Shown here piece after piece: positions 1-64,000 of a stretch of DNA of 64,000 nucleotides (the first letter of the stretch is position 1; every line of letters starts with the position of its first letter). The stretch is taken from assembly GCA_030390025.1 (NCBI GenBank), contig CM059432.1:40736001-40800000 (forward strand), in the 5' to 3' direction. Source of the DNA: Squalus acanthias (Eukaryota). The position numbers were made by a program, and so were the translations under genes. The notes under the pieces are model-generated. The model was not told where the DNA came from and ran no database searches. It worked only from the letters and a program-made list of their open reading frames with translations.

Positions 1-1591
1 TATTCCCACCAAACTGCTGACCACCCAACTTCCTTTTCTGGCTCCCATGTTAGCTGACATTGTTAACGGTTCTATCTCCTCGGGTACTATCCCCCTCTCC
101 CTCAAATCTGCCATCATCACCCCTCTCCTCAAAAAAATCCCTTGACCCCTCTGTCCTTGCAAACTACTGCCTCATCCCCAACCTCCCTTTCCTCTCCAAA
201 GTCCTTGAACGTGTTGTCGCCTAGCAAACCCGTGCCCATCTTTCCCGCAACTCCATGTTTGAATCCCTCCAATCAGGTTTCCGCCCTTGCCACATTACCG
301 AAACAGCTCTCATCAAAGTCACAAATGACATCCTTTGTGACTGTGACAAAGGTAAACTATCCCTGCTTGTCCTTGTCGACTTGTCTGCAGCCTTTGACAC
401 AGTTGACCACTTCATCCTCCTCCAACACCTCTCCACCGTCATCCAGCTGGATGGGGCTGCACTCGCCTGGTTCCATTCTTATATATCTAATCGTAGCCAG
501 AGAATCACCTGCAACAGCTTCTCTTCCCGCTCCCGCATCATTACCTCTGGTGTCCCCCCCAAGGATCTATCCTTGGCCCCCCTCCGATTTCTCATCTACA
601 TGCTGCCCGTTGGCGACATCATCCGAAAACACAACGTTAGTTTCCACATGTACGCTGACAACACCCAGCTCTACCCCAACACCACTTCTCGTGACCCTTC
701 CACGGTCTCTAAATTGTCAGACTGCTTGTCCGACATCCAGTTCTGGATGAGCAGAAATTTTCTCCAATTAAAGATTGGAAAGATCAAAGCCATTGTTTTC
801 GGTCCCCACCACAAACTCCGTTCCCTACCCACTGACTCCATCCCTCTCCCTAACATCTGTCTGAGGCTGAACCACACTGTTCGCAACCTTGGTGTTATAT
901 TTGACCCTGAAAATGAGCTTCCGACCACATATCCGTGGCATAACCAAGATTGCCTATTTCCACCAATGTAACATTGCCCGACTTCGCCCTTGCCTCAGCC
1001 CATCCGTTGCTGAAACCCTCATCCATGCCTTTGTTACCTCTAGACTTGACTATTCCAATGCACTCCTCGCTGGCCTCCCACATTCTACCCTACGTAAACT
1101 TGAGGTCATCCAAAAATCGGCTGCCCGTGTCCTAACTCGCACCCATCACCCCTGTGCTCACTGACCTACATTGGCTCCAGGTTACGCAACGCCTCTATTC
1201 CAAATTTCTCATCCTTGTTTTCAAATCCCTCCATGGCCTTGCACCTCCCTATCTCTGTAATCTCCTCCAGCCCCACAACTCCAGAGATATCTGCGCTCCT
1301 CTAATTCTGCCCTCTTGAGCATCCCTGATGATAATCGCTCAATCATTGGTGGCCGTGCCTTCTGTTGCCTAGGCCCTAAGCTCTGCAATTTCCTCCCTAA
1401 ACCTCTCCACCTCGCTATCCTCCTTTAAGACGCTCCTTAAAACCTACCTCTTTGACCAAGCTTTTGGTCATCTGCCCTAATTTCTCCTTATGTGGCTCGG
1501 TGTCAAATTTGTCTTATAACACTCCTGTGAAGCACCTTGGGACATTTTACTACGTTAAAGGCGCTATATAAAATACAAGTTCTTGTTGTTG
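1..1591 (+). mobile_element. L2-clade LINE, 3' part (RT domain with frameshifts, 3' tail)
   Basis: ORFs 255-971 and 889-1164 contain RT motifs (QSGFRP, DLSAAFDTVDH, YADNTQLY) and the L2-type C-terminus (IHAFVTSRLDYSN); ends in GGCGCTATATAAAATACAAG plus a (TTG)n tail. Confidence 0.92.
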
Positions 1592-1628
1592 CAAATGGGA
1601 AGCAGCTCAGCCCCAGTGACAGATTACT

Positions 1629-2281
1629 AAGGCCGGAGCCCGCTGCAGGCTACTGCGTGTCCCCTTGATTCCAACTCTTATTATAGGAGAGCTGCAAATT
1701 CTCCACTCAGGTTCCCATGCAATTGCACGAGAATTCCAATAGTGAGCGAGGCTAGCTAGCTAACAGTCAACTGTGCCCTGGAGTACTGCAACCTGCCTCG
1801 CTCAATGATTGTATGGCCAAGTCTATCGCAGAAGGCAAGTTTGGTTCCAAACATCTATTGCCAAGCAAGATATCTTGGAGCCACCTCAACCCTGGAGATA
1901 CCCTGCCTACTCCCTCCCCTCCCCCTCACCCCAAGGAATCACTAATTGTACATTGCACATTACACAACTGACAAGTGCATGTTAAAGCTCTTGCTAGGAG
2001 TACTTCACAAGAGGCATGACGAGCAGCCAACTCACTATAAAATGTGAGTGCACTGCCACCATTCCCCTGATTACAGCATAGACACACACAGGAGTGGTGT
2101 TTGCCTTGCAGGGGCCTTGTACAAGGTTCAGTTTGGAGCCATTACATTTTACTTACAGTTTTTAAGAACTGAATTTCATCTTCTCCTTCTTCCAACTCAG
2201 GCAGGAGGGTGAGTGAGACAGGTGAGAAGGTCGGAGCCCGCTGCAGGCTACTGAGTGTCCCCTTGATTACAACTCTTATTA
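1629..2281. repeat. ~55 bp dispersed direct repeat (1629-1683 and 2227-2281)
   Basis: AAGG(C/T)CGGAGCCCGCTGCAGGCTACTG(C/A)GTGTCCCCTTGATT(C/A)CAACTCTTATTA occurs twice with 3 mismatches. Confidence 0.85.
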
Positions 2282-2309
2282 CAACTCGGGTCAATGGCAT
2301 GAGTTGCAT
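2157..2309 (-). CDS. Putative first coding exon of a ryanodine receptor (RyR family); conserved core 2157-2204, nearest in-frame ATGs at 2300 and 2309
   Basis: Translation ...LPELEEGEDEIQFLKT followed directly by GTAAGT (2151-2156). Compare recalled RYR2 exon 1 MADGGEGEDEIQFLRT and RYR1 MGDAEGEDEVQFLRT, both followed by a phase-0 intron. Paralog identity cannot be assigned. Confidence 0.7.
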
Positions 2310-2716
2310 GGCTGTAACGCCGCCTCTGGACACACACTATTCGCCACTGAATGGTTGACAGCTTCAATAATAGCTGCTTGCCTTTCTGTTAGGTAGCATC
2401 AAGCATGAACATACGAGTGGTGCTGCTGGAGTATAAACAGCTAAAACCACAAAGCTTGTTGTCATACCCAGTCTCCAGCAGCTGCCTTCCCAAGACTTAA
2501 AATGTCTTCACTAGTTATATAAAGGATATCTGCCTTCAATGTAGTGGAAGGACCTAGTCAGGACAGCTTGCACCTTGCCAACAGCCTTAATATTCTAGAT
2601 TTCAAAGTCCAAGGCTTAATTGTTCCAACTTTATCATCAACATATGCATCAAATCTGCTGTTATTTTCAGCATTTTCTGTGACCATAGACAACAACATTT
2701 AAAAACAATAAAAAAG

Positions 2717-3491
2717 AAAAGACCTGCACTTATATAGCACCTTTAATGTAGTAAAACGTCCCAAGTCGCTTCGCAGAAGCAGCAACAAAATTTGACGCCG
2801 AGCCACATAAGGACATATTAGGACAGGTGACCAAAACCTTGGTTAAAACAGTAGGTTTAAGTAGTGTCTTAAAGGAGGAAAGAGAGGTGGAGAGATGGAA
2901 AGGTTTAGGGAGGGAATTCCAGAGCTTAGGTCCTAGGCAGCTGAAGGCATGGTCACCAATGGTGGAGCGATGAAAATCAGGGATGCGCAAGAGCCCAGAA
3001 TTGGAGGAGTGCAGAGATCTGAGGGTGGTAGGGCTGGAGGAGGTTACAGAGATAGAGAGGAGCGAGGCCATGGAGGGATTTGAAAGCAAGGATGAGAATT
3101 TTAAAATCGCGGCAGATGGATGAACAGGACTTGGTGTGAGTTAGGATACGGGCAGCAGAGTTTTGGATGAGCTCAAGTTTACAGAGGATGCAAGATGGGA
3201 GGCCGGCCATGAGAGCATTGGAATAGTCGGGTCTAGTGGTGACAAAGGCATGGATGTGGGTCTCAAATGAGCTGAGGTAGTGGCAGAGACAGGCGATGTT
3301 TCGGAGGTGAACGTAATGGTGATGGAGAGAATATGAGGTCGGAATCTCAGCTCAGAGTCAAATAGGACACTATGGTTGCGAGCAGTCTGGTTCAGACTCA
3401 GACAGTGGCCAGGGAAAGGGTTGGAGTCGGTGGCTAGGGAATGGAGCTTGTGGCAGGGACTTAAGGCAATGGCTTCCATCTTCCCAATATT
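2717..3491 (-). mobile_element. L2 LINE 3' fragment, decayed
   Basis: Reverse complement of the same L2 3' end as 1-1591 (FKSLHGLAPLYL, AFSCLGPKLWNSLP). Confidence 0.88.
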
Positions 3492-3565
3492 TACAAGGTG
3501 TGTCGGCAACCTATCTGACTGTGGAATACATCACAACCTAAGAATATCCCAACACTGGACAAACA

Positions 3566-5306
3566 GGGGGCTCTGGGGGGGGAGGAGCTAAATACGATTA
3601 AAATCACTAAGGAATTGGTACTCAGTAAAATAATGGGACTCAAGGTGGATAAATCCCCTGGACCTGATGGCTTACATCCTAGGGTCTTGAGGGAAGTGGC
3701 AGTAGGGATTGTGGATGCTTTGGTAATAATTTTCCAAAATTCCCTGGACTCAGCAAAGGTCCCGGCAGATTGGAAAACTGCTAATGTAACACCCTTATTT
3801 AAAAAGGGTAGTAGGCAGAAGGCTGGAAATTATAGACCAGTTAGCCTAACATCTGTGGTGGGTAAAATTTTGGAGTCTATTATTAAGGAGACAGTAACGG
3901 AACATTTAGATAAACATAATTTAATAGGACAAAGTCAGCATGGCTTTATGAAGGGGAAGTCATGTCTGACAAATTTGCTTGAGTTCTTTGAGGACATAAC
4001 ATACAGGGTGGATAAAGGGGAACCAGTGGACGTAGTGTATTTAGACTTCCAGAAGGCATTCGACAAGGTGCCACATAAAAGATTATTGCTCAAGATAAAA
4101 AATCACTGGATTGGGGGTAATATTCTGGCATGGGTGGAGGATTGGTTATCTAACAGGAAGCAGAGAGTTGGGATAAATGGTTCATTCTCGGACTGGCAAC
4201 CAGTAGCCAGTGGTGTTCCGCAGGGGTCGGTGCTGGGTACCCAACTCTTTACAATCTATATTAACGATTTGGAGGAGGGGACCGAGTGTAACATATCAAA
4301 GTTTGCAGATGATACAAAGATGGGAGGGAAAGTAGAAAGTGAGGAGGACATAAAAAACCTACAAGGGGATATAGACAGGCTGGGTGAGTGGGCGGAGATT
4401 TGGCAGATACAATACAATATTGGAAAATGTGAGGTTATGCACTTTGGCAGGAAAAATCAGAGAGCAAGTTATTATCTTAATGGCGAGAAACTGGAAAGTA
4501 CTGCAGTACAAAGGGATCTGGGGGTCCTAGTGCAAGAAAATCAAAAAGTTAGTATGCAGGTGCAGCAGGTGATCAAGAAGGCCAACAGAATGTTGGCTTT
4601 TATTGCTAGGGGGATAGATTATAAAAACAGGGAGGTATTGCTGCAGTTATATAAAGGTATTGGTGAGACCGCACCTGGAATACTGTGTACAGTTTTGGTG
4701 TCCATACTTAAGAAAAGACATACTTGCTCTCGAGGCAGTACAAAGAAGGTTCACTCGGTTAATCCCGGGGATGAGGGGGTGGACATATGAGGAGAGGTTG
4801 AGTAGATTGGGACTCTACTCATTGGAGTTCAGAAGAATGAGAGGCGATCTTATTGAAACATATAAGATTGTGAAGGGGCTTGATCGGGTGGATGCAGTAA
4901 GGATGTTCCCAAGGATGGGTGAAACTAGAACTAGGGGGCATAATCTTAGAATAAGGGGCTGCTCTTTCAAAACTGAGATGAGGAGAAACTTCTTCACCCA
5001 GAGGGTAGTAGGTCTGTGGAATTTGCTGCCCCAGGAAGCTACATCATTAAATAAATTTAAAACAGAAATAGATAGTTTTCTAGAGGTAAAGGGAATTAGG
5101 GGTTATGGTGAGCGGGCAGGAAATTGGACATGAGGCCCTGTGGGTGGCGGAGCGGGCCCAGGGGCTGAGTGGCCGGGTCCTGCTCCTACTTCTTGTGTTC
5201 TTTAGATTTGAGGTTAGGATCAGATCAGCCATGATCTTATTGAATGGCGGAGCAGGCTCGAGGGGCCGATTGGCCTACTCCTGCTCCTATTTCTTATGTT
5301 CTTATG
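3566..5306 (+). mobile_element. CR1-clade LINE, 5'-truncated, young; RT ORF with one frameshift near 4655
   Basis: KSPGPDGLHPRVL, NYRPVSLTS, YLDFQKAFDKVPH, SGVPQGSVLG, FADDTK, RPHLEYCVQFW; 3' tail CCTACTCCTGCTCCTATTTCTTATGTTCTTATG. Confidence 0.95.
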
Positions 5307-5309
5307 TAA

Positions 5310-5527
5310 CCTATCCCATTAATGGTCCCACGTGCAGTGCACATACCTTTACTTTCCAGCAAGGGTCACTGAATAATGATCAGAAGTGAAAACTATTGCT
5401 GATCTTCCCTCTCTAGCTCAGGGATGCTGAGGCCAATTACAAGGTTCCAGAGATCAGATAATTCAGTACAGATCAGTAACTGAAAGCAGGACCTTTTGGT
5501 CTGCATGGCTTAATACTACACTGGCAC
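5310..5527 (-). mobile_element. Old tRNA-derived SINE fragment (AmnSINE2-like)
   Basis: Diverged similarity to copies at 63213-63690, 58855-59205 and 42165-42452 (GAGGCCAATT, TTCCAGCA-GGGTCACTG motifs); family name from recall. Confidence 0.5.
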
Positions 5528-5829
5528 ATCCCCTTCCCCACTTCCTCAAAAATACCCCACCCAAAATGTGAAACTATCTTTTATCTTCCAAATGCCGAGG
5601 GACCTACTGACCATTTTTTTTAAATTTCACATTTCTGGTATTTGCAATTTTTCATTTGATCCCTGTGCTTTAACTACTGTTTCGCATCTCAACAAAGTAT
5701 ACATTTATCTACCTACATACCAACCTTGTGCTTCAAACCAACTGGGAGGCTGCCCATGTTGATCTAAATTGTTTTTCTTTTAAAACAGAATAACACATCT
5801 GATCTCACACAATTGCTATAATCGTCAAT

Positions 5830-6400
5830 CACAACGCGCATTTCCACAATCCATGCCTACACAGCCCTCGATTTATTTACACCAAGGCAGGAAGGGAAAT
5901 GGTAATCAGTCCGTCTTCCTGTTTTAAACCCCTGATTCAATGTACAGATTTAATTTACAATTATGGAAACCTTACTACGACTCAACCGCGTCTGCGTGGG
6001 TGCAACAAATCCTGGGGGGGCGGGAGAGAAAATAAATGCAATCTAAGTATTATTTCCGTTCTGCAATTTTAAAAAAATACATTGACGAAGCTTTAGAAGC
6101 CAGATACAGACCTGATAGATGTACAGCCCGGGCCAGCCAGCGTGCGCGCGCGCCAATCCGCGGCGTTTACCCCGGAAAGCGCGAGCAGCTTCTACCCGCA
6201 CCAGCCGACCAGAGAATTGGACCTTTCTACAGAAACCAGCGAACAACCAGCCACGGTTGAAAAAGAATAGAAAGGGTGTATATTTATACAGAAAATGCAA
6301 CCTTTAAGATCCTAACTTTACAGATAAATAAGTTACCAACTAACCCCACTCTCCAGCCAGAATTCCCCGCGCGGGTGCTGCAAATAATTGTGTCCGACTT
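5830..6400. promoter_or_regulatory. Small CpG-rich island, possible promoter or enhancer
   Basis: Local CpG excess (GCGTGCGCGCGCGCCAATCCGCGGCG, CCCCGCGCGGG), a CCAAT and a GGGCGG box, in otherwise CpG-poor sequence. Confidence 0.45.
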
Positions 6401-6549
6401 GTTTAAAACATGGTTCCCAGGAATCAATAAAGCACCTATTTTTACGTTAAGTTTGTGCCTTGTAATAATCTTTTATTTCCTCTGTTGTGGGGGTGGTGGA
6501 TATTTATTGAAAGGGGTAAGCACGCCGTGTTTAACCTACCATTGTAAGT

Positions 6550-7205
6550 CTATAGTAATCAAAAAGGCTAATGGAATGTTAGCCTTTATCTCAAGAGGGC
6601 TGGAATACAAAAGTGAGGAAGTGCACAGAGTTGTAGAGTTCAATTCAGTTGTACAGAGCCTTGGTCAGACCCCATCTGGAGTGCTGGGTTCAGTTTTGGA
6701 CACCAAACCTCAGAAATTATATATTGGCCTTGGAGTGGGTACAGCACAGATTCACCAGATTGATACCAGGGCTTAAAGGGTTAAATTATGAGGCCAGATT
6801 GTATAAACTTTTTATATTCGATTGCCATTAGAAGGTTGAGGGTTGATCTAATTGAAATCTTTAAAATTATAAAGGTATTCAATAAGGTAGATACAGAGAA
6901 ATTATTTCCTCTGGTGGGGGAATCCAGAACAAGAGGGCACAGTCCTAAAATTATTGCTAGGTCATTTAGGAGGGAAATCAGGAAGCACTTTTTCACACAA
7001 AGGGTAGTGGGAATCTGAAACACTCACCCCCAAAAGGCAGTGGATGCTGGGCCAATTGAAATTTCCAAGACTGTGAGAGATTTTTGTTAGGCAAGAGTAT
7101 CAAGGGATATGGAGCAAGGCAGGCAAATGGGGGTGAGGTACAGATCAGTCATGTTCTAATTGAATGTCTCAAGGGGCTGAATGGCCTAATCATGTTTCCT
7201 CATGT
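6550..7205 (+). mobile_element. CR1 LINE 3' fragment
   Basis: KKANGMLAFISRGLEYKS, RPHLECWVQFW, RTRGHSPKI; CR1-type 3' UTR. Confidence 0.9.
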
Positions 7206-7742
7206 TAGTAGTTATCAGTTGTAAGGTTATGATTTTTAGTGAGGTCCAAATACTCTGCAGGCATTGTACATCCCTTGAGAGACAAATGTTGGTGTCATTT
7301 GAGTCTCAACTGTAGAGCTTTAGTTATTTCTGTTGATAATCCCACCCTCCTGACTGGGACTGGTCCAATATGCCTTGGTATATTTCCAAGGAATATGGTA
7401 TACCCTTTCCAAAAAATATTTACTTCATATTCTGCAAGATTTTTAAGCTCTGTAATTGTTGACAATTGGGCTTTGTCTTTGTAGTTTTTACGTGGTACCA
7501 ACCTGAGAAACCCTACGTAACAAAATTTGTTGGTGTTTTTGTAATCACAAGTAAATACCTTCTACAAGAATGTGACTGTAGTTTTCAGTGTTTAAAAACC
7601 AAGTTGCAAATAAAATTGTAAGCTAATTAAGTAACTTATACCCTGTCAGCATTATACATTCTACTTAGATGTTCACATCTTGATCTTGATCTTTTCTTTT
7701 GCCTTTGCCATTAACCAGTCCTTGGCAAAGTCCCTTGATTTC

Positions 7743-8439
7743 TGTATTCGCTGGTCACGATGTGGTCTCCTCTACATTGGGGAGACCAAACGCAGATTGG
7801 GTGTCCGCTTTGCGGAACACCTCCGTTCCGTCCATAAGGGGGACCCCGAACTCCCGGTGGCCTGTCACTTTAATTCTCCGCTCCACTCCCACTCTGACCT
7901 CACGATCCTCGGCCTATTACACTGTTCCACGGAAGCTCAGCGTAAGCTCGAGGAACAGCACCTCATCTTTCGTTGAGGCACCCTACAGCCCTCTGGACTC
8001 AACATCGAGTTCAACAATTTTAGATCATAACCTCAGCCCCTATCACATTTATATTTTATTTTTTCATCCACCCTTTTGTTTGGGCCCCCCCCTTTTTTTT
8101 CCCTCCCAGAAGCTGGCAGCTGTCCTTCATTCTGCCAGTGCATTTCACACTTCATTTAGCCTCAACCTGTCACATTAACACCTCCTCTTGCCTTGATTAT
8201 CTCTTAATGTCTCTCAATGTCTCTTAATCTCTCCTTTTGTTCTTTCATCCCCTCCCCCTTTTCCCAGCTTTATACTTGCTTTAAATCTATTTCATTTCCT
8301 GCTTTTTTCCAGTTCTGACGAAAGGTTTTCGACCTGAAACGTTAACTCTGTTTCTCTCTCCACGGATGCTGCCTGGCCTGCTGAGTTTTTCCAGCGTTTT
8401 CTGTTATTTCGGATTTCCAGCATCCGCAGTATTTTGCTA
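7743..8439 (+). mobile_element. Penelope-like element 3' fragment (GIY-YIG endonuclease plus terminal repeat) with 12-bp TSD
   Basis: CGLLYIGETKRRLGVRFAEHLRSV...PVACHFNS...RKLEEQHLIFR is a GIY-YIG domain; TCCCTTGATTTC flanks both sides (7731-7742 and 8440-8451). Confidence 0.88.
8311..8347 (+). ncRNA. Minimal type I hammerhead ribozyme motif in a Penelope-like terminal repeat
   Basis: AGTT-CTGACGA-A-AGGTT TTC GACCT-GAAAC GT T-AACT: CUGANGA and GAAA core, stem II hairpin, 4-bp stem I, palindromic AACGTT stem III. Confidence 0.7.
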
Positions 8440-9408
8440 TCCCTTGATTTCAGTTGTTGAATACTTTTAAATTGACCTCAGATTACATTCTTGAAACACC
8501 TACCATTAACCGGTTTCTCTCCTCACACCACGTACACGGATCAGCATCGGATCAAATTACACCAGTGCACAGAAACATCAGGAATTTTCCCCTGTGTTTA
8601 GGGATACACATATATAGACTGTGATCCTACTCTTTACTGCTTCAGATTAATGAATCACTCACCCTGATTCGCTGGTATCATTCACGTAACTGCTGGGTTG
8701 CCACACTCCAAAAGCAACACTCAAGAGGCTGACTGAAATCGCACCAGAATGCACAGTGAGTTGCCCCCAATGTAGAGGAGACCACATCGTGACCAGCGAA
8801 TACATGCAATTTAGCATATTTGTACAAGCCTAAAGTTTAGCACATGTGAAAAAGCAATAGCTGGCAAAGTATTGAGTGGAGATTTTAACTGCACAGAGCT
8901 ATCATGTTCAGGATAATATTAGGAAAAGGGTGAAATTTATGATTTAAAAAAATTAAGCATTTTGGGGATCTGTGTTCACCATATGGTTAACCCGTTTCCT
9001 AGTTTTTTGGGAGTTTCCTTTTTCTTGTTCTTTTCTCTCCTGCAGAATTTTGGGCTCTTAGTATCCTCATATAGAATCCCTACATTGTTAATGTTTTGTC
9101 ATTCAAGATGTCATTAGTACGGTTTCCTTTTCATAGCCTTTCTTAAAGAATGCCACATCCAGATCTGCCTGCAGGTCTTGACCAGAGTTAATACAGACAA
9201 GAACCAGCAGGTCTCCACTAGTTACATTATAAAAGAGGCTCCGAACCTCCTCATTCTTAATATGTATAGATGCCTGCCACTTCTGACCCCAGCCTGGACC
9301 CACTGCTAAACTTTGAAGGATCACACCATACATCTGTGAAAACAGAACAACAGCACCCTCGGTGGTTCTAGGAATGCCTGACGAATTTAGTAAGCACCTT
9401 CAGATGCT

Positions 9409-9870
9409 GTCAGCTGCGCCTCAGTTGGTAGCACCCTTGGCTCTGAGTCAGAAGGTTGAGGGTTCAAGTCCCACTCGAGAGACTTGAGCACAAAAATCTA
9501 GGCTGATACTCCAGTGCAGTAGTGAGGGAGTGCTGCACTGTCAGAGGTGCTGTCTTTTAGATGAGACGTTAAACTGAGGCCCTGACTGCTCTCTCAGGTG
9601 GAGGTAAAAAATCCCATGGTACTATTTCAAAGAAGATCAGGGGAGTTATTCCCAGTGTCCTGGCCAGTATTTATCCCTCAATCAACATCACTAAAACAGA
9701 TTACAGTATCTAGTCATTATCACATTGCTGTTTGTGGGAGCTTGCTGTGCGCAAATTGGTTGCCGCGTTGCCTACATTACAACAGTGACTGCACTTCAAA
9801 AAGTACTTCATTGGCTTTGAGACATCTGGTGGTCGTGAAAGGCACTATCTAAATGCAAGTCTTTTCTTTC
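9409..9870 (+). mobile_element. tRNA-derived Deu-domain SINE (SacSINE1-like) with L2-type tail
   Basis: A/B-box-like head (CTCAGTTGG...GGTTCAAGTCC), central GATGAGACGTTAAAC...ATCCCATGG block, tail AAAGGCACTATCTAAATGCAAG shared with the L2 3' end. Confidence 0.85.
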
Positions 9871-9889
9871 TGTCAATCACTAAGGAATA

Positions 9890-11596
9890 CAACAGCTTGC
9901 ATTTATATAGCGCCATTAACGTAGTAAAACATCTCAAATTGCTTCACAGGAGCATTATCAAACAAAATTTGACACTGAGCCATGTAAGGGGATATTAGGG
10001 CAGGTCAACGAACATAGGAACAGGATTAGATCATTGAGCCCCTTGAGCCTGTTCCGCCATTCAATGAGATCATGGCTGATCTGCGACCTAACTCCATATA
10101 CCCGCCTTTGGCCCATATCCCTTAATACCTTTGGTTAACAAAAAGCTATCAATCTCAGATTTAAAATTAACAATTGATGTAGCATCAATTGCCATTTGAG
10201 GAAGTGAGTTCCAAACTTCTACCATCCTTTGTGTGTAGAAGTGTTTCCTAATTTCACTCCTGAAAGGTCTGGATTTAATTTTTAGACTATGCCCCCAGTT
10301 CTACAATCCCCAACCAATGGAAATAGTTTCTCTCTATCTACCCTATCTGTTCCCCTTAATATCTTGAAAACTTCGATCAGATCACCCCTTAACCTTCTAC
10401 ATTCTAGGGAATACAACCCTAATTTGTGTGATCTCTCCTCGTAACTTAACCCTTGAAGTCCAGGTATCATTCTGGTAAACCTACACTGCACTCCCTCCAA
10501 GGCCAATATATCCTTCCTAAGGTGTGGTGCCCAGAACTGCTCACAGTATTCCAGGTGTGGTCTAACCAGGGTTTTGTACAGCTGCAGCATAACTTCTACC
10601 CCCTTGTACTCTAGTCCTCTAGATATAAAGGCCAGCATTCCATTTGCCGTTTTGATTATTTTCTGTACCTGTTCATGACATTTTAATGATCTATGTACCT
10701 CGACCCCCAAGTCTCTTTGGACCTCCACTGTTTGTGACTTTTCACCATTTAAAAAGTCAAGAGGAGCGTCTTAAAGGAGGAAAGAGAGGTAGAGAGGCTG
10801 AGAGGTTTAGGGAGGGAATTCCAGAGCATAGGGCCTTGGCAACTGAAGGCACGGCCACCAATGGTGGAGCGATTAAAATCAGGGATGCGCAAGAGGCCAG
10901 AATTGGAGGAGCGCAGATATCTCGGAGGGCTGTAGGGCTGGAGGAGGTTACAGAGTTAGGGAGGGACGAGGCCATGGAGGCATTTGAAAACAAGGATGAG
11001 AATTTTAAAATCAAAGCGTTGCTTAACTAGGAGCCAGTGTAGGTCAGTGAGCACAGGGGTGCTTTGTGAACGGGACCTGGTGCGAGTTAGGACACGGGCA
11101 GCCAAGTTTTGGACGAGCTTAAGTGAGGCCGGCTAGTGTGCTTTGCAATAGTCAAGCCTAGAGGTAACAAAGGCATGGAAGAGTGTTTCAGCAGCAGATG
11201 AGCTGAGGCAGGGGAGGAGTGGAGCGATGTTACAGAGGTGGAAATAGGCAGTCTTAGTGACGGCGCAGATATGTGGTCGGAAACTCATCTCGGGGTCAAA
11301 TACGACACCAAGGTTGCGAATAGTCTGTTTCAGCCCCAGACAGTTGCCAGGGAGAGGGATAGAGTCGGTGGCTAGGGAACTGAGTTTGTGGATCGAAGAC
11401 AATAGTTTCGGTCTTGCCAATATTTAGTTGGAGGAACAAGCAGTCTAGCAATTTAGAGACAGTGGAGGGGTCAAGAGAGGTGGTGGTGAGGTAGAGCTCG
11501 ATGTGGAACCTGCCGTTGTGTTTTCGGATGATGTAGCCGATGGGCAGCATGTAGATGAGAAATAGGAGGGGGCCAAGGATAGACCCTTGGGGGATA
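9890..11596 (-). mobile_element. L2 LINE 3' fragment split by a CR1 insertion (L2 at 9890-10005 and 10757-11596)
   Basis: L2 tail at 9890-10005 resumes at about 10757 (GGAGCGTCTTAAAGGAGG); [17 protein letters not shown] at the 5' end. Confidence 0.85.
10010..10755 (-). mobile_element. CR1 LINE 3' fragment nested in L2
   Basis: ORF 10282-10728: QRDLGV...ANGMLAFISRGLEYK...RPHLEYCEQFWAP. Confidence 0.92.
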
Positions 11597-11782
11597 CTTG
11601 CCTGACTTGCCATTGTCTAATAATATCATGGACTGTCTGAATTAGTTAGTGGCACAGGATTGTAGGAACTACAAAAATCAGAGGGCCATCATGAATAGTA
11701 TTGTTTTATTAAGGGACAATGGAACTGTTTGTACAGTGACTGCTCTTTCCACTCAAAAGCAGATTGAAGTGCTGGAAGCACC

Positions 11783-11897
11783 CCCGTGCTCGCTGACCTA
11801 TGTTGGCTCCCAGTTAAGCAACGCTTTGATTTTAAAATTCTCATCCTTGTTTTCAAATCCCTCCATGGCCTCGCCCCTCCCTAACTCTGTAACCTCC
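11783..11897 (+). mobile_element. Short L2 fragment
   Basis: Near-identical inverted match to about 10943-11060. Confidence 0.8.
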
Positions 11898-12914
11898 TTC
11901 TTAAAAAAAATAGTACAGTAAAGAATTAACATCAGCAATGCAATTTGGCAACCAGAAGTAAAGGTGAAAACCATAGGGGGTGGGGGTGGAGTCAATCGCA
12001 CAATCGCAGTTCCTTGACTTGACTCTCCAAACCTGCTTTTTAACTTTTTAAAAAAAATCTCTGTGTATTTAACAGTGGTATTTCAATCAAAATAAATCCA
12101 CACCAAGCGTCTTTAATTTAGAATGTATAAAGCCAATTTTCAGACACTTTATTTTTCCTAAATTTGCTACCTTAACTCTCCCGTATTCTGGCGGCACAAT
12201 CTTAACTTGAAATGAACACTCAACAACCATTCACGCTTTCATGCACCTCAAAAATATTGATTCCTGTATTGAGTTACGAACTCTGAAAATGTCAAATTTT
12301 TCAAGATAATCCCAAGTTGCGCACCTAGGGACTATTTACAGAATTTGCAACACTAGCTGTCTGTAGTGGCCATCCACAGAAAAACAGTTTGATAATTTAA
12401 TCAAACACTCGTCAATTACTCCAAATCAGTTAAAAACCAAAAAAAGAAAACAGCAGTCGTTTCTGCTAATCAGGTTAACAGTTAATAACATCACCGTTAA
12501 CTTTCAAGATCATGTAGCCAACAGCAAACGTTCACACATTCACACACACTTTCACCTTCAGTGATCAAAAATGTTATATTTTGAGGGGAATTGACAGGCC
12601 ACACTCCTGAAGAAGCACTTCCCAGACTCTATGTGGTGAGGAGAAGCACACCTGCTATGGACCCTCCAACAATCGGGCTGAACCCCCATTTTTTATGAGG
12701 ATATAAATCTCAATAATTTTGCATTTTCAATGTTGGTGTCTCTGGAAATCCCCAGATTATGAGTAAAATCTGTTTTAGGTCCAAATAAACCATGAGGTTA
12801 GTCATTCGGTCTCACTACCTGTTACCAAGGATTTGTTTTACCCCAGTTTCCACTTCCTCTTAAATGAGTCCCCAATTCGTTTTCAATTTATGGTCTCCAG
12901 CCCCTCTGTATGTA

Positions 12915-14870
12915 CAACAACAACAACTTGTATTTATATAGCGCCTTTAACGTAGTAAAATGTCCCAATGTGCTGCACAGTATTTTAAGACAAAAAAAAT
13001 TTGACACCGATCCACATACAGATAAATTAGGGCAGGTTGGTCAAAGAGGTAGGTTTTAAGGAGCATCTTAAAGGAAGAAAGAGAGGTAGCGAGGCAGACA
13101 GGTTTAGGCAGGGAATTCCAGAGCTTATGGCCTAGGCAATAGAAGGCACGGCCACCAAAGGTTGAGCGATTATAATCAGGGATCCTCAAGAGGGCAGAAT
13201 TAGAGGAGTGCAGATATCTCGGGGGGTTGTGGGGCTGAAGGAGATTACAGAGATAGGAAGGGGCGAGGCCATGGAGGGATTTGGGATTTGAAAACAAGGA
13301 TGAGAATTTTGAAATCGAGGCGCTGCTTAACCGGGAGCCAATGTAGGTCAGCGAGCACAGGGGTGATGGGCGAATGGGACTTGATGCGAGTTAGGACAGC
13401 CGAGTTTTGGATGACCTCAAGTTTACGTAGGGTGGAATGTGGGAGGCCAGCCAGGAGTGCATTGGAATAGTCAAGCCTAAAGGTAACAAAGGCATGGATG
13501 AGGGTTTCAGCAGCGGATGAGCTGAGGCAAGGGCGGAGACGGGCGATGTTACGGAGGTGGAAGTAGGCGGTCTTTGTTATGCTGCAGATATGTGGTCAGA
13601 AGCTCATTTCAGGGTCAAATATGACACCAAGGTTGAGAACAGTGTGGTTCAACCTAAGACAGATGTTGGGGAGAGGGATGGGGTCAGTGGCTAGGGAACG
13701 GAGTTTGCGGCGGGGACCGAAAACAATGGCTTAAGTTTTCCCAATATTTAACTGGAGAAAATTTTTGCTCATCCAGATCTGTATGTCGGACAAGCAGTCT
13801 GACAATATAGACACCGTGGAGGAGTCGAGAGAAGAAGTAGTGAGGTAGAGCTGGGTGTCATCAGCGTACATGTGGAAACTGATGCTGTGTTTTCGGATGA
13901 TGTCGCCAAGGGGCAACATGTAGATGAGAAATAGGAGGAGGCCTAGGATAGATCCTTGGGGGACACCAGAGGTAACGATGCGGGAGTGGGAAGAGAAGCC
14001 GTTGCAGGTGATTCTCTGGTTACAATTAGATAGATAAGAATGGAATCAGGTGCGTGCAGTCCCACCCAGCTGGACGACGGTGGAGAGGTGTTGGAGAAGG
14101 ATGGAGTGGTCAACCATGTCAAAGGTTGCAGACAAGTCAAAAAGGACGAGGAGGGATAGTTTACCTTTGTCACAGTCACAAAGGATTTGGGAGGCAACAA
14201 CAGGTTCAAGGACTTTGGAGAGGAAAGGGAGGTTAGAGAAGGGGCGGTAGTTTGCAAGGACGGAGAGATCAAGGTTTGTTTTTTTGAGGAGGGGGTGATG
14301 ATGGCAGATTTGAGGGAGAGGGGGACAGTACCTGAGGAGAGAGAACCGTTAACAATATCAGCTAACATGGGAGCCAGAAAAGGAAGTTGGGTGGTCAGCA
14401 CTTGGTGGGAATAGGGTCAAGGGAGCAGGAGGTGGATCTCATAGACAAGATGAGCGCAGAGAGGTCATGAGGGGAGATCGGAGAGAAACTGGAGAAAGAT
14501 GCGAGTTCAGGGCTAGGGCAGGGGGGAACCTTAGAGGAAGTTTGGTCCAGTGGGCTAGGGGAAGGAAGGGAAGTGGCAGAAGCAGCTGAACGGATGGTCT
14601 CAATCTTAGAGACAAAGAAGTCCATGAGCTCCTCACATTTGTTATTGGAGGTGAGGGTGGAGGAGACAGGGGAGAGGGGTTTAAGAAGACGGTTAGCAGT
14701 AGAGATTAGGAGCCAGATTTTATCTTTGCATTCCAGAATGATTCTGGAATAGTGAGCAATTTTGGCAGACGAGAGCAGTGCTTTATGTGGTCCAGCCAGA
14801 TCTGGCGGTGAATGGCTAAACCAATTGTCTGCCATATCCGTTCAAGTCTGCGTCCCTTGGACTTAAGGGA
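12915..14870 (-). mobile_element. L2 LINE, ~2 kb 5'-truncated copy
   Basis: [26 protein letters not shown]; (CAA)n tail at about 12915-12927. Confidence 0.93.
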
Positions 14871-15059
14871 CACAGCAGTACTGTGCCCAGAATTTTAGAG
14901 AACCACCTGGAAATTTTTTTATTGTCCTCTCAACTCTTAACGATTCTACTTATTTGCTGTCCTGACTCATATTTATTCAGCTTTTGTTAGTTTTGAGACA
15001 CAGAGTGAAACAAAGACTCAATATTAAAGACACAACTGAAAATATTAGGAAATAGTGAT

Positions 15060-17950
15060 GACGATTCCAAAGAAACAGACACATGGCAGATGAAATTTAA
15101 TGCAGAGAAGTGTGAGGTGATGCATTTTGGAAGGACAAATTAGGAGAGGCAGTATAAACTAAATGGTAAAATTTTAAAGGGGGTGCAAGAACAGAGAGAG
15201 CTGAGGATTCACATACACAAATCTTTGAAGGTGGCAGGACAAGTTGATAAAGCTATTAAAAAAGCATACGGGATCCTTGGCTTTATAAATAGAGGCATAG
15301 AGTACAAACAACAGCTTCAATAACAACAAGTTGTATTTATATAGCCCCTTTAATGTAGTAAAAGGTCCCAAGTCACTTCACAGGAGTGTTATAAAACAAA
15401 AATTTGACACCGAGCCACATAAGAAATTAGGGCAGATGACCAAAAACTTGGTCAAAGAGGTAGGTTTTAAGGAGCGTCTTAAAGGAGGGTAGAGAGGTAG
15501 AGAGGTTTAGGGAGGGAATTCCTGAGCTTAGGGCCTAGGCAGCTGAAGGCATGGCCACCAATGGTTAAGCGATTGTAATCAGGGATGCTCAAGAGGGCAG
15601 AATTAAAGGAGCGCAGCTATCTCGGGGGGTTGTGGGGCTGGAGGAGATTACAGAGATATAGAGGGGCGAGGCCATGGAGGGATTTGAAAACAAGGATAGA
15701 ATTTTAAAATCGAGGCGTTGCTTAACCAGGAGCCAATGTAGGTCACTGAACACAGGGGTGATGGGTGAATGGGACTTGCTGCAAGTTAGGACACGGGCAG
15801 CTGAGTTTTGGATGACCTCATGTTTTCGTAGGGTAGAATATGGGAGGCCAGCCAAGAGTGCGCTGGAATAGTCAAGTCTAGAGGTAACAAAGGCATGGAT
15901 GAGGGTTTCAGCAGCAGATGAACTGAGGCAGAAGCGGAGACAGGCAATGTTACGGAGGTGGAAAATGGCGGTCTTAGTTATGCAGCAGATATGTGGTTGG
16001 AAGCTCATTTCAGGGTCAAATATGGCACCAAGGTTGAGAACGATCTGGTTCAGCCTCAGACAGATGCTAGGGAGAGGGATGGAGCTGGTGGCTAAAGAAT
16101 GGAGTTTGTGCCAGGGACCAAAGACAATGGCTTTGGTCTTCCCAATATTTAATTGGAGAAAATTTGTGCTCATCCAGAGCTGGATGTCAGACACACAGTC
16201 TGACAATTTAGAGTCCATGGAGGGGTCAAGAGAAGAGGTGGTGAGTTAGAGCTGAGTGTCGTCAGCGTACATGTGGAAGCTGATGCTGTGTTTTCTGTTG
16301 ATATTGCCAAGGGGAAGCATATAGATGAGAAATAGGAGGGGGCCAAGAATTGGTCAACCGTGTCAAAGGTTGCTGACAGGTCGAGAAGGACGAGGAGGGA
16401 TAGTTTACCTTTGTCACAGTCACAAAGGATGTCATTTGTGACTTTGATGAGAGCCGTTTCGGTACTGTGGCAAGGGCGGAAACCAGATTGGAGGGATTTA
16501 AACATGTAGTTGCGAGAAAGATGGGCACAGATTTGGGAGGCAACAACACGTTCAAGGACTTTAGAGAGGAAAGGGAGGTTGGAGAAGGGGCGGTAGTTTG
16601 CAAGGACAGAGGGGTCAAGGGTTGGTTTTAGAGGAGGGGTGATGATGGCAGATTTGAGGGAGAGGGGGACTGTACCTGAGGAGAGAGAACCGTTAACAAT
16701 GTCAGCTAACATGGGAGCCAGAAAAGGAAGTTGGGTGATCAGCAGTTTGGTGGGAATAGGGTCGAGGGAGCAGGAAGTGGGTCTCATGGACAAGATGAGT
16801 GCAGAGAGGTCATGAGGGGAGATCGGAGAGAAACTGAAGAAAGATGCGAGTTCAGGTCTAGGGCAGGGGGGAACCTTAGCGGAAGTTTAGCCCAGTGGGC
16901 TAGGGGAAGGATTGGAAGTGGCAGAGGCAACTGATCGGATGGTCTCAATCTTAGAGACAAAGAAGTCCATGAGCTCCTCACACTTGTTGTTGGAGGTGAG
17001 GGTGGATGAGCCAGGGGAGAGGGGGTTTAAGAAGATGGTTAGCAGTAGAGATTAGAAACCGGTGTTTACTTTGCATTCCAGAATGATTCTGGAATAGTGA
17101 GCAGTTTTGGCAGACGAGAGCAGGAACCGATAATGCTTTATGTGGTCCAGCCAGATGTGGCGGTGAATGGCTAAACCAGTTGTGCTCCATATCCGTTCAA
17201 GTCTGCGTCACTTGGACTTAAGGAAACGCAGATGAGTGCTGTATGGGGGGAATGGCCAGGGTGAGAGAGAGTAATTGTTTAAATAGGGACTAGGGCATCA
17301 AAGGTGGTGGTGAGGGTGTGGTTGAGCAGAATAGAGGGCCAAAGGCTGGACAGTTGGGGTTTCAGCCAAGCTTCCTTACAAAAGCAAGAAAATTATGCTA
17401 AACCTTTATAAATCACTGGTTAGACCTCAGCTAAAATATTGTGTACAATTCTGGGCACCACACATTAGGAAGGATGTCAAGGCCTTGCAAAGGATATTTA
17501 CCAGAATGGTACCAGGGGTGAGGGAATTCAGTTATGTGGAGAAACTAGAGAAGCTGGGATTGTTCTCCTTATAGCAGGTTAACGGGATATTTAAGAAGGT
17601 GTTCAAAATTATGGGGAGTTTTGATAGAGTAGATAGGGATAAACTGTTTCCACTGGCAGTAGGGCCGGTAACCAGAGGACACAGATTTAAAATAATTGGC
17701 AAAAAGGCCAGAGGGGAAATGAGGAGAAATTTTTTTACTCAGCGAATTGATATGATCTGGAATGCATTGCCTGAAAGGGTGGTGCAGATTCAATAGTAAC
17801 TTTCAAAAGAATATTGGAATTGAGTTAAAAAGGAAAAATTTGGAGGGCTACAGGGAAACAGCAGGGGAGTGGGACTAATTGGATAGTTCTTTCAGAGAGC
17901 TGGCATAGGAACGATGGGCCGAATGGCCTCCTTCTTTGTTGTATGATTCT
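15060..17950 (+). mobile_element. CR1 LINE 3' fragment interrupted by an L2 insertion (CR1 at 15060-15308 and 17377-17950)
   Basis: CR1 reads GGCATAGAGTACAAA then resumes TACAAAAGCAAG; TACAAA duplicated at 15303-15308 and 17377-17382. Confidence 0.88.
15309..17376 (-). mobile_element. L2 LINE, ~2 kb 5'-truncated copy with an internal deletion near 16350
   Basis: ORFs 16170-16793 and 15589-16218 ([32 protein letters not shown]). Confidence 0.93.
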
Positions 17951-17984
17951 AGGATAAGAAAGTAAAAGAGAAAAAAGAAATCAG

Positions 17985-18560
17985 CAACAACACCTTGCAT
18001 TTATATAGCGCCTTTAATGGAGTATAGCGTCCCTAGACGCTTTACAGAAGTGATTATCAAACAAAATTTGACACCAAGTCACAGAAGGAGATATTAGGTC
18101 AGGTGACAAAAAGCTTGCTCAAAGAGGTATGTTTTAAGGAGCGTCTTAAAGGAGGGGGAGAGGTAGAGAGGCGGAGAGGCTTGGAGTGGAATTCCAGAGT
18201 TTAGGGCCTAGGCAGCCATGGCTGCCAATGATGGTACGAAGAAAATCGGGGATGCGCAAGAGGCTAGAGTTGCAGGAGCGCAGAGATCTCGGAGGGTTGT
18301 AGGGCTGGAGGAGGTTACAGAGATAGGGAGGGGTGAGGCCATGGAGGGATTTGAAAAGCATGAGAATTTTAAAATTGAGGCGTTGTCGGACTGGGAGCCA
18401 ATGTAGGTTAGCAAGCACAGAGGTGATGGATGAATGAGATTTGGGTACGAGTTAGGATACGGGCAGCAGAGTTTTGGATGAGTTCAAGTTTACGGACAGC
18501 GCAAGGTGGGAGTCCGGCCAGGGGAGCATTGGAATAGTCGAGTCTAGAGGTAACAAAAGC
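17985..18560 (-). mobile_element. L2 LINE 3' fragment
   Basis: LHWLPVRQRLNFKIL, GPKLWNS; L2 tail. Confidence 0.9.
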
Positions 18561-19329
18561 AAGGGGCAGACTTTTTTTGTTGATACCTCATACCACAGCA
18601 TTAATTTCCAACTATAGCATATATAAAATGACAGTTGGGAATCTGTGTAAGATTTTGACTTAGTGTACAGCCCCATGTGCCAGTTGCCTTTCATTATCTC
18701 ACCTAAACAGCCGTTATTTATGTGTGACTGTTGCTGATTGTAGTGGGGGAACAAAATGAAGAAGAAATGGAATGGGGGGTTAAATCTAAAACATACAAAA
18801 AATTAAACCAGATTTTCTATTTTGTAAACATAAAAAAGTTGACAGTGAGCCTTCATGTGGTATTTTATTATTCATTCGAGAAACAGACTGCAGTCATAGG
18901 CAGTAATTCTTTATGACTAAGGACCTCTGACTTGTTTACTTAGGTTGGTTATTTTATTGATAATGAGCAATTCCTAGTTTCAATTTGAGTTATCTAAAGA
19001 ACCACGTAGGCCAATTACGGGAAAGAGAAAAAAAACTTTAACCGATCGCTATCTGTTTCTGACTAATCTACAGTTCCGGCTAGTAACTATAAATATTACA
19101 TAAATTTCTGGAGCAACTCGCTGTTTTGTATGCTGTGCAGCTAATCTGCAGTATTTATTTCTTGTATCAAACGCCAAGTGTGTGTGTGTGTGTGCGCGCG
19201 CACAGCAAAACGACTCCAAAAATTATTTATATTTTATTCCACTGTTACACATATATTAAAATGTCTGTGCATTTATAAATATATATATATATATATATAG
19301 ACATAAATGCTTCTGCATCCATAAGCATG

Positions 19330-19880
19330 TATTAGTGTTGCGCACACGCATGTGGACTCCAACGGTCCAGGCTTCAAAAAAATACAATCGCAGCCCATTC
19401 GTCGCGCCGTTGATTTTCTGCTACGATCCGCCCTCTCTTGGTGAGGTGCCCGGGACAACGCGCCGCCCCCGCCTGCCCGTGCGGCCAGTGTAACATTTGG
19501 GACATTGTTCGAAACCAGTGACGTAGGGTGCCATTCATTCTCCTCCGTGGAGCCGAATCCACTATCGTCTTCAGTGACAGAATGGAGGGGGGGGGGGAAT
19601 CTCTAGAAGAAATTGTTCAGTTACAAGTAAGATCATACAGAACACCAGCTCTGATGAACCGAACGGCGTATTAAAATATTCACTATTTGAAAATAAAATA
19701 ATTAATTGGGGAAAAAAACGACAGAATTACCTATCTAGACACACGGTAAGATCTGGTTTCCCCCGCCTTAGGAATGGGCGCTTCTGAGGTGACGTCAGCC
19801 TTTGTTTACAACTGAAAGGGTGTGTGTGTGTGTGTGTGGGCGCGGGACTCGGCGCAGCGGGTGTCGTCTCGCTCAACGCA
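19330..19880 (+). promoter_or_regulatory. CpG-rich promoter region of the FRAT/GBP gene
   Basis: GC boxes (CCGCCC), full CRE TGACGTCA 19790-19797, CCTTTGTT 19799-19806, TGTTTAC 19803-19809, (GT)n tracts; lies directly upstream of the CDS. Confidence 0.65.
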
Positions 19881-20085
19881 AACACCTTCCTTTCACAGCA
19901 CAGTGCCTTGTTTTTGTAGAACTAATACAATTTTTTTGAGATTGGGAGTAAAAGTTTGTTTTTGATCCCCCCCAAAAATGTTTTCAAATACAAGCTAATG
20001 TGTTCAATTGGCTACCAAAAAAAAACGACAGAGGGAGGAACTACTACAACTCGCAGCAGCAGTACAGAAACAAAGCCGAGATAAC

Positions 20086-20628
20086 ATGCCGCGGCGAAGA
20101 GAGAGCTTCCTCCTCCTGGAACAGGCCGTTACAGTCGACTCGAAGGAGATCGACGCTTTAGTGGCTAAAATTGGGGAGACGCTGCAGTTCCAGCGGATAC
20201 CCAACAGCAGCAGCGGCGGCGGCGGCGGAGGGGCGAAGCAGCAGCAGCAGCAACAACAACATCACAACCACCACCACCAGCAGCAACAATATAAGCAACA
20301 ACAACATCATCATCATCACTACCAGCAGCAGCAGCAGGAGCCGCGTGGCTCAGCCAGGTGTGGAATGTGTTGTATCGAGCGCTGGAAGACTCCGAGTCGC
20401 AACAAGCCGTACAGCGTTCCAAGCCGAGCCCGAGACGCGGCCACGGGGACATCGGCGGCGCACGGCAAGAGCGAGAACATGCGGCCGGCCCCCGGCTCGG
20501 CGGAACACGACGCTCACCAAAAGCTCGAGCAGCTCCTCTCGTCTGGTAACCTGATCAAAGAGGCAGTGAGGCGCCTCCACACCGAGCAGCACTACACGCA
20601 CATCTACTCCGAGAAGATCACGCTGTAG
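20086..20628 (+). CDS. FRAT: GSK3-binding protein FRAT/GBP, single exon, 180 aa
   Basis: N-terminal MPRRRESFLLLEQAVTVDSKEIDALVAKIGETLQ and C-terminal GSK3-binding motif HQKLEQLLSSGNLIKEAVRRLH, both characteristic of FRAT1/FRAT2/GBP; first true ATG at 20086. Confidence 0.95.
   Translation: MPRRRESFLLLEQAVTVDSKEIDALVAKIGETLQFQRIPNSSSGGGGGGAKQQQQQQQHHNHHHQQQQYKQQQHHHHHYQQQQQEPRGSARCGMCCIERWKTPSRNKPYSVPSRARDAATGTSAAHGKSENMRPAPGSAEHDAHQKLEQLLSSGNLIKEAVRRLHTEQHYTHIYSEKITL
20203..20337 (+). repeat. Coding trinucleotide tract (poly-S/G/Q/H) within FRAT
   Basis: AGC/GGC/CAG/CAA/CAC/CAT runs translating SSSGGGGGGAKQQQQQQQHHNHHHQQQQYKQQQHHHHHYQQQQQ. Confidence 0.95.
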
Positions 20629-23600
20629 GCGTCTGGACGGGCCCCGTGAGAATTTATTCTCATTCGTGAAAGTAAACGAAGAGAATTTTTTTTAAAAATT
20701 TAAATCCAATAGTGTAGGTCGTGGCTTACTTTTGGAGAAGAACATCGAAACGATCACCACGCGAATTGACACAGGGCTACCGAATATTGGTGTGAAATTA
20801 ATAGCTTTTTAAAAAAAATTGAATTGTCTTAACGCACTGTACGGTATTCTTAGGGAGGTTAATAAAACCATTGGGATCCACCTTTGCACCAGTCCTGTGG
20901 CTACAGAGTTTTTTTGTAAAAACAAACGATCCAAAAACAGGTAATCTTTTGGATGTTGACTTCAATCTAAAGATTGCATTTTTTTCAACGGGTATACCTG
21001 AGGTTACATAATACACCATGTTTACAACAGTGAATCACGCCGTCTGGTGCTTGTTTTTCAAGGAGTCTGACACCGCAAGGTCGTTATCGGGACTGACCTT
21101 GATTTTTTTTTTCTTTGGACTCTGTGTTTTGACTGACCGTTTCCACAAATGTTTGAATCCCCAAACCGTTTATCAGCAGTGGACTGAATAGCACAGGCAG
21201 CTGAGCCGAGCCGAGCCAACCCCGCATTCCAAGAACTCTAGACACAGTACACCAGAAATTCCGTGAACTGTTTACAGTACGTGTCGTACCCCGCTGGGTT
21301 TGGGACCTGGTTTAATGGAGGAGTAGGGTTAAGATCGCTGTTATTTAATAGCCACTTAATTTTAGCTACAATAAAATAAAGTGTATACTTCGTAACGGAG
21401 TACTTTGTTGTTCCTGTTATCCGGGAATTGATGTCTTGAATAAAATATGGCAGTTTAAACAACAGTTTTTATTTGTTTTCTTTAAAATATATTTTGCATT
21501 ACTGATACGTTAATTGATCATTTGCATGGGTTTATTCAGTTGGAAAGGAAATATGTGGTTTGGTGCATGATTACCGCAAGGACTAGTTTTCTAATGTTTT
21601 TTGTACTAATAAGGAAATCATGAAGGCGTGTGAGTGTAATATATATCCTGATGTGTGTAGGGGTAGGATTCTTCACCTATTTGTATTTCGCTCAGGTCCA
21701 CACACAGCATTGTTAGCTGTAGTGAATATTTGCACAATGAGGGGGTTCTGGTAGATAGGGAGAAGCTTCAGGCTCCAATTGTAGTGCATTTATAAAAATG
21801 CAAGTTCTTTTAATGCACTACATGTGTCCCTTTGAGTATTGAAATATTTAGCCATTTCTTGAAGCTTCTTTCATGGGTAATTTGCTGTAAATTTCCAGTG
21901 GTGGCTATTGAATAGCAGAATTAGTGCTGGAATGAGCTGAAACATGTATTTTTTTGTTGTGCTTTAGGTGGATAAATCTACAATCTAATGTAGATTAACT
22001 GAAGAGGGATGTACTAAAACAATAAACTGCAATGCTCCTGTTGTGCTTTAAGCATCAAAATTCATAAAATTAATTAGTATTTTAAAAATTATAAGTTATG
22101 TGCTGTAATTATAAAGATGGTGCCATGGTCTATTGGAAAAATGCCCCATCAGATAATCAAATTTCTCAGGAGTCCTTCCAATGGGCTATTTTATTGGGGT
22201 TGTTTTGTTTGAATCTGCAGAAACCCATAATCAGATTAATCTGAATCATTTATCTGAAATAATAACTTGTATTGAAGGAAATATTGTGGTTTTTATTTTT
22301 GAAAGAGTTCCTTTCGTTCCAAGGATTTGTCAAGAAATTAGCTCAAAGAAGCATTATTGGATTTAATAATTAGAGAGGAAACTATAGTGCAATTTAACAT
22401 TGCCTCTAGCTGCCTATGGCTTTCTTTTCAGTGCTGTGTTTAAAGACAAGTTGCTCACAAATCTGACTGGGTCTGCCATTTTGATGCAGTAGTGTGAATT
22501 ACCACTTTTCCAACACTTGTTGACTCCACTACATTTGGAATTGTTAAATTTAGTTAATGGGATGTCTACAGGGAGAACAGTTTTGTCCTTTGTGCAATTC
22601 CCTGGAGTCAATTTTCGGAAGCTAAACCATTAGTATCAAGAAGGAAGGAACTGAATTAGTGTTGAGTTCAGACCATCAAAACTCTGGCAGTTTCAAGGTG
22701 GTTATGTAGCTATTCTTAGCTTTTTTTTTCAATAAGCTAACGGGTTACAGGAAAACACAAGAGAAATAGGAAGCATATATAAGAGTAAAGCTTAGACAAT
22801 AAATGGAGTAAACGGTAGAACATGTAGGGGCTTTTATAAAGTCAGAAGAGAAAATAATGAGACAAATGAAATTAAATTATAGAATTAATGTATTCAAGGT
22901 TCAGACAGTACAATGCCAACAAACAACATTAAAGAGAGCCATGAGAAAACACAAGTGAAACAGGAACAAATAAAGCAAAAATAAATTATATTCTAATTGT
23001 CCCCATGTTCTTGGACCAGCCCTGCATAGAACATGCCCACTTTGCAGGATTGCATTACGGCTGTGAATGAATTGCTTCTATTTGCAGGGGCTGGAATTTA
23101 AGGCATGTAAGCCTTCATGTAGGGGAGGGGTTTGTTCCCCTAGCCATGTTCTTATTTGTCAGTGTTTATCTATTTTTATCATATATGCTATATTACATTC
23201 AGTATATGTTTATTGTGTTCCAGGAAATGAGTCATTAATATATTTGCAGGTTCTTGCATGCTGAATAGCATGGCATGTTTGCCTTGTCCCACAAGTTTGT
23301 GGGGCAAAAATATTATGACCAATTCAAATAACCACTTATTTACCAATCAAATTGACTAAATGTGAACAAATAAAACATAGCAAAATAAACCCAATGAGGA
23401 ACAAATAGCCGAAAGCAAAGCCTTTATCTACTTGTACGATTGCATAACCCATGGGTGTAACAAGGAAACACCCGTTAGCTGGACTGGAGCTCCATGTCTT
23501 TTGCACATGTATTTCTTCAATCTCTGTAAAGGCAGACTGAGTAAACAGTAGAAGAGGCAAGCCTTGGTTTTCCACACTACCCCAATTTAAGCAGGTAATT

Positions 23601-24414
23601 TTGCTTGACTTAAACAGGAGGTCTTCTAACCTCCAGCATTTTTAAACTTTTTGCCTCAGTGAAGGCTCTCTCAGCATTTCCTTTAACAAAATAAAAATTG
23701 ACTGCCTTTGCAGCTGTTTGAAAACTCTCCTACTCTCACACCTTTATCCCCACTCAACGACGGTAAGAAATCAAAGGGTGAGAGGTGTCCTCTGAATTAC
23801 CCAGACAAGCTAACAAATTGCATCTTTTTTAGCCTCTTTAAAAAAAAACTTCAAATGAGCATATTAACCAAATTTTGCCTGATTACTGATATGCATCTCA
23901 CATGGGACTGTCCTGAGAAACTTAATTCTTTAAAGCAAGCTTTAAGTTAAAAGCATATTTAAAAAAATAAAACATATCTAGATCCTTTCCGTGGAAACAA
24001 ATGGGCAAAACATCCAGAAACATGGCAGTAATAGAGTGCACTATGTCCCATAACAATCAGATAGAACATGACCAGGGAGTTTATAGTTCCTGTGGAGAAA
24101 TTGTGTGCGAGAGAGAAATGTATCTTGGGAATTGTAGATTTCCATTTCTAAATAACAATACCTAGAAATGTGTTCAACACCAGATTTACAAGTAACAATT
24201 GTGATACATGTGTAGCAAAAAAAAATCAATAGTAAAAGATTAATATTTTTCTGTATTTTATGCAGTTTAGGTGATTAAATAAAAATCCTGCGCTTGTTTG
24301 GGATGAGATTTGTTTTGAGTTGATAAAGGGAACTGGTGTTTGTGCTGAAGCTCAACAGTGTTTACAAAGTGGTTTGATGCTAACCTTGAACAATGCGGTC
24401 AGTAAGTCAACGAG

Positions 24415-26280
24415 ACTCAGACTGTGGCGAATGACTGTCTGTTCAGATGCAGGACACTCGTGAGGGGGAGGAAGAACAGCCAGAGGTTGTTGTCCATATC
24501 GGTAGAAAGAGGGTTCAGGTCCCGCAGGCAGACTATAGGGAGCTAGGAAAGAGATTAAAAAGCAGGACCTCAAAGGTAGTAATCTCCGGATTACTCCCTG
24601 TGCCATGTGCTAGTGATACAGGAATAGGAGGATAGAACAGATGACTGCGTGGCTGGAGAGATGGTGCAGGAGGGAGGGCTTTAGATTCCTGAGGCATTGG
24701 GACCATTTCTGGGGAAGGTGGGACCTGTACAAGCCAGACGAGTTGCACCTCAACAGAGCCGGGACCAATATTCTCGAGGGGAGGTTTGCTAGTGCTGTTG
24801 GGGAGGGTTTAAACTAGCTTGGCAGGGGGATGGGCACCAGCATATAGGAGTAGAAAAGAGGAATAAGGTGCATAAAAGAGTGAGTGTTGGATAGTACTAG
24901 AGGCGGAAGTAGTACCATATTAGATAGCAGCAGACTAAGAAAGACTGCGAAAAATTCAAAAATGGGTTTAGAATGCATGTACGTAAATGCACTAAGTGTG
25001 GTGAATAAGGTTGGTGAGCTACAAGCATAATTAGTCGTGTGGCAATAATGGAAACGTGGCTTAAAAACGGTGAGGACTGGGCACTTAATATTCAAGAGTA
25101 CAAGGTGTTCAGAAAAGATAGGGAAGGAAAAAAGGGAGGTGGGGTGGCAGTGCTGATTAAGGAAGACATTGTAGTGTTGGAAAGGGAGGATGTTCTTGAG
25201 GGGACAAGGACAGAATCCATTTGGTTAGCGTTGAGCAAAAAGGGTATGATCACTATTGGGGTATTCTACAGGCCTCCAAATAGTGAGAGGGAGGTAGAGG
25301 AGCAAATCTGCAGGGAAATCGCAGAGATATGCAAGAGCTATAGAGTGGTGATATTAGGGGACTTTAATTATCCAAATATCATTTGGGATAATGCTAAGGT
25401 AAAGGGAAATGATAGGGAGGAATTTCTGAAATGTGTTCAGGAGAATTTCCTTAACCAGTATGTTCCTCGCCCAACTAGGAAGGAGGCATTGCTGAATCTG
25501 GTGCTGGGGAATGAGGTGGGCCAGGTCGACCAAGTGTCTGTGGGAGAACACTTGGGTACGAGTGATCATCGTATCATAAGATTTAGATTAGCAATCGAGA
25601 GGAGCAAGGAACAATCAAGAGTGGAACTTCTAAACTGGAATAGGGCTAACTTCAATGGGATGCAAAAGGATCTAGCCAGGGTAAAATGGAACCAAAGACT
25701 GACAGGAAAAACTGTAACGGAACAATGGGTGACCTTTAAGGAGGGGATGTTCCAAGTACAGGCTAGGTACATTCCAACAAGAGGGAAGGGCAAGGGAACC
25801 AAAGCAAGGGCTCCTTGGATGACGAGGGAGATAGAGAAGATGATGAAACAAAAAAAGAGGGCGTATGATGAATGTCAGGTGAATTCTTCAAGGGAGAACC
25901 AGACCAAATACAATAAGTTGAGAGGGGAAGTGAAGATGAAAATAAGATTGGCAAAGAGAGAATATGAGAGTAGAATGGCAGCTAACATAAAAGGGAACCC
26001 AAAAATCTTCTACCGGCATGTAAACAGTAAGCGGGTAGTAAGAGGCGGGGTGGGACCTATTAGGGACAAAGAAGGTGATATATGCTTCGAGGCGCAGGGC
26101 AAGGCTAGAATACTCAATGAGTACTTTGTAGGTGGATGCTGACAAAATATCGGTAGAAGTGGAAAAGGTAGAAGAAATGGAAGGGGTGAAAATTGATAGA
26201 CAGGATGTACTAGAAAGGCTGGGTGTGCAGGAACAGAGGAACCTGGGAGTTAATGTGCCTCGGTCCCTATATGTGGGACC
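24415..26280 (+). mobile_element. CR1 LINE 5' portion: ORF1 esterase remnant plus ORF2 AP-endonuclease region
   Basis: EQPEVVVHIG...KSRTSKVVISGLLPVP (SGNH-like ORF1); ETWL, GGGVAVLI, YRPPNS, GDFNYP, SDH motifs in ORF 25039-26142. Confidence 0.9.
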
Positions 26281-26616
26281 ATTGCACAATACCCAATCTC
26301 GGACAGCCTGTTCCCTGGTTGACTCCTCAACATACTGGTCTAAAAAAATATCTCGTACACACTCCAGGAATTCATCCGCCACAGTATTATTGCTAATTTG
26401 GTTTGGCCAGTCTATATGTAGATTAAAGTCACCCATGATTACTTTAGTACCCTTGTTACATGCATCTCTAATTTCCTGTTTGATGCCATCCCCTACATTA
26501 CCACTACTGTTTGGAGGCCTATAGACAACTCCCACCAATGTTTTCTGCCCCTTGGTGCTTCTTAGCTCCACCCAGACTGATTCTACATCTTCATTTTCTG
26601 AGCCAATATCCTTTCT
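26281..26616 (-). mobile_element. CR1 endonuclease fragment in opposite orientation
   Basis: ESVWVELR...VGVVYRPPNS...MGDFNLHIDW...FLDQYVEESTR. Confidence 0.85.
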
Positions 26617-26712
26617 CACTGGATTGCTCTATAGAGATCCGGCATGGACTCAATGGGCCGAATGGTCTCCTTCTGTGCCGTTATGACTCTATGATCATTG
26701 AAGAGTTGAGTC

Positions 26713-27137
26713 ATAGAGTCATAACGGCACAGAGGAGGCCATTCGGCCCATCGAGTCCGCGCCGGCTCGCTGTAGAACAATCCAGTCAGTCCCATTCCCC
26801 CGCTCTATTTCCGTAGCCCTGCAAGTTTATTTCCCTCAAGTGCCTATCCAGTCTCCCCTTGAAAGATTCAGTGTCTTGCTTCCACCACTTCCGTCGGCAG
26901 CGAGTTCCAGGTCCTCACCACTCGCTGCGGAAAAAAGTTTTTCCTCACATCCCCCCTGTATCTCTTGCCCAAAACCTTAAATCTGTGTCCCCTAGTCCTT
27001 GTACCATCAACTAGTGGGAACAGCCATTCCCCGTTTAGCCTATCCAAACCCGTCATAATCTTGTACACCTCTATCAAATCACCCCTAAACCCCCTTTGCT
27101 CTAATGAAAACAAATCCAGTTTCTCCAACCTGTCCTT
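26713..27137 (-). mobile_element. CR1 LINE 3' fragment
   Basis: LEQRGFRGDLIEVYKIM, TRTRGHRFK, RVVRTWNSLP. Confidence 0.9.
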
Positions 27138-27486
27138 GACTATAGAAAAGTCCTACACCAACAACAGCTTCAGCAAGAATTAGAAATCCACCGTGGGAGA
27201 TACAGCAACAATATAAATGTTTGTAATGTAAATAATTAGGAATAAGAGGTTTGGGGGGAGGAAAGAACAAAATTACTATCATCTTAAAGTTTTGGAAATT
27301 GGTCTGAGTATCAGTAATGTGTGTAATATTTCTACCTCGAGTCAGTGATGTGATATATTCCTTCAGTAAAAGTGCTGTATTACAGTGATGGGTAAACAGC
27401 TGTCATATTTAGTCTGCAGCAAGACACGATAAAGGTCAGAAGCCACACTCCAGGTCCCGGACTACTTGTAAGCAATGCCATGGGAG

Positions 27487-27756
27487 CAGGGTTGCCAACT
27501 CTGGTTGGACATATTCCTGGAGGTTTTATCACATGAACTCTTGCCTGCAACTGCCCTGCCCAATCAAACAGCCTTTTCCTCCTCTCTCTAATATTTTTTA
27601 TAACTAAAAAAATGAAAATGTTCAAAGAAAATGAAAAGAAACACTTTCTTTAAATGCCTCTATGATTTTCCTCCTGGGTTGCTCGCAGTAGTGTCCAGGT
27701 GATTAATCTTTAATTCCTGGAGATTCCAGGGCATACCTGGAGAGTTGACAACCCCA
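27487..27756. mobile_element. Non-autonomous hAT-type element with perfect 8-bp TSD
   Basis: Termini CAGGGTTGCCAAC / GTTGACAACCCCA; CATGGGAG at 27479-27486 and 27757-27764; sister copy at 38971-39229. Confidence 0.85.
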
Positions 27757-28270
27757 CATGGGAGATCCAGTTGGATATTTAACATTGATTAAAACATTTT
27801 TAACTGATATTCCTTTTAATGATGTGAATCCTTCACTATATATTCTTGTCCTCTCTGATGCTGTCTATGATTGAAGGAAGTATGTAGATCATCCAACATA
27901 CTGCAGATAAAGGTTCTTGTTCAGACTGAAAAGAATACTGCAGAGCAGTTGGTATGCTTCCATGTTCTTCATTTCAGTGATAACACTCATGCTGCTTTCT
28001 GGGCCTTTTAATATAATGAAGCTATGATGTGTATGTAAGGTGTTGTTCAATGAATTGGCCAAGGGGCTGCATTGAACTCTATATGGCATGGCTCGGCAAT
28101 ATAAGCAGTTTAATCATCTGGTAATCCTGTGCAGCAGAATCAATTTGTAAATGAAGATCATGGAAAAGGATAGCTTCTGGGGAAATGTTTTTGTTGTCTT
28201 CTTTATAATAACCATCTTTCAAGCTGTAAAGGTTTTGAGCATGGCAGTGAGGGTGATCTTAAGCAATATA

Positions 28271-28602
28271 CAGGAAACTTTCGTTTATCCGGCACCGACG
28301 GGACCGGCGTGGTGCCGGTTGATCGAAAGTGCCGGATTACAGAGAGGTATACTTACCAAGGTACGAGAGCCCCGTACACGGCCACAGGCTGAACAATTGG
28401 GACCCGGAGAGGGAAGGTAAACGAGACTCCGGCTTTTTCCTCCGTGGCGGCGACAGGTCGGAGTCGGAAGAACGTTGACCCCCCTTTCGTGGGGGCGAAA
28501 GGTCAGAATCGGGGTCTTGTCTGTATAATAAAACTTACCTGATTTTTGCCGGTTAAGCGAGAATTCCGGATATTAGGGTGCCGGATAAACGAAAGTTTCC
28601 TG
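28271..28602. mobile_element. Tc1/mariner-pogo-type MITE, perfect 26-bp TIR, TA TSD
   Basis: TA|CAGGAAACTTTCGTTTATCCGGCACC...GGTGCCGGATAAACGAAAGTTTCCTG|TA. Confidence 0.92.
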
Positions 28603-29137
28603 TATGAAGAATGCTACCTAAACCAAGGACAAGATGATCTTCTGCAGGGAAAGACCAAAGGTCTGTAAATTTTTTGGCATGTTCATTGTCTTTTTAAGAG
28701 CATTTATTTAATGATTTAAATTCAAGTGTATTACATCTCCAACCCAGAGTGGTTTTATTATTTATGACATATTTATACTTTGTTATTCTATAAATACATG
28801 GCATAAATAATAAAACCACTGTGTGTTGGAGGAGTAATACATTTGAATGTATAATATAGTTCCATGATGAATCAATCACTATAGCCACATTTTCAGTAAA
28901 GACAATTTGAGTGTCCCTACTGCAACTGGCTTGAATCAGTTTTAGTCAGTACAATCCGTAAACAAAATCTGGGACTTTCCACTCTGTCTGACTTGGTAAA
29001 ATGTTGCCTGTACCAACAGTGCCATCAGGGAAGCATGGCTTACATATTTAAAAATAAATAAATATGATTTGTCAATTCATTCCAATGAATAAAAAAACCT
29101 GTACCGTGCCACAGTGTAAATGACGAGTCGGTAAATA

Positions 29138-29347
29138 GAGTAATCTGGAACTCTCTCCCTCAAAAAAGTTGTTGCGGCTCGGTTAATTGAAAATTTCAAA
29201 ACTGACATTAATAGATTTTTTTTAGGTAAGGGTATTAAGGGATATGGAACCAAGGCAGGTAAATGGAGTGAAGATACAGATCAGCCATTATCTAATTGAA
29301 TGGCGGAACAGACTCAAGGGGCTGAAAATGCCTACTTCTGTTCCTAT
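29138..29347 (+). mobile_element. CR1 3' end
   Basis: TGGAACTCTCTCCCTCAAAA...CAGATCAGCCAT...CCTACTTCTGTTCCTAT; tail resumes (ATGTTCCT) after the MITE at about 30259. Confidence 0.8.
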
Positions 29348-30257
29348 GACCGGAATTTTAATCTGGAGGCGGGTCGGGTGTAGGAGGGACTCGAAAGTGG
29401 TCGGGAAACCCAGGAGAACGGGTTTCCCGCAGGCCTTGCCGAATTTAACAGCAGGGCCAGATTAGCATTTCAAAGCTCTGTTTCCCACCCTCAGCCAGCC
29501 AGATGGAGTGGCTGGCTGGCTGCGGCCAGATAGGCCTGTGGCACTAGGCCACAGGGAGGAGGGAGGGAATTGGGGTGGGGGGGTGGTCGGGAGCTGGAGG
29601 ATTGGGGCCGGCCGGAGTAGCATCGGTGGGGCGGGGGGGGGAGAGGATTGGGGCCGGCCGGAGTTGCACCATGGGGGGGGCGGGGGGGAGAGAGGATTGG
29701 GGCCGGCCGGAGGAGCATCGGGTGGGGAAGAATCGGGGCTGGACTAGCATTGGTGGGGAGAGGATTGGGGCGGGGGTGGTCGGGAATCGGGAGCTGGAGG
29801 AACATCGGGGCTGGAGGGGGGACTCCGGGAAGACGATCAGGGGCTGGAGGGGGGATTGGAGGCCTCATGGGGGGATTGGAGGCCTCATGGGGGGGGCGGG
29901 GGGATAAGAGGCAGGGCTGCTGGATCCAGGAGGAAAGTGGAAAGGCACTTCCCTCCTGGATCCAGCAATCCTTGCCTTATTTTAGCTGGCGGGTTCCCCG
30001 CGGCCTGCGAAACCTGACCAGCTACAGTTAAATTTATAATGGTGGTTAAATCTGAGGCATGCCAGCCTCGTTATAATATTTAAATGGGCGCCCCCCCCTC
30101 CTGGGAGCAGGTTGGCTGCCCACCCCCCGTCCCGCCTCCGTTAAAACCAGAAGTGGGCGGGTTGGAGGCGGGCTGGGGTCGGGATTCAGTTTTTTTTAAC
30201 ACTTTAACCTCCTACCCAACCCCAACCCACCCATTTTTGAGGATTAAAAGTCCCCCC
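29348..30257. mobile_element. Harbinger-type non-autonomous element with G-rich internal tandem repeats
   Basis: Termini GACCGGAATTTTAATC / GATTAAAAGTCCCCCC; 3-bp flanks TAT and CAT; interrupts a CR1 tail. Confidence 0.65.
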
Positions 30258-30462
30258 CATGTTCCTAGAGTATGTTCAGATTCTTTTGTACTGGTACAAA
30301 GATAAAAAGTCAGTATTTGCTGAACAAGTTTTAAACAGTAATAAACATAGGACTGCAGACACCATCTTATCAAACCAAGGATAGTCTAGATAATTGACAG
30401 AATTAGCCTCCAGGCATCCAGTTCTACACCTAATTTAGGCAGACATTATGCACACAATCATA

Positions 30463-31440
30463 TCATAGAATCAGAATGGTTACAGCACGGAAGAAGGCCA
30501 TTCGGCCCATCAAGCCCATGCCGGCTCTCTGCAAGAGCACTTCAGCTAGTCCCACTCCCCCACCCTTTCCCCGTAGCCCTGCAAATTTCTTTCCTTCAGG
30601 TACTTATCCAACTCCCTTTTGAAATCCGTGATTGAATCTGACTCCACCACCCTTTCAAGCAGTGCATTCCAGATCTTAACCACTCGCTGCGTAAAAAAGG
30701 TTTGTCTTACGTCGCCTTTGGTTCTTTTGCCAATCACCTTAAATCTGTGTCCTCTGGTTCTCGACCCTTCCGCCAATGGGAACAGCTTCTCTCTATCTAC
30801 TCTGGCCAGACCCCTCATGATTTTGAACACCTCTATCAAATCTCCTCTCAATCTTCTCTGCTCCAAGGAGAACAACCCCAGCTTCTCCAGTCTATCAACA
30901 TAACTGAAATCCCTCATTCCTGGAATCATTCTCGTAAATCATTTCTGCACCCTCTCTAAGGCCTTCACATCCTTCCTAAAGTGTGGTGCCTAGAATTGGA
31001 CACAGTACTCCAGTTGGGGCTGAACCAGTTTTATTCAGGTTCAACATAATTTCCACACTTTTGTACTCTATACCTCTATTCATGAAGCCTAGGATCCCAT
31101 AAGCCTTTTTAACTGCTTTCTCAACCTGCCCTGCCACGTTCAACGATTTATGCACACATACCCTCAGGTCTCTCTGTTCGTGCACCCCCTTTAGGATTGT
31201 ACCATTTAGTTTATATGTCCTCCCCTCATTCTTTCTACCAAAATGTATCACTTTACACTTTTCTGTGTTAATCTTCATCTGCCACGTGTCTGCCTATTTC
31301 ACCAGCCTGTTTATGTCTTCCTGAAGTCTATCACTCGCCTCCTCACTGTTCACTATATTTCCAAGTTTTGTGTCAGCTGCAAATTTTGAAATTGTGCCCT
31401 GTACAGCCACGTCCAAGTCATTAACATATATGAAGAAAAG
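30463..31440 (-). mobile_element. CR1 LINE 3' fragment
   Basis: YVNDLD...SKFAADTK, KCKVIHFG, LEQRRLRGDLIEVFKIM. Confidence 0.92.
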
Positions 31441-31454
31441 CAGTTTCCATAACT

Positions 31455-31780
31455 CCCCCCACCGCCCCACTCCTCTCCTGAAGGTGCTGACTTGTGCTGG
31501 AGTACCGTTACATGGATGCCAGCCACCCTCTGATATCTTGGCCAAATGACCATTTTTCATGCGTGATCCTACACAGTGAATGTTGCAGCTTTTTGAAGGT
31601 AAGGGCATCACAGCAGAGCCCAATCCTCTTCTTACACAATGTCTACATTGTACACATCCCAGCAGGAGCTACTAGGAGTAGGAACTCTGGCTGATTTTAT
31701 TTCCCTGCCGTGATGCTGAGCCCAATTGTAGCAGCCATGTTGCTGCACCAGCTGAGATCAGATAATTCATCACAGACTTG
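31455..31780 (-). mobile_element. AmnSINE2-like old SINE
   Basis: CTCTCCTGAAGG, TTGGCCAAATGACCATT, CCAATTGTAGC, CTGAGATCAG motifs shared with the other copies. Confidence 0.5.
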
Positions 31781-34287
31781 AACTTCAGAAAAATAGAAAC
31801 AAACATAATGACAGTATCAGTTGCACAGTGGGCAGCTCTCAGATTTCCTGTTAGTCACCAATGATTAAAAATATCTACAACAACATGATGCAGGCTGATA
31901 TTAATCCAAGGTCATGTTAACTGGAAAGATAAGAGCTACTATTAATTCATGTTTAATCTTCATCCATTGTTATTGTTTGTATCACAAGTGTAATCAGACA
32001 AATATCGTAAACCAATAACTAAGAAGGACAGAGAGCATATCGCAAACTAACACAAGTTTAACTGTTGTATTTGTTGTAGACTTTGTCCCTGTTTTGCTTT
32101 GACTTAGTAAAGTAGAACCTTTAAAACTAGTCAGTACAAATTATAACTGCAAAAGTTCATGTAAAATTCATCCTAACATTGAAAATGTTTAAACGGTGGT
32201 TTGTGTAAATTTGATTTTTTTTTGGCAAAGTCGATACCTCATTAACTAGGTGATCAGACTTTAGACCTTCACTTTCAGCTGACTCAGACTGTTTCTCAGA
32301 CGACATGACTCCTTCGTACAAACGTGTGTTGAATAGGTCGCTGATAACTTACTCAACCACACAGATCAGCAAGGTTCCTGGTTTAATCCTCAGTCTGTGC
32401 TGTTATCTGATTTTAGCTGGGGGTGTATTGCAATGAGGCTTAGTGCCTCTGGCTAATGAGAGGAAAAGGTAACTATGGTTCCCACTCCCGATCACACTCT
32501 GCCGACCCCTGGTGACATGTGTGAACAGATTTAGGCTCATCTAGGATGTTGGAAAAAGTCCAAAAATCTCTGTTATAAATTCAGGTTTGACATAGATACT
32601 TTCTTGGGTTCAGTGGCCTCAGTTGCCCCTGTAAATGGTCTGAATATCTTACCTTTATAGAAATTGGCTCACACTACCCCACATACTTGTACGATAACGT
32701 AACCCGGGATGTAACAATAGTACTCCCATGTGACCTGAACTGGATATTCATGTCTTTCACACATGCACTGCTTCAATCTTTCCAAAAGTGGACCGAGCAA
32801 ACACTTGGTGAATCGAGACCCAATACAAATCAATGTTCCTTTATTTCATAGTAAGACAAACATACCGAATGGCAGTTATAATTTGACTCACTTAATTCAA
32901 ACAGTAGAACTTATGTTTGCAGTATTGCCAACACCACCACCTCATAAATCAGGAGACAAACTCTTAAAAATCATGAGATTTGGTATAGAAATCATGAGTT
33001 GCTATTTTTTTCAAACATAAACCAATGAAGATTGACAGTTGGTTTATAAACCTCATTAGTGGCTTGATTTAATCTCTACCATGTCACAGCTCCTTACAAA
33101 AACTGTATTACTCCATCTGAAAATGCTTTACAAAAAACTTTAAGAAAATCCTACCTGTTATCACCACGTTGTTATGTTTGGTACTCCTCTTGAGTTTTGG
33201 GCGGGTGATTTTTCAGTATCAGGTAAGCGTGAAATGATTGTATTCTAAACAAAAATTAAGACTTTGTAATGCCCGGTTTTTCAAAGACTTAGCATGGCAT
33301 GTGACAGTGCTAATGATTGATTGATGTGTGGTCTGATGGTGGGTGATATTTGAGCTCAGGCCGCTGTGGGCTCGGCACACAGTCCTGCTCCGCAGCTCAC
33401 TGTCTGCCCTATAGGCTATTTACCATTTCCATCACAGCACCAACAGCTGCCTGTGCTGTCTTCAATGAACAAAGTTATACTATGTAAGGTGCTCCCTGTC
33501 CTGCTGCGCATGCTCAATATTTCCTGAGCGCTTCTGACCACGTGCTCCGAAGCTGCAGGATAAGTTTGTCAAAGCCGCCAAGGAATTCCCGAAACAGTCC
33601 AATGTGGTGAGCTCCTGGTTATTATAGTTGTGTATTTCTACCATTTTTGATTCACATTCCCGATGTTCACAATGTCTCCTTTCATCTCTGAATGAGTGGC
33701 AGTTCCCACTCGCATCATCTCATTCCTGGTAATGCTTTCAGCCCTTGAAGCACACTCCACCCTCTTTCATTTGCATGATTTGAATTGAAGTGCTATGGGA
33801 AAGCAGCACACCACGTGCGACCTCCGGCCGGGTCCCCAGCAATGTGAGTCACGAGGCAGGGTGCGCGCGAAGAGAGCGCTGGGTGCAGGCAGTGCAGGAA
33901 TAGAACACCCGCTACCAAAGGTTCCAATCCCCGTGTGCATGCCCCCGGGGAGCGTTCCAATCCCCTTGGCCTATGCTAAGTGGCGCTGCCCGCACTGACC
34001 AATTGGAGTACTGCCATGCTGTTCAACTACCATCCAGCATCATTCCCCAAGAAAAAAAACCACGAAATTTCGCTGTTGAATCGCAAGTTGGGCTTAATTT
34101 TCATTAAAAATAGCGAGAGTTGGCATTACTGTGTTTTAGTAATTATACAAAATAAAGAATGCAGCACACTTTCTCACATCATTAGGTCATCTTGCTTGAC
34201 TTGAGCAGGATGACTTCCAACTATTGGTCCAGCATTTAAGAACAGAAAATGCTGGAAACACTCAGCAGATCAGGCAGCATCTGTAGA

Positions 34288-35296
34288 GGGTGATTTTTAA
34301 CCCTACTCGCTCAGCAGAAACCTGGCGGGTAGGCAGTTAAAATCGCCCTGTCTGAAAGCCACCATGATCGCAACATCTACAATTTTAGTAATTATACAAA
34401 ATAAAGAATGCAGCACACTTTCTCACATCATTAGGTCATCTTGCTTGACTTAAGGTATTGGTGAGACCGCACCTGGAATACTGTGTACAGTTTTGGTGTC
34501 CATACTTAAGAAAAGACATACTTGCTCTCGAGGCAGTACAAAGAAGGTTCACTCGGTTAATCCCGGGGATGAGGGGGTGGACATATGAGGAGAGGTTGAG
34601 TAGATTGGGACTCTACTCATTGGAGTTCAGAAGAATGAGAGGCGATCTTATTGAAACATATAAGATGGTGAAGGGGCTTGATCGGGTGGATGCGGTAAGG
34701 ATGTTCCCAAGGATGGGTGAAACTAGAACTAGGGGGCATAATCTTAGAATAAGGGGCTGCTCTTTCAAAACTGAGATGAGGAGAAACTTCTTCACTCAGA
34801 GGGTAGTAGGTCTGTGGAATTTGCTGCCCCAGGAAGCTGTGGAAGCTACATCATTAAATAAATTTAAAACAGAAATAGATAGTTTCCTAGAGGTAAAGGG
34901 AATTAGGGGTTACGGTGAGCGGGCAGGAAATTGGACATGAGGCTGAGTTCGGATCGGTCAGGGCCCTGTGGGTGGCGGAGCGGGCCCAGGGGCTGAGTGG
35001 CCGGGTCCTGCTCCTACTTCTTGTGTTCTTTAGATATGAGGTTAGGATCAGATCAGCCATGATCTTATTGAATGGCGGAGCAGGCTCGAGGGGCTGATTG
35101 GCCTACTCCTGCTCCTATTTCTTATGTTCTTATGTTCTTAACATGCTCTCCTGAGCAGGCAGCAAAGACACGCATCTGGAACCAACAGGGCCCTTCTTTA
35201 CATATGCATGTTGCGGCCCGATGACATCATTGAGACTCGACTGTAATTTTACTCAGGCCTGATCGGGGAATCCATCTGGAGTTAAAATAGCGGCCC
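34288..35296. mobile_element. Harbinger-type MITE (34288-34382 and 35141-35296) split by a CR1 and itself inside a Penelope-like terminal repeat
   Basis: Termini GGGTGATTTTTAAC / GTTAAAATAGCGGCCC; flanks continue the Penelope repeat (CAGCATCTGTAGAG...GACCTTTCATCAGAACT). Confidence 0.6.
34452..35140 (+). mobile_element. Young CR1 3' fragment, nearly identical to 4655-5306
   Basis: ORF 34458-34940 differs from 4660-5133 by one substitution and a 3-aa indel; same tail. Confidence 0.95.
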
Positions 35297-36140
35297 TGTG
35301 ACCTTTCATCAGAACTGGAAGATGTTAAGATTAACAGCAGTGCGGAATCAGGGAAAAGGGGAGTGGGAGGAAAAGAGCAAAAAGGAGAGGTCTGTGATAG
35401 GGTGGAGGACAGGAGTGATTAAATGACCGAAGTGATCACGGAGCAAGGCAAAATGAGGTGATAATGAAACAAGTATAATAGGGAATCGCCAAGCACCAGC
35501 CCACACCTTCTCCACTCCCAGTGGCTCTGGTGCAGCCATCCTCCATTACCAGCACCTGCCGCCTGAGAGAAAAAAATGCTCCGGTGGTTAAGATCTAAAG
35601 TTGTTAAATTCGATGTTAAGGCCGGAAGGCTGTGAAGTACCTAGTCGAAGGATGAGGTGCTGTTCCTCGAGCTTCATTGGAACAGTGTAAGAGGTCAAGG
35701 ACAGAGATGTCAGAGTGAGAGTAGGATGGAGAATTAAAGTGACAAATGGCCATAAGCTCAGGGTCAGGCTTGTGGACTGAATGGATGTGTTCAGCAAGGC
35801 GATCACCCAATCTGCATTTGATCCCCCAATGTAGAGGAGACCGCATCGTGAGCAGCAAATACAGTATACTAAGTTTGAAGTACAAATAAATTTCTCTTTC
35901 ACCCGGAAGGACTGTTTGGGGCCCTGGACAGTGGGAAGGGAGGACGTGAAAGAGCAGGTGTTGCATCTCCTGCGCTTGCATGGGAAGGTGCCAAGGGAAG
36001 TGTAGCAGGTGTGGGGAGTGATGGAAAAGTGGACCAGGGTCCCACAGAGGGAACGGTCACTTCAGAATGCTGGGAGTGGAGGGGAAGGTGTGTTTGGTGG
36101 TGTCATCTCACTGGAGGTGGCAGAAATAGCAGAGAATAAT
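35297..36140 (-). mobile_element. Penelope-like element fragment (GIY-YIG); terminal part continues at about 34240-34287
   Basis: FICTSNLVYCICCSRCGLLYIG, HFNSPSYSHSD, LEEQHLILRLGTSQPSGLNIEFNNFRS. Confidence 0.85.
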
Positions 36141-36199
36141 CCATTTTCGTTAGTGGATTATTAATGGGAAAAAACATTGTCCTGTTTTCCATTGTAAGA

Positions 36200-36360
36200 A
36201 GCGTATGAGGGAAAAGGGAATAGAGGGTTATGCTGATAGTTTTAGATGAGGAAAGACGGGAGGAGGCTCGAGTGGAGCATAAACGCCGGCATGGACTGGT
36301 TGGGCCGAATGGCCTGTTTCTGTGCCGTATATCCTATGAAATCATATGTAATCCTATGTA
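36200..36360 (+). mobile_element. CR1 3' tail
   Basis: Near-identical to 58540-58690. Confidence 0.8.
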
Positions 36361-38029
36361 GAACAGAAAACTGGTCCATCTAGTCTGTCCCATACATAAT
36401 CACCAACACTCCTTACCCACCAGCAGTCATGTAATCTCCTGGGAGAGGGAAAAAAACTTCTTGTGACAGCTTGTTAAACTGTTATCAGCAGCGCCACTCT
36501 CTACTGAAACTTCTGGAGGAAGACCGCACAATTTAATCTATCAGTAGTAGCGTTGGATGGAGAGATTGTGTGTGACTTACAGTTGGCCTCCATGGAACAT
36601 ACTATCGGGTTAGGGGAGAGGTTTGGTTAGATCATGAATTTTTGGCTTGTGGGGCAGCAATCCAAGAGAATATTCTATTAAAATGTTTCCAGAACATACT
36701 GTATGCAGTCTGAACTGAAAATACCATCAGCTTTATGACTGATGCATTTAATGGAAATATTAAGGAACTAATGTACGTCATAAGCATGCTTTCTATATGT
36801 GCCTGATAAATTTTATTTTACTTTCCCCAATGTTCCTTTCCTTTCCTCTCCTCCATCATTCCTCATTTGTGGGCCGAGTCAATGGCTATATAGACAGACT
36901 ATTCACCGTACAATAGCAAAATACTGCGGATGCTGGAAATCTGAAATAACAACAGAAAATGCTGTAAACACTCAGCAAGTCAGGCAGCATCAAGGAGAAA
37001 GAAACAGAGTTAAGGTTTCGGGTCAATTTCAGGACTATTCAACGTGTTGTGGGGAAGGCATCAAACTGAACCTGTTCCTGTCCTCACCTAAAATACACAC
37101 ACCAAGGTGATCCAGCAGATCACCAGAAAGCAATGAGGAGTGGGAGCCCCGGATGATACTATTCCTTCAAGAGGCCTTGAATTCAATTCTAGCACCCCTA
37201 CTGCCAACCGGCAGAGACCATCTAACTCAGTACAGACCAAGGACTATAACTGGAACCACCTTCATCTGCACAGTTTAGCACCACACCAGCTTACCCATTA
37301 AGCCATTGGGGAAGATCCAGTAAGTATCATTTTACCAAGGTTGCTAAGTTCTCAAAGTGAAACCAAATGGCATTAGGCACCATCTCCTTCCCAGGGCAGT
37401 CCCTTCCTTTTCGGCCACAAGTTTTTTTCCCAGTATGCTCTGATACTTTGTGTTGGTGGTAGTCGGGTGGAGTGATTTGCAGTTTGAAACAATGTTTAGT
37501 CTAAAAATTCAAAGTTGTTGCTAAAAGAATGTCTTGCACTTGCAAGACCATTTTTATTATCTTCTAAATATGCAGAATTCTAATAACACCAATGCATTTG
37601 ATGAATAATGCTTCATTTATATCGTAATCAATTTCAGTCACTTTCACACATTTCACATTGTATTGTATATTAATTGTTTTGGACCAATATATGTACAATA
37701 CAATTATAATACGTAAAAGATCTGTTCAAATAACTATACGCCCCTCTACTTCCCCATTCCCCTCCCCCATTCTCCTCCCCATCCTCTTCCTCTTCTTATC
37801 TACCCAGCTCCTCCTCTTCTTTTTCCCCTCTACTACTACCCCCTCCTTTCCTCTCCCATTTGTGTTCTCCCCTTTTCCCCTGCCTAGTCCAATTATCCCC
37901 CGCCCTCTAAGCCTGCTTGACCTGAATATTGTACTTGGCTTTGGCTTCCTGTGTGCATTGTCATGGGAGCTAGACTAGATATATATTAAAATTGCTGAGT
38001 GGGTCATAATATTCTAGTACAAAATAAAA

Positions 38030-38494
38030 TTAAAATAAAGACTTGCATTTATTTGGCGCCTTTTACAACCACCGGACGTCCCAAAGTGCTTTACAGCCAA
38101 TGAAGCACTTTTTTTTTTGAAGTGTAGTCACTGTTGTAATGTAGGAAACGCAGCAGCCAATTTGCACAGAGCAAGCTCCCACAAATAGCAATGTGATCTT
38201 GATCTGTTTTAGTGATGCTGATTGAAGGATAAATATTGGCCAGGACACCAGGGATAACTCCCCTACTCTTCTTCGAAATAATGCCATGGGATCTTTTACG
38301 TCCACCTGAAAGAGCAGTCGGGGCCTCGGTTTAACATCTCATCCGAAAGACAGCACCTCTGACTGTGCAGCACTCCCTCAGCACTGCACTGGAGTGTCAG
38401 CCTAGATTTTTGTGCTCAAGTCTCTGGAGTGGGAATTGAACCCACAACCTTCTGACTCAGAGGCGAGGATGCTACCAACTGAGCCACAGCTGAC
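38030..38494 (-). mobile_element. Deu-domain SINE (SacSINE1-like), full length
   Basis: Reverse complement of the 9409-9870 family including the tRNA head and L2 tail. Confidence 0.88.
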
Positions 38495-38970
38495 ACACAC
38501 ATTGAAATAGAAATAAAAAAAATCCATGATAAAAACGTCAATATTTACCTGCAGTACCTATTACGTCTTTAGGAAACACTATGTAGTTACAATAATAAAA
38601 TACTTTAATGTTAGTTCCAAACCCAATACTGGTCCAGTACTTTTTTAACTGTGAGTCAGCCTGTAGTTCTCTATGAAGCCACTGGGTGACAGTCAAGGAA
38701 TCAGTCCAGCCTAAGCACGTAGTATAATAATACTAAGTGTTTTTGAAACATTAAAAGTTAATACAGTATGTAAATGAAAATGCTAATGTTTCTATCCAGC
38801 ACCAATGAAGATCTGGGACTTTGTACACCTCTTCCCCTACAGTCCAGATAACCCAGTAACCGATACCCGACTGATGTTATTCCCACTCCTCTCACACCAG
38901 CCTCTTAAACACCTCCCACAGTAAGGAAAGGCGCAGTGAGCAAAATTAAGTCAACAAGCTCCCCCCTACC

Positions 38971-39229
38971 TAGGGTTGTTAACTCTGGTTGGATGTATTC
39001 CTGGCCTGGAGGTTTCATCACATGACCAGCCATCTCCACCTACCCCGCCCAGTCAAACAGCCTTTTTCCCTCCCATCTCCAATATTTTTCTGACGAAGAA
39101 AATGTAAAGTGCACAATTTTTTTTTAATGCCTGTCTGATTTTCTTCCTGGGTAGCTCGTACCAGTGTCCAAGACATTTATCTTTAATTCTTGCAGACTCC
39201 AGAACAATCCTGGATGTTTGGCAACCCTA
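38971..39229. mobile_element. Non-autonomous hAT-type element with perfect 8-bp TSD
   Basis: TAGGGTTGTTAAC / TTTGGCAACCCTA; CCCCTACC at 38963-38970 and 39230-39237; colinear with 27487-27756. Confidence 0.85.
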
Positions 39230-40669
39230 CCCCTACCCTGATGCCAGTAACTTGGAGCCATCCCCTATCCCCAGCTGGGAGTTTTGCTTAGTCTACAGCC
39301 CCAAATATTGAACACCGCTGCCATTGCCACTCCCCGCCCCTGCTTTCCGTCATTTGGACTCCACGGTCATCATTTTACCTCATGCATTTTCATGGTCTTG
39401 GAAATTCCATCCCTCCTCCACCCAGTCAGTCGTCCCCTCGTCCCCCACTGAGCCTTCCCCCTCCCATTTTGCTAGCCTCCCCACTCCTGAGCAACTTTGC
39501 CAGCTTTGACAGAATTCCCCCCCGCCTTCACTAAGAGAGAGTTCCATTCTCCAGTCATTTCCCCACTCAGAGTGAGTTTATTAGCACTGTCCCTCTTGCC
39601 CCCATCCCCATTTCTCATCCACCTTCCCCCTCCCCCTTAGCATTTCTACTGCCCGCTAACCTCCTGTGTCCCAACTGCAGTTTGGGGGCATGTCTTAGGA
39701 GTGTTTACAGGCTATCCCGGGAATACTGCCAAATACGCCACTGATAGGCCCAGTAGTGCCAACACCTGAAGAAATCAGGCAATTGATCCCTGAGGGTGCC
39801 ATTCTGAGGTTCCGACTGGTCAGCAGGGTGTCAGTCCCTGTGGGTGGTGCCTACTGGTATGGATGCCTAGCTCTAATATGATAAGGATACCTGGAATTTG
39901 GAATGGGATCGTGGTGGAGTCAAAGTCGTGCCCTGCCACTTTTGCCGGCTCTGTTGCACCACTGGAGTTTCTACCTTCTAAGTTAAATAGTACTGGTGAA
40001 ATTCTGGTCCAGAAATTCCACTCTTTTCTGGGGCAACATTCAAGTGGAAATTGGGGCAGAACCTGTCTCTGCTGGGCTTCTACCCCTTGATAGCAGCAAC
40101 GGCAAATTCTCTGGGTGGGGGAGAGGGATGGGGTGGGGGAGTGGGGTGGGGGAGTGGGGTGGTGGCGGGAACGCCTTCTCCCTACTTTCTCTCCATCTTG
40201 ACTGCATTTGTGGCATGTCTGTGTGAGTTCCCTGGCTCCTTCTCCAGAAATCCTTCCAGGTACATTGGCAAGGCAGTCAATGATACACAGTCCTGCAGAA
40301 AACAAGCATCTGGGCCACACATGGACTCCACGATGCCAGGTATCAGTTGCCATTAGAATAGAGGGCCCACCATCAAAGGAGTTGCACATAAGATTTTTAT
40401 TGGAGTTTTGTTCTTCTTGGAGCCTTTGACCCTCTCCCGCGGATCAGCAAGTAGCCCTCCACCATCCAGCCAGTTTCATTGGATGGGTGTCTCTGCAGTT
40501 TTGCTACTGGCACGGGTGCCCACCCCTAATATGGTAACAACCTAATTCCCAGGATTTGGGACGGGATCATGATGGGGACAGAGTGACAGACAGAAGTCCA
40601 CCATGCTATGCTTCCGGCATTGCATTGGCACCCCCAGAATTTCTAACTTCCGACTTTAAACACACAGTA

Positions 40670-41235
40670 CAGGAAACTCTTGTTTATCCGGCACCCAAAT
40701 ATCCGGAATTCTCGCTTAACCGGCAAAAATCATCCTCCGAAAACTCCTCTCAAATAACCGGCAAGGTTGCCGAGTCGCAGTCCGAGTCTCCGCGAACGCC
40801 GAGTACTCCGAAAACTCCTCTCAAATAACCGGCAATGTTGCCGATCCCGAGTCCGCGAACGCCGATTTAGTCAGCAGGGGTAGTTTTCAAAAGTGCCACT
40901 ACTCGGCCTCCTGGCGCTGTCGGAAGTCCGAAACACTGCAGTAGCAGGAGTTGATTCTCCCGCGCTGCCGGGAGTCTCACTTACTGTTAAGTAATTAAAG
41001 AGTTATGGATTACTCTCAACGGGCAGTACTGTACTTAATCAAGCATCTTCCACCATCCATTTAACACAACATTCTGTAGGTGAGTACCCAAATACTGTAT
41101 ACTGCACATTTCTTGATTTTTTTATTTTTCTTTGTTAAAAATAGCCTCGGTAGATAAAACTCTCTGTTATCCGGAACTTTCGATCAACCGGCACCACGCT
41201 GGTCCCGTCAGTGCCGGATACCAAAGAGTTTCCTG
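40670..41235. mobile_element. Tc1/mariner-pogo-type MITE related to 28271-28602, opposite orientation
   Basis: TA|CAGGAAACTCTTGTTTATCCGGCAC...GTGCCGGATACCAAAGAGTTTCCTG|TA; internal duplication of CTCCGAAAACTCCTCTCAAATAACCGGCAA. Confidence 0.88.
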
Positions 41236-42164
41236 TACAAGCAAACCCCTCATCACATTTATTTTAGAAATCACATGTATCAGGTTTTCCACAACAGTTT
41301 ATTGTGCGAAACTGCAATGTTGGCAGTCCCACAGTGTCAAAACCAAACCAAGTATTATGTGTCAGAGCTTGAAGCAAGCGTATCATTGTAGTAGTTAGCA
41401 GGAAAGTATCACTCTTTCCAAACACATAGAGGTTATACTGAATACACTACAAATCATTTAAAGATCTGCCGATGTTCTGTTGGGTACTTTTCAAGGAAAC
41501 ACATACACATATCCTGCCAAACTCAAGTTCGAAGTGTTCATTTTCTAAGAAGACACCACATTAACCACATTCATTCTGCAATAGTCAAACCTCTTTTCAT
41601 CAGAAAAAGACAAAAAGTTTGGGTTTGTTCTTGCATGGTAATTTGTAGATCTTCTGTTATTTATTGGAGAAAAGCTGGGAGTCAGTGATAGCCAACTTCT
41701 TTCTGAATATTAAATCCCTATTTTCCAAATGCCTGATGCATAATGCAGATACCGTATTATGCTGATTAATGGGCAATTTATATTTGTACTTATGGCCACT
41801 AAGGACTAGATTGAGACAACCCAAAGCTCGTTTCACAAAAAAGAGTTCTAACTGGATGAGATGGGACTTTCATCTCATTAACTGGGATGAATTTGAACCC
41901 AGACCTGAGTCAGCGCACCACCTCAGAATCCTGTATGCATCACCTCCAGACCTTAAGTATTCAAACACTCTGCTTTCTGGCCTCTTATCCTCCAAACTTC
42001 TTACACTCCAACTTGTCCAAAACTATGCAGTACACATCCTGTTCTACAAAAACTCCCACTTGCCCATTGTGCACGTTGAAACCTAGGTTTTTAATTCAGT
42101 GTTATTTTAAAGTGGATGGCAACCCTTTAATATAACAGCAATCGGAAAATCTAGGTTGAGCGCC

Positions 42165-42452
42165 AGTAAGTTATTCAACAGTGCAGACATCACAGTTGAC
42201 CATTATCCTGTCCTTATCCAATGTTCACATATTCACACCTTTCACAAGGAGTCATTGTAAAATAATTAGGAGCAGGATTTTTAGTTGATTTTTCCATCTT
42301 AACTCAAGATGCTGAAGCCATTTATGGCACCCCTATTACCACCCGAGTACAAATCTGCTAACTCAACAAAGATCAGAGATTGAACCATTTTGATCTGTTC
42401 GACTCAGTAGCACATGAAGTAATGGATTTACTCACTGAGCCTTCAGGGAGAT
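42165..42452 (-). mobile_element. AmnSINE2-like old SINE
   Basis: Diverged match to the 63213-63690 family. Confidence 0.45.
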
Positions 42453-43619
42453 CAAAAACTACATATGCTTAATTGTTAATTTGCTGATGGTAATCTTGCA
42501 GTATTACTGATTTCATCACTAATGTTAATTTATAAATACTATCCCTTTGAAATGTAAAGAAGAAATTAAGGACTCAACCCTTTTTATGAATGAAAGAAAA
42601 TGGGTTAGAGATTGACTGCCAAACATTTTATTCCGTGCAAAAAAATGTTAAGGACTTTAGACCTGTCTGTCAGTAAGCTGATCAACTGTAAATGTGTTGG
42701 TTCACAAATCAAGCTGTTGTGTTATTTAATTTCCAGCCTGAGAAATAGGAGACTTTTCTTTCCCGAACACTGAAAGGAAGCTACTGGGAAATATAGGAGG
42801 ATTACATTCAAAACATAACCGTGGGTCCTTAGTGGGCCACAGACCCAGCCTGAGTCTAAAGAAGCCCCCCATAGAACTCCACTCTCCTGCCTGTTTAGCT
42901 CCATTATATTTAGTATCATACCACAAAAGATCCCCACCCCAACAAACGTGAGTGAACGTTTTGACATTCCACCTTGAAATACTAACCACTATTTCATGAC
43001 CTTCAGCAGTTAGGGAGTTTTTAATCTCCCATATCTATTACCCACAGAACTATGATGCATACATTCATGATATTGGCAGTGGTTCCTGCTGCATGCATTT
43101 CTTTATTTAACACCATTTCTGTTCTAGTTCCACACATTACAATTTTCTATTTCAGTCAACCACAGAAGCAAGGAATTATATAACGAGTTTCCCAGAATAA
43201 TCTAGTTAGCCTCCAGTCTCCATGAATAATTAATAATGCAGTTAGGACAACAAGTGCAGGCAGACTACATTCTCTTGGAATCATGGTCCCGGATGATTAA
43301 AGCAAAATGCACTGTTTGAAATGATCAACTTACCATCACTTTACAGTCACAGCCACATTGCTTAGATTTTTACCACGCTGAGTATTTCAGTGTGCACATT
43401 AATCATGGGCTGACTGCAGGTGGTACAAGACACCCACCATTCATCAAGGCTGACAGCAGTATATTTTGTAACAGGTTACTCATAACTATATACAGCACGC
43501 TATTGCTGCTCCATTTTCCAAACAAAAGAAAAAGTCTCATATTTGGTATTGTCAATATATGTGCTAAATTGAAACACTAAGATCAGTTGGCATATGCCCT
43601 GCCCATTGTGGATTTCAAC

Positions 43620-43835
43620 CATAGTGACCAGGAAGGCCCCGGGTTCAATCTCTGCTGTTAAGTGATCTTGGCTGGGATAGCAACAGGCACACTGAAATTA
43701 GTCTCAGCAGCTTTGGAAAGGAGGGGGAAAATCAGCAAAGTTGTCCATTCCTGATAACTAACCAGTAACTCCTGCTAAAACGTGTGTATTCGGATGTTGT
43801 GTGAGGGCTGGAGTGGACGTGGCTGTGCTATCTCC
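43620..43835 (+). mobile_element. AmnSINE2-like old SINE fragment
   Basis: GACCAGGAAGGCCCCGGGTTCAATC...GAGGGGGAAAATCAGC. Confidence 0.5.
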
Positions 43836-44444
43836 CTACAGTAAAGTCCTCATGCACAGCCCAGACATTACTTGCTTTGACTTCAATGGAAAGCAAAATT
43901 GGACGGGGTGTAAAATGGGTGCCGGGCGGGTTAGGTTAAAATGATCCCCTACATGTTTGTTGTTGGGGATTGCTCCACAGCACGGGAAGGCATCTTCTTG
44001 CTGCCAAGAGTGATATCCATGTAAACCTGCGACAGGCTGTGGTTCCTTACCGTGCTGCTCCACAGCAGCAGGCCAAGTATACATGGGCTTGGATCAGGAG
44101 TGTTTGCTAGGCTAATCATAGCTCCAGGACCTCTATCCAGAAGGGTTGTCGGTTGAGATAGGACCAAAATACATACAGAAGTATTTCATTGGCTGTAAAG
44201 CGCTTTGGGACGTCCGGTGGTTGTGAAAGGCGCTATATAAATGAAGGTCTTTCTTTCTTTAGAAGTGTGCCCTAATGATCACAGTCATCTGCTAAAGTCA
44301 GGTGAAATTTTCTATGTCTGTACAAGATCTTGGTGCAGGATACGGAGTTGACCCACTCTCATTCTGCTGCAGGTCAGTCTCAGGGTTTCCTTCCGCTCTT
44401 CCCCTGAGACTCAAGTCAACACTCCCAGGATACATGTATGTTTA

Positions 44445-44683
44445 ATAACAACAGAAAACGCTGGAAAAGCTCAGCAGGCGAGGCAGCATCCGTGGAGAGA
44501 GAAACAGAGTTAACGTTTCAGGTCGAAGACCTTTCATCAGAACTGGAGACAGTTCTGATCTGTTTCATCGACCTGAAACGTTAACTCTGTTTCTCTCTCC
44601 ACGGATGCTGCTTCGCCTGCTGAGTTTTTCCAGCATTTTCTGTTGTTATTTCGGATTTCCAGCATCTGCAGTATTTTGCTATC
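44445..44683. mobile_element. Penelope-like inverted terminal-repeat dimer with 15-bp TSD
   Basis: 44445-44545 is largely the reverse complement of 44550-44650; ATACATGTATGTTTA at 44430-44444 and 44684-44698. Confidence 0.85.
44508..44544 (-). ncRNA. Minimal hammerhead ribozyme motif
   Basis: Minus strand AGTT-CTGATGA-A-AGGTC TTC GACCT-GAAAC GT T-AACT with a perfect 5-bp stem II. Confidence 0.72.
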
Positions 44684-44799
44684 ATACATGTATGTTTACC
44701 TTGCTGAAAAGGTACAGTGGCAGACAACATTTTGTAGTGTCCTGTAGGGCGGCTCTATGTTGCAAAGGACTAGCCTCAATGGAGTTGATTTGCATTGGA

Positions 44800-45597
44800 T
44801 TTTACATCATTGTCTATAGTAATGCTTCACTGAATGTCACTACAGTTTGAATAGTGCCACATCATTGAATGTTACTACAGTTGTATAGCGGTACATCATT
44901 ACCTATACTGGCCCTCACTGAATACTATTACAGTATGTATAATCCACCATTATTGAATTTTATTACACTTTGAATAGCGTCACATCTTTGAACATTATTA
45001 TAGCTTGATGGTGCCATTTTGTTGAATGTCATTACAGTTTGTACAGTACCCATCATTGAATATTAGAATAGTAGCATGTTACTGATGAGTTTCTGACCAC
45101 ATATCTGCGCCATCACCAAGACCGCCTATTTCCACCTCTGTAACATCGCCCAACTCTGCCCCTGCCTCAGCTCAGCTCTGCTGCTGAAACCCTCATCCGT
45201 GCCTTTGTTACCTCGAGACTTGACTATTCCAATGCACTCCTGGCCGGCCTCCCATCTTCCACCCTCCATAAACTTAAGCTCATCTGCTGCCCGTGTCCTA
45301 ACTCACACCAAGTCCCGTTCACCCATCACCCCTGTGCTCGCTGACCTACATTGGCTCCCGGTTAAGCAACGCCGCGATTTTAAAATTCTCATCCTTGTTT
45401 TCAAATCCCTCCATGGCCTCGCCCCTCCCTATTTTTGTAACCTGCTCCAGCCTACAATCCTACAGTCTAAATAGTGCTATTTTTCTGAATGTCATTACAG
45501 CTTGTTTAGTGCTGCAACACTGAATGTTATTACAGTTGGTATAGTGCTACGTTACTGACTATAGTGCCACATCTTTGAAGATTATTACAGTTTGTTT
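44800..45597. repeat. Degenerate ~35-37 bp tandem array, interrupted by an L2 fragment
   Basis: Recurrent TGAATGT(C/T)ATTACAGTTTG(A/T)ATAGTGCCACATC on both sides of the L2. Confidence 0.75.
45086..45460 (+). mobile_element. L2 internal fragment
   Basis: SPITPVLADLHWLPVKQR, FKSLHGLAPPY. Confidence 0.88.
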
Positions 45598-45885
45598 AAG
45601 GGAATATCATTTCAGCCAGGGAGAGACTGATATACATCTGCAGTGCAGGGGAAGGGAATCTGCGGAAAGTTTGTGATCCAGCAATTAGGGGGAAGATGAT
45701 TTTAAGCATTTTTTTCCAGTAGAACCTAGTGAGCATTTACGTTTTAAACCCTTATCTTAGTAGTTTTTAACTATTAGCACTTAGTACACACATAGGAATG
45801 ACTTAAGAGGAGAAATACATTCCTGGTGATGGTCCAGTGGCTTTGCAGTGGAACTACATGCTGACTATGTGCCATGACACCATGC

Positions 45886-46275
45886 CAGTTCACCATGGGG
45901 CATAGCCACAGGTGGGCCTGGGTGGGGCGTTGCCCGCCCAATTAGCATTCATGCCCACCCAAGTCTGAGCCTGTGTGAAGGTCACAAATGCAGCAAACAC
46001 TACGAGGAAGATTGGCCACCAAAAAGGGCAATTGGACAACGGTACAAGACGGATAACATGAGTGGACGTGGGCTGAATCTCTAAATGTACCATTGTGTTC
46101 TTCAACATTGCACCCACGGGGTGATTAAGAGGTAGCAGCATTTAAAGGAAAGTGACACATTGAATTATTCATATCTTATAATATAAATGATTTGTTGTGA
46201 TGTCAGACTTTTTGACAATGCCCAACCACTATAAATTGTGGCTCACCCAAATTTCCATTCCTAGCTACGCCACTG
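45886..46275. mobile_element. Probable hAT-type MITE
   Basis: Right end GCTACGCCACTG; degenerate left end CAGT...GGGCATAGC; CACCATGC at 45878-45885 and 46276-46283. Confidence 0.55.
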
Positions 46276-46539
46276 CACCATGCTATGACATTGTGCCAGT
46301 TCACTGTGCACCACATCGTGACAGTACTGGGATGGGGGCGAGTTACCTGACATGTCTTTTAACATTGTAAATTCTATTATATTAACACCTACAAGCGTAA
46401 CAGGTACTGCAGGTAAATGTAAACACTTCTAACATGGAAAGAATCCACAGGGGAGGCTGACATATTGGAATTTCCATTCATTTTTACCTGCCTTTCTTCT
46501 GCCAAACTCCCAGGCCACAGAAGCCGTCTTTTCTTTGTC

Positions 46540-46910
46540 AGAATTTCCATGCTTCTCTCTCGCTCAGCAACCATTTACACCTCCTCTGGACCCACCTTTT
46601 GTTTCTAATCTTGTCTCATTATCACCTCCTTTTGCCTTGCACTATCATCACTTTCGTCAATTAATCACTCCTGCCCTCCGCACTGTCACTGACCTCTCCC
46701 TTTTGTTCCTCGCCTGCCCACCTTTCCCCTGGCTCTGTACTTGCTGAAAAACTGTTAATTTCTAACATCTTCAAGTTCTGATGAGAGGTCATTGACCTGA
46801 AACGTTAACTGTTTCTCTCTCCACAGATGCTGCCTGACTTGCTGAGTATTTCCAGCGGTTTCTGTTTTTATTTTAGATTCCAGCATCCGCAGCATTTTGC
46901 TTTTGTTTTA
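46540..46910 (+). mobile_element. Penelope-like terminal repeat
   Basis: Same 3' region as 8130-8439. Confidence 0.8.
46774..46810 (+). ncRNA. Minimal hammerhead ribozyme motif
   Basis: AGTT-CTGATGA-G-AGGTC ATT GACCT-GAAAC GT T-AACT. Confidence 0.72.
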
Positions 46911-47009
46911 TTGACTGATTCTTTGATCTGTACATAGGTGGCTTGGGACTACCTCTCCAGACATGTCCAAACAAAACACCCGAATACAAAGGACTACAAA
47001 TTGCTTACC

Positions 47010-47582
47010 AATAACAACAACAACAACTTGTATTTATATAGCGCCTTTAACGTAGTAAAACATCCCAAGGCGCTTCACAGGAGCGTTATAAAACAAATTT
47101 GACATCGAGCCACATAAGGAGAAATTAGGGCAGATGACCAAAAGCTTGGTCAAAGAGATAAGTTTTAAGGAGCATCTTAAAGGAGGAAAGAGAAGTAGAG
47201 AGGCGGAGAGGTTTAGGGAGGGAATTCCAGAGCTTAGGACCTTGGCAGCTAAAGGTACGGCCACCAATGGTTGAGCAATTAAAATCAGGGATGCTCAAGA
47301 GGCCAGAATTAAAGGAGCGCAGATATCTCGGGGGAGTTGTGGGGCTGGAGGAGATTACAGAGATAGGGAGAGGTGAGGCCATGGAGGGATTTGAAAACAA
47401 GGATGAGCATTTTAAAATCGAGGTGTTGCTTAACCGGGAGTCAATGTAGGTCAGCGAGCACAGGGGTGATGGGTGAATGGGACTGGATGCGAGTTAGGAC
47501 ATGGGCAACCGAGTTTTGGACAACCTCAAGTTTATGGAGGGTAGAACGTGGGAGGCTAGCCAGGAGTACGTTGGAATAGTCA
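47010..47582 (-). mobile_element. L2 LINE 3' fragment
   Basis: GPKLWNSLPKPLR, LLKTYLFDQAF; (CAA)n tail. Confidence 0.92.
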
Positions 47583-48049
47583 ATATCAAATAGTCAATCC
47601 AATATCAAATACCAAAATCAAATGGTTAACCAATTTTTGACAATGACAAGAAAGTCTCTCATTGAAGATGTCAATTAACATCATAGAATTCTGTTGTATT
47701 GCCCTCAACACATTGCACCTTGTGCAACATCCTACAGGTTGGCCATATCTTGCCATGTAAATCTCCATTTTAAGAGGTGTCTTACTGCTAGCATTCTTCT
47801 TCTGTTCCTCTAGGAGTACAAGAGGAGGTGGTGTCAGAATCTGATGTGCAGCCTAAACCAAACATTTCCCAGCACCCTGTGTTACACATTCCCACAGTTG
47901 CAAGTACCAGCACAGATACGTTCTCACAATGGGGATCAGCTAGTCAGTTGCAGAAGGGACACTTAGCAAAGCAGAGTGCGTAGGAGAAAGTGCAAATGGA
48001 GTTGGAGGAGATGCAACCAGCTGGCTGGAGGGGAAATTTGGCCCTTGAA

Positions 48050-48540
48050 ATCACAATCCCACTGTAGATTACAGTAGGATGAAGGAATCATCACATTCAT
48101 TTGTATAATTTGTTTCCTATGGTCGCAGGACAGTTGCATAATCATACAGTGATAGCTTTTCTGTTCATAAGTGCAATGGTATTGGGAATCGGGGCATGTA
48201 TGGCAGTCAATAATGCCCTGCACTCAGGATTGTCTTTCACGCAGTAGAAGTGGAGGGCTCTTTCATTTTGCTGGCTACTTTCCAAAAGAATTCTCTGGCC
48301 CAGGCAAACATTGCATCAGTGATCTGCATGATGCAAATATGCATTGAAGGTTTGGAGATGTGACAGTGATTTCCTGCGTTTGCTTGGAAAGAGCTTGCCG
48401 TATAAAAGTTCAATTTAGTTGTTTTGTTCACAGCCATTGACGGAGTCATCGCTAGCCAAGAAATGGTTTCCAATTCCGGCTACAGGCATATGTATAGTTC
48501 AATGACAGTGTCCTAATCACAATCTCTGCATGCTCAGGAT
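48050..48540 (-). pseudogene. Decayed Harbinger transposase
   Basis: LNFYTASSFQANAG...IMQITDAMF, QGIIDC and QLSCDHRKQI align with LNFYATGSFQAAAG...IRQVTNALF, QGAIDC and QLVCDHRQLI of the intact transposase. Confidence 0.8.
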
Positions 48541-49979
48541 CGTGGGGTGCACATTTTGGCGAACGTGATGAGGTACACTCACCTTGAACCTCCAACAATG
48601 CCCTCACCAAACTTCACAGGAGCAGAGGGAGGTTGCTTCTTTATCATGGAACTGGTGGGCACCCGTGCCAATAGAGGAACACCCAAGGTGCCTGCCTACA
48701 GAAGAGATTGGAAAGTCTGGCAGAAAGGTGGCCAGCCAGGGGAGGGGTGCTGGGTTCCCTCCCCCCACAACATCTTTAGGTTGTCCTCAATGGCCCCCTT
48801 CGTAAGGGGACCAAAACAAAATACTTTCCTAAAAAAATTGGAACTCCCTTTCTTCAGGGGTCCAGGTTGAGGGAGCAGCCTGGACCCCCAGGTGGGCTCC
48901 ACTTCTCTGGTTAGTGTGTAAATATGCCCGGTACCTCCTCTGACTCTATGCCAGATCCATCTGAAGATGAACATGCGGGATCTCCCAACATAAGGAGTCC
49001 CTGCCCCTGGCCCTGCCCCCTCTTGTTTGGTGCGGGCAGAGGCTCCGTCCCCAACAAACCATCCTGGAATTCCCGATGTAAGGCCAGAACCCAGCACATT
49101 CAGGTCCCAGCCTATTTTCTGGCCTTTCTGGTGCACTCCTGCCATTACCTTGGCAGGAGTGCACTGAAAGGGCCAGAGCCTTTCCCCATCTGAGTGTTTT
49201 ATGACACAAATGCATCTGTCTGGCATTCGTCCTGTGACCCTTCTCCGGAACCACTAAACAGAGATAATCTCAAATAAAAACAGAAAGTGCTGGAAATACT
49301 CAGCAGGTCAGGCAGCATCTGTGGCGCGAAAAACAGAGTTAACATTTCATGCCGATGACTTTTGTCAACAAACCTTTTGTTTTTGTATTAGAGATAATCT
49401 CAAAGTAGCACACAAAGATTATCCTTTGAAAACAGAGATGGATGGCAGATGCAATACAGCTTTGTCCGTAAAACTACAAGATATTTGACACCTTCCTTTC
49501 TCCCACAACAGCAAAATTGTAGAGAAGCAGTAAATCGTAAATAGTTACGCGAAGAAATTCACCTTTCAAAGCAAAGACTCAGCTGAATGCAAGAGGCCTC
49601 CAATCCAGCTGTTTTTTTATATGGGAGTTGAGTGTCTGGAGCGCTTTCAGATGCTCCAAAAGTATTTTGGGGTCCTCCCTTAATTTGCATCAGTATTGCG
49701 GCCTTAATAAGCCTTGAGCAGAAATAGTGCGCAAGCTCCAAGCACCTTGTTTGCTTCTGGGTGGATTATTATAACCGGCATCTCCGCATCATGGATTATT
49801 ATAAACAGTGCACATCAGGAACTTAGAAGGCCTTAGTGCCCCATAATGCAGGGAGTCAGCACCGAATGTGCAATAGTAGAGTGGGCACACACCGCATTAT
49901 TAGCCCAGTGTGTCATGCCATATTAATACAGTCATTCTGACAGAATACAGTATATAGCACAATTCAGATATGTAGAGAG

Positions 49980-50415
49980 AACTTCAGTTATGTGGAAAGA
50001 CTAGAGAAGCTGTGATTGTTTTCCTTATAGTAGAGAAGGTGAAGGGGAGATTTAATAGTGTTGTTCAAAATTATGAGGGGTAAATAAGGAGAAATTGTTT
50101 CCACTGACAGGAGGGTCAGTAACCAGAGGACACAGATTTAAGGTAATTGGCAAAAGAACCAGAGGGGAGCTGAGGAGAAATTTTTTAACGCAGTGAGTTG
50201 TTATGTTCTGGAATGCACTGCCTGAAAAGGTGGTGGAAGCAAATTTAATAATAACTTTCAAAAGGGAATTGGATATATACTTGAAATGGAAAAACCTGCA
50301 CAGCTATGGTGGAAGAGCGAGGGAGTGGGACTAATTGGATAGCTCTTTCTAAGAGATGCACAGGCACAATGGGCCAAATGGCCTCCTTCTGTGCTGTTAA
50401 ATTTTATGACTCTAT
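49980..50415 (+). mobile_element. CR1 3' fragment; target of the Harbinger insertion
   Basis: ACCAGAGGACACAGATTTAAGG, TGGAATGCACTGCCTG, tail ...TATGACTCTAT. Confidence 0.88.
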
Positions 50416-50926
50416 GGGGTAAAAATTCAGTTGGTTGCGCCTCCCGTTAGCGCCTTAAGAGGGCGCTAATGGGGCGCAAAGCCGCTAACGCCCGGGCGCA
50501 GCGATGTTTGCGCCGCTCGGGAACTTAACTAGACATTGTGCGGCGGCGCTAAACTTTACCGCTGCGACCACCTGCGCGTGCAGATTGTGACGTCATTCCA
50601 TGGTGCAACGCCCTTGTGGCACCCCGGAGCGGAAATTGAGTGGCGCCCCCTGCCTTACCGCCTGGCGCATCCAACGACCGGAAGACTGGAACGCTATCAA
50701 TCGCTGTGGGGCTGGGGGGGGCGCTATTTAAAGGAGGCCTCTTCCTGTCTTTTTCTGTGGTGGACATTTTTGCACCACTCGTTCTGAGAGAGAGAGAGAG
50801 ATTCGGAGAGAGAGAAAGAGAGACTTCTGCATTGACTCAACGCTTTGTGAGGTAGTTTTGCCTACTGATCCTAACTTCGCTAGTACTTTAGTTGCTGTCC
50901 TTCATTACTTTGCTTGCAAAGAGACT

Positions 50927-52087
50927 ATGGGGGCTGCACTGATTGGGGGCGTCGTCCTGCTCCAGCTGAATCGGAGGACACAGAGACGCAGAGAGAGAGT
51001 GGCAATGATGGCCAGACGGAGGAGGGCCAACAGGCGTATGTACAGGAGAGCTTACCCTCCCAGGGTATATCGTGAACAGCTCTCCTACCTTCATATGTCT
51101 GAGGAGCTGTGTTTGCGAAGGCTGCGATTCAGCAAGGAGGTGGTCACTGAGCTCTGCCACCTGCTGCAGCCAGATCTGCAGCCTCAACTGAGGTCCAGGA
51201 CGTCTCTGTCGGTGGCAGTGAAGGTCACAGTGGCTCTCAACTTCTACGCTACTGGTTCATTTCAAGCTGCTGCTGGGGACCTCGCCAATATCTCCCAGTT
51301 CGCGGTGCATTGCTGCATCCGGCAGGTCACAAATGCCCTCTTTAAAAGGAGACGAGAGTTCATCTCTTTCCCCATGACCCCAGACAAGCAGCGTGACCGC
51401 GCTCTGGGCTTTGCGAGGGTAGCGGGCTTCCCCATGGTGCAGGGCGCCATTGACTGCATGCATGTGGCTTTGCGTGCTCCGCATGAGAATGCCGAGGAAT
51501 TCCGGAACAGAAAGGGGTTCCATTCCTTGAATGTTCAGTTGGTCTGTGACCACAGACAGCTGATACTCGCTGTCAATGCCCACTATCCTGGCAGCTGCCA
51601 CGATGCTTTTATCCTGCGCCAGACTACTGTGGCAGAACTTTTCGAGGCACCGCATCAGCCAGTTGGTTGGCTTCTCGGGGACAAGGGGTATGCATTGAGC
51701 ACCTGGCTGATGACACCGCTCCGTACGTCCAACACCCCTGCTGAGCTGCGGTACAATGAAAGCCATCAAGCTACCAGGAACATAATTGAGCGCACAATCG
51801 GCGTGCTGAAGCAACGGTTCCGCTGTCTCGACCATTCTGGAGGAGCCCTGCAGTACTCGCCTGAGCGAGTATCCAACTTCGTAGTTGTGTGCTGCATGTT
51901 GCATAACATGGCAATCCTCAGGACCCAGCCAATGCCACCAGGCCTTGGAGCACCACCAGAGGAGGAGGAGGAAGAGGAGGAAGAGGACGAGGAGGATGAT
52001 CATCAGCAGCACCAAGGTGGGAGGGCGGCCCACAATGGTGAAACTGCAAGGGCCGTCCGTCAACGGCTAATAGCAAGCCGCTTCTAG
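50927..52087 (+). CDS. Harbinger (HARBI1-like) DDE transposase, 386 aa
   Basis: GFPMVQGAIDCMH, FRNRKGFHSLNVQLVCD, PGSCHDAFIL, WLLGDKGY, YNESHQATRNIIERTIGVLKQRFRCL, CCMLHN; no stops; TATTTAAA upstream at about 50725. Confidence 0.95.
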   Translation: MGAALIGGVVLLQLNRRTQRRRERVAMMARRRRANRRMYRRAYPPRVYREQLSYLHMSEELCLRRLRFSKEVVTELCHLLQPDLQPQLRSRTSLSVAVKVTVALNFYATGSFQAAAGDLANISQFAVHCCIRQVTNALFKRRREFISFPMTPDKQRDRALGFARVAGFPMVQGAIDCMHVALRAPHENAEEFRNRKGFHSLNVQLVCDHRQLILAVNAHYPGSCHDAFILRQTTVAELFEAPHQPVGWLLGDKGYALSTWLMTPLRTSNTPAELRYNESHQATRNIIERTIGVLKQRFRCLDHSGGALQYSPERVSNFVVVCCMLHNMAILRTQPMPPGLGAPPEEEEEEEEEDEEDDHQQHQGGRAAHNGETARAVRQRLIASRF

Positions 52088-52399
52088 GGCCCCTGCTGTG
52101 GAAATGGCTTCTGCCATTGCTAACAACATCAATGAACCCAGCACGCAACCCCTAAGCCGGCCAAGGCACCAATAATTCCAACCACCAACCATGTATATTT
52201 TGAATACAGAAACTTATTTATTTTACAAACTCTGTGTGTGTCAATTCCTCATGACAAACTCATAGAAATAAACACAAAAAAACAGTCAATAACATAACTG
52301 GTTCTCACAACCTGGAGATAATGTCCAAAACACTAAACAAAAGTTGGACCATGAACCTCGACCTTTAATAAAAAAATGACCAGCATTTTGTCACACCTC

Positions 52400-53376
52400 C
52401 TACTTTTTGCCCTTCGAGGGTGATCTCCTTCCCTTGCGCACTTCCCCCCTTCTAACCCTACTGCTCCTCCGTAATGGGACCTCAGTGGCTGCAGCAAGGC
52501 TGGTGGAAGGCTGCTGCTCGTCAGACCCTGACACTGCAGATGCCCCTGAAGGACGGCCTCGACCAGTTCTGGGCCTGGAGGGCCCGGCTGCAGACTGCAC
52601 CAACTCTGCATGGGCGGCAGCAGTCTGTCCTACAGGCGGTGGCAAGTGCAGTGGAGAAGTGACAGTGTTGGCAGCAGGAATGCTGTCATCGTGAGAGAGG
52701 ACAGCAACTCCCTGCTCGCCCGACACACTGGCACTCCCACGGGGCAGCACTTCAGCATCCGGAGCAATCTGCTGGAGCACAGATTGCTGGCCTGCTGCGG
52801 CGCGGTGACAGCCCCGGGGACATGTGAACGAACCATCGAGGTTGGCAGCAGTCTGTGCTCGCGTGGCCTCAATCTGAGTCTGCATGAGAGCAGTCAGAGA
52901 TGGGATCACGGCAGCCAGTGACTGAATTGCAGCACTAAGCGTTAGTGTGGCATCCGCCTGTGCTACAGCGAAGTGCTCCACACTCCTTGCCAGTGACTCA
53001 ATGCATTCGGGCACCCTTCCCACTGCACCCATGAGCTCAGTGTGCATGCCCACCGCCTGGGTGTTCATTTCTGCGATCAGCCGCTCCTCCTCTGCGTCCA
53101 TTGCAGTAGGAGTGTCTGGCATACTCTCCCTCTGGGGAGAAGGCCCCCGTTCTTCCCTACCCCCATGGCGTTGCTGCAGCCCGCTGGGTCCTGGAGCTTC
53201 ACCCTCATCAGACCCTTCCCCCCTGCTCCCCTCCAGGGAAGGCGTGTTCCCAGTGTGGGCATGGGCTTCCTCGGGAGAGGGTGGCACTGATGCTCCGGCT
53301 TCCTCTTCCTCCTCGGCTGCAGCTTCACTCCCAGTGGCAGCTTCAGGGCCCGTCTCCTCAGCTGGTGAATCACCAT
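52400..53376 (-). CDS. Harbinger Myb/SANT-like protein, exon 3
   Basis: CTCCCTGCTTTCAG acceptor joins in frame to ORF 52400-53287; 237+163+977 = 1377 nt = 458 aa plus stop; basic C-terminus. Confidence 0.82.
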
Positions 53377-53535
53377 CTGAAAGCAGGGAGGTACAAGAGT
53401 GGCTTTAGCGTGAGGACAGGGTGGCAGTAAGGGAGGAATAAGTGCAGCGAGTTAGCAAGTTGGATTGAAAGTGTCAAAGGCTGGTGTTGTGAGGGACAAG
53501 TGGAAGGACAGAGGACAAAAAGATGATGACCTTAC

Positions 53536-53698
53536 CATTGCTGTCCAGAACGGGGTCGGCGTCTCCAGTGGCGACGGGACCGATCACCCGGCTTGCCACA
53601 ATCCTGTGGACGCGCTCCTCAAGATCGCTGAGGGGTTGCAGCTGAGGCCGCCCTCCACCTGTCCGTTGCTGCTGTCTCCGATTATGCGCCAGCTTGGC
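53536..53698 (-). CDS. Harbinger Myb/SANT-like protein, exon 2
   Basis: CTTTTTCTTACAG acceptor; AKLAHNRRQQQRTGGGRPQLQPLSDLEERV...; GTAAG donor (phase 1). Confidence 0.88.
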
Positions 53699-53732
53699 CT
53701 GTAAGAAAAAGGACAGCATCTGAGTAAATATA

Positions 53733-53950
53733 CAGCCATGGTCTTGCCTGATGTGCCTCCCATAGGTGAATAGCCCTTACTGTATGCAGCCATGGTCTTG
53801 CCTGATGTGCCTCCCATAGGTGAATAGCCCTTACTGTATGCAGCCATGGTCTTGCCTGATGTGCCTCCCATAGGTGAATAGCCCTTACTGTATGCAGCCA
53901 TGGTCTTGCCTGATGTGCCTCCCATAGGTGAATAGCCCTTACTGTATGCA
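53733..53950. repeat. Perfect 54-bp tandem repeat x4 in intron 1 of the Myb gene
   Basis: CAGCCATGGTCTTGCCTGATGTGCCTCCCATAGGTGAATAGCCCTTACTGTATG repeated four times. Confidence 0.97.
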
Positions 53951-54090
53951 AAGTGTGGAATGTGTGTGTGTGTTTCATGAAAGGGCCATAGGTGTTGGAT
54001 GAGTGTTGTGCATTGGGGTTTTAAGACCCTCTGGCCATAGAGTGAGGTTGAGATGGAGGGATGGAGAGGTATTGAGAAAAAGCCACTCAC

Positions 54091-54327
54091 CCTGACGACC
54101 CGAGTGAGGTCGTTGAACTTTTTGCGGCATTGAGTATGGGTCCTGGGCACCATGCTCCTGGAGGAGACGCTCTGAGCCACCTCCCTCCACACTCTTCTGT
54201 ACTCGCGTGGCAAAGGCCTCCTGCCACTCTCAGGGAAGAGTATACATCTTCTGCGCTCCACCGCGCCAACCAGAGCATCCAAGGCCCGCTCGGTGAAGCG
54301 ATGAGCTCGTTCTCTCACCCTCTCCAT
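54091..54327 (-). CDS. Harbinger Myb/SANT-like DNA-binding protein, exon 1
   Basis: MERVRERAHRFTERALDALVGAVERRRCILF...WREVAQSVSS...RTHTQCRKKFNDLTRVVR, then GTGAGT donor (phase 0). Confidence 0.9.
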
Positions 54328-55305
54328 CCTTGGCAGCAAAATGGATTCACAGGTCTCTCCAGGTCGAGATTCAAGGCTGCAATGAGCAGGGTGTGGCTGG
54401 GGAGCAAGTTGGCCCCCCCCACTTTAAGAAGTGGCCGGCGCCAGTGTGTCTGTGTTCCCTCGCTAACTGGCAGCAGCTGCGCTGCGCTCGCGCGCTGAGT
54501 TAGCGCCTCACTGCTCGGCCTTTGCGCCTTAAGACAGGTGTGCAGCGCCTGATTTAGCGCTCCACTCACCTCCTGGGGCGGTAAAAGTGAAGTTTCCAGT
54601 CAGTGGCGACAATTAGCGCCAGGCGCTAATATTTGCGTCCAGACGATATTTGCGCCCCAAATGGGGCGCAACCTAATTTTTCCCCCCAATGAGTACACTT
54701 AATTTGTACCAACACTAGGGGTCAGTGGAGAGCTTCATATCGCAAAAGCAAAATATTGCAGATATTGGAAATCTGAAATAAAATCTGTAAATGCTGGAAA
54801 CACTCGGCAGGTAATTTTTTTCTGTTTTGTACCCAGAAGCACTTATTTCCTGGGCATAAAGCAGAGAAAAAAGGGTCAGATATTGTATCTCCATTCCTCT
54901 TCTGTTGCCCCAGGATATCTGAGGGGGGACAAAGTACCTGCAGTCGGTACAGGTTAAGGTTTGCCATGGTAATTAGACTCATTTTTTCTCCTAACCCCAG
55001 AAAGTTGCCCATTTGCGGGGGGCGGGATGGTGGTGGGGGGGGGGGGAGCGGGTGTGGTGCCCAAAAGCAGTGGGCCTCAGGCCCTGTGCTCAGCTTCTTT
55101 CTGATCGGAGGATCAGAGAGGAACAAGCAGCAAAGACCAGCGGAAACAAGGTAAGCCCTTTTACTCTTCCAGGGACATGTATCAGGGCTAGGTGTTTTCT
55201 GACTGTTGTTTTTGGACATCAGCCAGAAGGCCTTGTTGCTCCAGTCCTCCCTTGCTTCCAGGCACAAGGCCTTGCCAGGAGGTGGGACTGTGCTGAGGGA
55301 GTGTC

Positions 55306-55738
55306 TTTTGTTTTATTCGTTCATGGAATGTGGGCATCGCTGGCAAGGCCAGCATTTATTGCCCATCCCTAATTGCCCTTGAGAAGGTGGTGGTGAGCCG
55401 CCTTCTTGAACCGCTGCAGTCCGTGTGGTGAAGGTACTCCCACAGTGCTGTTAGGGAGGGAGTTCCAGGATTTTGACCCAGCGATGATGAAGGAACGACG
55501 ATATACTTCTAAGTCAGGATGGTGTGTGACATGGAGGGGAACTTGGAGGTGGTGGTGTTCCCACATGCCTAGTGCCCTTGTCCTTCTAGGTGGCAGAGGT
55601 CGCGGGTTTGGTAGGTGCTGCCGAAGAAGCCGTGGCGAGTTGCTGCAGTGCATCTTGTAGATGGTGCACACTGCAGTCACGGTGCGCCGGTGGTGGAGGG
55701 AGTGAATGTTTAAGGTGGTGGATGGGGTGCCAATCAAG
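55306..55738 (-). mobile_element. LINE 3' end of a third family (clade not assigned)
   Basis: LNIHSLHHRRTVTAVCTIYKM...SFIIAGSKSWNSLP...FKKAAHHHL, a typical non-LTR ORF2 C-terminus, with an A-rich tail. Confidence 0.75.
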
Positions 55739-55869
55739 TTTGACTTATGTAAGTAACCTGAACCTGGCAATATAGGCAGGTTCATATCATTGTAGGTGGA
55801 GTGTACTTTGGGTGGATAAGAGACAGGAATATTGGCCATAGAGTTTTAAAAACATCTGGTGTTACCTTC

Positions 55870-56250
55870 TGCACATTCACAGGATTACAAGGTAAAAATG
55901 GATGATCAAGAACATTCAGCCCAGTTTAACTCATCCTTCCAGAAAGATCCTACAACACCCCTTGCCCTATTACAGTATCCAATTGATTCTTAAACTATTC
56001 CAGCTGTTTTTACCTCCAGTACCTGACCCAGAAGTCCATTTAATTTGTTGATGTCTGTGTGAAGAAAAACTTCCTGACATCAGTCCTAACTACCTTTTGC
56101 TAGTTTAAACCTGTCGCCCCTTGACCTACTCTCAGGGATAGTTCGAAGTGATTTTCCGGAACTATCTTTACAATATAATTTACGATCTGATATCGGTCAC
56201 ATCTGAGTCACCTCCTGTCAAGGCTGGGATGCCCACGTTTCTCTAGAGTT
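55870..56250 (-). mobile_element. Highly decayed CR1 3' fragment
   Basis: TGTGTGAAGAAAAACTTCCTG, TTTAAACCTGTCGCCCCTTG resemble the reverse-complement CR1 3' region. Confidence 0.55.
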
Positions 56251-57474
56251 TCCTCATATGTTAACTTGCATTTACCATTAATTGCCATATGCTACCACCA
56301 CTTATGGTGATTGCCATTCCCCCTTCTTTAAATCCACATGATAGTAAACATGACTATAATTAAAAATGTTGAAGAAAATAAACAAAATCAGTCTGATTCT
56401 GTGGAAGGAACCTCCACAGAGTCGGCTTCAGAAGTAGCAAATCAACCAAAGCGGCAGAGGACATCCCCGAGCACATTTCCAGCTCCATCCGCCACAGATC
56501 TGTTGGAAAATTGGTGCGATGGGACCAGAAAGCCGAGGCCATCATGTCTTGCTTCACTTATCTGAGGCTTCTTTCACCTGGTGTCCAGAAACCTCTTATC
56601 AGAAAGAGAAGTAAAATATTCTTCCCAATCCCCCTTCCTTCCACTGAGTGATATATTTAGTGTAATGGAAATCAAAGGGCAAACCTTCTGAGCAGCTGGC
56701 TCAAGACCAATGTTGACTGAGGCAGGGGACTGTGTCCTGCTACTTCCTATTAATTAATAATTCCTTCTAACCAAAACCTCTGAATTTCTACAAGTTCACT
56801 CCACAACACTTCCAATTTAAGTCACAGCTAGTCTGCCTATTTTTCAGCAATCCTGCAGGTACATTTAAGAATGGGGTTGCTTTTTTATCATAATTCCTCC
56901 TTTCACAGATATCACTGTATGCAGTTTAACTGAATTTTAATCAGACTCTGCTCAACTTGGAACTTTGGAATTTTCCTTTCTCCTTTCTTTGCTTGCTCCA
57001 GAACTGGCCTTAGAACGAAACACTAGTCTAAGATCCAGTAAAGCTAGTTCTTCCTACCCTTTCCTTTCCATTCGCTTTGTAGTGCTGTCCTGTGTTTCTT
57101 TTCCACCTGTATATATCTTAATATTTTATTTAAATAGGAGTTGCAGCATGCAGGGTAGTTGTGAGATCACATTGTTCATGTAGTTTAGCTTTCACTTTAA
57201 CCATCACTTTAACCATCTGAAAACTGTCACTTTAACCATCCAAAACCATAACAATACGAGCAGGTGTTTACACCTCTCTAACTCTGATTACATTTTCTTC
57301 ATTACCCGACTTGCAACAATTTATTTAAGAGAAAGGATAATCTCTAATACATGATAGCTGTGGGATTGTACATCAACGTTTCCAAAATACTGACACGTTC
57401 CTTTCTTTCACTGAAAGTATGTAAACAAATCAGACATAATTGCAGAACGCCAACTTTGATCTACCTTTACCACC

Positions 57475-57655
57475 AGAATAGAAATTACAACGTGGAAACA
57501 GACCATTTGACCCATGTTGGTGTTTAAACTCTGCACAGGCAGTAGTCATAATCCCAGGCGCCTGCCCTGTTCCATATCTCTTTATCCCCCTTTCCTTCAA
57601 CCATCTATCTAACCTATTCTTAAATGTTGACACGGTTTCTGCTTTAATCACTAAT
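57475..57655 (-). mobile_element. CR1 3' tail
   Basis: AETVSTFKNRLDRWL. Confidence 0.7.
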
Positions 57656-57660
57656 TGGGT

Positions 57661-58735
57661 GTCAGCCATGGCTCAGTGGTAGCACCATCGCCTCTGAGTC
57701 AGAAGGTTGTGGGTTCACGTTCCACTCCAGAGACATGAGCACGTGATATAGGCTGACACTCCAGTGCAGTACTGAAGGAGTGCTGGACTGTCGGAGGGGC
57801 TGTCTTTTGGATGAGGCGTTAAATCGAGACCCTGTCTGCTCTCTCAAGTGGATGTAAAAGATCCCATGGCATTATTTCCAAGAAGAGCAGGGGAGTTCTC
57901 TCCGGTGTCAATATTTATCTCTCAACCAACATCACTAAAGCAGATTATCAAATTGTGGGACCTCGCTGTGCCCAAATTGGTTGCTGCGTTTCCCTACCGT
58001 ACAATAGTGACTACAATTCAAAAAATGTAATTAGCTGTAAAGTGCTTTGGCACGGGTTTATTTCAAGAGGTATAGAATTGAAAAGTAGGGAAGTTATGTT
58101 AAACCTGTATCGAACCTTGGTTAGACCACACTTAGAGTACTGTGTACAGTTCTGGTCGCCATATTATAAAAAGGATATAGAGGCACTGGAGAGGGTACAG
58201 AGAAGATTTACAAGGATGATACCAGAAATGAGAGGGTATACATATCAGGAAAGGATGAACAGGCTGGGTCTCTTTTCTCTTGAAAAAAGAAGGCTGAGAG
58301 ATGACCTAATAGAGGTCTTTAACATTATGAAAGGTTTTGATAGAGTGGATGCAGAGAGAATGTTTCCATTTGTGGGGAAGAGCATAACTAGAGGCCATCA
58401 ATATAAGATAGTCACCAAGAAATCAAATAGGGAATTCAGAAGAAACTTCTTTACCGAAAGAGTGGTGAGAATGTGGAACTCGCTACCACAGGGAGTGGTT
58501 GAAGCGAATAGTATAGATGCATTTAAGGGGAGGTAGACAAGCATATGAGGGAGAAGGAATAGAGGGTTATGCTGATAGATTTAGATGAGGAAAGACGGGT
58601 GGAGGCTCAAGTGGAGCATAAACGCTGGCATGGACTGGTTTGGCCGAATGGCCTGTTTCTGTGCCATATATCCTATGTAATCATATGTAGTCCTGAGGTC
58701 ATGAAAGGCGCTATATAAATGCAAGTTCTTCTTCT
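57661..58735 (+). mobile_element. Deu-domain SINE (57661-58050 and 58690-58735) split by a CR1
   Basis: TGTAAAGTGCTTTGG resumes as GTCCTGAGGTCATGAAAGGCGCTATATAAATGCAAG after the CR1. Confidence 0.88.
58051..58689 (+). mobile_element. CR1 3' fragment nested in a SINE
   Basis: GFISRGIELKSREVML...RPHLEYCVQFWSPY...WNSLP. Confidence 0.92.
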
Positions 58736-58854
58736 AATTCTGGTAGCCTCACAACATAAAAGAAGAAAATATGAAAACTCTAAATGGATAATTTGGGGAG
58801 GATTCTAACCTTTTTCCGTTTTTAAAACTTAACCTTACAGAGTTAGTATGAACT

Positions 58855-59205
58855 TTTTCTTTCCTCTCCTGAAGACACTGACTTATCTTGGGGTACAATT
58901 CTACAGGCACTGCCCATCCTCCAGTACCTTGCCCAAGTGAAAATTCTTCATTGAGAAGCCTAAACAGTTAGTATTGGCAGGTTATTTGACCATAGCAGTT
59001 GTCACAGCCCAATCTTCTTCCTTTCTGATGTCCACATGTGCACTTTCCAGCAGAGATCACTGGATAGTAATTAGGATCAGGACCCTTATTGATTTTCTCC
59101 CCTTCTGTAGCCCAGGTTCTGGAGGCCAATTGTAGTACCTCTACTATCTTCCAAGCTGAGATCAGCTAACTTAAGACAATGGAGGGGTCAACCCAAGACC
59201 TTTCA
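58855..59205 (-). mobile_element. AmnSINE2-like old SINE
   Basis: CTCTCCTGAAG, CCAGTACCTTGCCCAAGTG, GGCCAATTGTAG, CTGAGATCAGCTAAC. Confidence 0.6.
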
Positions 59206-59315
59206 GTGATGCTTCGCACAGTCAAATATGCCTGCCAGCACTCACCATCTGGGCTTGCACATGAAGAATGGTCATTTGGGTAAACCTACTGGGCTCGCAG
59301 TACAATTAGCACAAT

Positions 59316-59896
59316 GGCCTAGAAATTGGATTGCACCCAAATTAGAGTACCAATGTATTGCCTTCATGCACGAACTTTAGTCACATGAGTTAACGGATGG
59401 TTGCCACAAAACACTGGTGACAGCATTTGTGCAAAATATTTGCTATATAAATGCTGTTCATAATTTTTTAAATATCTACTAAATCTCTTAGCTTTTCTGC
59501 ACACACCTAATGAGGCCAGCAGCAGGACCATGCCAAATTGTTTCTCAGCCTCATTACTATAGCACCAGTGTGGTGGGGGCACCAGTCGGGGCTCCTGCTC
59601 CTCCCAGCTCCATATTTAGGAAAAGTATTTTTTTTTAAACGTACCTTTTTTGGTGGCGGCCTTCAGGGGTCCATCGCCTTCTGAATTCAGGGCAAACCAA
59701 TTTCTGGTTCGGGTCCTAAAACAGGCGTTTTGCCCCTTATTAGCATATTCAAGGTGCTGGACACCAGCCGCCAGGGCTGTCTCTACAGAACCTGATCCAA
59801 TATGGCATTGGATGTTTTTCTGGCCCCTTAAATTGGCCCCCTTTGCACTCGTTTTCCGCATGGTAAACAGGTGGAACAAGGTCCAATTTCACCCCC
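59316..59896. mobile_element. Harbinger-type MITE with AAT TSD
   Basis: AAT|GGCCTAGAAATTGG...CCAATTTCACCCCC|AAT. Confidence 0.65.
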
Positions 59897-60609
59897 AATG
59901 TGTCTGACAAAATGATCACCTTGAGGAGAAAGAGAAAAAGTTGAAGCAGTAAAAGAGAGCTGCAGCTAAAGAAACAGAAAATACTGGATCCACATCAACA
60001 ACTTTAAATTCTGCATTATTTACTGAAAGAATGTGTACCCTATGGTTGGCATATATTCTTCGGTATTCTTCCAGTCTTTAGTGTTGACCAATTACTTCAG
60101 GACATTTCAGTCCATTAACTCGGATAAATTAAAGAGATAAAAACAGGTTAAGATTCTTTATTTTAGTGAATGTACAGCAGAGCTCTTCAACATGTAAATA
60201 TAATGGTGATGATAGTAGTAGAGAGGACCACCCATCGTATGTCTGAGGGAGATGTATTTGGGTATGGGCTTGGTGCAGATATCCAACAAGAAGGAACCAA
60301 CAGATAACTAACTATCTGTATTCCAAAAACAGCATTTAGGCTGGTGAAAAAACAAAACAAACAAAAAAAACTATGCAGAAAGGAAAGGCGTTACCTTTCC
60401 CACCCTGTGTTAATTGCTATGTTTGCAGGGAAAGTGTAGTTTTATTACCCGCACCAAGTCAGTTTACTCCTTCTATTGCTTTTCGCAGATTGTTGTCACT
60501 GTGATTATACCTGCCAGTGTGAGAAGGAAATATTGGGCTTGAGTTTTCCATCCCCTCGTCCAACAAGCATAGTTTGATTTAATTCTTGGAAATGAAGTAG
60601 GATAAATAA

Positions 60610-61238
60610 GCCACGTTGGAGGCCCTGGTGCAGGCGGTGAACAGGAGGAGGGAAATCCTGTTCCTCCCCAGGGGGCAGAAAGCCCTCCAGGCAACTCCTC
60701 CACCACCAGTGGGAAGAGGTTGCAGATGAGGTCAATGCCAGGAGCTTAGCTCCTAAGATGTGGCTGCAAACCCAAAAGAAGTTCAGTGACCTCACCAGAG
60801 TTATCAAGGTTAGAATACTGCTCTCTTATTCTCTGCTGACACCTCCAGCCTCATTCCTCACAATACTCCCCATCCCCCACTTCCCTTCATGTTCCTACAA
60901 TCACTGCACCACACTCCATTACACCACCTTCTCCTCATACTCACACACTCTCCACTATTCAAATCCTCACTTTACCACAACTGACATCTTACACACTACA
61001 TACCAACTACTCAACCATGACAAGCACATTCTCTAAACACCTCACAAGACTGTGACTAACATACTCCCTTCTTTCTTGCAGGAGAAAGTCGTGCATAACT
61101 TGAGACAGGAGGCTACCACTGGAGGAGGCCGAGCCAGCCAGCACACCCTCTCCCCATGTGGAAAAATCATGCTGGCCATCATGGGCAGGGGGAGAGTCAT
61201 GGCCGTTGTGAGTGGAAATGCTGGAGGAGACGTCAGGC
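60610..61238 (+). pseudogene. Decayed Harbinger Myb/SANT gene (exon 1 remnant 60610-60808 with a frameshift, exon 2 from 61082)
   Basis: LEALVQAVNRRREILF...WEEVADEVNARS...KKFSDLTRVIK|GT...CAG|EKVVHNLRQEATTGGG; same intron position as the intact gene. Confidence 0.82.
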
Positions 61239-62483
61239 TGTGAAGGAATAAGCCATATTCAGAAAAATACACCATTCTATGAAAGAATTCTGGCCTTTGT
61301 AACATGACAAACTGGGCTTGAAAATCTAAAAGCCTCAACAATCTAAAGCTGTAAGCAGCATACAGGCTATTGAGATAAGATAAGTTGTTGACACTGAATC
61401 AATAACCGTATTGAAACAGGAGGTTGGAAGCTCCTGAAGTCTGAAGCTTTGGAAAGAACACAATGGTACACCCTGTTAAGGTGTCTTAAATTACACTTTG
61501 GAAAGAAACACAGAAAATTAAGAAACATTTGCCTTCGTAAAAATGACATCAAATGAAACACAGGAGACATGATTCTGTGTTGCAACCAGCTGAGGTAACT
61601 AAGAAGACCCGGTTGAGGTGTTATTAATTTACACGTCGTTAAAAAGACACAAACAGAAGACCTTGGTAAGAATGACATCAAATAGATGCATCTGCTGTCA
61701 CACCGTTTTTATGATAAGCTTCGAACACCTAAAGGTAGAGACACAATTCTTAATGCTACCAGCTGAACTGACTGTAAGAATAGCAGGGGTCAGCAGAAAA
61801 ATGACTAGAGATAATTAGTTTACATCAGCAGAAAACTTCAAAGGAAATACCACTGAGAAAGGATATAAATATTGAACTTTCAAATGGGATGATAGTCTCA
61901 CTGTAAAGCGGCAAAGCGATTCTCAGGCTTCAGAGGCAAGCTCTGTAAGTCTATAACTCTTTGTACCTCAGGGATCAAAGTATTGTACTGTATTTGATTT
62001 TGGTGGATATCCTGGAATAAAGACTAAGAAATGTAAAAATGTAACGAAGTTAAGATTTGAGAATAAGGATCTCTGATAATAGAATTGTAAGATTTCTGCT
62101 TTTGGAACTGTTAATGTTGCGATTGAATCTCCAACTGTAATTATATGTCGGTTCTTTAATAAATCTATATATTTTTAGAATTGTCTCACATAATACTTCT
62201 GTATCAAACTTGCAAACTCAATCTCTGTACACTCTTTGGTGAGGAGTTGCAGAATTCTGAGGGAGTTTTCCAGACCCTCATAATATCCGGAACGTTACAG
62301 TCTAGCTAAACTTATTAAAAGTGCTATCTGGAGGACAGTAACATCTTCAGGTTGTTCCTTTCCTTTAGGGAGAGATAGTCTGGACCTTTAGACCCAATTA
62401 AGCGTCTTTAGGATTCAGCTACCTCAAACTTTAGTTGAAAGTGAACGTCTGGGGAATACGCCTGATCCGGGGTAGCCCTAACG
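61239..62483. mobile_element. Possible solo LTR
   Basis: Begins TGTGAAGG, ends ...CCTAACG, flanks AGGC and GGGC, internal AATAAA; abruptly interrupts the Myb relic. Confidence 0.4.
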
Positions 62484-63212
62484 GGGCTAGGACTAGTAAT
62501 TATCCCTTCAAGGCAGGATTTCTTTACACCTTATCCTCTTTTTTCCTCCTTACTTCTATCTCACCCTACACGCTCTGCATGCCAAACTGCACTACTTTCA
62601 CCAGCCACTCATTTCCAGTTACTCTCCTTTCATTCTAAAGGCTACCCCTTATATCTCTCTTTCATTTCAGGTGCTGCAACAAGCGTAGGGCCCTTATTTA
62701 AATATTTTAATCAGCGATTAACATACATCCGGTGAGCGTCCTGGATACGTACGGGGCAGCCTGATCCAATATGGTGGGCAGCGCACTTCTGACACGTGAT
62801 GAGTGAGTGCACCCCACCTGCAAATTGTGCTGTAGCACTGGAGTGTAGCCGATGTAACACCTTTGTTCAGGAAGGGAGAATGATAACCTGGGTAACTGTA
62901 GACCAGTTAGTCTAATATCAGTTGTGGGAAAACAGAATCGATAATTCAAGACTAAATTAATAAGCATTTAGAGATGCATGTGGTAATCAAGGACAGCCAG
63001 CAACAGAGTGACAGAGCTTTTGAACAAGTATGAGCTGATCAAAGAGAGCCAGCATGGAGAAGAAGTCGTGAGAAAAGGTAAGCTTCCCTTAATCTAAATT
63101 TTTAAAAATATAAATGAGTGAACATATTTATAACATGTCAAAGATCTTATGTGTATAGTTTGCACTTCCTGTAAGTGTCTCATTTTCTTCCTGTCACAGG
63201 AAATAACTCAGC

Positions 63213-63690
63213 AGGCTCCCATCATAGCTCAGTTAGTAATTGCACTGCCATGTGGGAGATTAAGCAACACAGACCAGGAAAATCCCAATTTTGATCCATG
63301 ATCCCTGTTGAATTTACCGATCTTAACCAGTGGGCACTGCAGTTGCCGTCAGTGACCTTGAGCTAAGGAGGGGTACAAATGAGTGGACTAAGCAGCCATT
63401 TTTCTCTCTTGAATGCTATCCGGTGATTCCTGATTAATTGGGGAGGTGAAATTTCTCCAATTAATAATTTTATGGAAAAAGGGAAACTCCATTTTGTACT
63501 CAAACTAACATTGTTAATTAATAACAGGAGAAATTTTGCCCCTAGGCTTGTCTGTGAATATGTTGAATAGCCTGCTGATAACTCACTGTCATGGCTTACA
63601 AATCAAGAGTGGCCATTCACGGGGCCTGTGAGACTATACTGTGACATGAGTCAGACTTTCAGGAGCGGATAGAAGAAAACTGAAAGGGAA
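63213..63690 (+). mobile_element. AmnSINE2-like old SINE with a small hairpin MITE inserted (about 63439-63542)
   Basis: GGCTCCC...TAGCTCAGTTAGTAA head, CAGACCAGGAA, GAATAGCCTGCTGA, CTTTCAGGAG; insert GAAATTTCTCC...GGAGAAATTT. Confidence 0.6.
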
Positions 63691-64000
63691 GGAGGAATCT
63701 AATTCCAGTAAAAAGTCTCCTTAGTCCATGCACGTTCCCCAGTCAAGAGAGCAGGAAGGCAGCCCTTGGCTTTTTCAATACCGCTCTTGAACTGTCACTG
63801 AAAGGTATATGAATGCCAGCTCAGGACGACTTGCCCTCTGTTTTTTTTCCACTCCATGCTTGATAGCTCCTTCTGAGGTCACAAATGCAATCAGGAACAC
63901 ACCCATTTTGGGAATCACAATTGGTGACCACATATTCTATTGCTTCTTCCACCTTCCATCCTATCACAGACCTACCCTTTTGTTCTTTCCTCCCCTGCCC

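Follow-up and report, generated by a model that had tools for sequence, protein, structure and literature searches.

At positions 50416–54687 of a Squalus acanthias DNA stretch of 64,000 nucleotides (here termed the window) lies an element of 4.27 kb which was originally predicted to be an apparently intact two-gene Harbinger transposon and a candidate active vertebrate cut-and-paste system. It is a full-length, two-gene element of the Harbinger type with both reading frames open. The question raised by this locus is whether the copy is active.

Ends, target site and subterminal motifs

The terminal inverted repeats (TIRs) are short and begin with G, which fits the 'G or A' start of the PHIS superfamily. 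The left TIR (50416–50441, plus strand) is 26 nt in length with GGGG as its first letters, and the right TIR (54665–54687, minus strand) is 23 nt. Both had been predicted, as had a 4-nt indel between them, which is seen as a gap partly made up by one extra G. The repeats are imperfect; of 1277 bins of the window, the one with the right TIR nevertheless resembles the left end best, with a score of 32.5 and a runner-up at 27.5.

The insertion site reads ACTC[TAT]...[AAT]GAGT. The left half of the target palindrome and the left target site duplication (TSD) are at 50409–50415, and the right TSD and right palindrome half are at 54688–54694. A 4-bp palindrome is perfect around the 3-bp TSD; the TSD itself agrees at two of three positions (TAT/AAT), an imperfection noted earlier. 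A small relative of the element at 59316–59896 of the window has a perfect TSD, AAT/AAT. Alternative ends at 50417–54688, with a perfect ATG/ATG TSD, were rejected because the ends turn asymmetric and the ACTC/GAGT palindrome is lost. The landing site is an old LINE-like 3′ fragment (49975–50415, plus strand) with a (ATGACTCT)-type tail, presumably of CR1. This fragment has 69–78% identity to other repeats of the window, stops in all three frames and a high contig depth. A search of Rfam over 49000–56000 and a left-end pattern search of metagenome contigs gave no matches.

Six TWGCGCC motifs are found on both strands at the left end (50435–50552) and six at the right end (54501–54672), with none across the 3699-nt middle. 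The motif was chosen by eye, and the count of its 6-mer core observed at either end was matched in none of 2000 shuffles. The motifs are predicted binding sites for the Myb protein. The observed/expected CpG ratio is also high at the termini (1.08 and 0.95). It is 0.56 in the transposase gene and 0.43 in the third Myb exon, compared with 0.41 and 0.31 in the flanks, where 7 of 41 bins reach 0.55. The high CpG retention that had been claimed for the element is thus confined to its termini.

Transposase and Myb/SANT partner genes

The transposase frame (50927–52087, plus strand) runs from an ATG at 50927 to a stop at 52087 with no internal stop. It encodes 386 amino acids with the expected acidic residues D176, D252 and E288 (also D226), present in the motifs IDC at 175, GDKGY at 251 and IER at 287. 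The product matches Pfam DDE_Tnp_4 (PF13359) with an E value of 5.5e-39. Among homologs the triad is conserved in 95 of 116 (D176), 91 of 114 (D252) and 77 of 117 (E288), and the protein deviates at just 7 of 139 well-conserved columns. The reading of IDCTH as IDCMH, a caveat of the original prediction, is correct, and M is also found in 19 of 115 homologs, with T in 79. At the position of S268, 86 of 113 homologs have P. The predicted structure (pLDDT 88.5) places the modelled transposase in the RNase H-fold DDE class; top folds in a structure comparison are the piggyBac, Tn5, Tn3 and ISCth4 transposases (Z 8.4–9.4). Foldseek with this model gave no match at E ≤ 0.001, the top one being piggyBac at E 0.016, and a PDB sequence search gave four weak, unrelated matches and no solved relative.

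Sharks or rays are the source of 115 of the top 120 transposase homologs. Shark and ray models in RefSeq and UniRef termed 'putative nuclease HARBI1' share the motifs and 45–66% identity with the transposase; none is identical with it, and the name does not denote HARBI1 orthology. D, D and E are all kept in 51 of the 108 such models that cover the triad, and many look, from their sequences, like decayed transposon copies. A quick tree of 49 of the 120 homologs, built without true HARBI1 or an outgroup, gave no strongly supported place for the study transposase. Separately, there are several conserved transposase-derived genes in sharks and rays, and five short-branch cross-species clades are seen in this tree.

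Upstream of the transposase, the predicted TATA-like box is found as a candidate TATTTAA (50725–50731, plus strand). A candidate 5′-leader intron (50847–50921, plus strand) has a GT donor at 50847 or 50852, a CTAAC branch-like site and an AG directly before the ATG; contigs of a public run, X10, taken as RNA by guess only, cross it unspliced. The 3′ region, where the two genes converge (52217–52372), has candidate polyA signals as predicted, with AATAAA at 52267 and 52367 on the plus strand and at 52217–52222 on the minus strand.

The Myb/SANT gene is convergent to the transposase gene, on the minus strand. Its three exons fuse in frame to give 458 amino acids, via two introns with GT..AG borders: intron 1 (53699–54090, 392 nt) and intron 2 (53377–53535, 159 nt). 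Exon 1 (54091–54327) encodes a Myb/SANT-like domain that matches Pfam Myb_DNA-bind_5 (PF13873) with an E value of 8.1e-10. It shows 50% identity to Narcine protein P0122, and an exon-1 search in longer proteins matched 1 of 181. Exon 2 (53536–53698) aligns with shark protein P0007 at 56% identity over 34 amino acids (E 4e-7). P0007 covers exon 1 with residues 8–82 and runs straight on in exon 2 with residues 83–116, and the position of the intron is shared by a decayed Myb relic of the window. The predicted exon 1–2 junction is independently supported by these two sequences. Exon 3 (52400–53376) is assigned from its open frame; a homolog search gave no matches in 8000 candidates, and the putative product has an acidic stretch, a helical middle part and a basic C-terminus. 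The three-exon partner originally described stands as to frame, introns, length and first junction, and its third exon stands as an open frame. Intron 1 carries a 54-bp tandem repeat at about 53729–53950, with copies 99–100% alike.

Harbinger mobility requires both proteins. By analogy with Harbinger3_DR and Ping, the Myb/SANT protein would bind the TWGCGCC repeats of the two ends and would bring the transposase to the nucleus. The transposase, a DDE enzyme with an RNase H fold, would then cut the element out and insert it, with 3 bp duplicated, at a target with the palindrome A-N-N-Y[3 bp]R-N-N-T. The protein roles, like the Myb binding sites, are putative and are modelled on those systems.

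Copy number, divergence and age of the copy

Copies were gauged from publicly available contigs (run X2, organism A) whose source is the same species or one very close to it; they differ from the unique left flank at 3 positions in 700 nt. The median summed depth of the element body is 6.65e5, and single contigs of the flank have depths of 8.6 and 10.1. The raw element/flank ratio of 3–7e4 becomes ~1,100–2,100 after division by the largest k-mer overcount, 31. Summed depth is no copy number, and family size is therefore an order of magnitude only; the family is likely a very high-copy one of roughly 1,000 or more copies. With a depth of >1e4 times that of the unique flank, the element is an interspersed multi-copy repeat. 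In X2, 103,677 contigs were mapped, of which 14,599 are ≥99% alike (flank repeats counted in both); therefore, very young copies may exist. The element family is abundant and fairly homogeneous.

This abundance bears on the proposal that the host domesticated both genes together here as a HARBI1/NAIF1-like pair. The frames are open and conserved transposase-derived proteins do occur in shark and ray databases, as this proposal would have it, but the TIRs, subterminal motifs and TSD are kept, the copy number is very high, and the transposase lies outside all five short-branch clades and has a best match of 66%. Co-domestication is accordingly most improbable. Orthology had been put forward as a check on domestication, and what is found is a TIR-flanked, multi-copy element and not a single-copy conserved ortholog without transposon ends.

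A recent horizontal spread between species has been considered as well, since organisms A to G hold 60–89% of the element's words, and 50% or more of the words sampled are present in 18 of the 23 runs listed, which carry seven organism codes apart from one run without a label. No RNA run is among those listed, which speaks neither for nor against expression. This is very unlikely: in X16 (organism G), the sole such run mapped, element depth is only ~38, flanking LINE/SINE repeats have the proportions seen in X2 (4.7–14e-5, vs 6.8e-5 for the element) and the unique flank is absent, and every close relative of the protein comes from a shark or ray. The element's presence in organism G was rejected; the X16 pattern is likely trace organism-A-like DNA. 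In X21 (organism I, raw reads), 253 reads were mapped, 244 of them at 90–95% and mostly GA microsatellite, and ~10 reads near 51130–51190 are of a diverged relative.

Contig variation rests on 40 of 204 variant rows, 15 of 130 joints, 24 of 1405 loose ends and 24 of ~101,000 pieces, and the mapping covered the element apart from its right end, exon 1 and intron 1. The copy number proposed as a check is high by depth; the copy itself is 0.4–0.7% off the commonest contig path over the 3′ two-thirds and 2–3.5% off at the left. These values are from the highest-depth contigs (3′ part, 5 of 1392 nt in X16 and 6 of 806 nt in X10; left, 18 of 511 nt and 10 of 451 nt, respectively), with lower-depth variant paths set aside (12/177 and 16/180 in X16; 10/195 and 13/177 in X10). 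Over all eight pieces listed, divergence is 51/2260 (2.3%) in X16 and 39/1629 (2.4%) in X10. At 51089, 51256 and 51728, a base other than that of the study copy makes up 99.2%, 99.85% and 99.7% of mapped depth, in contigs, which lose rare variants. Two of these sites alter the protein, at L55 and S268 (51728). Of the intermediate-frequency transposase sites listed in X2, 8 of 10 are synonymous, from which the family history is one under selection. Coding effects were taken from 25 of the 40 variant rows (13 in the transposase), flank and leader rows being set aside together with 51133 and 51166, variants found almost only in X21.

The small private changes in this copy suggest that it landed long ago. 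The computed chance of no stop is 0.73 at 0.4%, 0.57 at 0.7% and 0.30 at 1.5% divergence, and therefore at 0.4–0.7% chance alone would leave 57–73% of copies with stop-free frames. The frames appear to be open because few changes accrued, not because the host preserves them. The mutation rate of another shark is 7e-10 per base per generation (PMC10587355). At this rate 0.4% corresponds to ~5 million generations and, at a CpG-like rate ten times higher, to ~0.5 million; with mutation so slow in sharks, a copy at such divergence would be old. The activity originally proposed for this copy is not borne out, given its near-private sites (S268), its mismatched TSD and open frames that are expected by chance. 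It is probably a slowly decaying passenger, a full-length open two-gene member of a very-high-copy family that landed long ago and is not currently mobile.

How far a copy lies from the majority path does not date its insertion, and a minor still-mobile subfamily would look alike. Perhaps, then, the copy is competent and belongs to such a subfamily, of which its 'private' differences are markers. The open frames, intact catalytic triad and intact splice sites are consistent with this, as are intermediate-frequency variants that show subfamily structure, mostly at the left end, and a left-TIR shape that is apparently family-wide (no 50425–50435 deletion among the five indel rows listed). Against it, the copy's base at 51256 and 51728 is in only 0.15–0.3% of mapped depth, the TSD is mismatched and S268 replaces a conserved proline. 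X10 (again, RNA by guess only) bears on both sides. Its contigs cross intron 2 unspliced, the intron-2 contig having a depth of 409 compared with 351 and 451 for exon-3 contigs, and, measured against the flanking LINE/SINE repeats, the element is ~30-fold scarcer than in DNA run X2. The joint rows listed (15 of 130) include no spliced intron-2 joint, and none of the contigs listed bridges the left junction. The X10 intron-2 contig begins at 53348, precisely where a spliced-form branch would begin, a weak hint, spotted post hoc, of some spliced RNA. On balance a competent copy of a minor subfamily is improbable. Somewhat less doubtful, though still unlikely, is that the family at large is still mobile in the shark germ line, driven by native, unreconstructed two-gene masters such as this copy or sisters nearly identical to it, with a target that is set by its flanks, A-N-N-Y[any 3 bp]R-N-N-T, and lies outside the TWA/CWG/TNA scheme.

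Significance and comparison with known Harbinger systems

The element is an unremarkable example of a type already known, and Repbase or Dfam may already contain this family. As a full-length element, it supplies a reference for the anatomy of an abundant Harbinger family of elasmobranchs. Harbinger was not found in the elephant shark, and a check of other cartilaginous fish was called for (PMC9179366); two shark genome papers merely list the superfamily (PMC8455134, PMC12498223). A warning follows for sharks, in which mutation is slow: neither open frames nor ~99.5% identity denotes recent activity. Should germ-line transposition be true, the family would be a naturally active vertebrate Harbinger system, and native copies, if active, would make available for studies of mechanism and for tool development a vertebrate transposon of two components whose target can be predicted.

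The initial premise that Harbinger copies in vertebrates have usually decayed or been domesticated is too strong, as intact vertebrate Harbingers have already been described. There are 269 intact Harbinger-Snek copies in the sea krait L. colubrina (PMC8437027), Harbinger is expressed in teleosts (PMC9179366), and it has recently expanded in a newt (PMC5741667). Across eukaryotes, 88 + 11 + 22 families with two intact ORFs are listed (PMC4482050).

The PHIS features of a DDE_Tnp_4 transposase with its triad and a separate Myb/SANT ORF are present. In the narrow sense PIF/Harbinger has a TWA TSD (PMC4482050), and the TSD here is TAT/AAT, not TWA, at one site. Pangu has a second ORF without a known motif and an ANT TSD; AAT fits ANT, but a Myb domain is present here. 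NuwaI and NuwaII (PMC4482050) resemble the shark element in having a DDE ORF and a Myb/SANT ORF, TIRs of 12–61 bp that start with GG(G), and mean lengths of 4.46 and 4.69 kb. The GGG start and size fit NuwaI, whereas its CWG TSD is not that of the study site. The C before and G after the triplet are as in the C|TNA|G target of NuwaII, but the triplet is not TNA. The TSD is neither CWG nor TNA at two sites in the window.

The vertebrate Harbinger activity cited is that of reconstructed zebrafish Harbinger3_DR (Sinzelle 2008, as cited in PMC3016246, PMC2836001 and PMC9392472), which likewise has a DDE transposase and a Myb-like partner. Its target, AAACAC-CWG-GTCTTT, shares A at -4, C at -1, G at +1 and T at +4 with ACTC[TAT/AAT]GAGT; the central triplet differs, being CWG in zebrafish and TAT/AAT in the shark element. 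Harbinger3_DR is a reconstruction and the shark element is a native open copy, and the two are likened by description, not by sequence. HARBI1, NAIF1 and MSANTD1–4 (PMC9392472) are derived from the same two kinds of genes but are single syntenic host genes, in contrast to a TIR-flanked multi-copy element. Harbinger-Snek of sea kraits (PMC8437027) is similar in being a high-copy vertebrate Harbinger with intact two-gene copies and a slowed expansion. It has RNA over both ORFs, and it differs in having arrived by horizontal transfer, whereas the close relatives of the shark family are found only in sharks and rays.

Structure of the two genes and of the ends

The element occupies 50416-54687. 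Its transposase open reading frame at 50927-52087 (forward strand) has 386 codons without stops and matches Pfam DDE_Tnp_4 (E 5.5e-39). The closest homolog has 66% identity, and sharks and rays supply 115 of the 120 best homologs. When aligned with these 120, the transposase has majority residues that include D176 (95/116), D252 (91/114) and E288 (77/117), and is off the majority residue at 7 of the 139 columns with a conservation of 70% or more. Its structure was modelled with AlphaFold2 from 50 aligned sequences (mean pLDDT 88.5), and the nearest folds are those of the piggyBac, Tn5, Tn4430 and ISCth4 transposases (Z 9.4-8.4, rmsd 4.7-5.8, 207-242 aligned); a Foldseek search with the model returned nothing at E<=0.001.

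The Myb/SANT partner gene is on the reverse strand. Its three exons (54327-54091, 53698-53536 and 53376-52400) join in frame to give 458 amino acids, and both introns, of 392 and 159 nt, are GT..AG. Exon 1 encodes a Myb/SANT-like domain (Pfam, E 8.1e-10). The exon 1-2 junction is backed by the shark protein P0007, with second support from a decayed Myb gene fragment (60604-61250, forward strand) whose first-intron position equals this junction; a homolog search with exon 3 found none. Intron 1 also holds a 54-bp tandem repeat (53729-53950, about 4 copies, 99-100% alike), which is a recent local expansion.

The TIRs are imperfect, 26 and 23 nt in length, and are each other's best match among 1277 window bins. 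The two-gene anatomy of the original prediction, i.e. TIRs, stop-free transposase and three-exon Myb gene, is all seen. A motif picked by eye, TWGCGCC, has six copies at either end of the element and none in the 3.7 kb between; in 2000 dinucleotide shuffles, its 6-mer core never attains the observed count at either end. The flanks read ACTC-TAT on the left and AAT-GAGT on the right: a triplet with one mismatched base inside a perfect 4-bp palindrome. The high CpG retention proposed earlier is found at the termini (o/e ~1), but is only moderate in the element body (0.43-0.83; flanks, 0.31-0.41).

Copy number, divergence and transcripts

Of the 23 public sequencing runs listed, none recorded as RNA, 18 contain 50% or more of the words sampled from the element. 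Four runs were aligned to 49000-53720 at 90% likeness. In X2, which comes from organism A, the contigs on the unique flank have 3 differences in 700 nt and a depth of ~10, and the median summed depth on the element body is 6.65e5. Summed depth is not copy number: short overlapping contigs inflate it by a factor of up to 31. With this factor divided out, the element/flank depth ratio is still ~1,100-2,100. The copy number check proposed originally therefore gives a family of the order of a thousand copies or more, an order-of-magnitude figure. In three contigs of X2, the left end of the element is joined to sequence resembling 49774-49793 (joint 49793/50416); these represent further copies that landed behind the end of another repeat, the junction position being approximate.

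Intermediate-frequency sites are many in X2, chiefly at the left end. Among 40 of the 204 variant rows, 8 of 10 such sites in the transposase are synonymous, the pattern expected, in this small sample, of sublineages selected for transposition. The left 850 bp (50416-51270) is 2-3.5% off the commonest family path and 51300-53620, in the 3' part, 0.4-0.7%, which suggests subfamily mosaicism or recombination between copies.

At six sites among the same 40 of 204 rows, the window copy disagrees with at least 92% of aligned depth. At 51089, 51256 and 51728 the other base makes up 99.2-99.85% of the depth; two of the three changes alter the protein, one of them to S268, a proline in 86 of 113 homologs. 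The highest-depth contigs differ from the window copy at 5/1392 (X16, from organism G) and 6/806 (X10, from organism A) positions in the 3' part and at 18/511 and 10/451, respectively, in the left part; with every displayed piece the divergence is 2.3-2.4%. Among organism-A runs, the deep ones have word shares of 0.85-0.89, equivalent to 0.4-0.5% per base, and the thin ones 0.60-0.62, equivalent to ~1.5%. The chance that both frames stay stop-free at 0.4-0.7% is 0.73-0.57 (0.36-0.17 with an assumed indel rate), so the open frames need no selection. With the mutation rate given for the epaulette shark in the available text of PMC10587355 (7e-10 per base and generation), a divergence of 0.4% takes ~5 million generations; a rate ten times higher brings this down to 0.5 million. 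These are upper bounds, since some of the differences from the majority came with the parent copy.

The original interpretation, a candidate active transposon, is partly supported: the two-gene Harbinger type stands. With its near-private changes and the mismatched target duplication, the window copy is probably a settled passenger. Alternatively, the same changes could be markers of a minor subfamily that still moves, in which this copy, with both frames open, is competent; this is unlikely. Native activity of the family as a whole is doubtful.

X10, RNA only by guess, covers the element termini and intron 2. The depth of the intron-2 contig, 409, is like that of exon-3 contigs (351 and 451), and no spliced joint appears among the 15 joints displayed out of 130. 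When scaled to the LINE/SINE repeats that flank it, the element is ~30 times less abundant in X10 than in X2. One X10 contig starts at 53348, the very position at which an assembly branch from RNA spliced at intron 2 should begin, a weak hint of spliced RNA noticed after the fact.

X16 has the element at a depth of ~38. There the flank repeats are in X2-like proportions and the unique flank is absent. The signal reads as trace organism-A-like DNA; presence of the element in organism G was rejected on these grounds, and, as far as this one run from another organism tells, horizontal spread between species is very improbable. X9 and X23 come from one study and share one organism code (D); the fraction of the element's words is 0.64 in the first and 0.00 in the second, which fits carry-over DNA better than a genuine occurrence in that organism.

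Neighbouring elements and conserved shark and ray proteins

An old LINE-like fragment (49975-50415), which we take to be CR1 and which is 69-78% like other window repeats, has the element at its 3' tail. A decayed transposase relic at 48077-48512 (reverse strand; 38-43% identity, with stops and frameshifts) and the Myb fragment at 60604-61250 derive from other Harbinger families. A non-coding 581-bp element at 59316-59896 has G-rich/GAAATTGG ends, 10/14 alike, which resemble those of the 50416-54687 element. Its AAT/AAT duplication is perfect and has C and G as neighbours; it is likely a non-autonomous Harbinger-type element. Self-BLAST also reveals two long near-palindromes, 26615-26789 and 28717-28851 (~80-83% self-complementary), which are possibly MITE-like.

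A quick tree of 49 homologs and the window transposase, with true HARBI1 not among them, displays five short-branch cross-species clades: P0022/P0023/P0063; P0040/P0041; P0011/P0013; P0004/P0005; and P0006/P0012/P0014/P0015/P0017/P0021/P0093. All of these proteins carry the database label 'putative nuclease HARBI1'. Identities are 61-90% across shark and ray genera (87.5-90.4% in a Pristis/Scyliorhinus/Chiloscyllium clade), and most members are without one or more catalytic residues; in the seven-member shark-and-ray clade, the catalytic E is found in 0/7 and the second D in 1/7. By sequence, the clades look like candidate elasmobranch-specific domesticated transposase genes; a literature search on them found no paper. 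The window transposase is in none of the five, and domestication of the element's own genes by the host, though both frames are open, is extremely unlikely.

Comparison with known Harbinger systems

By analogy with the reconstructed zebrafish element Harbinger3_DR and with Ping, as described in the available text of PMC2836001, PMC9392472 and PMC3016246, the Myb protein would bind the element ends, probably at the TWGCGCC arrays in this case, and would bring the transposase into the nucleus and into position. The transposase would excise the element and insert it at a palindromic target, duplicating 3 bp. The Harbinger3_DR consensus target and the element target have A(-4), C(-1), G(+1) and T(+4) in common; the latter fits the pattern A-N-N-Y[TSD]R-N-N-T, and the target of the 581-bp element matches 3/4 of these positions. 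The duplications, from two sites only, fall outside the TWA, CWG and TNA classes in the portion of PMC4482050 available.

In the main text of a mostly open-access literature, no account of an autonomous elasmobranch Harbinger family at the sequence level was found; the whale shark and grey reef shark genome papers list Harbingers in the text available (PMC8455134, PMC12498223). Ping and Pong were the sole naturally active members known in 2010, according to the accessible part of PMC2836001. Intact or expressed vertebrate Harbingers are already in print, and the accessible texts report 269 intact copies in the sea krait (PMC8437027), expression in teleosts (PMC9179366) and an expansion in the newt (PMC5741667). 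The Squalus element has the DDE transposase, separate Myb/SANT gene, short TIRs and multi-copy family that define two-gene Harbinger-type (PHIS) elements, with a 3-bp target duplication that is imperfect (TAT/AAT).
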